64,000 nucleotides of DNA, taken from the IMG/VR virus record IMGVR_UViG_3300009159_000035; one strand, given 5' to 3'. Under the pieces are notes generated by a model that made no database searches, had not been told where the DNA came from, and saw nothing but the letters and a program-made list of their open reading frames with translations. Each line of letters begins with the position of its first letter. Position 1 is the stretch's first letter. Shown one piece after another: positions 1 through 64,000 of the stretch. Origin of the DNA: a virus. Position numbers and translations under genes: made by a program.

Positions 1-2
1 AT

Positions 3-110
3 GTTTCACTAGTTATAAATGAAGGAGCTCCAGCAAATTTATTAACCAGAGAATTTGGAATTCGGCAACAAGCTCTATATTTAAGGTACTGTATACAAAA
101 CGGAATTTAA
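3..110 (+). CDS. 3' end of a hypothetical protein (partial)
   Basis: Open frame from the window edge (VSLVINEGAPANLLTREFGIRQQALYLRYCIQNGI*) ending 2 nt before the next ATG. Confidence 0.6.
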   Translation, partial: VSLVINEGAPANLLTREFGIRQQALYLRYCIQNGI

Positions 111-112
111 TA

Positions 113-766
113 ATGAAATTAACAATTGAACCTCATCAGCGTGTTTGGTTTACTTCAGACACCCACTATATGCACTCTAATATTTGTAGAGGTACGTCTA
201 ATTGGGTAGAGGGCAGTAAGACTCGTGATTTTGACGAGCTTGAACAAATGAATGAGGTTATTATTGATAATATTAATAATTCAGTTAGGGAAGACGATAT
301 TCTATTTCATCTAGGCGATTGGTCATTTGGAGGATACGAGAATATTGAAGGGTTTAGGCAAAAGATTACGTGTAAGAATATTCATTTACTACTTGGAAAT
401 CACGACCATCACATTGAGAATGATAAGGGCGGCATTCAAAAACTGTTTAAGTCAGTTAATAATTATCTTAGACTTGAACTTAATATTTTAAAGCCGGAAG
501 ATAAAGAAACCATTCGTAAAACTTTTGTACTGTGCCATTACCCAATTGCAAGTTGGCATGATATGAACCGTGGAGTTATTCAATTGCATGGACATGTGCA
601 TTTACCGCCAGAGCTAAAGTTACATGAAGGTAAAGCAATGGATGTTGGAATGGATGGTAATTTATTGGAGCCCTATTCTTTACAAGAAATTTTACAAATA
701 ATGAGGGACCGCCCAATTAGGTGCCTTGAATTACCAAACGATCATCATGAGGATGGTGATCAATAA
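113..766 (+). CDS. Calcineurin-like metallophosphoesterase
   Basis: Motifs SDTH, LGDW, GNHD, HYP, HGHVH, DVG. Confidence 0.9.
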   Translation: MKLTIEPHQRVWFTSDTHYMHSNICRGTSNWVEGSKTRDFDELEQMNEVIIDNINNSVREDDILFHLGDWSFGGYENIEGFRQKITCKNIHLLLGNHDHHIENDKGGIQKLFKSVNNYLRLELNILKPEDKETIRKTFVLCHYPIASWHDMNRGVIQLHGHVHLPPELKLHEGKAMDVGMDGNLLEPYSLQEILQIMRDRPIRCLELPNDHHEDGDQ

Positions 767-784
767 TTTTAATTAAATTAAATA

Positions 785-1264
785 ATGATTCAACACATTG
801 ACGTCTTAATCAAGGACATAAATACAAAACCCAACTGGAGTGCAAAAGAACTTGCACCAAAATTACAGTCGCTATCTCATCAATTGGAGAATCAATTACA
901 GACAGAAGGTAAGGTTGTAAATTTTACTGGCGCTAGTAAAAAATCAAAAGTCAAAGTAATCCGAAAATACGATCTTCTCTATTTAGCAATAGTTGGAGTT
1001 CCGCATTATTTCCTAATCCATAAGATAGACAGAGACACGGTCTTTGGAATTATTTTTACCTCAACCAATAAACCCGAACACTGCATTCATGAAGTTATGG
1101 AGGACCGAATTCTTGAAGGATCCTTTGCTACTTGCACCTATTTTACAGTTTCATTAGCTGAAGCAATGGACTCTTTTATCCGAGTTTACGAAAGCAAAAA
1201 GGAAGCTGACGATATTTTTGTAAAGGTAAAAGCTCATTATAAAACAGTCTTTAATTTTAAATAA
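785..1264 (+). CDS. Hypothetical protein
   Basis: 159 aa ORF, no recognised motif. Confidence 0.6.
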   Translation: MIQHIDVLIKDINTKPNWSAKELAPKLQSLSHQLENQLQTEGKVVNFTGASKKSKVKVIRKYDLLYLAIVGVPHYFLIHKIDRDTVFGIIFTSTNKPEHCIHEVMEDRILEGSFATCTYFTVSLAEAMDSFIRVYESKKEADDIFVKVKAHYKTVFNFK

Positions 1265-1313
1265 TTAGTTCAGTATTATGTACCTTTGGGTATATTAATA
1301 TAAAGAATTAATT

Positions 1314-1856
1314 ATGAAAGCTCAAGATAATCCAAAAATTGATTGGATCATCTCTCAACACAGAGATACTAATCACATGTACGATACGTACTTACCTTAC
1401 GAATTCCATTTAAGAATGGCTGTAGAGGTTGCAACAAAATTCCAACACTTAATTACATATAAGCAAGATTTACCTAGTGTAATTCTTGGAGCATGGGGAC
1501 ATGATTTAATTGAAGATACTCGCGTTTCATATAACGATGTTAAACAAGAACTTGGAGAAATGGCAGCTGACATTATTTATGCATGCTCAAATGAAAAGGG
1601 TAAAAACCGAGAAGACCGAGCAAATCATAATTACTATAGAGTAATCCGATCAACTCCATATGCAGTATTTGTAAAGTTATGCGATCGTATTGCCAATGTG
1701 CAATATTCAAAAATGTCAGGCAGTCGTATGTTTGAAATGTACAATAAGGAAAATAAAGACTTTATGAATCAATTAGGCTGGACCTCTGAAGACATTCTTC
1801 ATGAATACTCTGATATGTATTGGTATTTAAGTCAGTTATTCAAAGCTGAAAATTAA
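1314..1856 (+). CDS. HD-domain phosphohydrolase (SpoT/Mesh1-like)
   Basis: PYxxHL, GHDLIEDT, VKLCDRIAN motifs. Confidence 0.85.
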   Translation: MKAQDNPKIDWIISQHRDTNHMYDTYLPYEFHLRMAVEVATKFQHLITYKQDLPSVILGAWGHDLIEDTRVSYNDVKQELGEMAADIIYACSNEKGKNREDRANHNYYRVIRSTPYAVFVKLCDRIANVQYSKMSGSRMFEMYNKENKDFMNQLGWTSEDILHEYSDMYWYLSQLFKAEN

Positions 1857-1874
1857 AAAAATTAAAAAATTATA

Positions 1875-1902
1875 AAACCGGTTTATTAAAATCAAGTAGA
1901 AC
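1875..1902 (+). promoter_or_regulatory. Putative AAAC-N18-TAGAAC early/middle promoter
   Basis: Same architecture as six other intergenic sites in the window. Confidence 0.4.
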
Positions 1903-1941
1903 AGTAATCAATTTGAATTTTTAATAAAACGATATAACATA

Positions 1942-3087
1942 ATGGAAAACAACGACTCAGTTTGCTATGTAGCAAGAATTAACGAAATTAGGCCCATTGA
2001 TGGTGCAGACAACATTGAATTAGCAATTGTTGGAGGATGGAATTGTATTACTAAAAAAGGAGAGTATAATGCTGGCGATTTAATTGTAGTTGCTACAACT
2101 GATGCAGTCATTCCACAAGAATTATCAGACGTAATGAACGTGACCAATTACCTACGCAAAGGTCAACGAGTACGTACTGTAAAATTACGTGGAGTTTACT
2201 CTGAATGTTTAATTATTCCTTTTGCTTATTGTAAAGATGGTGCTAAATTAGCCAATACCAAATGGAACGAAGGAGAAGATATGATGTTGTTCTTGGGTAT
2301 TTTTAAGTACGAACCTCCAATTAAACAGATAAGACTATCTTCTGGTAAAAAGATTCGCTATCAAGATAACCCTAATTTCCATGTTTACTACAAGTTTCCT
2401 AACTTGAAGAATGTAGCTGGGATGTTTACTGAAGAGGATATGGTAGAAATTACTCGTAAAATCCACGGAACAAATGCTCGTTATGGTATTGTAAAGAAAA
2501 CTAAATTAGCAGTTTGGGACAAAGTTAAAAAATTCTTTGGATTGGCTGATAAATGGATTGATTATGAATTTGTAGTTGGGTCTCATAATGTTGAAAAGGG
2601 TTCTGACTCTCAAGGTTTTTACGATACAAATGTTTGGTACCAAATTTCGGACAAATATGAAATCAAAAAGAAGTTATGGGAATATGTTAAGAGCGTTGCA
2701 ATGGAACCTGAAATTGGAGCTGGTATTACAATCTATGGAGAAATTTATGGAGTCGGAATTCAAAAAAATTATGAATATGGGCTAAAGGAAATTGAATTTG
2801 TTGGCTTTGATGTCAAAGAGAATGGCGAATACTTAAGTCCAATCAATTCTAAACTTTTAATAAAGCATATTTTAGACTTACCATACGTTGAGATCCTATA
2901 TTCAGGTAATTGGTCTCAGGCAGTTCAAGATAAATTTGTATTTAATAATTTTATTGCAGGCACTAAAGTACCAGAAGAAGGAATTGTAATTAAGTACCAT
3001 ACTGGAGAAAGAAGTAAAGTTGCAAAAGTAATCAACCCTGACTATTTGATCTATGGCGAGAAACACGATATTGGAGACTCACACTAA
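1942..3087 (+). CDS. RNA ligase (Rnl2/DRB0094 family) with N-terminal OB-like domain
   Basis: N-term IDGADNIE..., LRGVYSE; ligase motifs TRKIHGTN, YGEIYG, FDV, EEGIVIK, KVINPDYL. Confidence 0.9.
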   Translation: MENNDSVCYVARINEIRPIDGADNIELAIVGGWNCITKKGEYNAGDLIVVATTDAVIPQELSDVMNVTNYLRKGQRVRTVKLRGVYSECLIIPFAYCKDGAKLANTKWNEGEDMMLFLGIFKYEPPIKQIRLSSGKKIRYQDNPNFHVYYKFPNLKNVAGMFTEEDMVEITRKIHGTNARYGIVKKTKLAVWDKVKKFFGLADKWIDYEFVVGSHNVEKGSDSQGFYDTNVWYQISDKYEIKKKLWEYVKSVAMEPEIGAGITIYGEIYGVGIQKNYEYGLKEIEFVGFDVKENGEYLSPINSKLLIKHILDLPYVEILYSGNWSQAVQDKFVFNNFIAGTKVPEEGIVIKYHTGERSKVAKVINPDYLIYGEKHDIGDSH

Positions 3088-3093
3088 CCTCTA

Positions 3094-3444
3094 ATGATAA
3101 ATCTCAAGACACTAATAATAGGAATGTTATTTGGGCTTATAGCTCAAGTGCTAACCTTCTTTCAGCTACAAGGACAAATGCGATATGAGTGGTTTAAAAA
3201 CCACTATTGGGCAATAGTGTTAATGGGTATTCCAATATCAATGACGTTTATGTATTCGGTAAAGAATATGATAATAGCATTTGACGGTCAAATGTGGCCA
3301 TCTCGATTAATTGGTTTTAGCATAGGAGCAATCTCATTTACCTACCTAAGCTATGTTATATTTAATGAGCCTATTACCGCAAAGACATTAGTGTGCTTGG
3401 CATTAGCCGTTGCAATATTATTAATACAATTATTTTGGAAATAA
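3094..3444 (+). CDS. Small multi-pass membrane protein (DMT/SMR-like)
   Basis: About four hydrophobic helices, FNEPIT..K pattern. Confidence 0.65.
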   Translation: MINLKTLIIGMLFGLIAQVLTFFQLQGQMRYEWFKNHYWAIVLMGIPISMTFMYSVKNMIIAFDGQMWPSRLIGFSIGAISFTYLSYVIFNEPITAKTLVCLALAVAILLIQLFWK

Positions 3445-3445
3445 A

Positions 3446-3913
3446 ATGGAAGAAAATAAATTAGTTAGAATTTACCTAGACGATGTTAGAACACCAATTG
3501 AAAAGGATTGGATAGTTGTTAGAAATTATCAGGAGTTCAAGGATAGAGTCAATGAAATTGGAATAACGAATATTCATATTATCTCGTTAGATCACGACTT
3601 GGGTGACTCAGCAATGTCGGAGTATTTTACAAATGTAAGTCCAAATTATAAATTAGACTATAATAATATTACAGAAAAAACTGGAATGGACTGTACCAAA
3701 TGGTTAGTTAATAAGTTCTATGACGAAAATCCAAAACGGCTTGATATGAGTCGTCAAGATAAACGCAATGTGCCTATTAAGTTTCCAGAAGTTTACGTAC
3801 ACTCAGCAAATCCAATTGGGTCAGCTAATATGATGGGGTATTTTAATAATTTCTTTATGAATGAAGGCGAGCCTCAAAATTGTGTACGCGTTCAGATACC
3901 TCATACAGTTTAA
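3446..3913 (+). CDS. Cyclic-phosphate-processing receiver-like domain protein
   Basis: IYLDDVR, ISLDHDLG, TGMDC, HSANPIG motifs. Confidence 0.8.
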   Translation: MEENKLVRIYLDDVRTPIEKDWIVVRNYQEFKDRVNEIGITNIHIISLDHDLGDSAMSEYFTNVSPNYKLDYNNITEKTGMDCTKWLVNKFYDENPKRLDMSRQDKRNVPIKFPEVYVHSANPIGSANMMGYFNNFFMNEGEPQNCVRVQIPHTV

Positions 3914-3936
3914 GTTGGTATAATAATTATAAGATT

Positions 3937-4014
3937 GCCCTCTTGGCGGAATTGGTAGACGCGCTAGACTTAGGATCTAGTCTTCGGGTAAGAGTTCGAG
4001 TCTCTTAGAGGGTA
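3937..4014 (+). tRNA. tRNA-Leu (anticodon TAG)
   Basis: Acceptor GCCCTCT/AGAGGGT, D arm GGCGGAATTGGTAGACGC, anticodon stem CTAGA-CTTAGGA-TCTAG, T arm AAGAG-TTCGAGT-CTCTT; no encoded CCA. Confidence 0.93.
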
Positions 4015-4034
4015 CAAATTGGTATAATATAATT

Positions 4035-4742
4035 ATGAAATTAGTAGAATATAACGAAGATAACCTCATCACCTATACCCTATATGAAGTTGCTCCAAAA
4101 ATCTATGTAGTAGAAGCAGCCGATGATTATGCTAGAGCAATGCTATTTGTTAGAGCTCAAGAATATTACGAATCATCTTATCCTGAATTTAGAAAAAAGA
4201 ACTTTTGTATTTTTGAATATATGAATAAGTACCGTAAAGAAAGAGGCACTAAATATTTTGGATATACTAAAGATTGGAGTGGCTATAATATTCCAAGTGA
4301 TTCTCTTGAATCATGCCTTAATGGACTAGATGCTAGTAAAGTTTTAACTACTCCATATGATATTCTTATGCATGCAATATATGCAACAATTCGTAAGCAC
4401 CAACCTCGTGGAAAGTTTTATATATTGGGAGTAGATGATATTAAGTCGCAAGTAATGGATCATGAACTTTCACATGCACTATTCTATACAAATAAAGAAT
4501 ACAAGGCTGAAATGATGGAGTTAATTTTATTGTTAAAATCAAATGTATATAATCAATTAGAAGCATACTTATCTCAAATGGGTTATGTTAGGCAAGTTAT
4601 GGTTGACGAAATCCATGCATATCTTTCAACTGGCTTGATTAAGCCAATGGACCGAGCTAGAGGTTCAATTGCCGCATCAAAGAAATTTAAAAAAGTTTTT
4701 AAAGAATACAGGAAAAAATTTAATTTAAAACTTGATGTATAA
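4035..4742 (+). CDS. Hypothetical protein with HExxH (zincin-like) motif
   Basis: DHELSHALF and downstream DEIHAY. Confidence 0.65.
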   Translation: MKLVEYNEDNLITYTLYEVAPKIYVVEAADDYARAMLFVRAQEYYESSYPEFRKKNFCIFEYMNKYRKERGTKYFGYTKDWSGYNIPSDSLESCLNGLDASKVLTTPYDILMHAIYATIRKHQPRGKFYILGVDDIKSQVMDHELSHALFYTNKEYKAEMMELILLLKSNVYNQLEAYLSQMGYVRQVMVDEIHAYLSTGLIKPMDRARGSIAASKKFKKVFKEYRKKFNLKLDV

Positions 4743-4938
4743 ATTTGAATTAGTTGATTCCGAAATTAAAAAATTCGAGAAGTGGAAAAAGAAACAAAAA
4801 AAGAAGAACCAATTCATGCCAACTGCTGGTGAAAGATGGACTTTTATGTTTACTCCAACTGGAATTGGTACAGTAGTTGAAGTAAAAGACCAAACTACTG
4901 GAGACGTACTTGACTTAACTGATTGGGACTTATGGTAA
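4732..4938 (+). CDS. Hypothetical phage protein
   Basis: 68 aa, FTPTGIG..DLTDW pattern, overlaps neighbouring genes. Confidence 0.7.
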   Translation: MMYKFELVDSEIKKFEKWKKKQKKKNQFMPTAGERWTFMFTPTGIGTVVEVKDQTTGDVLDLTDWDLW

Positions 4939-5249
4939 ATTATGAAACTTGTAACTGTGGTAAAAAAGCAACCTGGCTATATGCGCCTTCAACGGATTCT
5001 ACAGAGAATCCTTTTCACTGTGATGATTGCGTTCCTCGCGGTTGTTCTTGTAATAGCTACCATACTGACCCAAACGCTTATCATCCTCCTCTCGAAAATC
5101 CTGAATTACCGGAAGGCATTGAAAACAAAGATTGGCACTGGAAGAATAAAGAAAAAACTGAATGGTGCCGATTAGATGATGAGGGCCGAGAATATCCATG
5201 TTGTGAATTTTGGTATGACGAAAATGGCTATGAAATTGAAGAAAAATAA
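4932..5249 (+). CDS. Cys-rich hypothetical protein
   Basis: CxC, CDDCVPRGCSC, PCCE; ATG at 4932 preferred over the track start at 4923. Confidence 0.7.
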   Translation: MVNYETCNCGKKATWLYAPSTDSTENPFHCDDCVPRGCSCNSYHTDPNAYHPPLENPELPEGIENKDWHWKNKEKTEWCRLDDEGREYPCCEFWYDENGYEIEEK

Positions 5250-5259
5250 ATTATAGATT

Positions 5260-5946
5260 ATGAGAACTTTAGTAATATCAGATATACACATTGGATCTAA
5301 AGGTTGCAATACTGAAGCAATTACAATGTTATTAAAAACAGAAACATTTGATCGACTGATTTTAGTTGGCGATATTATTGATGGATGGCTCTTTACTAAA
5401 TATAAAAAGTTTTCTCAAGACCATACTAACTTAATAAGAAAATTTCTAAAGATTTCAAAGAGAATGGAAGTTATTTGGATAGCTGGCAATCATGATGAGT
5501 TCCTAAGAAAATATTTGCCAGTTGATATTGGTAATATTATAGTAGTTGATGAATGGACTGAAGATGGAATATGGTTTTGTCATGGAGACAAATACGATGG
5601 AATTGTTAAGATGCGCTGGTTGGGAATGTTAGGTTCAATTGGCTATGACTTGGCAATTGAACTAGACCGATTTATAAAAAGATTTGGTAAAAAAACAAGT
5701 TTGTCAAAATACTTAAAGGATAATGTAAAGGCCGCTGTTTCATTTATGGTTGATTTTGAAAATGAAATGGTTCGTCAAGCAAAAAAGAGAAACTGTCATA
5801 CTGTTGTATGCGGCCACATTCATACTCCAGCAGACAAAGAAATAGACGGAGTTCGCTACTTAAATACTGGCGACTGGATTGAAAATACTTCATATGTTAT
5901 ATATGAGTCAACTAAAAACACTAACTGGCTAACCTTATTTAGATAA
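5260..5946 (+). CDS. LpxH/PlcP-like metallophosphoesterase
   Basis: ISDIHIG, GDIIDGW, GNHDE, HGDKYD, CGHIH, NTGDWIE. Confidence 0.85.
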   Translation: MRTLVISDIHIGSKGCNTEAITMLLKTETFDRLILVGDIIDGWLFTKYKKFSQDHTNLIRKFLKISKRMEVIWIAGNHDEFLRKYLPVDIGNIIVVDEWTEDGIWFCHGDKYDGIVKMRWLGMLGSIGYDLAIELDRFIKRFGKKTSLSKYLKDNVKAAVSFMVDFENEMVRQAKKRNCHTVVCGHIHTPADKEIDGVRYLNTGDWIENTSYVIYESTKNTNWLTLFR

Positions 5947-6662
5947 TGATTAATGATTTAACTATTATAATTCCATGCTATAATGAAGAGGCATATATTG
6001 GTAGAACTCTTAGAGCTATATTAAGACAGAAAGAATGTGCTGGTGTTAAAATAATTATAGCAGATGCTGGATCAACCGATCAAACCGTTAATATAATTAA
6101 TTCAATAGCTCTAAAATTTAATCTAAATGTTGAAATAATTAAAGGAGGGTTGCCTGCAATTGGCCGAAACGCTGGTGCTCAAATATCAACTACTTCATTA
6201 TTGCTATTTCTAGATGCTGATATTACATTTACACATAAAAGAGTTATTATTGAATCGGTTAATACGCTCATTGCTGGTAATTATGCAGTACTTGGAACAA
6301 ACCCTAAATATAAAGGAGAATTTGATTTACGAGCAAATTTTATATTTTGGATAAATGGATTAACTACTTGGTATCTTTCTAAAACTAAACCATTTGCAAT
6401 TGGCGGATTTATGTTGATACGTAGATTTATTTTTAATAACCTTGGCGGATTTGACGAGCTTGCACATCAAAGTGAAGACTGGTTATTAAGCAGAAAAATA
6501 AAGCCTACTAAATTTAAACTTATACCTAACCTGATTACACAGGACAATCGCCGATTTAAAAAATATGGATACCTTAATATGATTTGGCTAGTTATTAAAA
6601 ATTGGCTGAATCGTAATAATGAATTGCATTTTTATAAAGACCAAAAATATTGGCATAACTAA
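5946..6662 (+). CDS. Glycosyltransferase family 2
   Basis: IIIPCYNEE, DAGSTD, RNAGA, FLDAD, GGFDE..SED. Confidence 0.92.
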   Translation: MINDLTIIIPCYNEEAYIGRTLRAILRQKECAGVKIIIADAGSTDQTVNIINSIALKFNLNVEIIKGGLPAIGRNAGAQISTTSLLLFLDADITFTHKRVIIESVNTLIAGNYAVLGTNPKYKGEFDLRANFIFWINGLTTWYLSKTKPFAIGGFMLIRRFIFNNLGGFDELAHQSEDWLLSRKIKPTKFKLIPNLITQDNRRFKKYGYLNMIWLVIKNWLNRNNELHFYKDQKYWHN

Positions 6663-6664
6663 CT

Positions 6665-8401
6665 ATGACTAAACTCCAAGAGGAATTTGAACAATTTGTA
6701 AAAGGAAAACACCCAGGACTGGAGTTTCGGCCTCAACAAAAAGAGGCAATACTTGATATAATCTCTGCATATAACAATGATCCTAATGGTATCTACTTAT
6801 TAGATGCCCCAACTGGTTCAGGTAAATCAGTAATTGCAATGGTGTTTGCAGACTTTCTTGCATTTAAAGGCAACCGTGGTTATATTCTTGCATCTGATCT
6901 TTCGCTACATGAACAATACGTAAAGGACTTTCGTAAACTACAGTTATGGAATTGGGGTAATATCAAGGGTGTTGATAATTATAAGTGCGTAGTTAATGAC
7001 GAAAAATTTTCAATAGGCGAATGTAAAAGTAAAGGAACTTCATATGAAGCTGCTGAATCATTACCATGTTTTAAACAATGTGGGTATTTAACATCACGTA
7101 AAAAATCAATTAAATCTCCAATTGCACTACTTACTTATCCATATGCCTTAATTCAAAGAAATTATGTTGAGGATAAGCAGCAAGGCAAAGGTAAAGGCTC
7201 TCCATTTCCACAAAGAGATTTTGTAGTTTGCGATGAGGCTCATAAATTATTAGATATTGTACAGAGCCACTTTAGTCCAATAGTATCAAAGGAAATTGTA
7301 AAGAAGGCTGAAAAATTATTGGAGGGACTTGGCGATATTGGTCAAGCTGTACCAAAAATAAATCTTGAAAGACTTGAGAAAATAATAGACCGCATTTATG
7401 CAGATGATGATCAAGCAAATTTACTTAAGCTATTAAGAGAAGTTACTAAAGTACTTGGCGAAGTTATGAAAGCAACTGGCCCTCTTAGAGAAAATGCCTC
7501 AGCTGACTTTATTGAAGGTAGCGTTCCACTTGAATGGCTTGCGGTTTTTAACCTAGCCGACTGGTGTAAAGACGTGCACTGTAAACTTGAAGACTATTGC
7601 GAAATTGTTGGAAAGGTTGGCGTTGAAAAGCTAATTAAAAACCCTGGAGAAAAAGCCTTGGTTTTTAACTGTATTGACGAGTACTACTTATTAAAAAAGC
7701 ACTTCTATACTAAATTTGGGTTTAAGTTGTTAATGACGGCTACTATGGGTAACCCTAGTGACTTCATGAGAAATCACGGTATCAAGTCAGCCAAGTACTT
7801 TAAAATAGAGAGCCATTTTAATTGGGAAAAGTCGCCAATCATTTTTTATCCAGGTAAAAAAATGTCAACCCGATTTCTGGTTGATAATATGCAATGGGCG
7901 ATTGATACGGTAACCCGAATTGTCCGAGAGCATTCTGAGGACTCTGGGATCATTCATTCCGGTTCATATGAATTGAATACTAAGATTTGGACAGGGCTTC
8001 CTAAAGACGTTAAGAAACGCATTTTACTCTATAAAGGTTCTGAAGAAAAGGACCAGGCTCTAAAGAAAATGAGCAAAAAGAAAGGGCTTGTATTAATGGG
8101 GCCTTCTATTTTAGAAGGTTTAAATATGGTAGACGACCAGAGCAGATTTCAAATTTTTTTAAAGGTTCCGTATCCACATCTTGGCGATAAGTATGTTGCT
8201 GCTAAACTGGAATATTCGCAAGCTTGGTATAACTGGAAGACTGCAATTGGGGTATTGCAAGGAGTCGGTCGATCAATCCGTACGCCAGATGATTGGGCTA
8301 TTACTTATTTACTAGATGGGTGCTTTGCTGATCTTATGAAGTCAGCTGGCGATCAATTTCCACCAGAATTTAAAGCCAGACTGAAAGTAGAGTATAAATA
8401 A
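6665..8401 (+). CDS. DinG/XPD-family SF2 helicase
   Basis: Q motif RPQQ, APTGSGKS, Cys cluster, DEAH, TATM, KVPYP, QGVGRSIR...LLD. Confidence 0.9.
   Translation: MTKLQEEFEQFVKGKHPGLEFRPQQKEAILDIISAYNNDPNGIYLLDAPTGSGKSVIAMVFADFLAFKGNRGYILASDLSLHEQYVKDFRKLQLWNWGNIKGVDNYKCVVNDEKFSIGECKSKGTSYEAAESLPCFKQCGYLTSRKKSIKSPIALLTYPYALIQRNYVEDKQQGKGKGSPFPQRDFVVCDEAHKLLDIVQSHFSPIVSKEIVKKAEKLLEGLGDIGQAVPKINLERLEKIIDRIYADDDQANLLKLLREVTKVLGEVMKATGPLRENASADFIEGSVPLEWLAVFNLADWCKDVHCKLEDYCEIVGKVGVEKLIKNPGEKALVFNCIDEYYLLKKHFYTKFGFKLLMTATMGNPSDFMRNHGIKSAKYFKIESHFNWEKSPIIFYPGKKMSTRFLVDNMQWAIDTVTRIVREHSEDSGIIHSGSYELNTKIWTGLPKDVKKRILLYKGSEEKDQALKKMSKKKGLVLMGPSILEGLNMVDDQSRFQIFLKVPYPHLGDKYVAAKLEYSQAWYNWKTAIGVLQGVGRSIRTPDDWAITYLLDGCFADLMKSAGDQFPPEFKARLKVEYK
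8393..8401 (+). promoter_or_regulatory. T4-like late promoter TATAAATA
   Basis: Exact T4 late consensus 23 nt before the start at 8424. Confidence 0.7.
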
Positions 8402-8423
8402 CCCTAAATACTAGGTAACTTTA

Positions 8424-8819
8424 ATGTCTATACTTAACTGGGAATTATATCACCAAACTAAAGAAGTTAGTAAAATCTATACTACTTCAATATTTGAAGC
8501 AAAGAAACCTGAAACCTTTGAACAATTTGCAAGTAATCGACTTGCTGGAGCAATTAAGATTGCTGAAACTACCAAAGCAAAAGGCGGAGACTCTCTATTA
8601 ACATATCAACACTATAAAGTTAAGTTACCGTATTATAAAAAGGCGGCAGCTGGTAAATTTAATATCCAAGAAGCTAAAGCTGAACTAAAAAAATTACACA
8701 CCTACCTTCATGCAATCATTGATAAATTTGAGGCAAAGGGTCAAACTCCATTTCAACAAGTAATGGGAAAGATTGAAGTAGTTGGTGAATTAATAATTAA
8801 ATACAATGAAACACATTAA
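8424..8819 (+). CDS. Hypothetical late protein
   Basis: 131 aa, follows the late promoter. Confidence 0.7.
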   Translation: MSILNWELYHQTKEVSKIYTTSIFEAKKPETFEQFASNRLAGAIKIAETTKAKGGDSLLTYQHYKVKLPYYKKAAAGKFNIQEAKAELKKLHTYLHAIIDKFEAKGQTPFQQVMGKIEVVGELIIKYNETH

Positions 8820-9621
8820 ATTATTTAGCGGTTGGATAAATGAGGCATTAACCGCTGATCAAATAGCTAATCAAATTCAAGCCGCAATTTCTGGCAATGG
8901 AACAGAAGAATTTGATTTAAGTACTGCAATTAAGTTAATTCCAGATGCAGAAACAATGGTTAAAGTAAATCAAGCTTTAAAATTGGGAATGCAAACTAAG
9001 AGTTGGGAATATGGTAGTATAGGTGATGCAGTTAATGGCGAACTTGGTATATTTGATCAAACTTATAAAGATCAAATATCTGCACATATTAAGAATATAA
9101 GCGCAAAAAAATACTCAGGATCAGTTAGTAATACTCAGTCAACCATTGCTGCTAATAAAGCAGTATTAGTTGGTGGACTAAATGATCGGCCCGGAGATAA
9201 ACCAACTGCTGAACAAACCTCTATATTAAGTAAATCAACCGGTCTTCCATTAATGAAAGGGTTTGATTATGATGAAAGTGATGATACCATATTGAGGTAT
9301 TTAAAATCTAACCCAGGTATTCCAGTGTTTTTATTTAGTGCCGGCTGTAAAAAAGCAGAAGTTTTAAGTAACTCAGCTTATGTTAATAAAAACCAGTTAT
9401 ATATTATTGAACCATTTGCCTCAAGTAAAACTACAAAAGACATTATTAATAAGGCCGTTAATAATGGAGTTCCTGCAAAGAATGTGTATGTTGGGAAAAA
9501 CTCATCAAGAGGGTACGGTGTGGTTAGCGGAACCTCTGATTCCAAAGCAAAACTTCATTGGGACGCACTTGTATCCGTTGGTAATATGGTATCTACTGAG
9601 TTAAATAAAAGTACTATTTAA
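8806..9621 (+). CDS. Hypothetical protein: CTS-like leader, annexin-like repeat, alpha/beta-hydrolase-like C-terminus
   Basis: MKHIKLFSGWINE; IANQIQAAISGNGTEE; LVGGL...FLFSAG...H. Confidence 0.6.
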   Translation: MKHIKLFSGWINEALTADQIANQIQAAISGNGTEEFDLSTAIKLIPDAETMVKVNQALKLGMQTKSWEYGSIGDAVNGELGIFDQTYKDQISAHIKNISAKKYSGSVSNTQSTIAANKAVLVGGLNDRPGDKPTAEQTSILSKSTGLPLMKGFDYDESDDTILRYLKSNPGIPVFLFSAGCKKAEVLSNSAYVNKNQLYIIEPFASSKTTKDIINKAVNNGVPAKNVYVGKNSSRGYGVVSGTSDSKAKLHWDALVSVGNMVSTELNKSTI

Positions 9622-9632
9622 AAAACCAAAAT

Positions 9633-10205
9633 ATGAAACACATTAAATTATTTGAAGATTTTGATCTAGATAAATTTCTAGAAAATCCTGATAAAGAATT
9701 ATCAAATGATGATTCTCCTGAAATTAATATTGGCAGTTATGTTGACTCGTATAGAGGTAAGGGTCGAGTTGTTGATATGGACGATAGTTTTGCAACAGTT
9801 GAATTACATAATTCAAAAGGAAACCGGGTAAAGGTTCCACTATTTGCTCTAACTAAAATTTCAAGTAATACAATTGAAACAGCTAAAGTAGGAGATTCTA
9901 AAGCAGAACTTGCTGAGCTTGTTAAACAAGGTACCGAATATTTAGATTATCTTAAATCAGTTGAAGACTATTCAGATGATGAAGACTCTTTTAGTGGTCA
10001 GATTAATTTTGATACTCTATTAAGTTTTATTCAAGATACAGTAGTTGAGGTAATTTCAATTAAGAATAATGATACGGCATACGATTCATATAATGAATAT
10101 CATCATTTAATTAATATTGTTGCATCACTAGCTGATGTAATTCAAACAGTAAGACCTGATTTAACTGATGAAGTTGATGCAGCTCTTGAAAATTTTCCAA
10201 GCTAA
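9633..10205 (+). CDS. Hypothetical protein with CTS-like leader
   Basis: MKHIKLFEDF; acidic, with a KOW-like segment. Confidence 0.75.
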   Translation: MKHIKLFEDFDLDKFLENPDKELSNDDSPEINIGSYVDSYRGKGRVVDMDDSFATVELHNSKGNRVKVPLFALTKISSNTIETAKVGDSKAELAELVKQGTEYLDYLKSVEDYSDDEDSFSGQINFDTLLSFIQDTVVEVISIKNNDTAYDSYNEYHHLINIVASLADVIQTVRPDLTDEVDAALENFPS

Positions 10206-10206
10206 T

Positions 10207-10821
10207 ATGAAAGCCTTAAGTTTTAATCAATTCATAAATGAAAATCAAGATAACGATGATTTAAAACAGTTAGCTGATCTTGGACTGTATACTCCAATTG
10301 CTGAAATTGTATATCAAACATTAATAGAAAAAACAGACTTAGCCGATTTTATGACACTAGAAGGGGATTCTATTCTGTTTAGATATGATTGGATTATGGA
10401 GCCAGCAGACTCATTAGCAGTAATGGGTTTTGATGAAGCAGAAAGTCGCGACATCATTCGTAAATTAGGTATGGGCCCAAACGACTTTTTTGGACTAATT
10501 GATATAGTTTTAGATTTTAATAAAATGACAATTAGTGTTCACTCTGATATTAATCAAAGACCTCTTAATTTTGAAGATGAGTATTCGCATGAAGGCCCAA
10601 TGTCTAACTATGTAACCGTATTAGATGACTATTATGGAAAAGCGTCAACTGGCCGCCCAGCCGGTCCAAAAGAGATAGCAGATGAACTCGTAAGGATGTT
10701 TTTGGTATGGAGTTATCAAGAAGACCCATTTGGAATTTGGATAAATATTAATACAATTATTGAAAAAGAGATTAAGAATAGGCTTGAAAGAGCAAATCAT
10801 GAATCTAGTGAAGATTCTTAG
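10207..10821 (+). CDS. Hypothetical acidic protein with CTS-like leader
   Basis: ATG at 10207 gives MKALSFNQFINE directly after the upstream stop. Confidence 0.75.
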   Translation: MKALSFNQFINENQDNDDLKQLADLGLYTPIAEIVYQTLIEKTDLADFMTLEGDSILFRYDWIMEPADSLAVMGFDEAESRDIIRKLGMGPNDFFGLIDIVLDFNKMTISVHSDINQRPLNFEDEYSHEGPMSNYVTVLDDYYGKASTGRPAGPKEIADELVRMFLVWSYQEDPFGIWININTIIEKEIKNRLERANHESSEDS

Positions 10822-10858
10822 TATTTAAGGTTTCACCCCAAAGTGGTGACCTTTGCCT

Positions 10859-10868
10859 GATAAATAAT
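10859..10868 (+). promoter_or_regulatory. Late promoter-like GATAAATAAT
   Basis: Recurrent motif before the start codon. Confidence 0.6.
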
Positions 10869-10884
10869 AAAAAAATCAAGAATA

Positions 10885-11484
10885 ATGGCAGACATCGCAC
10901 AACAATTTGCTGGATTACCTATTGAAGATCTTATTGTATCTCCAATCATTGGTATGGCAAAAGGACAAGCAAAATTAAACGACGTAACCTGGAAATATAT
11001 TTCAGAAGTTGCATTCGTAACGGACAAAGACGGCAAAACTTCAGCTCGCTCTTTAGACGTTGAAATGAACCGAGTAGTAACAGACGGTACTACTGGCGAA
11101 CAAACAGTTCAAACACTTTATTCAAAAGTTCCAATGTTACCATTGGTTCCACTTCCTTCATTGGCTATTACCTCAGCTGATATTGAATTTACAATGGAAG
11201 TTAAAACGTCTGAAGTAGACAAATCAAGTACTGATACTGAAGCATCTATTTCGGCTTCAGCTTCTGGCGGATTTTGGGGTATGAAATATTCAGTTAGCAT
11301 GGCAGGTAAAGTGTCAACTCATAAAGAGAACACACGTAGCACTGATAATTCAGCAAAATACAATGTAAAAGTACATGCTGAACAATTACCAGCAACTGAA
11401 GGTATGTTGAAATTATCTGATTACCTAACTCAAATGTTAGAGCCATCATTAATTCCACTTACTGCTGATCCACAGTCTAAGTAA
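10885..11484 (+). CDS. DUF2589-family protein
   Basis: F.GLPIEDLI.SP...AQ..L, VPMLPLVPLPSLAI, FTMEV, RSTDNSAKYNVKVHA, EGM. Confidence 0.8.
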   Translation: MADIAQQFAGLPIEDLIVSPIIGMAKGQAKLNDVTWKYISEVAFVTDKDGKTSARSLDVEMNRVVTDGTTGEQTVQTLYSKVPMLPLVPLPSLAITSADIEFTMEVKTSEVDKSSTDTEASISASASGGFWGMKYSVSMAGKVSTHKENTRSTDNSAKYNVKVHAEQLPATEGMLKLSDYLTQMLEPSLIPLTADPQSK

Positions 11485-11505
11485 TTAGAATAAGTAGATT
11501 TAACC

Positions 11506-11538
11506 AAAGAGGCTAGCTAAACACTAGCCTCTTTTTTT
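11506..11538 (+). terminator. Rho-independent terminator
   Basis: AAAGAGGCTAG-loop-CTAGCCTCTTT followed by a T tract. Confidence 0.85.
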
Positions 11539-11540
11539 AT

Positions 11541-11567
11541 AAACTAATTATTTTAAGTTAGTATAAT
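11541..11567 (+). promoter_or_regulatory. Putative AAAC-N17-TATAAT promoter
   Basis: Directly after the terminator and before the second DUF2589 gene. Confidence 0.55.
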
Positions 11568-11593
11568 AGAAAAGGAGTTTAACCCAAATAAGT

Positions 11594-12076
11594 ATGGCAA
11601 GATTAAATATTGAAGAGCTAGTTGGAGGTTTATTAGAAGCCGCAATGGTAGCTCAAGGAATAAGCGAAAGGCAACATATTAATGCCCTTGCAAACTATTT
11701 TAATGAAGACGGTACACCTAAAGTTAAAACTTTTAAAATTGGGGAACGTGAATTGATTGTGCCTTTGTATATTATGGCAGACCATTCATCAATTGGACTT
11801 GACGAGTTGGATATTGAATTTGAAGCCAGATTAATATTTGGAAATAGTGATAAAGAAGTGTCTGATCTTAAACGATCCCTACTTGGACTATTTAGGAAAA
11901 AGGGTTATGAGCATAATATTAACGGCATTGAAGTAGATTCAGGTAAAAATACAGATGGTTCCGGAATGTCAAAAATTCGGGTTAAATTCAAATCAGATAC
12001 TAAACCTGAAATGATTGCTAGACTAGTTGATGCCTATATTCAAAAACTTGAGGATTCCTCAAATCAAACCCCATAA
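11594..12076 (+). CDS. DUF2589-family partner protein
   Basis: AAMVAQ...QH...YF..DGTP, VPLY..ADHSSI.LDEL.IEF, PE.IAR. Confidence 0.7.
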   Translation: MARLNIEELVGGLLEAAMVAQGISERQHINALANYFNEDGTPKVKTFKIGERELIVPLYIMADHSSIGLDELDIEFEARLIFGNSDKEVSDLKRSLLGLFRKKGYEHNINGIEVDSGKNTDGSGMSKIRVKFKSDTKPEMIARLVDAYIQKLEDSSNQTP

Positions 12077-12078
12077 GT

Positions 12079-12282
12079 ATGGCTTTACCTTGTCCAGCAT
12101 GTAGAACTCCACTTGGCATTGATTTGGCTTTTATAATGAAGCACCCAGTCTCAGTTTGTCCAAACTGTCAAGTAATTTTAGACTTTTCAGTAAATGATGA
12201 AATCAAGAAGAAATTTAGTGCAGCCATGTCTGAGATTGATGATATTAAAAAGAAATACAAGAGTATTGCAAAATTCGGATAA
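12079..12282 (+). CDS. Small Zn-ribbon protein
   Basis: CPAC...CPNC. Confidence 0.7.
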   Translation: MALPCPACRTPLGIDLAFIMKHPVSVCPNCQVILDFSVNDEIKKKFSAAMSEIDDIKKKYKSIAKFG

Positions 12283-12297
12283 ATTAACAAATAAATT

Positions 12298-12474
12298 ATG
12301 ACTACTAAAGTAACAGTTACAATTGAAAAAATCCGTGAATTAGTAGCGGAGTTCCCAAATGATATGCAATTAGGAGAAGCTGTCCGTAAGCTAATTGTTC
12401 ATGGAATTGATTCAATTGTATCAACTAAGTCAACAATAGTTACTAAAACTTTTGACCATAGTAAAAGTAATTAG
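12298..12474 (+). CDS. Small hypothetical protein (58 aa, not in the ORF track)
   Basis: MTTKVTVTIEKIRELVAEFPNDMQLGEAVRK...; fills the intergenic gap. Confidence 0.65.
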   Translation: MTTKVTVTIEKIRELVAEFPNDMQLGEAVRKLIVHGIDSIVSTKSTIVTKTFDHSKSN

Positions 12475-12518
12475 GTTTAGTATAGAGTTGATAAATAACC
12501 TAAAATTATCAAGCTATT

Positions 12519-13496
12519 TTGAATATTCTTAAGTTTAATGACTTTTTGCTGCTTGAGGCCAGTTTATCCAAACATGCAGATAAACGAATAACCGAACGTA
12601 TTAAAGAAAGTCTAAAGGATGGAACTTCCATTGACTTTCCAATTGAAGCACGCAGGAAAATTGCACTAACTGGCAGATCTCTTGCAGATGTGTCAAATGA
12701 GGCAACTCTGCTAATCAAAGACGAGTTTATGCGTCGTCTTACTAATAGAATAGAGCGCCCAGATTTTCCAGACGGTAACCGAATTGTTGTATTATTAGAT
12801 CCACAATTAAAATACGGTCGTGATACTTTTCCAATATCAGTATCAGTTACCTCAGAAACAGAAATAATCAATAAGAAAACTGGTAAAAAGGAAATAATTA
12901 AACGCACATATACTGGAGAAAGATTGTGTATCTATATTGCAGATAATGTAATGACCACAGTTAAAGTGTTACCTGCAAATTATACGGATATTGAAATTGA
13001 AAAGGATTCACGAAATCATTTTGATAATAAAAATATTGAAGCGGGTAATATTACAGTATTATCAGGCGACGCTGAATATATTATTGAATTGGATAAAACT
13101 GGAGAAATTAAGCATCGCACAGGTCAAGTATATTCAGGTCATGGTATTGTTACTGAAAAAGAATTTGCATTAACAACCGGTCGTAATATTAAAGTAAGCC
13201 TAGCATTTAGAAAAGATGAAAATTTAACAGAAGTTGAAGTACGTTCAATACTTAACCGGGAATCTGCTAGAACTGATAAATTTATTAAAATTGAAGTAGT
13301 AATATTTGACATAGTAATATTACCAGATGGAAAAAAAGAGATTAAAAGTACAAAAGTTCCAAAAACCCTAAGGGCTGGTGACCTAATTTCACTACCAATT
13401 GGCCCAGGTGGTAATTGGCAAAACTGTCAAGTGGCAGATAGTCTTTTTGTAGACTATGCAAATCGCGGAGGAGCATTTTCACTTAAATATAAATAA
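12519..13496 (+). CDS. Hypothetical late protein with CTS-like leader
   Basis: Late motif at 12490; MNILKFNDFLLLE; SKHA..R..ER motif. Confidence 0.75.
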   Translation: MNILKFNDFLLLEASLSKHADKRITERIKESLKDGTSIDFPIEARRKIALTGRSLADVSNEATLLIKDEFMRRLTNRIERPDFPDGNRIVVLLDPQLKYGRDTFPISVSVTSETEIINKKTGKKEIIKRTYTGERLCIYIADNVMTTVKVLPANYTDIEIEKDSRNHFDNKNIEAGNITVLSGDAEYIIELDKTGEIKHRTGQVYSGHGIVTEKEFALTTGRNIKVSLAFRKDENLTEVEVRSILNRESARTDKFIKIEVVIFDIVILPDGKKEIKSTKVPKTLRAGDLISLPIGPGGNWQNCQVADSLFVDYANRGGAFSLKYK

Positions 13497-13539
13497 CTGG
13501 TCGCTGCCCAAATAAATAACTAAAAAATATACGCAAGTA

Positions 13540-15102
13540 ATGAGTAAAATTATTAAATCATATCCAGAGTTTTTAGCTGAAAACTTAAACCAAAATGAAG
13601 GATTTAGGGATATTGCAAAAAAGGCAGTAGGCTCAATTAAAAAATTCTTTGGAAATGGCGCAAACTATTTAACCGCACTAGCTGCCCAAATTAGTGGAAA
13701 GCAGTCAAATGATGGTGCTGATGATACAATTCCATATGGTGTAACAATTTACCCAGCAGCATCTGATTTACAAGAAATTGGAGCAGATAATAATTACTCG
13801 CCGGAAGGGCTTGATGAAAATTTAATAGATGAAGAAGCTGTTCCATTAGAAGCTGGCGAAAGTATTGGTGGAGTTAGAAATGTTGACTATGATGGTTTAA
13901 TGAGAATTGTTAAACGAATTGCAAATAATCCAGATAAAGGAGAAGAAGCACCACTTATGATTTGGGGAGCTCCCGGTATTGGTAAAACTGCAATTGTTAA
14001 ACAGGTTCAAAAAATGCTAGGCGGTAGAATGATTGATGTTCAATTAACTACGTATGCACCAGAAGATTTCTTTTTACCAGTAGTTGATCCAGCAACTAAT
14101 GACAATATAATGAGTCGTAGAGCTTCAAGGGTTCCACAAAAATGGTTACCTGTATATAATGAAAGTGAAGGAGACGAAGGTAATACAAAAGCAAATGGCC
14201 CAGACGGAATGGGTGGAATGATATTTATGGATGAGTTATCCAGAGCATCTGAAGCAATTAGAAATATTGCCCTAAAATTTGTATTAGACAGAGAATTAGA
14301 CGGAGGTTGGAAATTAGGAAGCAAATGGACAATATTTGCAGCGTCTAACCGTCAAGAAGATGATTTAACAAATTCTCAAGATTTTGGTACCGCATTAGGT
14401 AATCGTTTTCAACAGGTAAATTACGTGCCAGATACTAAGACTTATGGAAAATATGCATCAGCTCAAACTGATTCAAGTGGAGTTGATACATTTGACCCAC
14501 TTATTATATCATTCTTACAATGGTCTAAAGGTAAAGAATTTTTTCATAAAATGGATGCAAGAGCGGTTGCCTTTCCTAGTCCAAGATCTTGGGAAAAAGC
14601 TGCAATTGCTTGGAAAAATTTGAAAAAAGAAGCAGAGGCAGAAGGTTATCAATTAAGTGATAAAATGATTGAAGATGAAGCTCTAGCTCCAAATGTTGGA
14701 ACTGAAGCAGCTACTGCATTTATTGCATACTATCTTTTATCTAAGAAAATTGACTTAAAGAATCTTTATAAAGTTTATACTGAGCCAGATAATGCACCAC
14801 TTCCATCAAAAACCAGAAATGATGATTATGAATTGGACGTTGCATACATCTTAGCTTCAGCAATTGCATATGAGCATAGAGGTAAAAAATTAGATAATAC
14901 TGAAATTGAAAATGTAGCTAAATATGCAATTCGAATTAATAATCCAACTGTTGCAATGCAAATAATGGGTGCACTAATTGAAATTCACCCATACTTAAAG
15001 ACTTCCGGTACTCCAGAATTTGAAGCTTATCGTATTGCAATGAGACCGTTTTTAGCAGCATATCCGGGTTCAGCAAAGGATATTCAAAATTTAGAAAACT
15101 AA
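13540..15102 (+). CDS. MoxR-like AAA+ ATPase with CTS-like leader
   Basis: WGAPGIGKT, IFMDELSRA, AASNR, ALGNRF, FPSPRSWE; late motif at 13511. Confidence 0.88.
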   Translation: MSKIIKSYPEFLAENLNQNEGFRDIAKKAVGSIKKFFGNGANYLTALAAQISGKQSNDGADDTIPYGVTIYPAASDLQEIGADNNYSPEGLDENLIDEEAVPLEAGESIGGVRNVDYDGLMRIVKRIANNPDKGEEAPLMIWGAPGIGKTAIVKQVQKMLGGRMIDVQLTTYAPEDFFLPVVDPATNDNIMSRRASRVPQKWLPVYNESEGDEGNTKANGPDGMGGMIFMDELSRASEAIRNIALKFVLDRELDGGWKLGSKWTIFAASNRQEDDLTNSQDFGTALGNRFQQVNYVPDTKTYGKYASAQTDSSGVDTFDPLIISFLQWSKGKEFFHKMDARAVAFPSPRSWEKAAIAWKNLKKEAEAEGYQLSDKMIEDEALAPNVGTEAATAFIAYYLLSKKIDLKNLYKVYTEPDNAPLPSKTRNDDYELDVAYILASAIAYEHRGKKLDNTEIENVAKYAIRINNPTVAMQIMGALIEIHPYLKTSGTPEFEAYRIAMRPFLAAYPGSAKDIQNLEN

Positions 15103-15103
15103 A

Positions 15104-15859
15104 ATGAAGAAATTATTGGATTGGAATGATTATCATAAGTATGCAGATTTTACAAAGTCTGACTTGATACTTGAGGCAGAAGAGTCTGATCCAGTGTTAA
15201 AGAAGGTAAAAATAAAAGTAGATTATGCAATTAGAAAAGTTGCAGTTAAATATAAATTTTTTGCCGATCTTACTTATAAGTTAAGAATTATCTACACTAG
15301 ACAGATTAAAACCGCAGCCGTTGATGGAACAAATATGTTTATTAATCCAGACTTTTTTGAACCGCTAACTGAAGATCAAATTGTATTTATTGTATGTCAT
15401 GAAGTTATGCACTGTGCACTATTTCATTTTGCACGTATTCAAGGTAGAGATGGATATCGCTGGAATATTGCTGGCGACTATGAAATAAACTGGTTATTAT
15501 CAGAAGATGGAATTCTATCATATGACGAGATTAAGAATACTTTACGCGGTATGATTGAAAAATCCTATGCTGGTAAAAATGCTGAACAGTTATACGAAGA
15601 TCCGGAAATGATAGTTCCACCAAAGGAAGAAGATCAAGAACAAGACACTACTGCTGGAGGTCAACAAGACGGAGATCCTCCTCCGGGTGGTGGAGGTAAA
15701 AAACCCAAAGAGGGCTTATTTCCTGGCAATATTATATACGACAAATCTAGCGGATCTTATGGTAAAGTTAATTCAATTGATAAAACAACTGGTGAAGTTG
15801 ATTTTTCACCATTAAGCAAACAAGAAGCTGAAATTGAATTGAAAAAACTTAAAGCTTAA
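15104..15859 (+). CDS. DUF2201-type N-terminal metallopeptidase-like protein
   Basis: TAAVDG...INPDF, HEVMH, WNIAGDYEIN. Confidence 0.82.
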   Translation: MKKLLDWNDYHKYADFTKSDLILEAEESDPVLKKVKIKVDYAIRKVAVKYKFFADLTYKLRIIYTRQIKTAAVDGTNMFINPDFFEPLTEDQIVFIVCHEVMHCALFHFARIQGRDGYRWNIAGDYEINWLLSEDGILSYDEIKNTLRGMIEKSYAGKNAEQLYEDPEMIVPPKEEDQEQDTTAGGQQDGDPPPGGGGKKPKEGLFPGNIIYDKSSGSYGKVNSIDKTTGEVDFSPLSKQEAEIELKKLKA

Positions 15860-15863
15860 TAAT

Positions 15864-17015
15864 ATGAAAACAAACTTATCTAATATAGTTAAATTAGTAA
15901 ATCCGAATGGTGCAAAAGGCGGAGGCAAAGGAGAAAGTGGAGAAGAATCAACTGATAATGGTATTGAAACTAAGACCTTAGAGAAACCTGAAGAATTAGG
16001 CGGTGGTACTGGAGAAGAAGAAGAAGAAGGTAAAGAAGAAGAAGGTAAAGAAGAAGAAGAAAAAGAAGGTTCTGGAAAAGGTAAAGGTAAACCTGGAAAA
16101 GAAAAAGGCAAAGGCTCAGGTGAAGGCGAATCTGAAGGAGATGGGCCAATGGTAGATGCAGATGATATTAATAATATTGAATCAAATAAAAATGTTGTTG
16201 TTCGAAATGATGTCCGTGCAGGAAAAGGCCAAGGTAAAGTAGTTGGACGAGGCACAGGCGAAGTTATTTCACCAGCTGAAGGTAATCGTATTGCTAAATC
16301 AGAAGGATATGATGAGCGTAGCCCACGTACAGAAGAGGAATGGAAGAAGGATGCAAGAACATCGGCTCAAACAAATCTTTCTAAACGAACCAAAAACATT
16401 GGTAGCGGAGCAGGAGCAATATATCAAAGGATTATGGAGCTTACTGATCCAATTGTAGATTGGCGAGCTGAATTACGTAGATTTATAGGTAAACTTGCAA
16501 GTTCATCAGATTTTAAATTTCCAGCACGAAGATCAATTGGGTCAGGTGATTATCGCTATGGTATTAAATCCAAAAATAATGCTCTGGAAAATGGAATAAT
16601 TGCAATTGACGTAAGTGGATCAATTGCATCGGCTTTTCCAGAACTATTAGCTGAGGTTGTTGGAATTGCAAGCGCAAAGAAAATAAAGGAAATATCAGTT
16701 TTACCATGGAATGATAGAGTAGTTACTCCAGTAATATTTAAAAATTTTAAAAAACCAACCCCAGTTGATTTTGAAAAGGTTTCAACTGGTGGAGGTTCAA
16801 ATGGAATGCCGGATGTTATGCGCTGGATTCAGAATAATGTAAAAGATCGCCCAGACTTTGTAGTTATTATAACGGATGGATTTATTCCAACTCTACCTAC
16901 TGCTCCTAAATGGGGTAGGAAAACCATTTGGCTAATATTTGATAATAACTCATTTGATGTACCTGCCGGTTGGGGTCAAGTTATTCATGCAAAAGGCGAT
17001 GAACGCTATAAATAA
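15864..17015 (+). CDS. VWA-like (DUF2201 C-terminal) protein with G/E/K-rich N-terminus
   Basis: VDWRAELRRF, MIDAS-like IDVSGSI, GGG, IITDG, IWLI. Confidence 0.82.
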   Translation: MKTNLSNIVKLVNPNGAKGGGKGESGEESTDNGIETKTLEKPEELGGGTGEEEEEGKEEEGKEEEEKEGSGKGKGKPGKEKGKGSGEGESEGDGPMVDADDINNIESNKNVVVRNDVRAGKGQGKVVGRGTGEVISPAEGNRIAKSEGYDERSPRTEEEWKKDARTSAQTNLSKRTKNIGSGAGAIYQRIMELTDPIVDWRAELRRFIGKLASSSDFKFPARRSIGSGDYRYGIKSKNNALENGIIAIDVSGSIASAFPELLAEVVGIASAKKIKEISVLPWNDRVVTPVIFKNFKKPTPVDFEKVSTGGGSNGMPDVMRWIQNNVKDRPDFVVIITDGFIPTLPTAPKWGRKTIWLIFDNNSFDVPAGWGQVIHAKGDERYK

Positions 17016-17045
17016 AAACTTTTTAACTAATTAGAGTTAAATAAT

Positions 17046-17128
17046 ACTGGAAACATAGAGCCTCGCTCTGTTTGTCTCGGGTTTACGAGCCCTTGAGTAA
17101 TCAATAGAAGGTTACAATGAGATAAGCA
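17046..17128 (+). ncRNA. Structured 5' leader: long-range pairing arm plus three-way junction
   Basis: TGTTTGTCTC (17069-78) pairs with GAGATAAGCA (17119-28) and encloses the GGGTT-TACG-AGCCC and GTAATC-AATAGAA-GGTTAC hairpins. Confidence 0.55.
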
Positions 17129-17146
17129 TAAAATAACACAACTCTT

Positions 17147-17893
17147 ATGTACCAACAAAACATCACAACTAGTGGGTCTACTGCAGTTTACACAAGCTTC
17201 AGTAATCCACAACCATCTGCAACAATCACAAAAGGCAGAGGAAGACTAAAAACCTACGGGTCAAATGTCTATTTAAAAGACGGTTCAAATTTCGAAATTG
17301 AACTCTACAATCCAAAAACAACATCAGTATTAGCAAAAATCTGGGTCAATGGTCAAGTACTATCGGCTGCCGGTATTGTGATAAGACCTGGGCAAAGGGT
17401 CTATCTGGAAAGATTCATTGATGTTGCTAAAAAATTCAAGTTTACAACATATGAGGTTGATGACTCTAGCCAAACCAAATTAGCAATTGCAAATAATGGT
17501 AAGGTTGAAGTTCTGTTCTATGATGAATCTATTTCATATCAACCTCCGGTAATGCTTTATGGTAATACAATTACAACCAATTACTATAATCAACCTAGCA
17601 CGTTAACTGTTGGCGGAAGCGCTGGCGTCTTTACCTGCAGCTCAAGCATTTCAGCTAACTCAGTTGAGACGGGTATTGTTGAAAAAGGCGGAAGTTCTAA
17701 ACAGCAATTTTCTAATACCTATGGTAATTTTAACTCATGGACTTGTGCAACCAGTACCTGGCAAATTTTACCAGAAAGTAAAAAACCCGTTGAAATGGGA
17801 GAAATTCGCTCCTATTGCACAGGCTGTGGAACCCGCCATAAAAAAGCAACTTGGAAATTCTGCCCTAATTGTGGAATTCCAGTAACTGAATAA
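17147..17893 (+). CDS. Hypothetical protein with beta-rich N-domain and C-terminal double Zn ribbon
   Basis: FEIELYNP...IRPGQRVYLERF...NGKVEV; CTGCG...CPNCG. Confidence 0.8.
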   Translation: MYQQNITTSGSTAVYTSFSNPQPSATITKGRGRLKTYGSNVYLKDGSNFEIELYNPKTTSVLAKIWVNGQVLSAAGIVIRPGQRVYLERFIDVAKKFKFTTYEVDDSSQTKLAIANNGKVEVLFYDESISYQPPVMLYGNTITTNYYNQPSTLTVGGSAGVFTCSSSISANSVETGIVEKGGSSKQQFSNTYGNFNSWTCATSTWQILPESKKPVEMGEIRSYCTGCGTRHKKATWKFCPNCGIPVTE

Positions 17894-17962
17894 CAATTAG
17901 TCCTAAGCGAGGCTCTATTTGTTCCAGTTTGCAAGATAAATAAACTTAAATTATTTAATAAA

Positions 17963-18247
17963 ATGGAAACAAGTCATAGTAAAATTTTAAGCTTTGAAGA
18001 ATTTACTCAATCAAATACTAATCAAGAAATGGAAATGCCTATGGGTATGGGCAATGGATCACAAGATTCACAAGAAATGACTGCTGAATTACCGCTAGGT
18101 AACAATAATGAACCAGTACCAGCTAAATCTCCTGAAAATGGAGAAACTGATCATGCTCTTTCTATGAATATGATGACTGATACTGAGCCTAAGATTGAAG
18201 TTGAGCCAAGTGAAAAAGAAGCTGGCGCAGAAGACTCTACTCTTTAA
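17963..18247 (+). CDS. Acidic low-complexity protein with CTS-like leader
   Basis: KILSFEEF; late motif at 17935. Confidence 0.7.
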   Translation: METSHSKILSFEEFTQSNTNQEMEMPMGMGNGSQDSQEMTAELPLGNNNEPVPAKSPENGETDHALSMNMMTDTEPKIEVEPSEKEAGAEDSTL

Positions 18248-18271
18248 TTAAAAAAAGCAAGTTCACAAATA

Positions 18272-18667
18272 ATGAGTACTTCCAGAAATAGAGGCACGCA
18301 AGAGGTTGATTCAATGATGAATGATATTCTTGATGCCCTAGACATTATTAAAGCCAAGTTGCCAAATGGTGAACTTAAAGTAATACAAGAAAGGATCGAA
18401 AATATCGAATCGTCTCAGGGCGATATGAAAGAAGATCTACGTAATATCCGAAAGCAATTACTTGATCCAGAAGATGGAATTATTGTTCGAGTAAATAAAA
18501 ACACAGAATTTCGTAAACGAAAAGAAGAAGATGCTCGAGAGTTTGCTAAAATATTAGACGAACATAAAGAGCTTATGTCATGGAAGGGCACAGTAACCAA
18601 ATTACTTTGGATTATTGTTACCGCAGTTGTTGGGATAGCCGTTGGTTTAATATTTAGATTAGGATAA
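18272..18667 (+). CDS. Coiled-coil protein with C-terminal TM helix (possible holin-like)
   Basis: Heptad-rich region followed by LLWIIVTAVVGIAVGLIF. Confidence 0.6.
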   Translation: MSTSRNRGTQEVDSMMNDILDALDIIKAKLPNGELKVIQERIENIESSQGDMKEDLRNIRKQLLDPEDGIIVRVNKNTEFRKRKEEDAREFAKILDEHKELMSWKGTVTKLLWIIVTAVVGIAVGLIFRLG

Positions 18668-18688
18668 CGGTTCTTTATTTTTTTTTTG

Positions 18689-18717
18689 AAAAGTCCCAAT
18701 TTGTTGGGACTTTTTTT
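18689..18717 (+). terminator. Rho-independent terminator
   Basis: AAAAGTCCCAA-TTTG-TTGGGACTTTT + T tract. Confidence 0.85.
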
Positions 18718-18748
18718 GTTTTATGTAGTATAATAATACAAATCAAAC

Positions 18749-19006
18749 ATGAAACATTATTTTAAAATATTAGCACTGGCCCTAATTATGGCAGGCTGTA
18801 GTCAACCAAAGGTTGAAAAGGTTACACTTGAAAAGCACGCAATTGTTGAAGTATTTAAACAGGCTCCAATTAGTGTACATGATTATCTTTCACCGAGATA
18901 TTATGCAATTCTTGAAAATGGAGATACCGTACCAGTAAGATCAAGAACCCAAAAAGGCGATACTATTACATACAAATATATTAAATATGCTAAAGCCTCG
19001 AATTAG
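18749..19006 (+). CDS. Putative lipoprotein
   Basis: Signal peptide with lipobox-like IMAGC. Confidence 0.65.
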   Translation: MKHYFKILALALIMAGCSQPKVEKVTLEKHAIVEVFKQAPISVHDYLSPRYYAILENGDTVPVRSRTQKGDTITYKYIKYAKASN

Positions 19007-19196
19007 TGAAGATGCCATATATAAAGAGGCAATCAAAGAGAGAGCACTACACTATCTTGAGAATTATCAAGGGTTAGATATTGTGAAGTATTTAGAATTT
19101 TATGGAACTGGCCTAATCTTATCAGATATGGTACGTTTATATGGAGTCAAACACGTAGTTAACCATTTGACTATTATGATTAATGAATTAAAATAA
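18987..19196 (+). CDS. Hypothetical protein
   Basis: 69 aa in a tight operon. Confidence 0.55.
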   Translation: MLKPRISEDAIYKEAIKERALHYLENYQGLDIVKYLEFYGTGLILSDMVRLYGVKHVVNHLTIMINELK

Positions 19197-19213
19197 AAAA
19201 CAAATAAAAAACA

Positions 19214-19534
19214 ATGAAAAAACTAATTTTTATATTAGCGATTGTATTATCGAATACAGTAAACGCGCAAACTAAGTTTTCTGACCATGCCCAGCCTACT
19301 TTTAAAAAAGACACTCTATATCTTTTATGTGATGATCCTATGTCAATTCAAACCTATAAAATTTGGTTACAGGATACAACCTGGAAAGGCGTCAACCCAG
19401 TAATAAATTGGGTAGATCCAAAACAAATGAAATTAATTAAAGTTATGTATGCAACTACCCGTAAACGTAGAGATAATTCAAGTTTAGATAATAGCTATAC
19501 ACCAATTAATGTAAATGACTATGGCCGCAACTAG
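19214..19534 (+). CDS. Secreted hypothetical protein
   Basis: MKKLIFILAIVLSNTVNAQ signal peptide (Bacteroidota-style AQ cleavage). Confidence 0.65.
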   Translation: MKKLIFILAIVLSNTVNAQTKFSDHAQPTFKKDTLYLLCDDPMSIQTYKIWLQDTTWKGVNPVINWVDPKQMKLIKVMYATTRKRRDNSSLDNSYTPINVNDYGRN

Positions 19535-19748
19535 TAAACATTACGGAGATGTAGCTCTTTGGATTAAAAAGGTAATTGACTCATGCGAGACTCAGGAACA
19601 AGACCTAGCTGCTAGAAAATTAATAGCACAATTCATGGTAGTCCATCATGATTTAGAATTTGTGGTATTAAACAAATTAACTAGGGACCTTAGTATGAGG
19701 CTTGATGATAGAACAATGGACCGATTGGAAAATATTCAATTTCACTAA
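19515..19748 (+). CDS. Hypothetical protein
   Basis: 77 aa, WIKKVIDSC.T..Q. Confidence 0.65.
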   Translation: MTMAATSKHYGDVALWIKKVIDSCETQEQDLAARKLIAQFMVVHHDLEFVVLNKLTRDLSMRLDDRTMDRLENIQFH

Positions 19749-19751
19749 AGC

Positions 19752-20090
19752 ATGCCAATATTAATTAAATTACACGAGGACGGTGGAGAAGAGGTCAAAG
19801 AACAAGGTGCTCGAGTTGAAGCCATTGCCTGGAATGAGGACCGCACTTATAAAGAAGTGGTTGGTAGTGAGCCGGTTATCGGATGTTCTATGCTAGTTGG
19901 ATCAGTTACAGCACGGTCATACTCAAATCAAGATTATTGGCTGACAACTAAAGTAACTGAAATACTTGAAAAACAGCTAGACTCAGCAGGTCATATTGAC
20001 TTTGTAAAGTTTAGGACTGAAAAGTCAGTATATGTACTGGTTGGAGATCTAGAAGAATGGAAAAAATATAAAAATAATATCTCTAAATAA
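19752..20090 (+). CDS. Hypothetical protein
   Basis: 112 aa, YWLTT.VTEI. Confidence 0.7.
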   Translation: MPILIKLHEDGGEEVKEQGARVEAIAWNEDRTYKEVVGSEPVIGCSMLVGSVTARSYSNQDYWLTTKVTEILEKQLDSAGHIDFVKFRTEKSVYVLVGDLEEWKKYKNNISK

Positions 20091-20091
20091 T

Positions 20092-20343
20092 ATGAACACT
20101 GAAAAACAAGTAGGCGACATTACTCATGGAATTGCAGCAGTTACCAAAGATGAAAAGGATGGCTCAATTTTTGTTTACCACTTTTGCGGCTATTTTGAAG
20201 AACCTAGTTTAGCTGATTTTGAAGCATTAAGAAAAGAATTAGAAACTGATGCTGAGTTTGGATTGGTTGGCATGGACTTTGAGTTAATTGCAGCAACTGA
20301 AGACATGATAAATCACGTGAAGAATGAAAGTAATATTTCTTGA
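20092..20343 (+). CDS. Hypothetical protein
   Basis: 83 aa in operon. Confidence 0.65.
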   Translation: MNTEKQVGDITHGIAAVTKDEKDGSIFVYHFCGYFEEPSLADFEALRKELETDAEFGLVGMDFELIAATEDMINHVKNESNIS

Positions 20344-20911
20344 TCATGATGGCGTTATTTGCTTAGCAACTGAATGGGGCGGCAGACTTAAGAAGCGACA
20401 TAAAGCTGGATATAAGAGAAATAATAATGCTAAAGATATGCCACTTGATTTTCGTTTTGATAATTTTAATCAAAAGGCTATTGATATTCTTAATGATATT
20501 ATCGATCAAACTGGAGCAGAGATTGTTGTAAGTTCAGATTGGACACGTTGGGCAACCGTAGAAGAAATGGGAGAGTATTATGAATCTAAAGGTATTTGTA
20601 AAAAACCTATTGCATTTACTCCAACCTTAAGTAATTGTACTTGGCATAATGAATCAGTATTTGTATGGAGTCCAAAATGGGATCTTGAACAAACTCGAGC
20701 AGTTGAAATTAGGCAATATTTAATAGACCATCCAGAGATTACTAATTGGGTTGCAGTTGACGATCTTAATATGGGAGCTCCGTATACTGACTTAACTTGG
20801 GGAGATACTGATAGAGAATGGGGGCTTAAAAATTTCGTATTGACTCCAAAATCTAAAGAAGGTATTAAACAGTCTGGCATTAAAGAAAAAATCTTAACAT
20901 TTTTATTATGA
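20324..20911 (+). CDS. HAD-superfamily phosphatase (RNA-repair-associated type)
   Basis: IFLDHDGVI, IVVSSDW, R..EI..YL, VAVDDL. Confidence 0.85.
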   Translation: MKVIFLDHDGVICLATEWGGRLKKRHKAGYKRNNNAKDMPLDFRFDNFNQKAIDILNDIIDQTGAEIVVSSDWTRWATVEEMGEYYESKGICKKPIAFTPTLSNCTWHNESVFVWSPKWDLEQTRAVEIRQYLIDHPEITNWVAVDDLNMGAPYTDLTWGDTDREWGLKNFVLTPKSKEGIKQSGIKEKILTFLL

Positions 20912-21087
20912 GCACCGAAACAATTGTTACTAAGCAAGATGCAAAATACAGCAGAAATGCTTATCTTAAAATAGTAGATGATAAAGTTGTATTTGACTGT
21001 TCAGATACTGAGTATGGGCCAATCGAATTTGACTTAGCCTTATTAGAAGAAAAAATTAAACAACACAAATCACAATATGGAAAATAA
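20908..21087 (+). CDS. Small hypothetical protein (59 aa, not in the ORF track)
   Basis: ATGA overlap with the upstream stop; MSTETIVTKQDAKYSRNAY... Confidence 0.65.
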   Translation: MSTETIVTKQDAKYSRNAYLKIVDDKVVFDCSDTEYGPIEFDLALLEEKIKQHKSQYGK

Positions 21088-21316
21088 TGAACTTGGCTTA
21101 ATTGAACAAATTGCAAAAGAAGGTGCAATTCAAACAGTTCAAGCATTAGCATCAGCTCAACAAATGGGCATGGTTACTTCGCAAGAAGACTTAACTCGAC
21201 TACTTCAATCTGGCATGGAAGTTGTAATTGAAGAGTATATTCAAAGAATCGAAAATCAATCTAAAATTATTCTAAATGAAGCTGGAAGTATTCGAAAAGA
21301 TAGTAACTCAAATTAA
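21077..21316 (+). CDS. Hypothetical protein
   Basis: 79 aa in operon. Confidence 0.65.
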   Translation: MENNELGLIEQIAKEGAIQTVQALASAQQMGMVTSQEDLTRLLQSGMEVVIEEYIQRIENQSKIILNEAGSIRKDSNSN

Positions 21317-21647
21317 GGACCAACAAGAAAAAAGTAGAACTCTTTATCGATTAGGAGTTGACTTGATGGACTATGAGGAGTCTTATAGTGCTACTATTAC
21401 TTTATTACTTAGAGCGTATTATGGAAAGGAGGCAGAGGATTGGATTTCTTGGTTTATTTATGAGAGGGATGATTTATCTGAAGAGCCAAATCAAGCTTGG
21501 GATAAAGACGGTACTCCAATTTGTTATGATATTCCAAGTCTTTGGAAATGTGTTGAGGAAATGAGATGCTCAACTGATTTTGTTGAATACGGTCTTGAAA
21601 AAACTAATCTTGACCTATTTGAATCTATTTTTGGCAGGCCTCATTAA
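21276..21647 (+). CDS. Hypothetical phage protein
   Basis: DWISWFIYE motif. Confidence 0.7.
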   Translation: MKLEVFEKIVTQIKDQQEKSRTLYRLGVDLMDYEESYSATITLLLRAYYGKEAEDWISWFIYERDDLSEEPNQAWDKDGTPICYDIPSLWKCVEEMRCSTDFVEYGLEKTNLDLFESIFGRPH

Positions 21648-21666
21648 TATTTAGTATAATAGTCAT

Positions 21667-22125
21667 ATGATACAATTAAATCAAAATAAACAGGTTGATA
21701 CGGTTAGTCGAATGCATAGATTTAAACGGCTATCTCAATTATTGGCACTTCGCATAACTAAAGCACTTGATCCAACTACGATTAAATCAGCTAACTTTGA
21801 TAATAGCGAACGTGAAGCTTCTAGTGTTTTTAAAAAAATGATTAAATTATCAACTAGTGAATTATTAATTAGTCCATTACTTAATAAACAATATGTTAAA
21901 AATGAAGATAATCGTATTTTAATAATAATGGATCAAACTGAACTTACGGTTATTAATCACGTATTTGGTTATAATATTAACCTTTCACCAAAAACTTACA
22001 AAACTTTGTATAATGCTTTTATTAGAGAAGTTGAAATCAGGCGAAATGAAATGGAAGCTAGTTTTAGAAATAATATCAAACATTCATTAAAAACCTTAAT
22101 TACTAAAATCGATGAACAAGTTTAA
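21667..22125 (+). CDS. Hypothetical protein
   Basis: 152 aa ORF. Confidence 0.7.
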   Translation: MIQLNQNKQVDTVSRMHRFKRLSQLLALRITKALDPTTIKSANFDNSEREASSVFKKMIKLSTSELLISPLLNKQYVKNEDNRILIIMDQTELTVINHVFGYNINLSPKTYKTLYNAFIREVEIRRNEMEASFRNNIKHSLKTLITKIDEQV

Positions 22126-22393
22126 TAAGTTATTCATAATTGGTGCAAGTATTATTATAATAGTAACGGCACTAGTACTTACAGGTACAGTATTTGCAAT
22201 ATTTAAACCTCAATCTAATAAAGTTATATTAGGAGTAGACCAGATCCAGCATGATACACTTAGAATTCAAACTAAGATTATTATTCATGATACGCTAAGG
22301 ATCCCAGTTTCATGTAAAAAACAGCATTGTGAAGTACCTGTAACTAACCCAAGTTCAAGTACTCCAGATACAATTAAAAAACAAATAGATTAA
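22112..22393 (+). CDS. Membrane-anchored hypothetical protein
   Basis: N-terminal TM helix, two HDTLRI repeats. Confidence 0.65.
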   Translation: MNKFNKLFIIGASIIIIVTALVLTGTVFAIFKPQSNKVILGVDQIQHDTLRIQTKIIIHDTLRIPVSCKKQHCEVPVTNPSSSTPDTIKKQID

Positions 22394-22395
22394 TT

Positions 22396-23028
22396 ATGGA
22401 AGTAGGATTTGCAGATACATTCTTTGATAGTTTCAAAAGAATGATTAATAGAGAACGTTGGTATTGGAAAACCTGGGATTTTCTTAGATATGATTTACCT
22501 AGAGGTTTAAAAAATATGCGGATGTTTCATAAAGCTATCTGGAATTATACATGGTGGAGTGGTCAACATGCAGTATTACCATTACTACAAGTTGCGCTTG
22601 ATAATATAGCAATCCGAATTGAAAGAGACGGAATTGAAGAAGAAACCAGCTCAGGTAAAAAGGTTAAAGCTATGAAACGTGCATCAGAACTTATGCAACA
22701 CTTTATTGCTGATGATTTTATCCAAATGGCTGAGGCTGAATTAGGCGAAATCATACATCATCCTTGGGAATTTGAAGAAGTTCCAGATAAACCTGGATAT
22801 TCTCAATTAGTAGATCACAATACGGCAGAAGAAAGTGAGCACAATAGTAAAGTATTTGCAAGATCCCGTGAAATTGAAGAACAGGAATGGGCCGAATTAT
22901 GGCACTTAATAAAAGGTCAAGATTATTCAAAATTTGAAAGGACTTTAGAAGATAGTGATCATCAAACGGTATCTGATACTTGGCAAAAACAATTTGACGG
23001 CAGCGGATTACGAGGCTGGTGGGACTAA
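22396..23028 (+). CDS. Hypothetical phage protein
   Basis: 210 aa ending GLRGWWD. Confidence 0.75.
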   Translation: MEVGFADTFFDSFKRMINRERWYWKTWDFLRYDLPRGLKNMRMFHKAIWNYTWWSGQHAVLPLLQVALDNIAIRIERDGIEEETSSGKKVKAMKRASELMQHFIADDFIQMAEAELGEIIHHPWEFEEVPDKPGYSQLVDHNTAEESEHNSKVFARSREIEEQEWAELWHLIKGQDYSKFERTLEDSDHQTVSDTWQKQFDGSGLRGWWD

Positions 23029-23051
23029 TAAAATAACTACAATACATATAC

Positions 23052-25031
23052 ATGGCAAAACAGAATAGCAAAACCGGCAAAACACCAATGCTTGATTCAT
23101 TTGGTAAAGATCTTACTCAACTTGCCTTAGAGGGTAAATTAGATCCAGTAGTTGGCAGAGAGAAAGAAATACGTAGATGCAGTCAAATATTGGCTAGGCG
23201 AAAGAAAAATAATCCTCTCTTAATTGGAGAACCTGGAGTAGGTAAAACTGCAATTGTTGAAGGTCTTGCTACCATGATTATTGATAAAACCTGTCCAAGA
23301 GTTCTATTTGATAAAAAAATAGTAACACTTGAATTAGCAAATTTGGTAGCAGGTACCAAATATAGAGGTCAGTTTGAAGAGCGCATGGAACAAATAATAG
23401 AAGAGGTTCAGGTAAATCCAAACGTTATTCTATTTATTGATGAAATTCATACCTTAATTGGAGCAGGTTCAGCAAGTGGATCACTAGATGCAGCAAATAT
23501 CCTAAAGCCAGCTTTGAGTCGTGGAGAAATTCAGTGTATTGGTGCAACAACAATAGATGAGTTTAGAGGATCAATTGAAAAAGATGGTGCTCTTAGCCGC
23601 CGATTTCAACAGGTTATAGTAAATCCATCTACACTAGAACAGTCACGTCAGATCATTGAAAATATCCGATCTAAATACGAAGATCATCATTCAGTTAAGT
23701 ATACTGATGAGGCCTTAGATGCATGTGTTGCATATAGTGACCGATATTTACAGGACAGATTTTTACCAGATAAAGCAATTGACTTAATGGACGAAGCTGG
23801 GGCAGCAGTCCATATCAATGGAGTAGTTGTGCCAGACGCAATTAAGAAATTAGAAGAGAAATTTGTTGAGGTAAGTGCTAAAAAACAAAAAGCAGTTGAG
23901 GCACAACAATACGAAGCGGCAGCAAAACTTAGAGATGATGCTCTTAAAGTAATGAAAGATATTGATGATGAAAAGATTCAATGGGAAGAGTCATTAAAAA
24001 TTAATAGGTTAACTGTATCAGAAGAAGATATTGCAAATGTTGTTGCAATTATGACAGGCATACCAGTTACCCGACTAAAGGGCTCTGAACTTGAAAGATT
24101 AGCAACAATGGCTAAATGGTTAAAGGAAAGAGTTATTGGGCAGTCTGAAGCAGTTTCTAAATTAACTAAAGCAATTCAGCGCTCAAGAGCAGGTCTTAAA
24201 GCTAAAAATCGCCCAATTGGTACATTCATGTTTCTAGGTCCAACTGGAGTTGGTAAAACTGAATTAGCTAAACAGTTAGCAAAATTTCTGTTTGATACAG
24301 AAGACTCCCTAATCAGAATTGATATGACTGAATTTGGAGAAAAATTTACAGCATCAAAATTAATAGGAGCTCCTCCAGGCTATGTTGGATATGAAGAAGG
24401 CGGGCAGTTAACCGAAAAAGTAAAACGTAAACCTTATTCAGTTATCCTACTAGATGAAGTTGAGAAAGCCCATCCAGATATTTTCCATACCTTATTACAA
24501 GTGTTAGACGAAGGCCATATGACTGATGGTCTTGGCCGAAAAATAGATTTTAAGAATACTGTAATTATTATGACTTCAAATTTGGGAGTTAAGGAATTAC
24601 AAGATTTCGGTGGAGGTATTGGATTCTCATCGTCAACTCCATTTGAACAACAAAAAGAATTGGCGTCAGGTATTTTAAGAAAAGCGGTTAGTAAACAGTT
24701 TGCACCAGAATTTATTAATCGACTAGATGATATTATTATATTTGAGTCCCTAAAGAAAGAGGATGTTGCTCAAATAATCGAAGTTGAATTGTTAGATCTT
24801 TATTCAAGAGTAAAAGAAAATGGTTATACTGTTGAATTAACAAAGTCCGCAAAAGAATTCTTAATTGAAGCAGGTTATGATCATAAATTTGGAGCTCGTC
24901 CATTAAAAAGAGCTATTCAAACTCATGTTGAAGATCTTATAGCTGAAGCATATATTGACGGTAAAATTAAAGATGGAGATCACTTAGTGATTAACCATAA
25001 GGCTAAAGATACAAAGTTAACTATTAAATAA
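23052..25031 (+). CDS. clpC: ClpC-like Hsp100 ATPase lacking the N-terminal Clp domain
   Basis: Two AAA modules (GEPGVGKT, GPTGVGKT), GTKYRG, GAPPGYVGY, UVR-like AVEAQQYEAAAKLRD, IGF loop. Confidence 0.9.
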   Translation: MAKQNSKTGKTPMLDSFGKDLTQLALEGKLDPVVGREKEIRRCSQILARRKKNNPLLIGEPGVGKTAIVEGLATMIIDKTCPRVLFDKKIVTLELANLVAGTKYRGQFEERMEQIIEEVQVNPNVILFIDEIHTLIGAGSASGSLDAANILKPALSRGEIQCIGATTIDEFRGSIEKDGALSRRFQQVIVNPSTLEQSRQIIENIRSKYEDHHSVKYTDEALDACVAYSDRYLQDRFLPDKAIDLMDEAGAAVHINGVVVPDAIKKLEEKFVEVSAKKQKAVEAQQYEAAAKLRDDALKVMKDIDDEKIQWEESLKINRLTVSEEDIANVVAIMTGIPVTRLKGSELERLATMAKWLKERVIGQSEAVSKLTKAIQRSRAGLKAKNRPIGTFMFLGPTGVGKTELAKQLAKFLFDTEDSLIRIDMTEFGEKFTASKLIGAPPGYVGYEEGGQLTEKVKRKPYSVILLDEVEKAHPDIFHTLLQVLDEGHMTDGLGRKIDFKNTVIIMTSNLGVKELQDFGGGIGFSSSTPFEQQKELASGILRKAVSKQFAPEFINRLDDIIIFESLKKEDVAQIIEVELLDLYSRVKENGYTVELTKSAKEFLIEAGYDHKFGARPLKRAIQTHVEDLIAEAYIDGKIKDGDHLVINHKAKDTKLTIK

Positions 25032-25867
25032 TGAAGATACTTGTAACTGGCGATCAGGGATTTATCGCAAAAAATCTAATAGGTAAATTAGATAAAAACT
25101 TGACGGTTTATGGAATAGACGTTAATGATTTTATGGTGGTTGACGATTGGCAAAGCCAATTAATTGATATTGTTGCAAGCTTATCGCCTGACGTAATATT
25201 TCATGTTGGAGCATGTTCTGATACGCTAGAACAGAATGTAAATTACATGATGAATCTTAATTATGAAGCCACTAAAATATTATCTGAATATTGTTATATG
25301 GCAAATTGTAAAATGATCTATTCATCATCTGCTGCAAACTATGGGGTTAATGGAAAGAACCCATCTAACCTATATGGCTGGAGCAAATATGCAGCTGAAG
25401 ATATAGTAAAAGCAAAGGGCGGAATTGCACTTAGATATTTTAATGTGTATGGACCTGGTGAAGAACATAAAGGCAAAATGGCATCAGTTGCATATCAATC
25501 ATGGTTAAAAAGTCAAGCTGAAGAAAGGGTAATATTGTTTCCAAAGAAACCAACTAGAGATTTTGTTTATGTTGATGATATTGTTTCTGCAAACTTACAT
25601 GCACTTGAGAATTACGAGCAATTTGCAGGCAATCATTTTGATGTAGGCAGCGGAGAGTCAAGATCTTTTGAAGAAGTTATGCAATTGATGCAAATACCAT
25701 TTGAATACACTGAGGACTTAATAATTCCTAGCGGATATCAATTTTTTACAATAAGTAACAAAAATGAATGGTTACCTGGCTGGACACCTTTATGGACAAT
25801 TGATACTGGAGTTCCAGCATATTTAGAATACTTAAAAAAATCAAAAGAAAATGGGTCATCAAATTAA
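25031..25867 (+). CDS. rfaD: ADP-L-glycero-D-manno-heptose 6-epimerase-like SDR
   Basis: TGDQGFI, FHVGACSDT, YSSSAA, YGWSK, RYFNVYGPGE.HKG.MAS, RDFVYV. Confidence 0.82.
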   Translation: MKILVTGDQGFIAKNLIGKLDKNLTVYGIDVNDFMVVDDWQSQLIDIVASLSPDVIFHVGACSDTLEQNVNYMMNLNYEATKILSEYCYMANCKMIYSSSAANYGVNGKNPSNLYGWSKYAAEDIVKAKGGIALRYFNVYGPGEEHKGKMASVAYQSWLKSQAEERVILFPKKPTRDFVYVDDIVSANLHALENYEQFAGNHFDVGSGESRSFEEVMQLMQIPFEYTEDLIIPSGYQFFTISNKNEWLPGWTPLWTIDTGVPAYLEYLKKSKENGSSN

Positions 25868-26231
25868 ACCAACCGTTTGTAAAGGTTGTGAAGTTCCAAA
25901 AGGTTGGGGCAAAGAAATTATAATTGAAAATAACGATAAGTACTGTGGCAAGATTCTACAATTTAACGAGGGTTGTAAATTCTCAATGCACTATCATTTG
26001 CTTAAGGATGAAACTTGGTATGTTAACTCTGGCATATTCATATACAGATGGATTGATACTGAAACGGCAGAAGTTCATGAGCAGCAACTTACGGCAGGTG
26101 ATGTTGTTCGGCAGTTACCCGGACAACCTCATCAACTTGAAGCAGTGTTTGAAGGAGAAATATTTGAAGTTTCAACCACTCATATGGATGAAGATTCGTA
26201 TCGAGTGTGGAAAGGTAATAGCCAAAAATAA
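25851..26231 (+). CDS. Cupin-domain protein (sugar isomerase-like)
   Basis: KGWG.E, SMHYH..KDETWYV, PGQPH, EVST. Confidence 0.8.
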   Translation: MGHQIKPTVCKGCEVPKGWGKEIIIENNDKYCGKILQFNEGCKFSMHYHLLKDETWYVNSGIFIYRWIDTETAEVHEQQLTAGDVVRQLPGQPHQLEAVFEGEIFEVSTTHMDEDSYRVWKGNSQK

Positions 26232-26240
26232 TTTAATAGC

Positions 26241-27023
26241 ATGAAAAAAATTCTTGTAATAGGCGAAGCCTGTATTGATATATTTGAATACGGCAAATGT
26301 ACTCGACTTAATCCAGAAGCACCAACTCCAATCTTTCAGTCAAACCATATTGAAACAAATGGTGGAATGGCAAGTAATGTATATGAAAATATCAGAAGCA
26401 TTTCTGGAAATTGGGAAATTGATGTTGATTTTATAGGTCAAGCAAATGGAAAAATTACCAAACACCGATTTGTTGATATTAATTCAAACTATATTCTATT
26501 ACGGGTAGATAATGATGGTCCAGTTGAACCACTTACAATTGGTTCACTTGATTCGGAAATTCTATATCAAATTACATCAGCCGATATTGTGGTAGTTTCT
26601 GACTATAATAAAGGCTTCCTAACTGAAGCCATTTTGGAAAGGATTGCACTACATTCCAAATTAAGTTTCATTGATACTAAAAAACCTCTTGGCTGGTGGG
26701 CTCATGATTTTAACTTTATTAAAATTAATAAAAAAGAATTTGAAAACCCAGCACATGACAAAGACTTTATTGACAGTAGTCTAGATAAGCTAATTATCAC
26801 GCTTGGAGCAGAAGGCGCCAAATGGAACGGAACTCAAATATATCCACTTAACCCAACTGAAGTAAAGGATGTATCTGGTGCTGGTGATAGCTTTATTGCT
26901 GGTCTAGTGGTTGAATACCTAAAAAGTAATGATATTATTCAAGCTATTCAATTTGCTAATGTCTGTGCAGGTATAGCAGTTTCACAAAAGGGCGTAGTTT
27001 CAGTAGAGTGTCCAGATAAATAA
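26241..27023 (+). CDS. PfkB-family kinase, HldE/RfaE heptose-7-phosphate kinase-like
   Basis: RLNPEAPTP, GGMA.NV, SDYNKG, DVSGAGDSF. Confidence 0.85.
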   Translation: MKKILVIGEACIDIFEYGKCTRLNPEAPTPIFQSNHIETNGGMASNVYENIRSISGNWEIDVDFIGQANGKITKHRFVDINSNYILLRVDNDGPVEPLTIGSLDSEILYQITSADIVVVSDYNKGFLTEAILERIALHSKLSFIDTKKPLGWWAHDFNFIKINKKEFENPAHDKDFIDSSLDKLIITLGAEGAKWNGTQIYPLNPTEVKDVSGAGDSFIAGLVVEYLKSNDIIQAIQFANVCAGIAVSQKGVVSVECPDK

Positions 27024-27042
27024 TTAAAAATATCCATATACA

Positions 27043-27924
27043 ATGGGAAAATTTGGTAAAAATAAACTACCTAAGTTCATGAATACAGCTGACAATAGAA
27101 TGGGTTCAAACCCTCACATCCAAGAGGACAACCAGGATGATGAAATGCAACCAGTAATAGTATCTATGGCTGGCCACGGAGATGACCATGCAATGATTGT
27201 AATTAAAACTAAAAGCGGCGAAGAATTAGAGCTTAGATTTGACTATGACGGTAATGGTATGCTAACGGCAACTCACAATGATCATGAGTATTCTATTCCA
27301 GTAGAAATTGAAGTAGTATCTGACGAAGATCACGAAGAGGAAGAGGTGCACATGAGCCCAAGCGGTAGAATGACAAATATGAGTCCAGCGGACGATGATT
27401 ACGAAATTAATTACGGAAGAGCTGAAGAAGTTGATGAAGCCGCTAAAAAACTTAGTGCTAAACAGAAAAAGTTTCTAGATAAAGACGGAAATGGCGAATT
27501 AAACAAAAAAGATTTTCTATTACTAAATAAAAATAAGAAAAAGGATACTGAAGGTAAAGTTGCTGAAACTTTTGAAAGTTTTGTAAATGAATGCTGGACT
27601 CCTATTGAAGAAAGTTACAATCTAGCAATGTCAGAAGAGGCAAAGCGCGCAATTAAAGCATTATGTGAAGAAATGTTAATTCAAGAAGCTCAAAGATGTG
27701 ATGAAGATGCTGACCCAATGCATACTTACGAAAATTACTTAAACGAATGCGGTTCATATATGACAGAGTGTATGATGGAATCAGCAGCTAGTCTACCTAT
27801 AACCGAATCTACTTCATATAGTTGTGATACTTGTGGAGAACGTGCAGAACATGAAGAAATTGACGAGAATCCTAATATGAAATGCTCTAATTGTGGACAT
27901 CGTAATTGGAGTCCAGAACAATAA
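27043..27924 (+). CDS. Acidic late protein with EF-hand-like loop and C-terminal Zn ribbon
   Basis: LDKDGNGELNKKDF; internal TFESFVNE; CDTC...CSNC; late motif at 27015. Confidence 0.7.
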   Translation: MGKFGKNKLPKFMNTADNRMGSNPHIQEDNQDDEMQPVIVSMAGHGDDHAMIVIKTKSGEELELRFDYDGNGMLTATHNDHEYSIPVEIEVVSDEDHEEEEVHMSPSGRMTNMSPADDDYEINYGRAEEVDEAAKKLSAKQKKFLDKDGNGELNKKDFLLLNKNKKKDTEGKVAETFESFVNECWTPIEESYNLAMSEEAKRAIKALCEEMLIQEAQRCDEDADPMHTYENYLNECGSYMTECMMESAASLPITESTSYSCDTCGERAEHEEIDENPNMKCSNCGHRNWSPEQ

Positions 27925-27944
27925 TCTTAATTAGTTAAATTAAT

Positions 27945-27973
27945 AAAAAAGCTCGAGTAATCGGGCTTTTTTT
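27945..27973 (+). terminator. Rho-independent terminator
   Basis: AAAAAAGCTCGA-GTAA-TCGGGCTTTTTTT. Confidence 0.85.
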
Positions 27974-28003
27974 ATTTAGTCTGAACCTAGAATAAATAAC
28001 CAT

Positions 28004-28426
28004 ATGAAATATTTAAAGATATATGAACATTTTATAGAAGAAACAACACTGCCGGGTGATGATATTCCTTCTGATGACTATGCAAAATCTGGAGCAGAAA
28101 CCTATTGGCAGCTAGAAGATGGAACAATCGTACAGATTAATCAAATTATGAAGTTTTTAGATGATGAAAACATTCCAGTCGTTGAAATACCAACTGCAAA
28201 ATTAAAACATCTATTAATAGACGTAGAAAGAAATCCATCCAGAGTTGAGGCCGCTAACCTTGATTTTCCAATTATAGTATCTACGTATAAAAATGAATAT
28301 TATAGTATTTTAGATGGTCAACATAGATTAGTAAAATCTGTAAAAAACAAGATTAAAAAAATTAAATGTCGAGTTTTAGATTTAGAAAATTGCCCTGAAG
28401 AATTCAAAAAAGTATTTATTAGATAA
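28004..28426 (+). CDS. ParB/Srx-like N-terminal domain protein with CTS-like leader
   Basis: MKYLKIYEHFIEE; PIIV...ILDGQHRL. Confidence 0.72.
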   Translation: MKYLKIYEHFIEETTLPGDDIPSDDYAKSGAETYWQLEDGTIVQINQIMKFLDDENIPVVEIPTAKLKHLLIDVERNPSRVEAANLDFPIIVSTYKNEYYSILDGQHRLVKSVKNKIKKIKCRVLDLENCPEEFKKVFIR

Positions 28427-28434
28427 ATAACCAT

Positions 28435-28701
28435 ATGGATAGTTCAAAAATGTCATCTGGTGAAGTTACTGTTCCTGCAAGTTCGTTTAATCAACAAACT
28501 GACCGGAATATTCAACCGAGCCTAACTGGAATGAGCATTGGTGGAATACCAACTCACTGGTTATCAAGTCAACCTATTTCCAGACGTGATATGACAGCTA
28601 ATACAACGCCACTTGGCTCAAATCCAAGAAGTTATAAGGTTATTAGATTTGAAGAATTCCATTCTGGTAAATACCAAGGTGATCCAGAAATTGATAAATA
28701 A
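28435..28701 (+). CDS. Hypothetical late protein
   Basis: Late motif at 28422; C-terminal VIRFEEF. Confidence 0.65.
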   Translation: MDSSKMSSGEVTVPASSFNQQTDRNIQPSLTGMSIGGIPTHWLSSQPISRRDMTANTTPLGSNPRSYKVIRFEEFHSGKYQGDPEIDK

Positions 28702-28716
28702 TAAAAAACAATTACT

Positions 28717-29076
28717 ATGAGTAACAAAATTTTAAATTTCAAAGACTTTAAAACTGGTGGAAAACTTAGTGACCCAAAAACTGCAACTAGTGTAAAAGCA
28801 GCAGATCCAGTTAAAAAGGAAAAGTCAATAGACCAAGTAAAAAGAGCTGACTTAACTCACCCTAAGATTACTTTACCAGATTACACAAAAGTATCTAAAA
28901 ACCCTATTCAAGAGAGCTCTGCTGATACTCAAGCACAGATTGATGTACTTAATCAGACAAAAGCACTTAGGGCTAAGGTGGCAGCTGCTGCAACGGAAGA
29001 AGAAAAGATTAAGTTATTGGCTCAAATCAAGCAAATTGAACTACAGGCTGAACAAAAGGCAGCTAAGGCTGTATAA
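28717..29076 (+). CDS. Hypothetical late protein with CTS-like leader
   Basis: MSNKILNFKDF; late motif at 28693. Confidence 0.7.
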   Translation: MSNKILNFKDFKTGGKLSDPKTATSVKAADPVKKEKSIDQVKRADLTHPKITLPDYTKVSKNPIQESSADTQAQIDVLNQTKALRAKVAAAATEEEKIKLLAQIKQIELQAEQKAAKAV

Positions 29077-29090
29077 AATTACTTAACTAA

Positions 29091-29831
29091 ATGACTTTAG
29101 ACGAATTAATATTAGATGTACAGAATGAATTGACATTTGCTAAAGCATTGCCGTATTCTATTCCTGAACAAGAGATTAAGCGTATTATTACAATTGCTGA
29201 AAGATATTTTTATGATAATTGGAAACACGCAGTTGAGCCAAGATATTTACTAATACCTAATACCGTATTTACAAATCCAGCATTTAAAGTTGACCGTTCA
29301 ATTCTATTACCTGATTGTGTAGGATTTGTCCATAATGTAATCGAAGCAAAGGGTGGAGCATCATTGTTTGGAACAATGGATTTAGACTTTGCTGATAATA
29401 AATTTATTGGATCAGAAATGTTCTTAACTCCATTTATTGGAGAGTCAATCATGTATCGTACTGTTATATTTTCTTTTCTAGACCTAGTTAAAGGTTTTAC
29501 AATTGATACATTTGCATATGACTATAATAAAAATACCAGAAAATTAGCAATTCTTGGAAGAACGCCAAAGGGTTCTCAAATGGTAGTTCATATTGCTAAA
29601 AAGATTCCAGCGGATGATCTATACAATGATGAAGTATTTCAAAGATACGTTAGAGCAAAAGCTAAATTAAGACTTGGTGATCTACTTACAACATTTGACT
29701 ATAATTTACCAGGTGGAATAAAACCAAATTATGCAAATCTAGTAACCAAAGCTGAAGCTGAATTAGCTGGAGTTATGGATATGATGAAAACTGAAAATAC
29801 TGCCGACTTCTTGTATTTTGCAAGATGGTAA
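29091..29831 (+). CDS. Putative neck protein (T4 gp13-like)
   Basis: YV.AK.K..LG..L..F...LPGGI..N C-terminal pattern. Confidence 0.65.
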   Translation: MTLDELILDVQNELTFAKALPYSIPEQEIKRIITIAERYFYDNWKHAVEPRYLLIPNTVFTNPAFKVDRSILLPDCVGFVHNVIEAKGGASLFGTMDLDFADNKFIGSEMFLTPFIGESIMYRTVIFSFLDLVKGFTIDTFAYDYNKNTRKLAILGRTPKGSQMVVHIAKKIPADDLYNDEVFQRYVRAKAKLRLGDLLTTFDYNLPGGIKPNYANLVTKAEAELAGVMDMMKTENTADFLYFARW

Positions 29832-29838
29832 TTAATAT

Positions 29839-30225
29839 ATGATTCAACCAGTAGGAATAGACCTTTATTTAAGAGCACCAGGCGATCCAAATTATCAAGA
29901 AGGGGTATTTGAATCAAATGACTCAATTGAAAATGCGCTTCAACAAATACGGATGGTATTACTAACTCGCCCTGGAGAAGTATTAGGTGAAGATATTGGA
30001 TTTAATGCTGAGAAATATCTTTTTGAATTTGAATTTTCAAGTCTTGCTCCTATGGAAAAAGATGCAAATGACCAAATTAATGAGTATGTACTTTTTTCTA
30101 AACCATATAAAATATCAGCTGAAGGATTTACAATGGAAGATATTGGCGATCCATATAAAGTTGGATTAGGCCTAGATATTAAAGTAGATGGTAAATCTGC
30201 ATTTGCTACAATGTTTGATCTTTAA
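29839..30225 (+). CDS. Baseplate wedge gp25-like protein
   Basis: QQIRMVLLTRPGEVLG..GF....LFE. Confidence 0.72.
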   Translation: MIQPVGIDLYLRAPGDPNYQEGVFESNDSIENALQQIRMVLLTRPGEVLGEDIGFNAEKYLFEFEFSSLAPMEKDANDQINEYVLFSKPYKISAEGFTMEDIGDPYKVGLGLDIKVDGKSAFATMFDL

Positions 30226-31099
30226 TCCAAGTTTCAAAATCAATCTCAGGTTTCCAAGATAATATTAAATTGGCTCTATCAATATTAGCAAGACTAGCAT
30301 GTGGTTCAAGCCTAAACCCAATTGATTCAGTTTTTCCTCCTAATATGGCCGCAATTTGATTAACGCTAAGAGATTTTCCCGAACCTATATTAATAACTGA
30401 GTGTAAAAATTTAGATGACATTGCTAAGAAGTTGGCTCGGGCAACGTCCTTAACATTGATAAAATCTCGGGTTTGATTACCGTTATTTACAATTGGTAAT
30501 TTTTTACCGAGTTTAAAATTTTCCAAAAAGATTGGAATAACCGATCTGTATGAACTTTTTGGATTGGTTCTTTCCCCAAATACATTAAAATACCGTAAGC
30601 AAGTTGTAACTATTCCATAATTGTGAGAATATAGCTTACAGTATTGTTCACCAACTTGTTTACTTAAAGCATATGGTGAAATTGGATCGGGTTCAACTTG
30701 TTCAGAAGTTGGAGTGCTTACTGTATTTCCATATACTGAGCTTGATGAACTAAATACGAATTTTTTAACCTCAGCTAGTCTACACGCTTCAAGCATATTA
30801 ACTGTACCAGTAATATTAACTTGATTATACGGCTTAGGATCCTCTAATGATCCCTGTACTGAGGTTAATGCTGCTAAATGGAATACACATTCAGAACCTT
30901 TAATGATGGTAGCAATCTTCTTGGGATCATCTGCAATATCATAGACTCTAAGATCAACTTTGCCCTTAGGTAAATTTGAACGTTTTCCACTAGACAAATC
31001 GTCTATTACAGTTACTGAATAACCTTTGCGTAAGAGAAGATCAACTAGGTGAGAGCCTATAAAACCAGCTCCACCGGTTACTGTTACTTTTTGAGTCAT
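30206..31099 (-). CDS. NAD-dependent nucleotide-sugar epimerase/dehydratase
   Basis: TGGAGFIGSHL, FHLAA, SSSSVYG, YALSK, RYFNVFG, TRDF. Confidence 0.92.
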   Translation of the reverse strand: MTQKVTVTGGAGFIGSHLVDLLLRKGYSVTVIDDLSSGKRSNLPKGKVDLRVYDIADDPKKIATIIKGSECVFHLAALTSVQGSLEDPKPYNQVNITGTVNMLEACRLAEVKKFVFSSSSSVYGNTVSTPTSEQVEPDPISPYALSKQVGEQYCKLYSHNYGIVTTCLRYFNVFGERTNPKSSYRSVIPIFLENFKLGKKLPIVNNGNQTRDFINVKDVARANFLAMSSKFLHSVINIGSGKSLSVNQIAAILGGKTESIGFRLEPHASLANIDRANLILSWKPEIDFETWIKDQTL

Positions 31100-31110
31100 C
31101 TATATTAAAA

Positions 31111-32790
31111 TTAAAGTTGTCCTTTAGTTCCAACTTCTGAAGAAGTTTCACCAGTTGGCGGAGTTTCTCCAGCTGGAGCAGCCGGTGCTCCACCTGCTCC
31201 AGCAGCAGCTCCACCTGCTCCAGCAGCAGCTTCTGCTGCTTGACCAAATGCAGCTAAGTAATTACGATTCTTTTCAATATCTTCATCACTTAGTTTTAAG
31301 TATTCTTTAATTAGGTACTCAGTTGAGAAATACGGTTTGTTTTCATCATCAACAACCGCTTTCATTGAATTTAGGGTTGCAAGACGCTTATTCAATAATT
31401 CCTGATTCTTGATTTCTTCAAATACGTTATCGTCATGAAATGTTAAACCAACTGCATTTGCAAATTTGTGATCAGCTTTAAGATCCTTAACATCTAAACA
31501 CATTTGTAAATAAAGAGGTTTTGTAATAAGCTCTTTATATGCAGAACGTAAACGTTTTACAAATTTATTGTATCTAATCTCTTCGCGTGAAATACCTTCA
31601 GCATTCATAGTATATGCGCCTTGACCTTCAGACCAACGTGAATAAGGTAATTTAGAATCAAGTTTTAATTTATCATGGAAGTATTTTAATAATTCTGAAC
31701 CTGATAAATTTGGTCCTGGATATTCAAGAGCTTCAATATCAATTTTCTCTCCACGATCATTTACTGGAAGTACATAATTCTTATAGAATAGAATATTAGG
31801 TTTTCCATCAACACTTAATTCTCCAGTAGAACCATTAAATGAAATATCTTCTTTTAGGGTATTTGTAAATTCCCTAACGTCTTCTTTTGCTTTTTGCATT
31901 GATTTAGTTCCAACTGGCACAGTCGTCTTTAACCTAATTGGCGCATTCATTGTATGCCAAATAACCTTAGAGTGTTCAATTAAACGAAGTAGATTAAATG
32001 ATCTAACTAGCCGTTCAACAAAACTTACGCGCTTTGTTCTAAATTCATTTGAGTATGAAATATAAATTATTTGAGAGTCAGTTAATGTGCGATTCATTTT
32101 ATTTAATGGATCACGCTGTGCCCACTGTAGATAAATTAAACCAGCTGCATCCTTTTTAACTTCAGGATAGAGAGTAGATGGATCTAATTCTTTAAAGCCA
32201 ATAATATCTTTTGGATTTGTTAAATTATCATAAATAATCTCAAAAGCCAAATGGCCCTCAATTAACCATTGATAAAAATATTGCCATGCAGAAATACCTC
32301 GATCAAAACTCCAAGCACTATAAATCTTCTCAAAATTTTCACGGTACTTATCAATTACCTTTTCTTGGTAGTTAAGACGTTCTTCTTTATTTTTACCTCG
32401 ATAGTTAATTTCTCCAACTAAGTCATTTGGATAACAAAATCGATTATCTTCATCATATACAACTGCATCATCAGTAATTGTCTCAATAATAAACTCAATT
32501 TCACCGTTTGATGCAAGATCACGAAGACGTTCTCTTTTTTGAACATAATCTAATTGAAAAAATGCAATTGATTTGTTTTTTAAGGACGAAGTAGTATCAG
32601 ATAAGGCTAGGGTTGCTTTCATTAAGTCATCGCCCATTGCATTATTAAAGCCAGTCATCTGACCTTCAATATAACCAATTGCTTGAGAGTTTTTTACCAA
32701 AAGGTCATCATACTTCATACCAAAACGGCTTAGAGCGGTTAAACCTGATCTAAGGCCTCTTAATGGGTTACTATCTAAAAATCCTGCCAT
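31111..32790 (-). CDS. Portal protein (T4 gp20-like)
   Basis: Size, W.IEGHL.F, L.LIE...IW....AP.R, YF..KL....K.P.SR, ISREE..Y.KFV.RLR. Confidence 0.82.
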   Translation of the reverse strand: MAGFLDSNPLRGLRSGLTALSRFGMKYDDLLVKNSQAIGYIEGQMTGFNNAMGDDLMKATLALSDTTSSLKNKSIAFFQLDYVQKRERLRDLASNGEIEFIIETITDDAVVYDEDNRFCYPNDLVGEINYRGKNKEERLNYQEKVIDKYRENFEKIYSAWSFDRGISAWQYFYQWLIEGHLAFEIIYDNLTNPKDIIGFKELDPSTLYPEVKKDAAGLIYLQWAQRDPLNKMNRTLTDSQIIYISYSNEFRTKRVSFVERLVRSFNLLRLIEHSKVIWHTMNAPIRLKTTVPVGTKSMQKAKEDVREFTNTLKEDISFNGSTGELSVDGKPNILFYKNYVLPVNDRGEKIDIEALEYPGPNLSGSELLKYFHDKLKLDSKLPYSRWSEGQGAYTMNAEGISREEIRYNKFVKRLRSAYKELITKPLYLQMCLDVKDLKADHKFANAVGLTFHDDNVFEEIKNQELLNKRLATLNSMKAVVDDENKPYFSTEYLIKEYLKLSDEDIEKNRNYLAAFGQAAEAAAGAGGAAAGAGGAPAAPAGETPPTGETSSEVGTKGQL

Positions 32791-32799
32791 TTATTTGTT

Positions 32800-33465
32800 T
32801 TATTTTATTTCAAAGAGTGAAAAACTTGATCTTGCTGATATCATTTTATCAGTTGAATAGTTTGCTAGGTGTAATTTAGGAACATCATTCCAATCTATTA
32901 ATGACAAGTTTCGCATCTTTTCTCTATTGTATTTATTCACCAGAAGATTGAATTTAATATCGGGTAAACCAGATACGGCTTTAATAAAGTCTAGGTTAAC
33001 TCGATAAAATGCAGAAAGTTCACTCATTCTGAGCCGTTTATCAATATCAATCAAGGTTCCATCTGAATAGCATTTATCAAGCAAATTTGCAACCTGCTTA
33101 AGATATATTCGGATAAATTTCTTACGTAATGACTGTGACATTAGCTTGACATTTAAGCCAAAGCCATCAGTGCTTAGTGCCAAAAATATTGGGCGATTAT
33201 CGTAAAATGGCTTTTTAACTTTTGGATACCTTTCAATTAGCGAATCTTCTCTAGCTGATGGGTTCTTCATCATTTCATATTCGTCCCAAGTTGGAACCTG
33301 GTCAGGCCCAATTGGGTCAAGCTCTACATGAGTATAAAAATGTCCAGGCATTAAAAAGGTATTTGACGTATTGGTATTTGAACCAAATATATGATTTGGA
33401 CTTGGACTAAACTCTGGGTCTGTTCCATTTTGATAAAAGTCCTTTAATTTCTCTAATTGATTCAT
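32800..33465 (-). CDS. Putative DNA end-protector (T4 gp2-like)
   Basis: PG.FY...PFYD.RP.F...GLN pattern; adjacent to the gp4-like gene. Confidence 0.45.
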   Translation of the reverse strand: MNQLEKLKDFYQNGTDPEFSPSPNHIFGSNTNTSNTFLMPGHFYTHVELDPIGPDQVPTWDEYEMMKNPSAREDSLIERYPKVKKPFYDNRPIFLALSTDGFGLNVKLMSQSLRKKFIRIYLKQVANLLDKCYSDGTLIDIDKRLRMSELSAFYRVNLDFIKAVSGLPDIKFNLLVNKYNREKMRNLSLIDWNDVPKLHLANYSTDKMISARSSFSLFEIK

Positions 33466-33474
33466 TTATATCTT

Positions 33475-33981
33475 TTATATTGATTTGAACAGAAAGTTTT
33501 CGGTTATTATGCCAAATTTTAAACCTCGTACTGATGCAAACTCTTTAGCTGCTTCAAATTTAGCCTGGTTCACAATATATTGCTTTGCAGCATACACATA
33601 ATTAGCAGTTTGTTTGTCGGTCATTCGAGCTGGAGCAGTTGGCGGTTTTGTATACTTATCAGGTTTTACCTCAATTAACCAAGACTGTTCATTACCGTCA
33701 TTGTCTTTAGTTGTAATATAAAAGTCAATATAATAAGTATGGCCTCGTTTGTCTAATGGAGAATAGTAAGGAATTCCAACCGGTTCACTTGAATATTTAA
33801 TAACGGTTGGACTGTGATCACACCATTTAAGAAATTTGAATTCCCATGAACTTCTAAATATAATTTGAGATGGATCTCCTAAATATTTCTCTGGATGTGC
33901 TGGTTTAAAATAACCTTGACGAATTACTCCAGCTCTAGGTTTTAAAAAGGTCTTTATACTCTTTGGTTCTTTAGGTTTCAT
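33475..33981 (-). CDS. Head completion nuclease (T4 gp4/TnsA-like)
   Basis: KY.GDP..I.FRSSWE..F..WCD, SSEP..IPY, YYIDF, IEVKP, N.AK..AA, IITE. Confidence 0.88.
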   Translation of the reverse strand: MKPKEPKSIKTFLKPRAGVIRQGYFKPAHPEKYLGDPSQIIFRSSWEFKFLKWCDHSPTVIKYSSEPVGIPYYSPLDKRGHTYYIDFYITTKDNDGNEQSWLIEVKPDKYTKPPTAPARMTDKQTANYVYAAKQYIVNQAKFEAAKEFASVRGLKFGIITENFLFKSI

Positions 33982-33984
33982 ACA

Positions 33985-33994
33985 GTTATTTATA
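33985..33994 (-). promoter_or_regulatory. Late promoter TATAAATAAC for the gp4-gp2-portal operon
   Basis: Exact T4 late consensus on the minus strand. Confidence 0.7.
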
Positions 33995-35111
33995 GGTACG
34001 CCATGTCGAACACGGAATCGCTAAAATAGCTGTTAAGCCAAAGGTTAAATTCTTTAATCGAATATTGGGTATTTCTATCATGCATATAGCAAAATAGGTC
34101 ATTAATGTCTTTGACTTTATTTAATGAAACTTGGTCATTTATTGAACTATATTGGCGTTTTATATCACCAATTGCTTTATTCCATAAGAATACCGAATAC
34201 CCTTGTTTTATAAAGTTCATCATTTGAGTCTTGCCTGCTTTATCTCTGTCAAATAGGACCTGAGTTGCACCCTTTGCTCCAAGATTAGAAAAAATACTTC
34301 GGGCCTTTGATGCTCCAGACGTTGCAATTGCATTATCTACAAATAATGAGTCAAATTGACCCTCAGTCATTCGGATAGGTTTACTAAAATCAATATTTAG
34401 AATATTAAAATAATTATTTAGAAAATTTGCATCCTCTACCAATTCTTTAGTTAAACCTTTTTGAGAAAATATTTGAGAAAGGTCAGTATATGATTTAATA
34501 ATGTATTTACGCTCAGTGTTTGGATCAAGATTACGAATTGAGAATCCTAATAATCTACCTGACCGTCTGTCAAAATTAAAAATATAAACTTTATTATCAG
34601 AGGAGTCAGTATAGAGACAATCTCCAAAATCTTCAATTAAGTTAAGTCCTCTATTTTTAATGTATTGATATGCAATTGACGTTTCATCAACTAGATCAAG
34701 CCGTTTTAGCGAAAATCGGTTAATTACATCAGTTATTTTAACTAATTGTGAAGTATCAGAAGTTAGGAATCGGATTAATTGGTTTTCAGTTCGCTTTGCC
34801 TGAACGGGTTTGTATTCATCCTCTAAAATAAAGCTTGGCAACATTATGCCATGCTGCTTGCTCATTCGTGCTACAAATTCGCCAACTGTCATGTATGCCA
34901 TGCAGCCATCGTTAAAACATTTGTAGGCTCCAGTATCTAAATAGAGATTGCCGCGCTTCTTAGCAACTTTTTTATCAGAGTCACCGCAAATTGGACACGC
35001 AAAATTTAATTTACGGCCAGTATCGCCATCAATTTTTTGTTTCTCCGGCACATCATGAAACCGCTTACGTAAAAGTGTTTCAATGAATGCTGTTATTTCC
35101 TCAATCTTCAT
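33990..35111 (-). CDS. DNA primase (T4 gp61-like)
   Basis: CPICGDS..K.RG, CFNDGC Zn finger; TOPRIM EGQFD, FDRD.AG, KDIND. Confidence 0.88.
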   Translation of the reverse strand: MKIEEITAFIETLLRKRFHDVPEKQKIDGDTGRKLNFACPICGDSDKKVAKKRGNLYLDTGAYKCFNDGCMAYMTVGEFVARMSKQHGIMLPSFILEDEYKPVQAKRTENQLIRFLTSDTSQLVKITDVINRFSLKRLDLVDETSIAYQYIKNRGLNLIEDFGDCLYTDSSDNKVYIFNFDRRSGRLLGFSIRNLDPNTERKYIIKSYTDLSQIFSQKGLTKELVEDANFLNNYFNILNIDFSKPIRMTEGQFDSLFVDNAIATSGASKARSIFSNLGAKGATQVLFDRDKAGKTQMMNFIKQGYSVFLWNKAIGDIKRQYSSINDQVSLNKVKDINDLFCYMHDRNTQYSIKEFNLWLNSYFSDSVFDMAYL

Positions 35112-36723
35112 TAGTTACGGCTACTGCCTTTACTGGTTTGGGTTTAATTGCGGTTTTATAAGCCTTTTCCAAATCATATCCCATTTTAGAATAGTCTTTG
35201 CCTGTTTTAACAGCCTTTTCATATTTTTCAGTTTGTAACCATAACCCGCCATCTGGTGCATTAATTTCAGTCCAGCAATTTTCAGCTAAATAGGCTTCCA
35301 TAACTTCGTGTGGAATCGCAAATGGATCACTCACTTCAATACCTTTTTTCTTTGCAACTCTATCTCTATATTTAGCAAGTTCGTGTTTTGGAACAATTAC
35401 GGTAGTTAGGCCATATTTAGAAATAGCTGAAATGTAGGTTGCAAATAATGCTGGCGGTACCTGTAAATCAGGATTACCAATAAATGCTTGACAACTTTCT
35501 GGAATTTCACAATATTCTAATGTTTCAGTATTTACTGAATATAATGGGAATGTTTCGTCTGGCGTAAAATCTTTACTACGACTTCTTGACTTAACTACTT
35601 CAATTTTTCTGGTTAATTTTGGAGTTAACTCAGTAAATCCAATTGCAACCAATAATTTATTGATTGGCTCAATTATTAATCGAAAGAACTGCTGCTCACG
35701 ATCCATAGGAACTGCAATTTCTTCAGGATAAGAACCTGGAGCATAGGCAAAAATATCAAAGTTATATGCATTTTGAGCTGCATAATAAAATTTAATTTTT
35801 GAACCACTGCGAATTAGTGGATACTTTTGATTATTTGTAGATTTAATTAAGTGGTTATGATATGCAACTGCTCTACCGTAAATTGGCATTCCAGTTTCCA
35901 AGACTAATGGAACTAGGCTTTTTAAATAGTCTTCATAAACTCTAACTGAAAAGTTAAATGCAATTTCTTCAACTGGTAAAGCATCGCATTCAGCTTTTAG
36001 TGCTGCTAATTTTGGAATAAGATCGCCTTCTAGGTCAATATTATAACCAATATCAAGTAGATAAGAATATAGGGTTTGCAAGTGTTGCCTTGCCCAAATT
36101 GGGTATGAGGCTTGAATTGCTTCAAGTCCTTTAATGATTAGCGACTCTTTATCTAAAAGCCTTTCATGTTTATTATCTTTATAAGAAACCTTTAAAATAT
36201 ATTTTTTCTTTGCTAACCAAATTCCAGATCTGGATAAATTTTCAAGTTCAAAGTTTTGGCGATTATCGGTATTAAAATGAACTGCGTATTTTTCAAAGGC
36301 TTGTTCAAAATAATTTTTAAGTCGGTTGCGGTTAATTGCCAAACAAAATTCAAGAGATTGAGTATCGGTTAATTCAAAATCTTCAATTGAGCGTATTGCA
36401 TAGTCAAAGCATACATAGACTGAATCAGTATCAGTGTATACGGCTGCTTCTTTCTCAATTTTATTAATTGTTTTTCCAGAAATACCTAATTGCTCATGAA
36501 GTTCTGTATCAAGATGCCATTTTTGTTGAAAATAATGGTTAATTGCCTTGATTGAAAATTTAATTAGATCTTGGCCCTGTAAAGTAATAGACTGAGCTAT
36601 TTCGTTATTATGGAAATAGAAGTACTTATTACCAAATGCACCATAAAATGAGTTAATCAAGATCTTGATTGCATTTTGTTTTAAATCAAGGGACTTTATT
36701 TGCTGTTCTAATTGTTTTGACAT
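35101..36723 (-). CDS. Family B DNA polymerase, C-terminal subunit only (split gp43)
   Basis: Begins at motif B (Q.AIKILINSFYGAFG), has YTDTDS and AKKKY; no exonuclease domain or motif A. Confidence 0.88.
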   Translation of the reverse strand: MSKQLEQQIKSLDLKQNAIKILINSFYGAFGNKYFYFHNNEIAQSITLQGQDLIKFSIKAINHYFQQKWHLDTELHEQLGISGKTINKIEKEAAVYTDTDSVYVCFDYAIRSIEDFELTDTQSLEFCLAINRNRLKNYFEQAFEKYAVHFNTDNRQNFELENLSRSGIWLAKKKYILKVSYKDNKHERLLDKESLIIKGLEAIQASYPIWARQHLQTLYSYLLDIGYNIDLEGDLIPKLAALKAECDALPVEEIAFNFSVRVYEDYLKSLVPLVLETGMPIYGRAVAYHNHLIKSTNNQKYPLIRSGSKIKFYYAAQNAYNFDIFAYAPGSYPEEIAVPMDREQQFFRLIIEPINKLLVAIGFTELTPKLTRKIEVVKSRSRSKDFTPDETFPLYSVNTETLEYCEIPESCQAFIGNPDLQVPPALFATYISAISKYGLTTVIVPKHELAKYRDRVAKKKGIEVSDPFAIPHEVMEAYLAENCWTEINAPDGGLWLQTEKYEKAVKTGKDYSKMGYDLEKAYKTAIKPKPVKAVAVTNED

Positions 36724-36728
36724 ATTGT

Positions 36729-36757
36729 GTTATACTTGACTTTGCATATTTTGGTTT
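36729..36757 (-). promoter_or_regulatory. Putative AAAC-N19-TATAAC promoter of the polymerase/primase operon
   Basis: Recurrent architecture; back-to-back with a plus-strand late motif at 36766. Confidence 0.5.
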
Positions 36758-36792
36758 AATATACTAATAAATAACTTAAAAGTTAAGGACTG

Positions 36793-37404
36793 GTGAAAGA
36801 AATCACTAAAGACGAACGTTTGATTAATCAAACTTATCCATTTTTGGTAAATTTCCCATTTAGGGATGAATTTACTATGGAAATTGCAAATTCTCCGGTT
36901 CTTGCAGCAATGTTTGATGATGAATTTGAATCAGCCAGACCCACTAAATCACCAACCGTAATTGATTTTATTCATAGTGCTAGCCCAATAAAATCAAAAA
37001 TTTCAATATTTAAAGAAGACTTACTTTGGATAGATGAAGTTGCTAGCTCTGTTAAAAAACTTGATAAAATATCAAAACAAATAGATCGTGGACTAAAGTC
37101 AAAGGATCTATTGGTAAAACGCAATATTTCAATTGAAACTGATGAATGGTTGACTGGTGTAGCTGACCCAAAAAATGCGCTAAGTAGAGAAGTTTTTAAT
37201 GAAGTACTTGGAAGCCTTGTATCAAATCAGCCAATCACAAAGGTTACTGAACTTGTAAATACTATAAATAAGCTATATTTAAAAAAGGGAATAATTAAAC
37301 TATCCCAAACTGAGGCAGACTTGATATTCACGTTTATTCATTTTAGATTAATTTATGCAAAGCTTATTTTAGGAATTGTTATCTCATCAAAAATATCAAT
37401 ATAA
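36793..37404 (+). CDS. Hypothetical late protein
   Basis: 203 aa, late motif at 36766. Confidence 0.7.
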   Translation: MKEITKDERLINQTYPFLVNFPFRDEFTMEIANSPVLAAMFDDEFESARPTKSPTVIDFIHSASPIKSKISIFKEDLLWIDEVASSVKKLDKISKQIDRGLKSKDLLVKRNISIETDEWLTGVADPKNALSREVFNEVLGSLVSNQPITKVTELVNTINKLYLKKGIIKLSQTEADLIFTFIHFRLIYAKLILGIVISSKISI

Positions 37405-37407
37405 CAA

Positions 37408-37785
37408 ATGGAGCAGCTGAATCAATTTATTGAATATCTTTACACGGTTGAAGAAAATTCATCCTCCTTAAACCAAGAGCAAGTAAAAAAACTTCAAATG
37501 ATTCAGTCAAAGGTTACTGAGATTGTAAATAAAGTTGAGATCATTGCATCTAATACAGTTAATCAATTACAGCCAGTCTATCAACCTCAATTAGAATTAC
37601 AGTTAGCTGAAAATTCAGTATTTAGATTTGGTGAATTTATTGAAATTAATGAGAAAATTGTACAACGAGGTAAAAACTGGGTTGTTATGAATAAAAAAGG
37701 TACTAAAGTTTTAGGTACTCATCCAACCAGAGAAAAAGCAGTTAAGCAGTTACAAGCAATTGAAATAAGCAAAGCTGGTCGCTAA
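37408..37785 (+). CDS. Hypothetical protein with internal CTS-like motif and basic C-terminal domain
   Basis: VFRFGEFIEINE then ...KVLGTHPTREKAVKQLQAIE. Confidence 0.7.
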   Translation: MEQLNQFIEYLYTVEENSSSLNQEQVKKLQMIQSKVTEIVNKVEIIASNTVNQLQPVYQPQLELQLAENSVFRFGEFIEINEKIVQRGKNWVVMNKKGTKVLGTHPTREKAVKQLQAIEISKAGR

Positions 37786-38555
37786 TGAAATTACAAAGAT
37801 TCCAACAGTTTATTAATGAGGCCAAGCACTGGTCAGAGGAGCCGTTTTTATATGGTCGGTATGCAGAGGTGTTTACTGATTTTGGTTTTGAAGCAGATAT
37901 TCCTGACTTGATTTATGCAGTTGAACAAAAATGGACTGACTTAAAAAATAACTATTGGTGGAATCGAGAGAATAGGCAATGGCGCAAAGATCATTTTGCA
38001 CTTGATGTAAAGGTACACGCTTGGCCAGATTCAGATACAGTTAGGGAAATACTTGGCGAACCGGATATGCCAGAAGAGGCAATTGATGATGAATGGTGGG
38101 TTTGGATGAATGACACACGTGAAGGATTTGTTGACGACCTGTTTAGCCTCTATCCATGGATTGCTGATATTGATTGGGGAGGTAAAAGCGGCGGCTGGTT
38201 ATTATTAGCACCACCATTTGATGATGAATCTACCCGAAATGATATTGAAGAGCGATGTGACGAATATAATAGTGAAAAGCAAGACCTAAAGGACAATGGA
38301 GATTTTGAAGAATTAGTAAATCAGTCAAATGAGCTAGACTATCAAGAATTAAAAGATCTAGGATTAGCCGATGAGCTTAATGAACTTACTTTATTAAAAG
38401 CAACAATTGAAGGATTTAAAAACAATTTAACTGAAACTATTGAACAATTAACACAATGGGAAGCTGATATGGAAGCAATACAAGCTAGAGTTAGTAAATT
38501 TGAAGATAACGCTCAAGAATATTTTCATGCATGGTTAAGAAGTAAAGAAGATTAA
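37785..38555 (+). CDS. Acidic Trp-rich protein with CTS-like leader
   Basis: MKLQRFQQFINE; GKSGGWL. Confidence 0.75.
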   Translation: MKLQRFQQFINEAKHWSEEPFLYGRYAEVFTDFGFEADIPDLIYAVEQKWTDLKNNYWWNRENRQWRKDHFALDVKVHAWPDSDTVREILGEPDMPEEAIDDEWWVWMNDTREGFVDDLFSLYPWIADIDWGGKSGGWLLLAPPFDDESTRNDIEERCDEYNSEKQDLKDNGDFEELVNQSNELDYQELKDLGLADELNELTLLKATIEGFKNNLTETIEQLTQWEADMEAIQARVSKFEDNAQEYFHAWLRSKED

Positions 38556-38560
38556 AAATA

Positions 38561-38632
38561 TACGGACTTAGGACCGTAATAGCCTCGGCTATTTGAACCT
38601 CTCGATATCGCTATCCGAGAGGTTCTTCGTTT
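38561..38632 (+). ncRNA. Three-hairpin intergenic structured element ending in a terminator-like hairpin
   Basis: TACGG-ACTTAGGA-CCGTA; ATAGC-CTCG-GCTAT; GAACCTCTCG-ATATCGCTATC-CGAGAGGTTC + T-rich tail. Confidence 0.55.
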
Positions 38633-40168
38633 TTATCGACCTATAAATTTAGTAAGATCAAATCTGTGTTTGCTTACAATAAATTTCTCTTTAAGATAAA
38701 TTGTTTCTCTAGCTTTTCCGTGTTTTACAATATAACCATCAAGGTCATCAATTAAATCGTATACGGTAACTTCATGTTTTCCAGCAAGTTTACGCATACC
38801 TCGACCAATTGCTTGTCTAATTGTAACTTCTGATTTATAGCTCTCAGCAAAAATAATTTGATTGACACGCTTTAGGTCAATACCTGTAGCAAAAGTACCA
38901 TAACTTGCAACAATAACTGCACCAACTTCTCGTTCCATTGCCTCTTTATAATCAGCGCGGTCCCCGCCGTCAACTCCACCGTCTATATAATATGCATGTT
39001 CATTCCACTCTTTTATCTTATCGCAAATTCTTTGGCCGTATTGATCCTTTACATTAATGAATAGGATTAAGGTATTACCTCCAAGTTTTTGGACAAATGA
39101 AGAAATAAACTCAATTCGGGGTTCATATGAAATAATAAATGCTCGTTCTGCATCAAATAATTCCTTACCAGCTTTGCCGGACTCTCTAAGTGCTTTGTAT
39201 TCTCTAACAAATGGTTCAGTTATTGGATAGTCTAAACTAACCATTTTAATATAGACGTTAGGCGAGTGCTCTTGATCAATTAGGAAGCTTGACTTAAGCG
39301 TCATGCTTAATGGGCCTAAAAATTCTTGAATCTTAAAAAAATCAGAATATTGTTCTTCAATTTTAATTGTACCAGAGAGCCCAAGTTTATATTCAACATT
39401 AGTTGATGCCAATAAAATATCTCTAATTGAAGCACCTCTTGATGTATGGCACTCATCTATACAAATAACTGAAAATCTTTTAAAAAATTCAGGCTCTTTA
39501 TTTTTTAAACTTTGATATGTAGAAATAACTAGATCGGCTTCTTCAAACTTCTCTTCAGAATACTTGTTTTGACCGCCAACCGATAGCACGGAATAATTCA
39601 TTAAGCCAGTATGATAATCCTTTTCAAATTTCTCGGCAGTTTGGCCGACTAATGAAATATTGGGAACTACAATTAGGGCTTTTTTATCTTTAGTGATAAT
39701 ACCTTTGCGTTTTAAGAAAGAAAGGTAAATGTATAGGATTAGGGTTTTACCAGCAGAGGTTGCAAGTTCTTGAGAACAGAATTTATATTTTAAGGCTCGA
39801 TGAGCTGCTTCAAGCTGGTAATCATATGCAGCAATTGATAAACCATCTAATAATACAGATGCAAATTTATCTAATTGGTCTTTTGTAAATGATAGGTTAA
39901 GTAGATCCTCTAAGCCGTCAATGTTTATTTCGTAATCGTATTTCTTGCCGAAATTAATAATTTCCTTCCATAAACCAACACCAATCTTAAAATCCTTATC
40001 GATAAATTTATCATAACCATCCCATAATTTTCGTTTGTATAGCTTATTAAAATGATAACCTTTTTGTCTCTTCCTAAAATAAAGTTGCAGGTCCTTAAGC
40101 TCGCGCTTCATTTCGTGCTTAACTAATTGTAGGTGCTGACGGTCATCAGTTAATTTAAAAGTTAACAA
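38633..40168 (-). CDS. uvsW: UvsW-like SF2 helicase
   Basis: WDG, YDYQ, ATSAGKT, VVP..SLV.Q, DECH, GLSGT, GTFATGID, QAIGRGMR, YDL.DD. Confidence 0.88.
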   Translation of the reverse strand: MLTFKLTDDRQHLQLVKHEMKRELKDLQLYFRKRQKGYHFNKLYKRKLWDGYDKFIDKDFKIGVGLWKEIINFGKKYDYEINIDGLEDLLNLSFTKDQLDKFASVLLDGLSIAAYDYQLEAAHRALKYKFCSQELATSAGKTLILYIYLSFLKRKGIITKDKKALIVVPNISLVGQTAEKFEKDYHTGLMNYSVLSVGGQNKYSEEKFEEADLVISTYQSLKNKEPEFFKRFSVICIDECHTSRGASIRDILLASTNVEYKLGLSGTIKIEEQYSDFFKIQEFLGPLSMTLKSSFLIDQEHSPNVYIKMVSLDYPITEPFVREYKALRESGKAGKELFDAERAFIISYEPRIEFISSFVQKLGGNTLILFINVKDQYGQRICDKIKEWNEHAYYIDGGVDGGDRADYKEAMEREVGAVIVASYGTFATGIDLKRVNQIIFAESYKSEVTIRQAIGRGMRKLAGKHEVTVYDLIDDLDGYIVKHGKARETIYLKEKFIVSKHRFDLTKFIGR

Positions 40169-40182
40169 AGTATTTAATAATT

Positions 40183-40626
40183 TTAATGCCCATCCAATAA
40201 TTTTTGGACATCTAATCGCGTTTTTATTCCAAACAAAACAGCATCAGTTGTTTTAATTGATTCTGCATAAAATGCAATTTGATTTTCAATCTGTTCTAAT
40301 TTTTCTTTGATTGTTGCAGTTTTACCATCAACTATTGTATTCTTTTCATTTGTACCATATCGAATTTGATGATTCTTTGAAGCATCAACCCATTCTTCAC
40401 CTTTCTTTTCTCGATAAGTTTTCTTTAATTGGGTAAAGTGTTCAATTAGGGTATGGTTTTCCTCTAATAATCTTTGGCGCAAACTTAGGAAGGTAACTTG
40501 AGCTTCTGGTATCTTTCGGATATTTTCCAGTAACTTGATTCCAATATAGATTTCTCCGGAGAAAGATTCTCTCTTTTCTCTGAATACTTCAGCAATAGTT
40601 CTTTTTTGGGGAATTTGTTCTTCCAT
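40183..40626 (-). CDS. Putative UvsY-like recombination mediator
   Basis: Helical, 147 aa, adjacent to uvsW as in T4-like phages. Confidence 0.5.
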   Translation of the reverse strand: MEEQIPQKRTIAEVFREKRESFSGEIYIGIKLLENIRKIPEAQVTFLSLRQRLLEENHTLIEHFTQLKKTYREKKGEEWVDASKNHQIRYGTNEKNTIVDGKTATIKEKLEQIENQIAFYAESIKTTDAVLFGIKTRLDVQKLLDGH

Positions 40627-40632
40627 CTAATT

Positions 40633-40659
40633 ATTTTATCAAAAAGCCTAGTTAAGTTT
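40633..40659 (-). promoter_or_regulatory. Putative AAAC-N17-TAAAAT promoter
   Basis: Upstream of uvsY/uvsW. Confidence 0.5.
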
Positions 40660-41129
40660 TAACTAACGAAAGAATAATATACTCCTTCTATTTGATAAAA
40701 GTCTGATAAAAAGTCAGTAATTGTGGTACTTGCGTAAATTGTATTGCCAAGTGGATGATTATCGCCATTCTTATAGAATACAGATACTCCTCCATCATAT
40801 AGGCACACTATTGAATCTAAGTTATAGTGCTTTATCGAACCTTTTGCCATGTTCTTAAATTCATCATGTGTCACTTCAGTATCGTGATTAGTAACAAAAA
40901 TACTTGGAAAAGCACGTTTCATTCGGTAACCTGAACTTTCAATTGAGTGTATCACTTGTAGAACATAACTTAATTTGCCATAGGAATCAAGGTCAGCTAA
41001 GACTTTATTATATTGATCAGGATCTGTAAAGTTGTAAACAACAAACGGTCTTTGGTTTTGCACACAATCTCTAACCAGGTTGTACCTGTTTCCATTGTAT
41101 TCTCTGGTATGTCGTATTGCTCTGCTCAT
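40659..41129 (-). CDS. Hypothetical protein
   Basis: 156 aa; minus-strand late motif at 41158-41167. Confidence 0.7.
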   Translation of the reverse strand: MSRAIRHTREYNGNRYNLVRDCVQNQRPFVVYNFTDPDQYNKVLADLDSYGKLSYVLQVIHSIESSGYRMKRAFPSIFVTNHDTEVTHDEFKNMAKGSIKHYNLDSIVCLYDGGVSVFYKNGDNHPLGNTIYASTTITDFLSDFYQIEGVYYSFVS

Positions 41130-41147
41130 TATTTAGTATATTAGATA

Positions 41148-41175
41148 AAACTACTAGGTTATTTATCAGTAAAAT
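41148..41175 (+). promoter_or_regulatory. AAAC-N18-TAAAAT promoter overlapping a divergent late promoter
   Basis: The spacer contains GTTATTTATC (reverse complement of GATAAATAAC). Confidence 0.5.
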
Positions 41176-41180
41176 ATTCC

Positions 41181-41711
41181 ATGGAAAAAGCACAACACAT
41201 TAATATATTCGATTTTGATGAAACCTTATTTAGGGTTCCCGGTTATACGTGCAGTGAAGCCAAAGGAAAGAGCCCATATGAATGGTTTGACTCGGCTGAA
41301 TCACTTGACCGAAAGTTTAATATTTGCGGTATTACTAATACTATTGAGCAAGCTAGAGCAGATGGTTTAAATTATTTGATAACTCATAGAGTTAAAGCAT
41401 GTCAACCTAAAGTTCTAGATCTACTTGCAGAGTATAAGATTAGGTTTGAAAAGACCTATTTTTTAGGAAGAGCAGGCGATAAAGCAGAGATTGCAATTGA
41501 CTTAATTAGAGAAACTGATGCTGATTCAATTACAATATACGAAGATTCTCTTTGGGAAATTATCAAATATACTTCATGGTTCCTAGATGCTGGGCTTACT
41601 ATTGATATTAATTTTATTTTTATCGATAAAAGTCGAGTAATTACAATAGATTGGGATACGGCTCGATCCCTAGAAGAATTTTCAATAACTGAAAGATTAA
41701 GATTAATATGA
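41181..41711 (+). CDS. HAD-like phosphatase
   Basis: IFDFDETLF, LITHR, K, IYEDS. Confidence 0.75.
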   Translation: MEKAQHINIFDFDETLFRVPGYTCSEAKGKSPYEWFDSAESLDRKFNICGITNTIEQARADGLNYLITHRVKACQPKVLDLLAEYKIRFEKTYFLGRAGDKAEIAIDLIRETDADSITIYEDSLWEIIKYTSWFLDAGLTIDINFIFIDKSRVITIDWDTARSLEEFSITERLRLI

Positions 41712-42316
41712 TATTATTTGTAGAAGGCGCCAGACACTGTGGCAAAACATTTTTAATTAATCAATTTATAGAAAAGTGTAATGATCCACGAATTGAATAT
41801 TACAAATTCTATTTTGCAGATCACATTAAAACCTTAGATTTGGTAGAGTTAGATAGTGATCCAAGTTTACACTATTTTAGTTTAGGAAATATTATGACCA
41901 TTATGGAAATGAATCTTAGACCTGAATATAGAGATAAAATTTGGATATTTGACAGAGCAATCATATCTGCCTATACTTGGGCAATCCTAAGAAAAAGATT
42001 GACCCGAAATAAAGCTGAGCTTGAATTCTTAAAACTATTGAATACTACTCTATATTCAAATTCCAAAACTTTAGTAGTTAGAGTAGCTGGCCAAACCGGC
42101 GATTCAAATCGAGTTAAAGATACTTGGGATGGAGCTCATTCAACAATAGAAGAACAAAGATTAATGGCTCATTTAATTGAGTTAGCAGTGACTGAATTAA
42201 CTGATTCAGCTAAAAATAACAAACTAAGCATTGTTTTTAATAGTTTTGATGAAGCATCAGTCAACTCATTTAATCAAGAGTGCTATGCATTATTAGGAAT
42301 AGAGCCTAATAAATAA
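41708..42316 (+). CDS. P-loop nucleoside monophosphate kinase-like
   Basis: FVEGARHCGKT, IFDR...S. Confidence 0.7.
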   Translation: MILFVEGARHCGKTFLINQFIEKCNDPRIEYYKFYFADHIKTLDLVELDSDPSLHYFSLGNIMTIMEMNLRPEYRDKIWIFDRAIISAYTWAILRKRLTRNKAELEFLKLLNTTLYSNSKTLVVRVAGQTGDSNRVKDTWDGAHSTIEEQRLMAHLIELAVTELTDSAKNNKLSIVFNSFDEASVNSFNQECYALLGIEPNK

Positions 42317-42321
42317 CCAAT

Positions 42322-44202
42322 ATGGCAGGATTATCGCACTTACGAGATGTTTATGAAAAACGTGGAAAAGAATTTTTAGAAAATCTTCTTAACAAGACAG
42401 TTATCATTAATGAAAAAAATGACGGTGCCTATTTTGGTGCCAAGAGAGATGAAAAACAGAATAACTTTAACTTCTTTAAAAAAGACAGTAAAATTGGTTA
42501 CATCGACCGAGTTCTTAGTAAGTACTACGAGCCGGGCATTAGACATTTTGAAAGTATTGGGGCTAGTGTAACCTCAATACCTGAAAATTATGTATTTGGA
42601 ATGGATTATAATCCGGCTAAAGAGTTACCATTAACCCTAAGTCATATTAAAGTACTTGATGAAAATTATCAAACTTCTAAACTTATCCATGATAAAACTG
42701 AATTAGATAAATGGGCTGGAGTACTTGGAGTTAACTCACCAGCTATTATATTTCAAGGAAAATTAAATGATGAGCAAAAGGTAAAAATTCAAGAGTTTAT
42801 ATTTACAAACTTGCCAATGCTTGCTGAGAAATTTAAAACTCAATCATTTAGCAAACATATCCTATCGGTATTAAATCCAGTAGTTGATGAAAATGCTCAA
42901 CCTGAATTAAGCGATAGAGAAATTAGCGAAATTGTATTTAGATTCTTTGATGAAGAGGACCCAACTGGAGATTCTTCTACTTTAGCAAAGATTATTGATC
43001 CAGTATTTTACGATAATGCAAAGAACCTACCTCAGGAAAAGGTTCAAAAGAAAAGCGATGACTATGTTTGGATTATTGTTACTGACTTAATGAATTTTAT
43101 TGAGAGCTACCGCATGTCTGATCTTAGAAGTTTTACAATTTCTGGAGAAACAGCAGATGAGAGATTTATTTCATTAATTAATCACCTTTTTATTGAGTTT
43201 ATTAAAGATTATGGAGATAAATTTAATGATTTAGAAATTCAAATACCCCAGTTTTTAACTAGACCTGAATTTGATATTAATCCAGAACTAATCAATGATC
43301 CAAATGTAATTGATATACTTGGTAAGAATCCGAACTACAAAGAAATTTACAGAATATTCATTAATATTTTTAGAAAAAAGAAAATCAAAGTTAATTCAAC
43401 TCTATTTACTGATGCAATGAAAGCTAATTTAATTGATCAAATTGACAAACTTTCAAAAGTTGCAATGGGCGATCAATTATTTGAAAATTATTTTCCATCA
43501 TTTAGTGAATTTGTTGGAGATGGTAAGACTCCTGGATATTTTGAAACATATGATGTTGCTGAAAATGAAGAACGTAAAGTAAAAAAGGTTAACCTATTAA
43601 TATCGGATTTTCAACCAATACACAAAGGCCATCTTAAAAATGCAAAAATCCTAACTGAAAAGAATGGACTGTCTACCCTATTTGTATGTGTTCACCCTGG
43701 CAAATCTGGAAAAATGTTTCCATTTAAAAAAGAAACTTTAAATAATTCATTAGCTAAATTAGCAGCACATGATAAACAAAATATTGCCGGTCATGTAATG
43801 GTAAAAGACGGAAATATTGAAACTATCTTAAAAGCAATAAAACCTGGATTTGAACCCTTAAGTATAGCAGCTGAGCCTAGTAGAATAAAAGATCTAGCAC
43901 TACAATTAGAACTTGCAAAAAAAAGATCTAGAAACCTAAATATTAAACGAGATACTCAATTAATTGAATTACCTATAACTACAGTTGGAGACTTAATCTT
44001 AAAGTCAATTAAAGATAGAGATTTTGCAGCATTTAAAGAATCATCGCCAGCTCCAATTCATTCAGAATTTTATAACTTAAATAAAGACTTAATTGAATCA
44101 TTAAATGAAAGTGCAACTGAACAAATAACTGAAGCAGTTACTGAAATAGTATCAGGTGTAACCTTTTCTACACCAGAACCAATAATCCAAATAGAATCAT
44201 GA
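42322..44202 (+). CDS. Two-domain protein: ligase-like N-terminus and HIGH-class nucleotidyltransferase-like C-terminus
   Basis: INEKNDG (KxDG), P.IIFQG.L, EIVFR..KI; FQPIHKGH; late motif at 42308. Confidence 0.6.
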   Translation: MAGLSHLRDVYEKRGKEFLENLLNKTVIINEKNDGAYFGAKRDEKQNNFNFFKKDSKIGYIDRVLSKYYEPGIRHFESIGASVTSIPENYVFGMDYNPAKELPLTLSHIKVLDENYQTSKLIHDKTELDKWAGVLGVNSPAIIFQGKLNDEQKVKIQEFIFTNLPMLAEKFKTQSFSKHILSVLNPVVDENAQPELSDREISEIVFRFFDEEDPTGDSSTLAKIIDPVFYDNAKNLPQEKVQKKSDDYVWIIVTDLMNFIESYRMSDLRSFTISGETADERFISLINHLFIEFIKDYGDKFNDLEIQIPQFLTRPEFDINPELINDPNVIDILGKNPNYKEIYRIFINIFRKKKIKVNSTLFTDAMKANLIDQIDKLSKVAMGDQLFENYFPSFSEFVGDGKTPGYFETYDVAENEERKVKKVNLLISDFQPIHKGHLKNAKILTEKNGLSTLFVCVHPGKSGKMFPFKKETLNNSLAKLAAHDKQNIAGHVMVKDGNIETILKAIKPGFEPLSIAAEPSRIKDLALQLELAKKRSRNLNIKRDTQLIELPITTVGDLILKSIKDRDFAAFKESSPAPIHSEFYNLNKDLIESLNESATEQITEAVTEIVSGVTFSTPEPIIQIES

Positions 44203-44282
44203 AAAAACTATTTAATTTTTTAGCACTAATTGAATCATATAGAATTAACTGTATGATCCATCACGGCTGGGGTAAATTATAA
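44199..44282 (+). CDS. 27-aa micro-protein
   Basis: ATGA overlap with the upstream stop, ends just before the terminator: MKKLFNFLALIESYRINCMIHHGWGKL. Confidence 0.45.
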   Translation: MKKLFNFLALIESYRINCMIHHGWGKL

Positions 44283-44303
44283 TATACATAATTTATTTTG
44301 CAT

Positions 44304-44331
44304 AAAAAAAGCTCCAATAGGAGCTTTTTTT
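44304..44331. terminator. Bidirectional rho-independent terminator
   Basis: A7-GCTCC-AATA-GGAGC-T7 between convergent genes. Confidence 0.88.
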
Positions 44332-44351
44332 ATGTGAGGTAATTTAAAATA

Positions 44352-45923
44352 TTAGGTTAAGGTTGTAAATTCTCCTTTAATAAAGTTAATATGTTGAGCC
44401 TTACCATCATGATGAATGATTACATGTGATTGTAGCCATCCACTTGGGCCTACATTATAGTTAACTCTTAATTTAGTTGAAGTCCCGACAGCTAGTGCTC
44501 CATCCTTACGGCCTGGCGAATGATAGTGGCCAACTACAATTTTAGTATTTAATTTACGAAATTGAAGTAGAGATCCACGTGAACCATTTGATCCAACGTC
44601 TCCGTGTTGAGCAAGTTCCCAGCCTTTTATTACAAGACTATCACTTCTTCCTAACGTTTTAAATGTTGGAAATTTTTGATTAATTAAATATGGTATTACT
44701 CCATTTTGGGCAATACCTTTTAATAGTATAGCACTATATTCCATATATTCAAGAGAATTCTTTAAAGTTGAAGATTTTCTCCAATCAGTAGATTTTAACC
44801 AGCGATCTAAAAAGTCATCATGATTACTTCGGACAATTGATACATTATAATCTTTAAAATCTTCAAGCCCATTTAACATTGCATCAACTTCTTTTCTTAA
44901 AGAGTTTGAACCATCAAGTTCTCTACGATATTGAATAAATGGATCACTTATTTCATGATGATTAATTGAAAGTCCATCAAATACATCATGTAGAATAACA
45001 TTTTCCGGTTTTAATCTTTTAAATAGCTCTAGAGTTTTGGAAATTATACGTGGATCATGTTGACCATAGTGTAAATCTCCTAAAATGGCAACTGCAATTG
45101 AAGTAGCTTGACTAATTTCACTAGATTCAGAATCTTCATTATATTCAACGCTATTATAAAGATCAGTAAAATTGCCATCTTCAGTTGCCGTTACTTGTCT
45201 AGCAAAAAAGGTGTTTACGTCCTTTATTTCAATAACTACAAAACCTAAAGTATGATGGAATTCTCCTTTTTTACCTGATTTTGAGTCAGTATAGTTAGAA
45301 ACGGTACATGCGCCAGTAGTCATCATCATTTTTGGAAGATTTCCTTCCAATACTGGAATTGTTTCTAAATGTACCCTAGGCGACCCAAATACGCATGAAT
45401 TAATACCGCTCATTCCTTGTAAACCAGTCATTGGATCAACTGATGTTGGCTGAATCTTAATATCTGACATGATCCACATGTGTTTATGAACTTCATGGCG
45501 ACCTGCATCTAGATAAGTTTCAATTCTTTCAGCCCAAGTTTCGTAATTCTTATCAGAAAATACAGAAGTTGGGTTTTTATATCGACCTGCAATTACATGG
45601 ATATCTGCATTAATATGCTCTGCATATTTTTCAAGATTGGATACAAATTCTTCATGTACTGGTGTATCATTTTGTGCCCAGGTGATGATAAATCGTTTTT
45701 TCTTTTTGTTAAACTTACGTTCTCTGGCTTTAATTAGCTGCGGAGACTCTTGTATTGAACTTTCAGTTATTCCTAATTTAGATAACCACGTTTGTGCGGT
45801 TCTTTCAGATTTATTAAGAAACTGACTAAGTTCTTTCATTCGATTATCCCAACTTAAGTCCTTATTCCAATAGATTTCGGACAATGTTGAAATATCGGCT
45901 GGTGTTAATTCTTCAAACTTCAT
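44352..45923 (-). CDS. T5 A1-like protein (metallophosphoesterase-fold nuclease)
   Basis: KRFIITWAQNDT, TTGACT..NY...K.G.K.EFHH, GDLH, HDVFD...NHH, SNHD, HGD.GSNGSRG, GH.HS, YNVGPSGW match the T5 A1 motif order as recalled. Confidence 0.78.
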   Translation of the reverse strand: MKFEELTPADISTLSEIYWNKDLSWDNRMKELSQFLNKSERTAQTWLSKLGITESSIQESPQLIKARERKFNKKKKRFIITWAQNDTPVHEEFVSNLEKYAEHINADIHVIAGRYKNPTSVFSDKNYETWAERIETYLDAGRHEVHKHMWIMSDIKIQPTSVDPMTGLQGMSGINSCVFGSPRVHLETIPVLEGNLPKMMMTTGACTVSNYTDSKSGKKGEFHHTLGFVVIEIKDVNTFFARQVTATEDGNFTDLYNSVEYNEDSESSEISQATSIAVAILGDLHYGQHDPRIISKTLELFKRLKPENVILHDVFDGLSINHHEISDPFIQYRRELDGSNSLRKEVDAMLNGLEDFKDYNVSIVRSNHDDFLDRWLKSTDWRKSSTLKNSLEYMEYSAILLKGIAQNGVIPYLINQKFPTFKTLGRSDSLVIKGWELAQHGDVGSNGSRGSLLQFRKLNTKIVVGHYHSPGRKDGALAVGTSTKLRVNYNVGPSGWLQSHVIIHHDGKAQHINFIKGEFTTLT

Positions 45924-45947
45924 TAATACATACAGTTTTATTAATTA

Positions 45948-45974
45948 CTTATATTTAACAATCACATAAAGTTT
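45948..45974 (-). promoter_or_regulatory. Putative AAAC-N17-TATAAG promoter
   Basis: Upstream of the A1-like gene. Confidence 0.5.
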
Positions 45975-46022
45975 TAGCCGGATCCTCTGGAAGTTGAGTT
46001 AGGTTGGCTAATAAATAACTCT

Positions 46023-46205
46023 ATGGAAAAGACGGCTAAAAATATTGATAACTACAGAAAGGGTAAAGAACCTTTAAAAAATGCAGTTATGCAACATCCA
46101 ACCGGTAATGATGTATATGATTTTTTACAAAAAAACATTGATCGTGACTTTTGGGTGACGCCTTTTTCAAAATGGCAAAAGACACAAAAATACCATAACA
46201 AATAA
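46023..46205 (+). CDS. Small hypothetical late protein
   Basis: Late motif at 46010; 60 aa. Confidence 0.65.
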   Translation: MEKTAKNIDNYRKGKEPLKNAVMQHPTGNDVYDFLQKNIDRDFWVTPFSKWQKTQKYHNK

Positions 46206-46624
46206 TGTTTGGACTAGACGATTTAACTGACCCTCAAACTGGATCAGAAAATACAATTTCATATTTTATGCTATCTCTTATGCAGATTGCTGACCAAGCT
46301 AAAATTATACACTGGCAAACTGGGTATGATGCAGAGCACCGTCACTTTGGAATGTTTTACGAAACTTTCATTGAGCAAATGGATACACTAGTAGAAGCAA
46401 TTGCTGGTAAATATGGTTCACAAAACCTTAAATTTGGCGAAGCTGCAATTATGGTATATGATTATGACCTATCACGACCTGAATTTTTTAATCTGGTTCA
46501 AGAAGCTCTTCGTGGAACATTTTGCGAAATTTTTGAAAAAGACAAAGACTCTGAATTATATAATTTAGTGGATGAAATTTTAGACTTAACAAACAAAACT
46601 CAGTATTTACTGCAACAAAAGTAA
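46205..46624 (+). CDS. Ferritin/Dps-like protein (DUF5856-like)
   Basis: HWQT....H..FG.FYE.....D.LVE..AG.YG; N..DEI....NK..YLL. Confidence 0.75.
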   Translation: MFGLDDLTDPQTGSENTISYFMLSLMQIADQAKIIHWQTGYDAEHRHFGMFYETFIEQMDTLVEAIAGKYGSQNLKFGEAAIMVYDYDLSRPEFFNLVQEALRGTFCEIFEKDKDSELYNLVDEILDLTNKTQYLLQQK

Positions 46625-46625
46625 T

Positions 46626-48188
46626 ATGTTTTTAAACGTAAAACGATTATCAATATTTGAGAAGCTACTTCTTGAAACTGACTTGATTCAAATAGGATCA
46701 GGCATTAATGACCTAGTTACTAAGATTAAAGATTCTACCAATAATAAAGATCAAGGCTCTGATAAAAAAATTGATATAACGACTCAAATTAATCAATTAT
46801 TAGATTACCTTTTTAGTCTGGGCGAAGAAGGCCTTAATGATAAATTAAGTGAACCTGAGTTTATGAAAGTATTTGGAGATCCTGCAGTAAAAAAAGCACT
46901 GGATCTATATTTTGCCTATTTAGAAACCGAATTAAAAACTTTTCGTGAAGAGTTAACGGCAGCCCTTAATGAACCTGAAATTAATGTTCAACTAGTTGAG
47001 AAAATAAGTCAAAAAATGATGACCTTTGCGGCTAGAATTCATGTAGTTGAAAGAATTTATGCAAAGCAATCGGAAGCCGGTCAATCTGAATTTAGTAATG
47101 AAATTAGCGAAAAGGTTAAAAAGATTCAAGAGGAATTACTTAACATTTATTCATTAAAAGTTATGGTACCTGCTAAAAAAACGCAAGAATCATATTCAAA
47201 ATATCAAGCGGCGCAAACTGACGAAGAAAAAACTGAGGCAGCTACTGAAATTTTATCAAATATAGAAGCAGCTGATCAAATGTCAGAAGATATGCCAGCT
47301 GAAGTTATTTCAGGAATTGAAACTGCTAATACTGAATATAAGAATAAGATTGAGAAAGATTTAGGTAAAGAAACCCTAGCTAATATATTATCAGGAGTTC
47401 ATGTAAATAAAAATGTTGCTGCATTAATTCGTAGGATATTTCAATTTCAATATACAATGTGGACAAATGAAGATGATATTAATCGTGAAGCAAATTCTCT
47501 TAAGGTTAGTATTAATGGTTTTCCGGATGTATCAGAAGAGGCTAAAGAATATTTACGTAGACTTGTTGAAAATATCCAAGCTGAATTACTTAAAAAAGCA
47601 AAAAATAAAGACTTTGATACTAAGCAATATAAAGGAATTCACTATGACTTTAATAAGAAATTACCATTGTATGAAAGAACTGCACTACCTGTTACTGGTA
47701 AACAAATAGCAGATGATTCTAAATTAATGAAATTTAGAAAAGCTTCACAAGATCTAATGGGGCTTATTTTTGGTGCTGGCGGTCATCCAGACACTGAAGC
47801 ACGTAGAGCGTTTGCCGCAACTGGAAAACATTTACACGCAATCTATGCAAAAAGCCTTAACGGTTTAGGCAAGGTTATCGGCAAAGCAATTGGCGGTAGA
47901 GAAGGAGAAATGAAAGCCGATGCTTATACCAGAATGTTTATATTAGATACGTCAGTTGTTGATCAACCAAAAACAAAACAAATTAGCGAAGATGGCGGGG
48001 TCTCTGCTCCAGGTGTAGCAATTCAAACTCCTGGTTCAATTGGGTCAATGGGACCAATTACGCCTCCTACCACAACCTCACTAGGTTCAGGAGATAATTT
48101 TGGACCAAAAATTAATAAAAAGAAAACCAAAAAATCTTCATCCATCCTTGGATTTGCAGATTTTATAAAAGAACAAAATAATCTATAA
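46626..48188 (+). CDS. Large helical hypothetical protein with CTS-like motifs
   Basis: N-term KRLSIFEKLLLE, C-term ILGFADFIKE. Confidence 0.75.
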   Translation: MFLNVKRLSIFEKLLLETDLIQIGSGINDLVTKIKDSTNNKDQGSDKKIDITTQINQLLDYLFSLGEEGLNDKLSEPEFMKVFGDPAVKKALDLYFAYLETELKTFREELTAALNEPEINVQLVEKISQKMMTFAARIHVVERIYAKQSEAGQSEFSNEISEKVKKIQEELLNIYSLKVMVPAKKTQESYSKYQAAQTDEEKTEAATEILSNIEAADQMSEDMPAEVISGIETANTEYKNKIEKDLGKETLANILSGVHVNKNVAALIRRIFQFQYTMWTNEDDINREANSLKVSINGFPDVSEEAKEYLRRLVENIQAELLKKAKNKDFDTKQYKGIHYDFNKKLPLYERTALPVTGKQIADDSKLMKFRKASQDLMGLIFGAGGHPDTEARRAFAATGKHLHAIYAKSLNGLGKVIGKAIGGREGEMKADAYTRMFILDTSVVDQPKTKQISEDGGVSAPGVAIQTPGSIGSMGPITPPTTTSLGSGDNFGPKINKKKTKKSSSILGFADFIKEQNNL

Positions 48189-48190
48189 AA

Positions 48191-48625
48191 ATGAAATTAA
48201 TTAAAACATTTGAAAATTTTATGCACAATGAAGTAGAGCTCGATTCATTTGAGCCACTAGAAATTTCTCATCAATCTACAGATATTGATCATGAAGCTCA
48301 TCATGAAGTTGAGAACTATATGTTCTTTGGCAATTTAAAAACAATTCAACGACTGATTGAGATCATGTTGGAAATGGATCCAATGAAGGTTGATCAGTTA
48401 TTAAAAAATGGTCATAATTGGGCAGAAGATCATGTAACCTCATCAAAGGACGATCTTGAAGAAGTTGCAGATTTCTTAATGGGCGAAATGACTAAACATG
48501 AAGTTCAAGAATCTAGTGCAATGACCTATTCATGTAATGAATGTGGTTCAATGTATGAAGATTATGAGATTAACGAAGACCATATGTGTTCATGTGGAGG
48601 TAAACTAGAAGAAAATTTAGGATAA
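48191..48625 (+). CDS. Protein with CTS-like leader and C-terminal Zn ribbon
   Basis: MKLIKTFENF; NYMFF.NL, GH.WA.DH; CNEC...CSC. Confidence 0.75.
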   Translation: MKLIKTFENFMHNEVELDSFEPLEISHQSTDIDHEAHHEVENYMFFGNLKTIQRLIEIMLEMDPMKVDQLLKNGHNWAEDHVTSSKDDLEEVADFLMGEMTKHEVQESSAMTYSCNECGSMYEDYEINEDHMCSCGGKLEENLG

Positions 48626-48627
48626 TT

Positions 48628-49101
48628 ATGAAAAACAATTACATTAAACCTTTTAGTATATTTAATGAGGCATTAGCCGACTCTGCATTAAATAAGTCAA
48701 GTTGGTATTATGGAATTGCTGACTGCCATGGATTAGAGTCGTTTGTTAAAGAGCCGAATATGGCTAAGGCAAATGAGTTAGATGATATGTTTGACTTGGG
48801 GCTTAGTGACACTGATTCAAAAAACGATCCTGTTAAAAAAAAATATATTGGTAATTTAGCATTAATGAAAAGTCGGTGTGACGTCAATTTACAACGCCAT
48901 CCGGTTATTTACCGAGTAAAATTAGCAGAAGAAGATGCTGATATGGTAGAAGATTTGCTCAGTATTGGTGACTATATTAATGCGCTTAATGTAGTTAAAG
49001 GAAATTCAGAAGAAGTTCAATTATATAAAAGCAGAAATGGTTCTTCAGCTGAAAAATCTTGGAAAATTATTCCAAATCCAGATTTTGATCCAATGCACTA
49101 A
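48628..49101 (+). CDS. Hypothetical protein with CTS-like leader
   Basis: YIKPFSIFNE; GIADCHGLESF. Confidence 0.72.
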   Translation: MKNNYIKPFSIFNEALADSALNKSSWYYGIADCHGLESFVKEPNMAKANELDDMFDLGLSDTDSKNDPVKKKYIGNLALMKSRCDVNLQRHPVIYRVKLAEEDADMVEDLLSIGDYINALNVVKGNSEEVQLYKSRNGSSAEKSWKIIPNPDFDPMH

Positions 49102-49113
49102 AAAATAAATATT

Positions 49114-49443
49114 ATGAAAAAAATAAACTCAAACAATAAAGCTCTTAAACTAGGTGACAGAATTAAGATTCACATAAATGCGGAAGAAATGCAAAATGAT
49201 TTGCTTGAAATGGTAGATGGCCAAGAAGCTGTCATTACTGAAATCTATCAAAACAGTTATGAACCTGATGTTGACCGAATTGAAGTTGAATTGGTTAATC
49301 CAGTTGAATTTCACGGACAAAGCCTAGTGGTTGTTCCGGGTTTGTACATGGATAATATTGAAAAAATTAAAAAGCTTGAAGAAAGCAAAAAAACTGGTAA
49401 AAGATACCTAAGTAGATTTGTTGGAACTTTTGCAAATTATTAA
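49114..49443 (+). CDS. Hypothetical protein (KOW/SH3-like)
   Basis: LKLGDRIKI...G..A.ITEI. Confidence 0.65.
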   Translation: MKKINSNNKALKLGDRIKIHINAEEMQNDLLEMVDGQEAVITEIYQNSYEPDVDRIEVELVNPVEFHGQSLVVVPGLYMDNIEKIKKLEESKKTGKRYLSRFVGTFANY

Positions 49444-49445
49444 TT

Positions 49446-49973
49446 ATGAAATCTGGTATAAAACTATTTGAAGCATTTCACGGAAAGGATTATTTAGAGC
49501 ATGAATTTGGCAGATTTGATAGTGATATTGAATTTTATAAAACAGTTATTAGGTATCCAACTGGTACAGATATATCAGATTTAGCTGAATTAGGTTTGGC
49601 TGATAATATTGCTGAGATTGAAGATACTAGTTTTGATAAAGTTAGGATTACATATGAACTGAAACCTTATTTTGATAATGCTGGAATTTATGACATTGAC
49701 CTTATTTTAAGGACTGTTTATATTGTTGGCGAATATACAATCTGGGATGAAGCTAAACAGGAAGAAACTCGATATGATTTTGAAATTGAAGATGCTGGCC
49801 CATTTGAAGGTAGAGTTATGGTAAAATGGGGCAGTTTACCATTTTATCCACAAGATATTGTAATTGAGACTCAAGGTTCTAATACTAGTAATAAGGTTCA
49901 AACCAAACAGCCATTTGATCCATCAGCCCCAGACTCATCTAATTTTAAATATACAATAAATATAGGCAACTAA
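49446..49973 (+). CDS. Acidic hypothetical protein with CTS-like leader
   Basis: MKSGIKLFEAF. Confidence 0.72.
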   Translation: MKSGIKLFEAFHGKDYLEHEFGRFDSDIEFYKTVIRYPTGTDISDLAELGLADNIAEIEDTSFDKVRITYELKPYFDNAGIYDIDLILRTVYIVGEYTIWDEAKQEETRYDFEIEDAGPFEGRVMVKWGSLPFYPQDIVIETQGSNTSNKVQTKQPFDPSAPDSSNFKYTINIGN

Positions 49974-49997
49974 TACCTAACTTTATTGATATTAAGT

Positions 49998-50028
49998 AAA
50001 AGGAAGGTCTCATACTCTTCCTTTTTTT
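49998..50028 (+). terminator. Rho-independent terminator
   Basis: AAAAGGAAG...CTTCCTTTTTTT. Confidence 0.75.
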
Positions 50029-50071
50029 ATTTAGGTCGATAAATAACCTTATAAAAAAATAGTTTAATACT

Positions 50072-52129
50072 ATGTCTGGAATAAATCCAACCCTTGGACT
50101 ATCATTAGTAACCGCTGAAGCATTTGCTGGAGTTAATTATTTGGAAAAATTAGCAGCTCCACTTGGTAAAGCAGGTTTTGCAGAATTAGCAAAAGGAATA
50201 GAGCCTGCGGCTAATGAAACTGGGACGTTACAAACAAATGTAAGCTCAATATTTAATAAGTTTTCAGTATTTCAGTATTCAGCGTTTAATGCAGGTGCTA
50301 GCTATAAAACAGAAGGTCACTTTATTGGATTTTCAAGTAATTTAAAATCCAATGCGGAATACGAGGCTGAGGTGGCAAAGGCCTTTACTGAAAAGAAAAC
50401 TATTCTGGAGAATTTAAAAAAGAATAAAGTTACTACTACCGCTGGGACAAAGATAATAAATGACCAATTAGCTGCGCTTGATAAAAGTAAGACAGGCGCG
50501 GCTGGACGAGCTCGTAGTTTTAAATCAAATATTGAAAATACATTATCAAATCCAACTGCACCAGTTTTAATAAAATGGGGAGCAACAAAGTCAGCTGGAT
50601 CGCCAGTTGGCTTTCAACCATATTCGCTAACTGATTTTATGTTTTGTAAAGATTATGGTAAAATTCCAAATAACCGGTTAATAACATTACGTAGATTTCC
50701 ATTTCCAGTTGATGATTCATTAAGGTTAGGGCAAGTTGACCGAAAACGTAATGCATTTCCAGTTGCACAAGCGGTTACCTGGTTTGGTAGTGATACTAAT
50801 AATTCATTAAGTTCTATTGGAGTTTTTAAATGGGATATGACATTTGGAGAACTTTCAGTTAGTGAACAAATTATTACAGGTAATGAAGTAACTCTTACTG
50901 ATTTACTTGGAATACTAGAAGGCGTTGGAGGAAAGCCTGCTGTTGTTGGAGGAACTGAAATCGCAAATGTTCTAAAAACTGCATATGCAGCAATTAATGG
51001 ATCAGATGAAGGTATGCAGCAATTTAGTGGGTATGACGCAAAAATACAAAACTATCAAAAGTCCCTATATGATTCAACCTCTGGTCCATATTGGAACCGT
51101 ATATACGGCCCAGTAAACGTAATTCATAAATCAATGAGACGGGAGAGAGGAATGCAAAATCAAAATTGGAATACTTCATTTAGTATAAATTTTAGATATT
51201 CATTTAGGTCATTTAATGGTATGAGCCCAAAAATTGTAGCACTAGACTTAATTTCAAATTTTATTAACTTGACGTATAATGATGCTCAATTTTTAGGTCA
51301 ACTTGCTCGATATTTTCCAAAAACCGGATTAAAAATGAGCCCAAGCACAACTGAGGCATTTGGTAAAATTTTAACAAGTTGGGGATCAAGCTATACTGGA
51401 AATAATGCTGATGCGTTTAGTAAAATTTTAACAAATATGAATAGTGCATTAGAAGCCGCTGGAAGTTCAATTGCAAATGATCCAATAAAGATAATCGGTC
51501 AAGGTCTTCAAACTGGCCTAATGGCACCTGATAAATTAGGAAAGGCAATTCCTGATCTTATTTCAATTAAATCAGCACTATCAGATAGGCCGGTTGGAGA
51601 ATGGCATATTGTTGTAGGTAATCCGCTTAATCCAATTTTTGTAATGGGTGATTTATTATGTACAAATGTTGATATGGTATGGGATGAAGAACTTGGACCG
51701 GATGATTTTCCAACCGGCGTTAAGTTTACCGTAACTCTAAAACAGGGAAAACCCAGAGATAAAACTTCAATTGAAAGAATGCTTAATCTTGGAGAAACTA
51801 AATTAACATCAGGTATGTTAAGAACGTCCAGCTCATTTGATACATTTGGTGAAGATAATAGTAAATTATGGAATGAAATAGTAGCAACAGCAGAAGGTGG
51901 TCAACAAAAATCGCTTGAGGCGTATTATCAAAGTCTTAGCGCTGGTAAAGGTACGGATGGTAATAAAGCGAAAGATAGATTTAATCTATTTAGAAATAGA
52001 TTTTTAACTGGCTATGGAATATATAATAGCGATGAATTGAAAGACGTAACTACTGGAGCAGTTGGTAAAAAAGACCTTGATGATAGTTTACTATTATTTT
52101 ACTATCAACGTCAATACGGTAAAAACTAA
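50072..52129 (+). CDS. Putative baseplate/tail-tube-initiator structural protein
   Basis: First gene of the late tail operon; C-terminal WH..VGNP.NPI..MG.L.C.......LGPDDFP..V...VTL. Confidence 0.55.
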   Translation: MSGINPTLGLSLVTAEAFAGVNYLEKLAAPLGKAGFAELAKGIEPAANETGTLQTNVSSIFNKFSVFQYSAFNAGASYKTEGHFIGFSSNLKSNAEYEAEVAKAFTEKKTILENLKKNKVTTTAGTKIINDQLAALDKSKTGAAGRARSFKSNIENTLSNPTAPVLIKWGATKSAGSPVGFQPYSLTDFMFCKDYGKIPNNRLITLRRFPFPVDDSLRLGQVDRKRNAFPVAQAVTWFGSDTNNSLSSIGVFKWDMTFGELSVSEQIITGNEVTLTDLLGILEGVGGKPAVVGGTEIANVLKTAYAAINGSDEGMQQFSGYDAKIQNYQKSLYDSTSGPYWNRIYGPVNVIHKSMRRERGMQNQNWNTSFSINFRYSFRSFNGMSPKIVALDLISNFINLTYNDAQFLGQLARYFPKTGLKMSPSTTEAFGKILTSWGSSYTGNNADAFSKILTNMNSALEAAGSSIANDPIKIIGQGLQTGLMAPDKLGKAIPDLISIKSALSDRPVGEWHIVVGNPLNPIFVMGDLLCTNVDMVWDEELGPDDFPTGVKFTVTLKQGKPRDKTSIERMLNLGETKLTSGMLRTSSSFDTFGEDNSKLWNEIVATAEGGQQKSLEAYYQSLSAGKGTDGNKAKDRFNLFRNRFLTGYGIYNSDELKDVTTGAVGKKDLDDSLLLFYYQRQYGKN

Positions 52130-52139
52130 TCAATATAAT

Positions 52140-52745
52140 ATGATAGATTTAAAAATATTAGGAAATAAGCTGAATTTTACAAAAACAAATGGTGATATTG
52201 TTATTGACCTAACTAGGCGTAGTGTTTCATTTAAAGGCGTATTAGTAAATCAAGGTAAAAGTTTTATAGTTGATGATGGATTACAGATGAGAGGAGACCT
52301 ACTTTCAAAAATTCTATATCAAACTACTTCATTTATGTGTGTTTTGTTTAAGTATAATGGAATATCCAATCCATTTTCATTAGATATTAATGATTTTATT
52401 AAAGCGCCAGACGGTGGAGTATTATCGGCAATGTTAACTGAGCCAAGCACCATTAATGGAAGTAATAATAATTGGGAGACTTCTACCAGAAAAAAGAAAA
52501 AGACTTCATTAATTTCTCCAAAAACTAAACAGGATAAAATGCGGCTTGATTATTTACAAAAAAATTCAGGTGTAAATTCAACAATCGCACCTCCTAATAT
52601 AGCCAAAGACACCTCAGTAAAAGTTGTGAATGGTAAGATTATTTTTGGAGCTGACGTTACCTCGGTGAAAAAGGAGGACTGCCCTGATCCAATTTCTAGG
52701 ACTAAGCTGCAAGCCGCATTGGTAAAAAATAAAATATTTGGTTAA
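52140..52745 (+). CDS. Baseplate wedge protein (gp53/LysM-like)
   Basis: MR.DL.S..LY.......L.KYNGISNPF; ATG at 52140 preferred. Confidence 0.68.
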   Translation: MIDLKILGNKLNFTKTNGDIVIDLTRRSVSFKGVLVNQGKSFIVDDGLQMRGDLLSKILYQTTSFMCVLFKYNGISNPFSLDINDFIKAPDGGVLSAMLTEPSTINGSNNNWETSTRKKKKTSLISPKTKQDKMRLDYLQKNSGVNSTIAPPNIAKDTSVKVVNGKIIFGADVTSVKKEDCPDPISRTKLQAALVKNKIFG

Positions 52746-54241
52746 TGGCAGCGGTTAAAGATTTAATTATACAAACACTTGAGCCAAAGATTACTCCACC
52801 AAGTATTAGTGTGCCTGATTTTGAAACTGCTGGCTCAGATAATAAGATTAGATCTGCTGAACAGTCTGGTTATGCTCAACAGTTGGGTAAAAAATCTCCA
52901 TTAATTAGAATTGGAAATTCCACTATTGCTCCAAATAATGTAATATCAATGTCAGTATCAATGAATTCAATTATACCGACCATTCATGTAGCGGTAATTG
53001 ATCCAATGGGAACACTAACTTCACGAACCTATCCTAGAACTAGTTTATTGATTACTGCATTTGTTGCACAAAGTCATCCAAAATTAAAATCATTTTCTCA
53101 ATCATTCTTAATTACAAATGTTCATTCAATACCATTGGGCTTTGGAGAAACCAGATATGATTTCTTTGGAGAATTGTATATTCCAAATTTGAATGGTAAT
53201 TTTATTAAATCATATACTGGCTTAACTTCAGCACAAGCACTAAAAAAAGTAGCAGAAGAATTGGGATTAGGTTTTGCAACAAATGAAGACACAACTGATG
53301 ATAAAATGACATGGATTAATCCTAACTTAAATTATAAATCATTTATTAAGCAGGTAACAGATCACTCATATAAAAATGAAAAATCTTTTTTTGAATGTTT
53401 TATTGACAGATATTATGTACTTAATTTTATTAATGTTGAAAAGCAGTTTAAACAATTTAGTGATGATAAAGAAATATCAGATGGATATCCGGCAGTATCA
53501 ACCGATTCAATAGATACGTCTAGAGCAGAAAATGGAAATACGATAGAAGCGCCAGATGCAACAATTAAGCTTATTTTAACTAATGGCTCAATTGGCAATA
53601 AATATTCTGAAATGAAAATTTTGGAATATTCAATGATTGGCGAAAATGGAGATATTTTAAAAAATAATGGTTTTAGAAAAAGAATTTTGATCTATAAACA
53701 TGGAGAGGTTGATCCACTTAATACCTGGTTTGTTGAACCGCTATCTGAAGTATCAGCTGATGGAGCAAGTGTATATCAAGTCCCAGAGCTACAAGATTAT
53801 ATAGATAATGATGTTGTTAAATGGATGGGAACCGATTATAATAATACTCATTCAAATTATAAATTTGCAAAATTATTAAATAATCATAATTTAGCTGAAG
53901 CAAATAAAAATGCACTATTAGTTAAATTGCCAGGATTTAATCATAATATACTTAGAGGAAGTAGAGTTAAGGTACACATATATTCAACTAGAGCTCAACA
54001 AATGAGTCATGATAGAATAAAAAATGAGTTGGCAGAACCAGTAGATTCTCAAAAATCTGAGAATCCAATGGAAAGCACTGCCTCCTCTGAAATATTTGAT
54101 ACGTATTTAAGTGATACTTATTATGTAAAAAGTATAGAGTATAATTATAATATACAGGACCCAGAATATAAATTTACAACAACAATGATTTTAGGTAGAA
54201 AAAATTGGTTACCTGAACCAAAGGTAGAAAATAAAGAATAA
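52745..54241 (+). CDS. Putative baseplate hub/tail protein
   Basis: Position between gp53-like and gp5-like genes; C-terminal YYV..I.Y.Y. Confidence 0.55.
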   Translation: MAAVKDLIIQTLEPKITPPSISVPDFETAGSDNKIRSAEQSGYAQQLGKKSPLIRIGNSTIAPNNVISMSVSMNSIIPTIHVAVIDPMGTLTSRTYPRTSLLITAFVAQSHPKLKSFSQSFLITNVHSIPLGFGETRYDFFGELYIPNLNGNFIKSYTGLTSAQALKKVAEELGLGFATNEDTTDDKMTWINPNLNYKSFIKQVTDHSYKNEKSFFECFIDRYYVLNFINVEKQFKQFSDDKEISDGYPAVSTDSIDTSRAENGNTIEAPDATIKLILTNGSIGNKYSEMKILEYSMIGENGDILKNNGFRKRILIYKHGEVDPLNTWFVEPLSEVSADGASVYQVPELQDYIDNDVVKWMGTDYNNTHSNYKFAKLLNNHNLAEANKNALLVKLPGFNHNILRGSRVKVHIYSTRAQQMSHDRIKNELAEPVDSQKSENPMESTASSEIFDTYLSDTYYVKSIEYNYNIQDPEYKFTTTMILGRKNWLPEPKVENKE

Positions 54242-54243
54242 CC

Positions 54244-55632
54244 ATGGCAAAATTAATAAATGGAACAAGAAGATGGAAGCAATTTGTAAAAAGTTCGCTT
54301 AATGATGTACAAGACCCAGTATTCCTGACATTTGACTTGGACTTTTTATTAGACATTAATAAACCTGAATTAAGTCACCAACAAACTGCATCAAACGATG
54401 GATTATATTTTGATGGATTATTTAAGGCACCACGAACGGAAGTGACTGATGCAAACGAATATAATATAGTAGAATGGGCAGCAATTGACTGGTTGGAAAG
54501 ATATGGTTCTCCATGGGCAAAACAGAATTGGCAATATTTAGCAGATGCCCAAGTATTGTTAAAACAATTACAAGAGAGTCCATGGTATTTTCAATCTATT
54601 ATGGGAATAGACCAATTATGGAAAGCGGCAAGTAGAGTTAAAGAAGGGGATAAAAAAGTTGAAATTACGATAAATTGTCTTGATTCAATACAGCAACCAT
54701 TACTTAAATTTGCAGAATCCTATCGTAGAGCAATTTATGATTTTGATAAATTATGTTATACATTACCTGATAATCTTAGAACATTTGATATGACAATTAC
54801 CCTATTTGAAATTAGGGATATTAATGATCCTAATGGTAATTTAGAAGATGGGCTTCACCAATTAAAATATAGACTGCAGCGCTGTGAATTTGATTTTTCA
54901 GACATACTTAATGGAGTAGGCTCTACTGAAATTAAATCATATATTGAAGAGAAGCCATTTACTACATCATTTAAAATTAGAGCAGCTTGGGTAATGGAAG
55001 AATCTGAAGCCTCAACTGAGTCAAATTATCATTCACTAGGTATTTTTTCAGGCCTAGCAAGTTCGCTTGGAAATAAAGCTCAAAATTTACTAGGCAGTAT
55101 AGCACGACTTCCAGCCCGAATAATTGGAGATCTTACTAATCAATTACAAACTAAACTTGAAACCGCATTAGGCGAAAATGTGTATAATAGAACTACTGAG
55201 GTACTTGGAACAAATCAACTGTTTGGTAGAACTTCACCAGTTGGACCAGGTGGCGGAGGAGCTGTTGTTAATGATGATATTTACCCAGGAGTAAATGTGA
55301 ACCCGAATATAACCAAAATAGCAGAGATTTACCCAGGAGTAAATGTGAACCCTAATATAACCGATATAGCCGATATTTACCCAGGAGTAGATGTGAAGCC
55401 TGACGTAACTGATATAGATGATATTTACCCAGGAGTAGATGTGAAGCCGGTTATAACAACTGGTATTGATGTTTACCCAGGAGTAGATGTGAAACCTAAC
55501 GTAACAACCGGAATTGACGTTTACCCAGGAGTAGATGTGAAACCTAACGTAACAACCGGAATTGACGTTTACCCAGGAGTAGATGTGAAAGACATAATTA
55601 AGGATGGCGATTTGGGTGATGTTTATCCATAA
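54244..55632 (+). CDS. Putative tail/baseplate protein with C-terminal 16-aa repeats
   Basis: PWYFQSI.G, I.CL.S, LPDNLR.F.M; DIYPGV repeats. Confidence 0.6.
   Translation: MAKLINGTRRWKQFVKSSLNDVQDPVFLTFDLDFLLDINKPELSHQQTASNDGLYFDGLFKAPRTEVTDANEYNIVEWAAIDWLERYGSPWAKQNWQYLADAQVLLKQLQESPWYFQSIMGIDQLWKAASRVKEGDKKVEITINCLDSIQQPLLKFAESYRRAIYDFDKLCYTLPDNLRTFDMTITLFEIRDINDPNGNLEDGLHQLKYRLQRCEFDFSDILNGVGSTEIKSYIEEKPFTTSFKIRAAWVMEESEASTESNYHSLGIFSGLASSLGNKAQNLLGSIARLPARIIGDLTNQLQTKLETALGENVYNRTTEVLGTNQLFGRTSPVGPGGGGAVVNDDIYPGVNVNPNITKIAEIYPGVNVNPNITDIADIYPGVDVKPDVTDIDDIYPGVDVKPVITTGIDVYPGVDVKPNVTTGIDVYPGVDVKPNVTTGIDVYPGVDVKDIIKDGDLGDVYP
55276..55629 (+). repeat. 48-bp coding tandem repeat (about 7 units)
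   Basis: Core TTTACCCAGGAGTARATGTGAA at a 48-nt period, encoding D(I/V)YPGV(N/D)V(N/K)P..T... Confidence 0.92.
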
Positions 55633-55693
55633 TTTTGACAATGTGTAAAGTGGAATGCTATTAATATGTAAATTGAAAAGTTAAAAAATGTAA

Positions 55694-56497
55694 ATGATAG
55701 GACCAAATCAAGATATAGAAAAAGATCCAACTGGATCAGATAATTTAACTACCAAATTTCTTGGTGAAGTAATTGATGTTACTGACCCATTACGTGAGGG
55801 TCGATGTAAAATTAAAGTATTTAGTATTTTTGATACTTTACCAGTTGAGGATATTCCATGGGCAACACAGTCTCAAAAACCTGCATTTTTTGGGCAAGAT
55901 GCAAAGGCCGGCTCAATTTCAATTCCTAAAAAAGGTGCAATTGTAAATGTCAGATTTAATAATGGCGACCTTTATTCTCCGGAATATGAACAGGTGCAGG
56001 AAATTGGAGATGATATTAAAGAAGAACTTAAAAAGAGTACTGACTATGAATATGAAGGAGCTCACTATATCCTATTTGATGGAGATGAACAAATTAAATT
56101 TTGGTTTAATAAAGGTAAAGGCTTAACTCTTGAAATGAAAGACTCTTACCTAAACATTGATCAAAATTCTAAAATTGAACTTTACCATAAAGACGGTTTG
56201 TCGTCAGTTGAATTAGATGGAAATGTTATTACAGTAATGAGTCAATCTCAAGTAAATGTAGTTTCAAACTCAATTAAAACCAGTGCTCAAAATGTACATA
56301 TTGATGGTAAAACAACCAGAATTGGATCATCAAATATTGTTGAAAGTGCAGTAATGGGAGATACGTTATATGCTGCACTATATGGGTTAGCTGCAATGGT
56401 TGATGCTAAAATGCCTTCAACGCCAGGAGCAGCACAACAATATATACAAAATTTAAGAGATACAATGCTCTCCGAAACTGTAGCAATTGGCCATTAA
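55694..56497 (+). CDS. Baseplate spike protein (gp5/VgrG OB-fold)
   Basis: GEV.DV.DPLREGR.K.KV, IPWA, P..GA.V.V.F.NGD..SP; beta-repeat C-terminus, no lysozyme domain. Confidence 0.82.
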   Translation: MIGPNQDIEKDPTGSDNLTTKFLGEVIDVTDPLREGRCKIKVFSIFDTLPVEDIPWATQSQKPAFFGQDAKAGSISIPKKGAIVNVRFNNGDLYSPEYEQVQEIGDDIKEELKKSTDYEYEGAHYILFDGDEQIKFWFNKGKGLTLEMKDSYLNIDQNSKIELYHKDGLSSVELDGNVITVMSQSQVNVVSNSIKTSAQNVHIDGKTTRIGSSNIVESAVMGDTLYAALYGLAAMVDAKMPSTPGAAQQYIQNLRDTMLSETVAIGH

Positions 56498-56547
56498 ACT
56501 TATTTAGCCTAATTAGTATTAGATAATTAAATTATAATTTACATTTT

Positions 56548-57456
56548 TTGAAAAATCATTACCAGACACTTGGGGTTTTGGAAACCTCAACTCATGACGA
56601 TATCCGAAAGGCCTATCGAAAATTGGCAACTAAATATCATCCAGATAAAAATAGTGGAAGTTCTGAAGCAGAAGATAAATTTAAAGAGGTAGCAGCAGCT
56701 TATGAAACCTTAGGTAATGAGGATAAGCGTAAGGCATATGACCATTCCAGAAATTTTAAAGGATCGGCTAATGCTGATTTTTTTGGTAATTTTGGATCAT
56801 TTAGAGATTTTTCATTTGGTGGATCTAGAGTACATGATTTTAAGAATTTAACAATACCTATTGATAAATGGGCAACAATTAAGGAATTAATGGATGGAGC
56901 TATATTTGATATACCATATATTGTAAATAAAACAATTAGTGGCTCAACTAAAGCTGAAAATAAACAAGTTAGGGTTAAAATTGACTTGGCAAATGAAAGT
57001 TATCCAATTTCATTTGATAATGGAAGATATTTAATTACTTTAAAGATTAGAGGAGGAGGTTCAAGTCAAGAAATTGAAGACTTTGACTATTCTGGTAAAA
57101 AAAGAAATACCGTAGTTACTGGTGATTTAATAGTTCGAATAAACATTGATATGTTAGGCCTTGCTATTGATCAAAGTGATATTATTCAAGAGTTTGAGCT
57201 AAGTTTACATGATATATTATTTACTGAAGAAGTTATCCTGGAAAGCCCAATGGGCAAAAAATATCGTATTAAATCATTTAATCGAGATAATTTAAGTAAT
57301 ATAACAGTTAAAATACCTAATCAAGGATTGATCTCAGCTTTTGGTAATACAGGAAGCTATGTGTTTAAGATCCTGGTTAAAAAGCCAAATTTTTTAAATA
57401 TTAGTGAAGAAAACTTACAAATTTTAAAAGACTTGCTGATTGACGTTAATAAATAA
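56548..57456 (+). CDS. dnaJ: DnaJ-family co-chaperone
   Basis: J domain with YHPDKN, G/F-rich region, GDL.V C-terminal domain; no Zn finger. Confidence 0.88.
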
Positions 57457-57495
57457 TGTTAGTACGGCCTACCTAGAGTAATAGGAATGGGCGCG

Positions 57496-57505
57496 TATAA
57501 ATAAT
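57496..57505 (+). promoter_or_regulatory. Late promoter TATAAATAAT
   Basis: Exact T4 late consensus before the protease/capsid operon. Confidence 0.72.
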
Positions 57506-57523
57506 CAAAAAAGTCTAACTAAG

Positions 57524-59512
57524 TTGACTACTACTAATATTAAAAGTTTAAACCAACCTGCTATCCCAGAGAATTCAGTGTTTATCATTGAGCATCTAAA
57601 TGAAGCAGTTACGGTAACTACAGAAAACAATGATGTTATTCTTGAAGGTACGGCGGCAGTTTTCGGAGTAATGAATGAGAACAATCGTATTTACCAAAAA
57701 CAAGAATATTTACCTCATTTAACTTACTTAAATGAGAAGATCAAACAGCGTAGACTATTTGGTGAACTTGATCATCCGCAAAAATTTGATGTTTCATTAG
57801 CTAATGTATCCCATGTAATTTTGGGACTTACATATGATGAACCAAGCAATAGCGTAAAAATTAGACTACAGTTATTAGATACACCATGTGGTAGAATTGC
57901 AAAAACTTTAGTTTTAGCAGGTTGTACTACTTCAATTTCTTCAAGAGCTGCAGGTAATGTTAATAAAGACGGAAATGTTACATTAGCAAAAATATTCACA
58001 TACGATTTGGTTGCAGAACCAGGTTTTGCACAAGCTGCGCTTGGCCAAGTATCTGAAAGTTTGCAAAATAACTATTCTGCAATCTTTGAATCATTAGATT
58101 CATTAAGAACTAGCGCAATCACTACCCAATTAACAGATATTTCTGAAAACTTCGGTTTTGAGGATTCTGTGAAGATTTACCGAATAAATAATCAAGAAAT
58201 ATCAACTAAACAAAATAATACACAGCAAATGGCTAATGAGTTTGTAACAAAAGAAGAGATGAATCAGTATTCTGAACTGGTTAAAAAGAAATTTTCTTCT
58301 CTACAAGAGAATATCTCTAAAAACAATAAAGGTCTTCAAAAGATCAGTGAAAATGCAACAGAAGGAGAATCTCCAGTTGTTGCTAAAATGGTAGAATACG
58401 TTAACTATTTAGCTGGCGAAATGGAGCAATTAGTTGAATACTCTAACTATCTTTCAACAATGTTAAATCAAGGTATTAATTACACTGAGCATGTTGCAGA
58501 GAAAGTTAATACAGTAATCGATTATTCTGACTATTTAGCAGGCACAGTAGAAAAGAATATTCAATATTCTAGCTACTTAGGAGAAAAACTTAATGAAAAC
58601 ATTAACTATTCTGAATATATTGCTGAAAACGTAGAAAAAACAGTTGAATATGCTAACTACATTGCAGAAAATGTAGACAGCAGTATTCAATACACAGAAT
58701 ACGTTGGACAAAGTGCAGAAAAAGGAATTCAATTTTCAAATTACTTAGCTGAGAATTTAGATGCATCTATTAAATACTCTAACTATTTAGGACAAAACCT
58801 TAATGAAGGTATTAGATATTCAGAATACATTGCTGAATCATTAAATGAAAAAATCACTCCTTCAGCTTTAACTAAAACTCGTTCTTTACTTGGAGAAGTT
58901 AAAAAATTAAATGAAGGCGTAGAATTTGAAGTTAATGAAACTTCTTCAGTTGATGACCTAGTTGGAGCAGTTGATGGACTATTAACTCACATTAAATCAA
59001 ATTCAGCTAAATCTATTTTGGAAAACAAATATCCATTCTTAAAATTGTTAACTGAAGGTCGTAAGCAAGCATTCTATAATTTAGATCAGCCTACTAAATC
59101 TGCAATTGTTGAAACAATGCAAGGAGCTATCTACTTTAACGAAGCTGAAGTAGTTAATATTATGGAAGCAGTTCTTAACAAACAAGTTGAAAACACGCCT
59201 AATTATATTAAACTTATGCCAGCTGCATACAAGCAATTATTTGAAAGTATGACTGACGGAGAAAGAAATTGGATGGCTTCTCAAGCTAACAACTTCACTT
59301 TAAATACTTCATATCAAGTTAAGTCTTTTTGGGATTCTCGCGATTTAAGAGGAGTTAATGAGAGACTTGCAACTGAAACAATTATAAATAATAATTCTAT
59401 TAACGAAAACCAAGGTAAAGAAGGTTACGTATCGTTAAACCAAATAAACGAAAGTCTACGTGGTTATTCTAATAACTACATGGACGCTCTTAAAAGAAGA
59501 GCACAAAATTAA
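57524..59512 (+). CDS. Prohead protease (gp21-like) fused to scaffolding/core domain
   Basis: N.N.R.Y, GELDHP, VSH, LLDTP.G.I, ISSRAAG, YDLVAEPGF; C-terminal Y..Y.AE repeats. Confidence 0.88.
   Translation: MTTTNIKSLNQPAIPENSVFIIEHLNEAVTVTTENNDVILEGTAAVFGVMNENNRIYQKQEYLPHLTYLNEKIKQRRLFGELDHPQKFDVSLANVSHVILGLTYDEPSNSVKIRLQLLDTPCGRIAKTLVLAGCTTSISSRAAGNVNKDGNVTLAKIFTYDLVAEPGFAQAALGQVSESLQNNYSAIFESLDSLRTSAITTQLTDISENFGFEDSVKIYRINNQEISTKQNNTQQMANEFVTKEEMNQYSELVKKKFSSLQENISKNNKGLQKISENATEGESPVVAKMVEYVNYLAGEMEQLVEYSNYLSTMLNQGINYTEHVAEKVNTVIDYSDYLAGTVEKNIQYSSYLGEKLNENINYSEYIAENVEKTVEYANYIAENVDSSIQYTEYVGQSAEKGIQFSNYLAENLDASIKYSNYLGQNLNEGIRYSEYIAESLNEKITPSALTKTRSLLGEVKKLNEGVEFEVNETSSVDDLVGAVDGLLTHIKSNSAKSILENKYPFLKLLTEGRKQAFYNLDQPTKSAIVETMQGAIYFNEAEVVNIMEAVLNKQVENTPNYIKLMPAAYKQLFESMTDGERNWMASQANNFTLNTSYQVKSFWDSRDLRGVNERLATETIINNNSINENQGKEGYVSLNQINESLRGYSNNYMDALKRRAQN
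58229..59512 (+). CDS. Putative nested scaffolding protein (internal in-frame start)
   Basis: Internal late motif AATAAATAAT at 58183, A-rich leader, in-frame ATG (MANEFVTKEE). Confidence 0.55.
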   Translation: MANEFVTKEEMNQYSELVKKKFSSLQENISKNNKGLQKISENATEGESPVVAKMVEYVNYLAGEMEQLVEYSNYLSTMLNQGINYTEHVAEKVNTVIDYSDYLAGTVEKNIQYSSYLGEKLNENINYSEYIAENVEKTVEYANYIAENVDSSIQYTEYVGQSAEKGIQFSNYLAENLDASIKYSNYLGQNLNEGIRYSEYIAESLNEKITPSALTKTRSLLGEVKKLNEGVEFEVNETSSVDDLVGAVDGLLTHIKSNSAKSILENKYPFLKLLTEGRKQAFYNLDQPTKSAIVETMQGAIYFNEAEVVNIMEAVLNKQVENTPNYIKLMPAAYKQLFESMTDGERNWMASQANNFTLNTSYQVKSFWDSRDLRGVNERLATETIINNNSINENQGKEGYVSLNQINESLRGYSNNYMDALKRRAQN

Positions 59513-59529
59513 AAAAACATTTTTAAAAA

Positions 59530-61227
59530 ATGGCAACAAAAATTTTCAAAAAATTGAACGACGCTTCAATTAAAGAAACTTGGACCCCAATTTTAGAAGG
59601 TTATGGTGCAAACGTTACAACTCGCCCTTGGTTAGTTGACTACGCTCACAATCATGCTATCTTCGATAATGCAGGTTCAATCAATGAATCAAACACTGGC
59701 GTAGCTCCAGGTTTATTCTTACAACAACCAGGTTCTATCAGTTCTATTGGTGCAATTAGTTCTCCAACAAGTTCTATGACTCCATTCACAGGTGGTGCTA
59801 AAAACGGTTACGGTGCTTCTGTATCTGGTTCTGGTGATAAATTCCCAAGCCTTTTACCAGTTGCTATCCAAGTAGCTGCTAAAACTATTGGTTTTGACCT
59901 AGTTGGTGTAGTTCCTATGGATTCTCCAGTAGGTTTCTTACCTTACTTGGATTATGTATACCAAGGTGGTAACGTAGACAAGCAATACGAACCATATTTG
60001 ATTAAAATCACAGGTTTGTTAGAAAACCCAGCTGGTGGTGCTAAATTCACAGTAGCAACTCTTCCATTTACTGAAGGTTCTAACTATGGTGTTAACGAAA
60101 GTAACACTGACTTGATTTTACAATTTGTTGGTAAATCACGTGTTGATGGTTCTCCAATCTTCAAAGTTATCCTATCTCATGATGGTGGTACTCTTGCTGA
60201 TTACTTTGCAGTTGACGTTGATATTCAACCAGCTAATGCAACTGACGTTTCAGGTACTGCGGTAGCAACTTACCGTATTGCTGATAACAAAGTTGAATTA
60301 GTTTCTGCTTTAGAAAACCATATTTCTGGTTTTACTTCAGTATCTGACGCTGATTATGCTACATCTGACTTCAATGGTCCTTTTATGGGAACTACTGGAA
60401 CTCAAATGGAAGGTATGGCTCGTCAAACTGCAGAAGGTTCTAAATTCCGTCAAATGGGTCTTCGTATGTTCACTAAGTTCATCGAAGCAAAAGGAGATCA
60501 AGTTTCTATTTCAGCAACTGTTGAACAAATCCAAGATCTTAACCGAGTTTGGAACTTTGACGTAATCTCTATGTTAGAGAACGTAGCAGTTAACGAATTA
60601 GCTCAATCTATTAACAAGAAATTAGTTGATAGAGTTCTTAATTTAGGAGCTACTCACGCAACTGCAGTTAATGCGGTTGAAGGTGCTGGTATTACTACTT
60701 TAGACCTAACTGTTGGAACAATGGGATATGAGAATATTTCAACTCTACAACGTCGTGTTGTAACTAAAATTCTTGAAATGGCTAACTTGATTTATCATAG
60801 AGGTCGTTTTGGTGCAGGTACATACATCGTTACTAACGGTCGTGTTGCTTCTGCTTTAGCAGATGTAGCTGGTTATACTTTCTCTCCATTCAATAACGAT
60901 TTACCATCTACTGCTGGTCAATTATACCCTGCTGGTAAAGTACACGGTTTAACAATTTATGTTGATCCTAACTTGAAATTCACCGATAACCGTATTCATA
61001 TTGGTCGTAAAGGTGCGGATGAAGAACCAGGTGTTAAATTCCTTCCATATATCATGGCAGAGTCTCTTCAAACAATTGCAGAGGGAACTTTCTCTCCAAA
61101 AATTGGTATGAAATCTCGTTATGCTATCACTGAAGCTGGATGGCACCCAGAAACTCAATACATTACTTTGAACGTAACAGGTCTAGGTGTATTGACAGGA
61201 TCTGTAGCACCAGCTGCTTCTTACTAA
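59530..61227 (+). CDS. Major capsid protein (T4 gp23-like)
   Basis: W.PILE, DLVGVVPM.SP.G, QDL, E...SIN, GRFG.G..IV, G...G..IYVDP, PYI, F.PKIGMKSRY; strongly biased codons. Confidence 0.93.
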   Translation: MATKIFKKLNDASIKETWTPILEGYGANVTTRPWLVDYAHNHAIFDNAGSINESNTGVAPGLFLQQPGSISSIGAISSPTSSMTPFTGGAKNGYGASVSGSGDKFPSLLPVAIQVAAKTIGFDLVGVVPMDSPVGFLPYLDYVYQGGNVDKQYEPYLIKITGLLENPAGGAKFTVATLPFTEGSNYGVNESNTDLILQFVGKSRVDGSPIFKVILSHDGGTLADYFAVDVDIQPANATDVSGTAVATYRIADNKVELVSALENHISGFTSVSDADYATSDFNGPFMGTTGTQMEGMARQTAEGSKFRQMGLRMFTKFIEAKGDQVSISATVEQIQDLNRVWNFDVISMLENVAVNELAQSINKKLVDRVLNLGATHATAVNAVEGAGITTLDLTVGTMGYENISTLQRRVVTKILEMANLIYHRGRFGAGTYIVTNGRVASALADVAGYTFSPFNNDLPSTAGQLYPAGKVHGLTIYVDPNLKFTDNRIHIGRKGADEEPGVKFLPYIMAESLQTIAEGTFSPKIGMKSRYAITEAGWHPETQYITLNVTGLGVLTGSVAPAASY

Positions 61228-61252
61228 TAATAAGATTTAATAAGCTAATCTC

Positions 61253-61288
61253 AAAAAGGCTCCTCACAAGGGAGCCTTTTTCTTTTTT
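61253..61288 (+). terminator. Rho-independent terminator after the major capsid gene
   Basis: AAAAAGGCTCC-TCACAAG-GGAGCCTTTTT. Confidence 0.88.
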
Positions 61289-61344
61289 AAGGATGGGTCG
61301 CTAATAAATAACATTCTAAAGTACTTAAAAAATAATATAAACAA

Positions 61345-61710
61345 ATGAGCAATTCTGTTTTAAACTACTCACAATTTCTTTTAGAAAAGAAAGCAATCAA
61401 CCAAGAAATGGCAATGTTGCCTAAAGGTAAAGGTTCAAAATCTACTAAATCAGTAGGATCTGAAATGTCTGAACTTCCAAAAGGAAAAGGAAAAGGTATT
61501 AGCAAATCAGTAAAACCTGAAATGTCTACTCTTCCTAAAGGAAAAGGTAAAATGATTGGAAAATCAGTAGATACGAAAGTTTCTAAATTACCTACAACTA
61601 AAGGTGCTTCACCTAAAAAATCAGTAGACTCTAAAATGTCTAAATTGATAATTAAAGGTAAAGCTATTAGTAAGAAAGTTGAGCCTAACATGGCTAAAAT
61701 GCCTAAGTAA
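61345..61710 (+). CDS. Lys-rich repeat protein with CTS-like leader (candidate internal head protein)
   Basis: VLNYSQFLLE then ~19-aa repeats MS.LPKGKGK...KSV; late motif at 61303. Confidence 0.72.
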   Translation: MSNSVLNYSQFLLEKKAINQEMAMLPKGKGSKSTKSVGSEMSELPKGKGKGISKSVKPEMSTLPKGKGKMIGKSVDTKVSKLPTTKGASPKKSVDSKMSKLIIKGKAISKKVEPNMAKMPK

Positions 61711-61729
61711 TTAAAAAACCCATTCTGAA

Positions 61730-62035
61730 ATGTCAGATCAAAGAAAACACAAGGTCACGTCCTTTCAGTCGTTTGTTATTCAGGAAAATTCAATAAAGGA
61801 TTTAGTTGGAAAAACTGATGACGAGCAATTGGACTTAGATGACGCTCGTAGTATTGGAAAAAAGATTTCCAAAATGAAAGGTGAAGATCGTAAGAAATAT
61901 GTTGGCATTGTTAATTTTATGGGAGCATCTTGTAGAATTTACAATGAGATTTGGGCTAACTATAAACCAGTTGATCCATCAACCAAAAAATCAAACCGTG
62001 GAAAAGAATTCCAAGGTGAAAAAGAAGTAGGTTAA
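61730..62035 (+). CDS. Hypothetical protein with CTS-like leader
   Basis: VTSFQSFVIQE. Confidence 0.7.
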   Translation: MSDQRKHKVTSFQSFVIQENSIKDLVGKTDDEQLDLDDARSIGKKISKMKGEDRKKYVGIVNFMGASCRIYNEIWANYKPVDPSTKKSNRGKEFQGEKEVG

Positions 62036-62038
62036 TAA

Positions 62039-63127
62039 TTGAGTGCACAAGGAGTAATAGCTGAATCGGTTGCAAGTTTTAAAATAACTTGGGATAATCC
62101 AGGCAATGGTCAACAACCAAAGTGGGATCAAACTAAACAGTCAATTGAGTTAAATCAAACTGACGTTTATCCTGACTTACAATATGTGTCAGCATTTGCA
62201 GCTCCAATCTATACCAAGTATACATCTGGATCACTTTTAAATGACTTAATAGTTGAGATCAATAAAGTTATTGACTCTAAATTAGCTAGTACCTCTGATA
62301 AAAAAGAGAAAGTTGATGAATTATCTTTGCCGGCAGGTCAACCTGCAGCTAAGCAGCTAGGAGCAGGTCAACCTAATCCTTTTTTAGATGACCCTGACGA
62401 AGAAGAGACAGATACTAAACCTGCACAAGAAAACGAACCTAATAATCAAATAATTCAAGGCAAACCTGAAGATGATTTAGTTAATCCCGAGTCATCTCAA
62501 GCAGCTGAGGTTATAGGTAATAAGCCTACACAAGAAAAAGAACCAGAGGTGACGACAAATGATCAGGACCTGGTTATTAATAATACAACAACTACAACGA
62601 CTACTGCACCACAAAAAGCAGAGTCATCGGCCTATACTGTTACGGTATATGGTGATAAATTAAGATTTTTAGAAGGACAAGAGGGTCGAGGAGCTTATTC
62701 TTCAGGTATTAAGTTTTTATATAAGGTTTCAAATAACCTAACTAAACAAGTAGCTGGAGAACAAATTGATAACAGAACAAAGATTTGGGCAGAAGTTGCT
62801 CTAGCTGGACTATTATCAAAAGTAGTAAGATTTGAATTTGCGGATTTTGATGAAATTGAATTTAAGTTTGGAGGAAATTTACTAGCTCAGGTATTACCTT
62901 CAATTGAATTAAGTTTTACACCAGATCCAAATTCAATTTACTCAAAAGAAAAACCTGAACTTGATATTGCAGATGTTATTAAAGCTACTAATATTACATT
63001 AGGAACTAAAACCACTTCTGAAATTATGTCTTTACAGAAACAAATACAGAAAGAAATCGACTCACGTGAACCTGTTGAAAAACAAAAGCAGCCTGGTAAA
63101 CAAAGTGATTCGGTTGATAATAAATAA
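62039..63127 (+). CDS. Hypothetical late protein with acidic/Thr-rich linker
   Basis: 362 aa, TTG start. Confidence 0.7.
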   Translation: MSAQGVIAESVASFKITWDNPGNGQQPKWDQTKQSIELNQTDVYPDLQYVSAFAAPIYTKYTSGSLLNDLIVEINKVIDSKLASTSDKKEKVDELSLPAGQPAAKQLGAGQPNPFLDDPDEEETDTKPAQENEPNNQIIQGKPEDDLVNPESSQAAEVIGNKPTQEKEPEVTTNDQDLVINNTTTTTTTAPQKAESSAYTVTVYGDKLRFLEGQEGRGAYSSGIKFLYKVSNNLTKQVAGEQIDNRTKIWAEVALAGLLSKVVRFEFADFDEIEFKFGGNLLAQVLPSIELSFTPDPNSIYSKEKPELDIADVIKATNITLGTKTTSEIMSLQKQIQKEIDSREPVEKQKQPGKQSDSVDNK

Positions 63128-63147
63128 CTAAAAAAATACGAGATAAA

Positions 63148-63735
63148 ATGGCAGGTCTACCACATTTTAAAAATTCAGCAGCAGGTCCAGGTAAATATGA
63201 ACCCCTGTACCTTAATCAATTTGAGGTGATTATTACGGCACCACCATTGGTATCAGGTAAAATAGGTTTCAATAACAACTTAATGCTTGAGCACGTAACT
63301 AAAGTAACAAGTTTACCAGAATATTCAGGATCAGGATCAGGAGTAGTTACTCAAAACTATAAATTCTCTCAAAGAACTTATGCTCCAGCTAAGCCAGCTC
63401 AAACATATCATCAGTTTAATATTGAGTTTGAGGTTAACTTAAATAACAATAATGATATGTATATCTACAATGCTCTTAGAGCATGGGGAGATTTAATATA
63501 TGATCCATTGACTGGTCGTCAAGGTCTAAAGACTGATTATGCAAATGCAAGTATTCAAGTAACAATGTTTAATAGAGCTGGTGTAATTTATAGAGATTTT
63601 GTATTTACCCCAGTATTTCTTGGTCCAACTAAAATGACTGAAACTGTTCTTGACTATACTGCAGATAATTCAATTTATAAGTTAACTGCACAATTTACAG
63701 CAGACAAATATACAGACACTCGAATCGGTCAATAA
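63148..63735 (+). CDS. Tail tube protein (gp19-like)
   Basis: EP...N.FEV, F.VNLN, ..W.DL.YDP.TG..GLK.DY, F.AD; late motif at 63119. Confidence 0.78.
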   Translation: MAGLPHFKNSAAGPGKYEPLYLNQFEVIITAPPLVSGKIGFNNNLMLEHVTKVTSLPEYSGSGSGVVTQNYKFSQRTYAPAKPAQTYHQFNIEFEVNLNNNNDMYIYNALRAWGDLIYDPLTGRQGLKTDYANASIQVTMFNRAGVIYRDFVFTPVFLGPTKMTETVLDYTADNSIYKLTAQFTADKYTDTRIGQ

Positions 63736-63753
63736 AATAACAGTTATTATAAA

Positions 63754-64000
63754 ATGGACATGTTTAATGTAAAACGCCGAGATAATCCTTCAATGGATAA
63801 ACATATGGATCTAAAGAAGCCAGGCTTCGGTGGACCAAATTCAAAGGAAGACTTTGATAAATCAAAAAGAAAATCACTTGAAGGATACCAACGAGTAGTT
63901 GACAGAAATGCCGATTTCGAAGGTGGAAATTTCAATCATAATTATGATCCAACGTGGAAAGCAGTAACCCGTGATTTAATTTCAAGAACTGCAAAGAAAA
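63754..64000 (+). CDS. Hypothetical protein (partial, runs off the window)
   Basis: MDMFNVKRRDNPSMDK... open to the end. Confidence 0.65.
   Translation, partial: MDMFNVKRRDNPSMDKHMDLKKPGFGGPNSKEDFDKSKRKSLEGYQRVVDRNADFEGGNFNHNYDPTWKAVTRDLISRTAKK

Follow-up and report, generated by a model that had tools for sequence, protein, structure and literature searches.

Layout of the locus

The stretch of DNA considered here, referred to as the window, comprises 64,000 nt of AT-rich DNA from a T4-like large phage. Within it a gene for a 248-aa protein (17147..17893, + strand), recognised by fold prediction and by a Zn-ribbon match, is flanked by a MoxR/DUF2201 cluster on one side and a short acidic ORF on the other. 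Ahead of the gene lies a T4-late-type promoter-like box, TAAATAAT, which has a TAAATA core and is read from the sequence at 17038..17045 (+), and the transcript is predicted to start at ~17046; in homologs a TAAATA/TATAAT-like box is found mostly 18-32 nt upstream of P1, the first helix of the leader. The leader, on the same strand, consists of a 5' arm or switch strand (17046..17068), whose partner is either a 3' arm beyond the gene, in the stem called P0, or the start-codon region; a three-way-junction RNA (17069..17128), defined by covariation, RNAalifold and a covariance model; and an A-rich translation-initiation region that includes the start codon (17129..17154), defined by pairing probability and family-wide covariation. 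The 3' arm of P0 (17906..17928, +) starts 13 nt past the stop codon and is identified by sequence, folding and comparison. A second late-promoter-like box, again seen in the sequence, lies at 17935..17945 (+) and probably serves the next gene (17963), marking the unit's boundary; beyond the 3' arm, no terminator-like site appears until 18688-18715, two genes further on. When the 896-nt unit is folded, the long-range stem and the junction both form, with z = -5.5 against 20 shuffles. A first-pass annotation of the window had placed both arms with their 13-bp and 7-bp blocks, the ORF and the promoter-like box exactly where they are found here.

The homologs come from viral and metagenome collections and amount to 189 loci, or 108 once near-copies are removed; annotated phages among their sources include Prevotella Lak phages and other huge phages. 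The neighbours at the 108 non-redundant loci comprise 204 genes in 108 families, with no conserved neighbour, and since they vary in this way the unit behaves as a free-standing cassette. The Zn-ribbon gene is single-copy wherever tested.

The genes for a MoxR-type AAA ATPase, a DUF2201 metallopeptidase and a vWA protein occupy 13540-17015 (+) of the window, with the DUF2201 halves encoded by two separate ORFs. This block is not directly upstream of the gene in L001, a 98%-identical relative, nor in L006 or L010, from which it follows that it was gained or lost recently; the close relatives have another gene upstream of the Zn-ribbon gene. The window also holds one tRNA-Leu (anticodon UAG) at 3937-4015 (+).

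The encoded protein

The predicted model of the protein (pLDDT 85.5) consists of an Ig-like beta-sandwich, formed by residues ~20-130 and 170-213 and split by a low-complexity, disordered loop, followed by a C-terminal C4 Zn ribbon. At 50% identity its family (E up to 0.001) takes in 1,672 clusters; among Atlas clusters, the closest have a viral share of 96-100%. In Pfam only the C-terminal Zn ribbon matches, mostly below the cut-off, and no Pfam, PHROG or NCBIfam family was found beyond that ribbon. The homologs have a median pI of 8.5 and retain a Lys or Arg at ~18 positions, properties that fit nucleic-acid binding. Fused longer forms of the protein were absent among the 565-2000 aa candidates, which is weak evidence.

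Solved structures gave nothing by sequence and, by fold, just a generic Ig-like resemblance (best Z 6.5). The BFVD set of predicted viral structures gave 22 matches (E up to 0.001), and the structural matches include proteins of pithovirus, mimiviruses and nudiviruses, ISKNV ORF098, granulovirus p22.2, WSSV wsv390 and ranavirus ICP-18. ICP18 (18K), ISKNV ORF098, p22.2, wsv390 and the giant-virus proteins have the same predicted fold as the phage protein (Foldseek E 2e-9 to 6e-4, probability 1.0), where predicted models are compared with predicted models at 10-19% identity and TM-scores by query of 0.33-0.51 for the ICP18/p22.2/wsv390 group, and where the phage protein differs in its added C-terminal Zn ribbon. 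Ranavirus 18K, an immediate-early product without an assigned role, can be lost in culture but is needed in vivo (PMC3205390). The ESM Atlas provides leads only, to a mostly Nucleocytoviricota cluster (0.91) and to a cluster in which DUF7918 accounts for 10% of members (0.80). The phage protein offers a handle on a viral fold that phages share with the large DNA viruses of eukaryotes.

A three-way-junction RNA in the leader

The junction was derived by aligning 62 diverse leaders on sequence alone. It is closed by P1 (17069-78/17119-28, 10 bp), which leads into P2 (17079-92, 5 bp), a 4-nt linker between P2 and P3, and P3 itself, which spans 17097-17115 with 6 bp (17097-17102 with 17110-17115) and is followed by a 3-nt A-rich linker, AAU at 17116-18 in the window. 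The 4-nt linker is UUGA in the window (17093-96) and UUGA, UAGA, UGGA or UCGA in 97 of the 108 loci. Two-sided changes occur at all 21 junction pairs, with 92% of cells paired, and the covariation score of 0.78 compares with 0.28 for shuffled alignments and at most 0.23 for slid controls; RNAalifold returns the identical structure. The three-way junction proposed in the first-pass annotation is thus upheld pair by pair across the family, which is not the case for two of the details attached to it: the UACG loop capping one hairpin varies freely in homologs, and the GUAA-tetraloop alternative of the second hairpin is gone already in close ones. Since the junction loops in general vary freely, both details are incidental. 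At five junction positions G·U or U·G predominates, and these conserved wobbles fix the strand and the RNA level for the junction. Each of its helices tends to carry a G-C pair and then a U·G wobble (alignment columns 48-49, 59-60 and 82-83), a repeated step that is a possible recognition element.

The Rfam comparison that the first-pass annotation had named as a check gave no match for the junction: the window region returned chance matches only (best E 0.3), none of them on the leader structure, 20 homologous loci returned only tRNAs, and in neither set did any riboswitch, ribozyme or leader family reach its gathering score. The motif and its architecture are undescribed in the literature searched, in which a catalogue of 10,006 candidate viral RNAs, accessible in part (PMC10690425), may list the junction unnamed. 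On comparative grounds the junction is a real, strongly covarying RNA element, widespread and apparently uncatalogued.

The association of this RNA with the gene is strict. A covariance model, which matches the window junction at E 3e-13, detects the motif a single time in the window and a single time per genome in four complete phage genomes, in every case at this gene and with no second copy; a regulon reading was rejected on that single copy per genome. When the search was started from the RNA, all 29 pattern matches that fold as the junction precede a Zn-ribbon gene, as against none of the 142 matches without the junction fold. Across the window, the complete genomes and the RNA-first matches the junction occurs only in the 5' UTRs of a single protein family, and it is also found before distant homologs, including those of Lak phages and of a 735-kb phage. 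An RNA family absent from Rfam is in this way tied to a protein family of more than 1,600 clusters in freshwater, marine and gut jumbo phages, Lak included.

The gut megaphages Lak-C1 (L194 1401-1466) and Lak-B5 (L195 1346-1451) have AT-rich junction leaders, which score weakly with the model and show the same fold by eye; no clear 3' arm is present in either.

The long-range stem P0

P0 joins 17046-67 with 17906-28 through a 13-bp block (17055-67/17906-18) and a 7-bp block (17046-52/17922-28). The inverted repeat had first been singled out for its perfect blocks and its GC-richness in an AT-rich genome, and only the second of these grounds holds: five perfect 13-bp inverted repeats with 300-1500 nt spacing are seen in the window against 4.5 expected, whereas a 13-bp repeat with at least 7 G+C never arose in 30 shuffles. 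Because the 13-bp repeat alone is within chance, reliance is placed on the comparison of homologs. Of the 108 non-redundant loci, 80 have P0; their arms form 15 unrelated families with no 7-mer in common, and P0 scores 20-31 with the locus's own 3' flank, while cross-family combinations average 12.5 and only 2% of them reach 20. The covariation looked for in the first-pass annotation is therefore present in the long-range stem, but about a quarter of the loci (28/108) lack P0 near the stop codon, and in most of these the 5' arm folds locally into a small hairpin instead. P0 is, by this comparison, real but not universal. Both its loss and the arm families are scattered on a quick version of the protein tree, which serves only to show that scatter.

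The earlier argument that G-U pairs favour pairing at the RNA level stands for the junction with its wobbles but less so for P0, whose cores contain 6 G·U against 0 A·C, with no bias at helix ends; the RNA-level evidence from P0 itself appears modest, and the strong evidence of this kind is the junction's. In folding models P0 has an energy of ~-12 to -33 kcal/mol and forms at P 0.85-1.0 in the full-length message.

The placement of the arms is constrained on both sides of the gene. The gap between the 5' arm and P1 is 0-9 nt and the end of P1 lies 12-36 nt ahead of the start codon, while the 3' arm starts 6-22 nt past the stop codon (median 10.5, one outlier at 33) and never less than 6 nt from it, though the search reached into the ORF. 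Judged by ribosome footprints, this position falls just beyond the reach of a terminating ribosome, so that P0 could persist during translation. A terminator follows the 3' arm in 37 of the 80 P0-positive loci, and the first-pass view of the whole mRNA closed into a stem fits only these; in the window there is none directly behind the arm, and the late-promoter-like box lies there instead.

Several other readings of the flanks were rejected. Ribozymes (twister, pistol, hairpin and hammerhead) had no Rfam support, and the GUCCUAAGCG stretch ahead of the 3' arm that prompted these readings is not conserved in homologs. A retron, with its a1/a2 repeats and msr-msd, was set aside since the repeats here enclose the ORF and the neighbours are MoxR/DUF2201 and small unknowns, with no reverse transcriptase.

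At two loci a GIY-YIG-like endonuclease ORF has entered the unit. In L373 (2583-3293, -) it is inserted in frame after ~19 codons of the gene, such that the free-standing endonuclease ORF takes over the leader and the full gene restarts downstream. In L023 (3853-4764, -) it entered on the opposite strand just past the stop codon, and the perfect 14-bp 3' arm has been pushed 967 nt downstream, ahead of the old terminator.

Pairing of the 5' arm with the start-codon region

A third pairing, missed in the first-pass annotation, joins the 5' arm to the start-codon region. Its probability in the window, for 17048-57 with 17146-54, is 0.84 in the leader alone and 0.00 with the 3' flank; in this start-paired state the arm also makes a small local hairpin (17058-61/17065-68). 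The pairing was assessed in 34 P0-positive leader representatives by exchanging the region from -16 to +5 between families. The own start region beats those of other families in 31 of the 34 (mean -6.6 vs -4.0 kcal/mol, p ~1e-8), strictly unrelated families agree on the pairing in 9 cases out of 10 (p 0.004) and P0-less loci mostly keep it (7/9, p 0.055), p-values that overstate independence, the homologs being related; eight control offsets inside the ORF showed no own-versus-swapped effect. The bases involved fall mostly within the P0 arm in 28/34 representatives, and the partners change together between lineages, as CCUG/CAGG, UCUGG/CCAGA, CUCGU/ACGAG and UUAACU/AGUUAA, with one lineage pairing CAUAG with CUAUG across the start codon itself. 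The pairing is short, at ~-6 to -7 kcal/mol, and is mutually exclusive with P0. Covariation thus shows three pairings in the unit, namely the junction, P0 and that of the arm with the start region.

In models of the leader alone, 7 of 10 P0-positive examples have the start region paired at P 0.6-1.0, a value that falls to at most 0.02 on addition of the 3' flank; the effect is weak in the other 3. According to these models the leader would close over the start codon when the 3' arm is missing, and P0 would remove the arm from it. In global folds of the whole transcript the start region is mostly unpaired when the 3' arm is present, and its average accessibility is unchanged with or without that arm; the effect appears only in leader-only models, and with the whole-transcript folds flat its size is uncertain.

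Where a Shine-Dalgarno sequence is missing, an unpaired start region becomes important. Such sequences are usually absent in Bacteroidetes (PMC9723584), an argument that applies here through the Prevotella Lak homologs and not through the window phage's own host.

A proposed completion-gated switch and its alternatives

With slightly better than even confidence we read the unit as a completion-gated, two-state cis mRNA switch built around the new three-way-junction RNA, a function that we infer from covariation and folding models. Covariation and modelling suggest that, as the leader is made, the junction would fold and the 5' arm would close over the start region. Ribosomes would then load poorly, allowing transcription to outrun translation. 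As the 3' arm emerges, the stronger P0 would, on the same covariation and models, take the 5' arm and free the start region, and the looped message could be translated with P0 beyond the reach of the ribosome and perhaps shielding the 5' end. Finally, the encoded protein may bind the junction, favour the closed form and limit its own level. As the nascent message would be silent and would come on only once the polymerase has passed the stop codon, protein would be made from complete messages only and translation would be uncoupled from transcription. A fold-back translational switch was among the options of the first-pass annotation, and it gains comparative support here; its polarity, which had been left unstated, would be that the end-paired form frees the start codon. 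The tail cannot act as the trigger at the 28 of 108 loci where no P0 lies close to the stop codon.

The chances are about even that the encoded basic protein binds at the junction and would in this way limit its own synthesis. Such autoregulation would explain why the junction is universal and P0 is not, and RNA binding would then be the first molecular function for the uncharacterised ICP18/p22.2/wsv390 fold. The combination of the two, where a message is activated when it pairs with its own 3' UTR and its new junction is bound by the protein, as an undescribed jumbo-phage module, is put forward only tentatively. If the switch is true, a bacterial-type message would be licensed for translation by its own completion, a use of closed-loop logic that has so far been known mainly as repressive, and it would offer a simple, testable case of enforced transcription-translation uncoupling.

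An alternative, which we regard as unlikely, is that P0 mainly acts as a clamp that guards the 5' end and the leader from ribonucleases, with the start-region pairing secondary. The predicted transcript start coincides with the beginning of the 5' arm, P0 forms with high probability in full-length models, lineages without it often carry a local 5' hairpin instead, and there is precedent in the 14-bp 5'/3' UTR interaction of B. subtilis hbs (PMC5737220). The clamp nevertheless leaves the position-specific, covarying pairing of the arm with the start region and the universal junction unexplained, and protection could also come as a side benefit of the switch.

It is improbable that P0 stacks on the junction to form an RNA-protein particle, with the ORF looped out and the protein bound, or that the RNA is ligated into a circle. 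The strict 1:1 link of RNA and gene, the abutment of P0 on P1, the basic protein and the G-C/U·G steps repeated in all three helices would suit such an object, but the ends that would be ligated show no sequence conservation, roughly one locus in four is without P0, the window transcript probably continues beyond the 3' arm, and the pairing of the arm with the start region indicates translation control; no support was found for the circularised or processed RNA suggested in the first-pass annotation. We give marginally less credence again to a riboswitch-like junction that senses a small molecule, ion or host protein and tips the arm between its partners. The junction is compact and conserved, with an invariant G and A and conserved wobbles, and adjoins an alternative pairing over the start codon, yet it has few invariant unpaired nucleotides, has no match to an Rfam riboswitch and controls just one gene family, which is more typical of autoregulatory leaders. 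An origin at the DNA level, as transposon ends or inversion sites, or by chance, is already largely refuted and very improbable: the gene neighbourhood is variable and P0 scores nearly as well on the other strand (26.2 vs 27.5), but the 15 unrelated arm sequences that change between lineages, the single copy per genome, the fixed spacing to P1 and the stop codon, the G·U-rich junction on one strand, the protein without a transposase fold and the lack of a recombinase among common neighbours all argue against it.

Relation to known systems

The completion-gated switch has its nearest relatives among mRNAs whose ends pair, and E. coli hok is a type I toxin mRNA with such a 5'-3' long-distance interaction. 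In H. pylori aapA3 (PMC6733600) the nascent message is silenced by weak structures over the initiation region, as proposed here, and a later 5'-3' long-distance helix, translation uncoupled from transcription and covariation support are likewise found in both. The full-length, end-paired form of aapA3 is, however, inert and requires 3' trimming (PMC6733600). The present unit has the 5'-3' pairing of the hok/aapA type and, as judged computationally, the co-transcriptional structure that hides the initiation region, but it lacks an end-paired form that hides this region and a small hydrophobic toxin: its end-paired form is predicted to be active where those of aapA3 and hok are inert, its product is a 248-aa soluble protein rather than a small hydrophobic membrane toxin, and it has a conserved three-way junction, unlike hok/aapA. 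A search of the window for an antisense antitoxin found neither flank repeated over more than 12 nt.

B. subtilis hbs resembles the unit in having a ~14-bp helix between both UTRs of the mRNA for a basic protein, which in that one species modulates RNase Y cleavage (PMC5737220); here, by contrast, one arm switches between P0 and the start-codon region and borders on a conserved junction, and the arrangement, with compensatory changes, is repeated across many phages. The T4 gp32 pseudoknot and the candidate GP20/GP32 leaders (PMC10690425) are structured cis elements that sit immediately upstream of a single protein family and nowhere else, as here, and in both cases the linked protein looks able to bind nucleic acid. 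From those leaders the unit differs in its structure, in the added long-range switch and in that binding is only predicted. The unit is best read, from the comparative and modelling evidence, as mRNA end-pairing control with reversed logic.

A conserved element at 38.56 kb

A conserved three-hairpin intergenic element that ends in a U tract lies elsewhere in the window, at 38561-38632 (+), and is a candidate small RNA that appears unrelated to the Zn-ribbon gene. It has no Rfam family, the search giving a weak Twister-P5 match (E 0.31) on the other strand. Hairpin 1 and the linker read CUUAGGACCGUUAUAG in six relatives, with one mismatch in the window, and this segment and loop 3 (UCGCUAYC) are complementary to two adjacent conserved segments of 23S rRNA, in a stretch that we take to be helix 69-70 and that contains the I-CeuI site. 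An action in trans on the 3' flank of the Zn-ribbon gene was rejected because the hairpin is unchanged where a genome's flank lacks the complement, its conservation being better explained by the complementarity to 23S rRNA. One possibility is that the element serves the phage as an antisense RNA against the ribosome; another is an rRNA mimic on the opposite strand. Viral contigs contain 17 exact matches to its pattern, in which stems 2 and 3 vary while the complementary parts are fixed.
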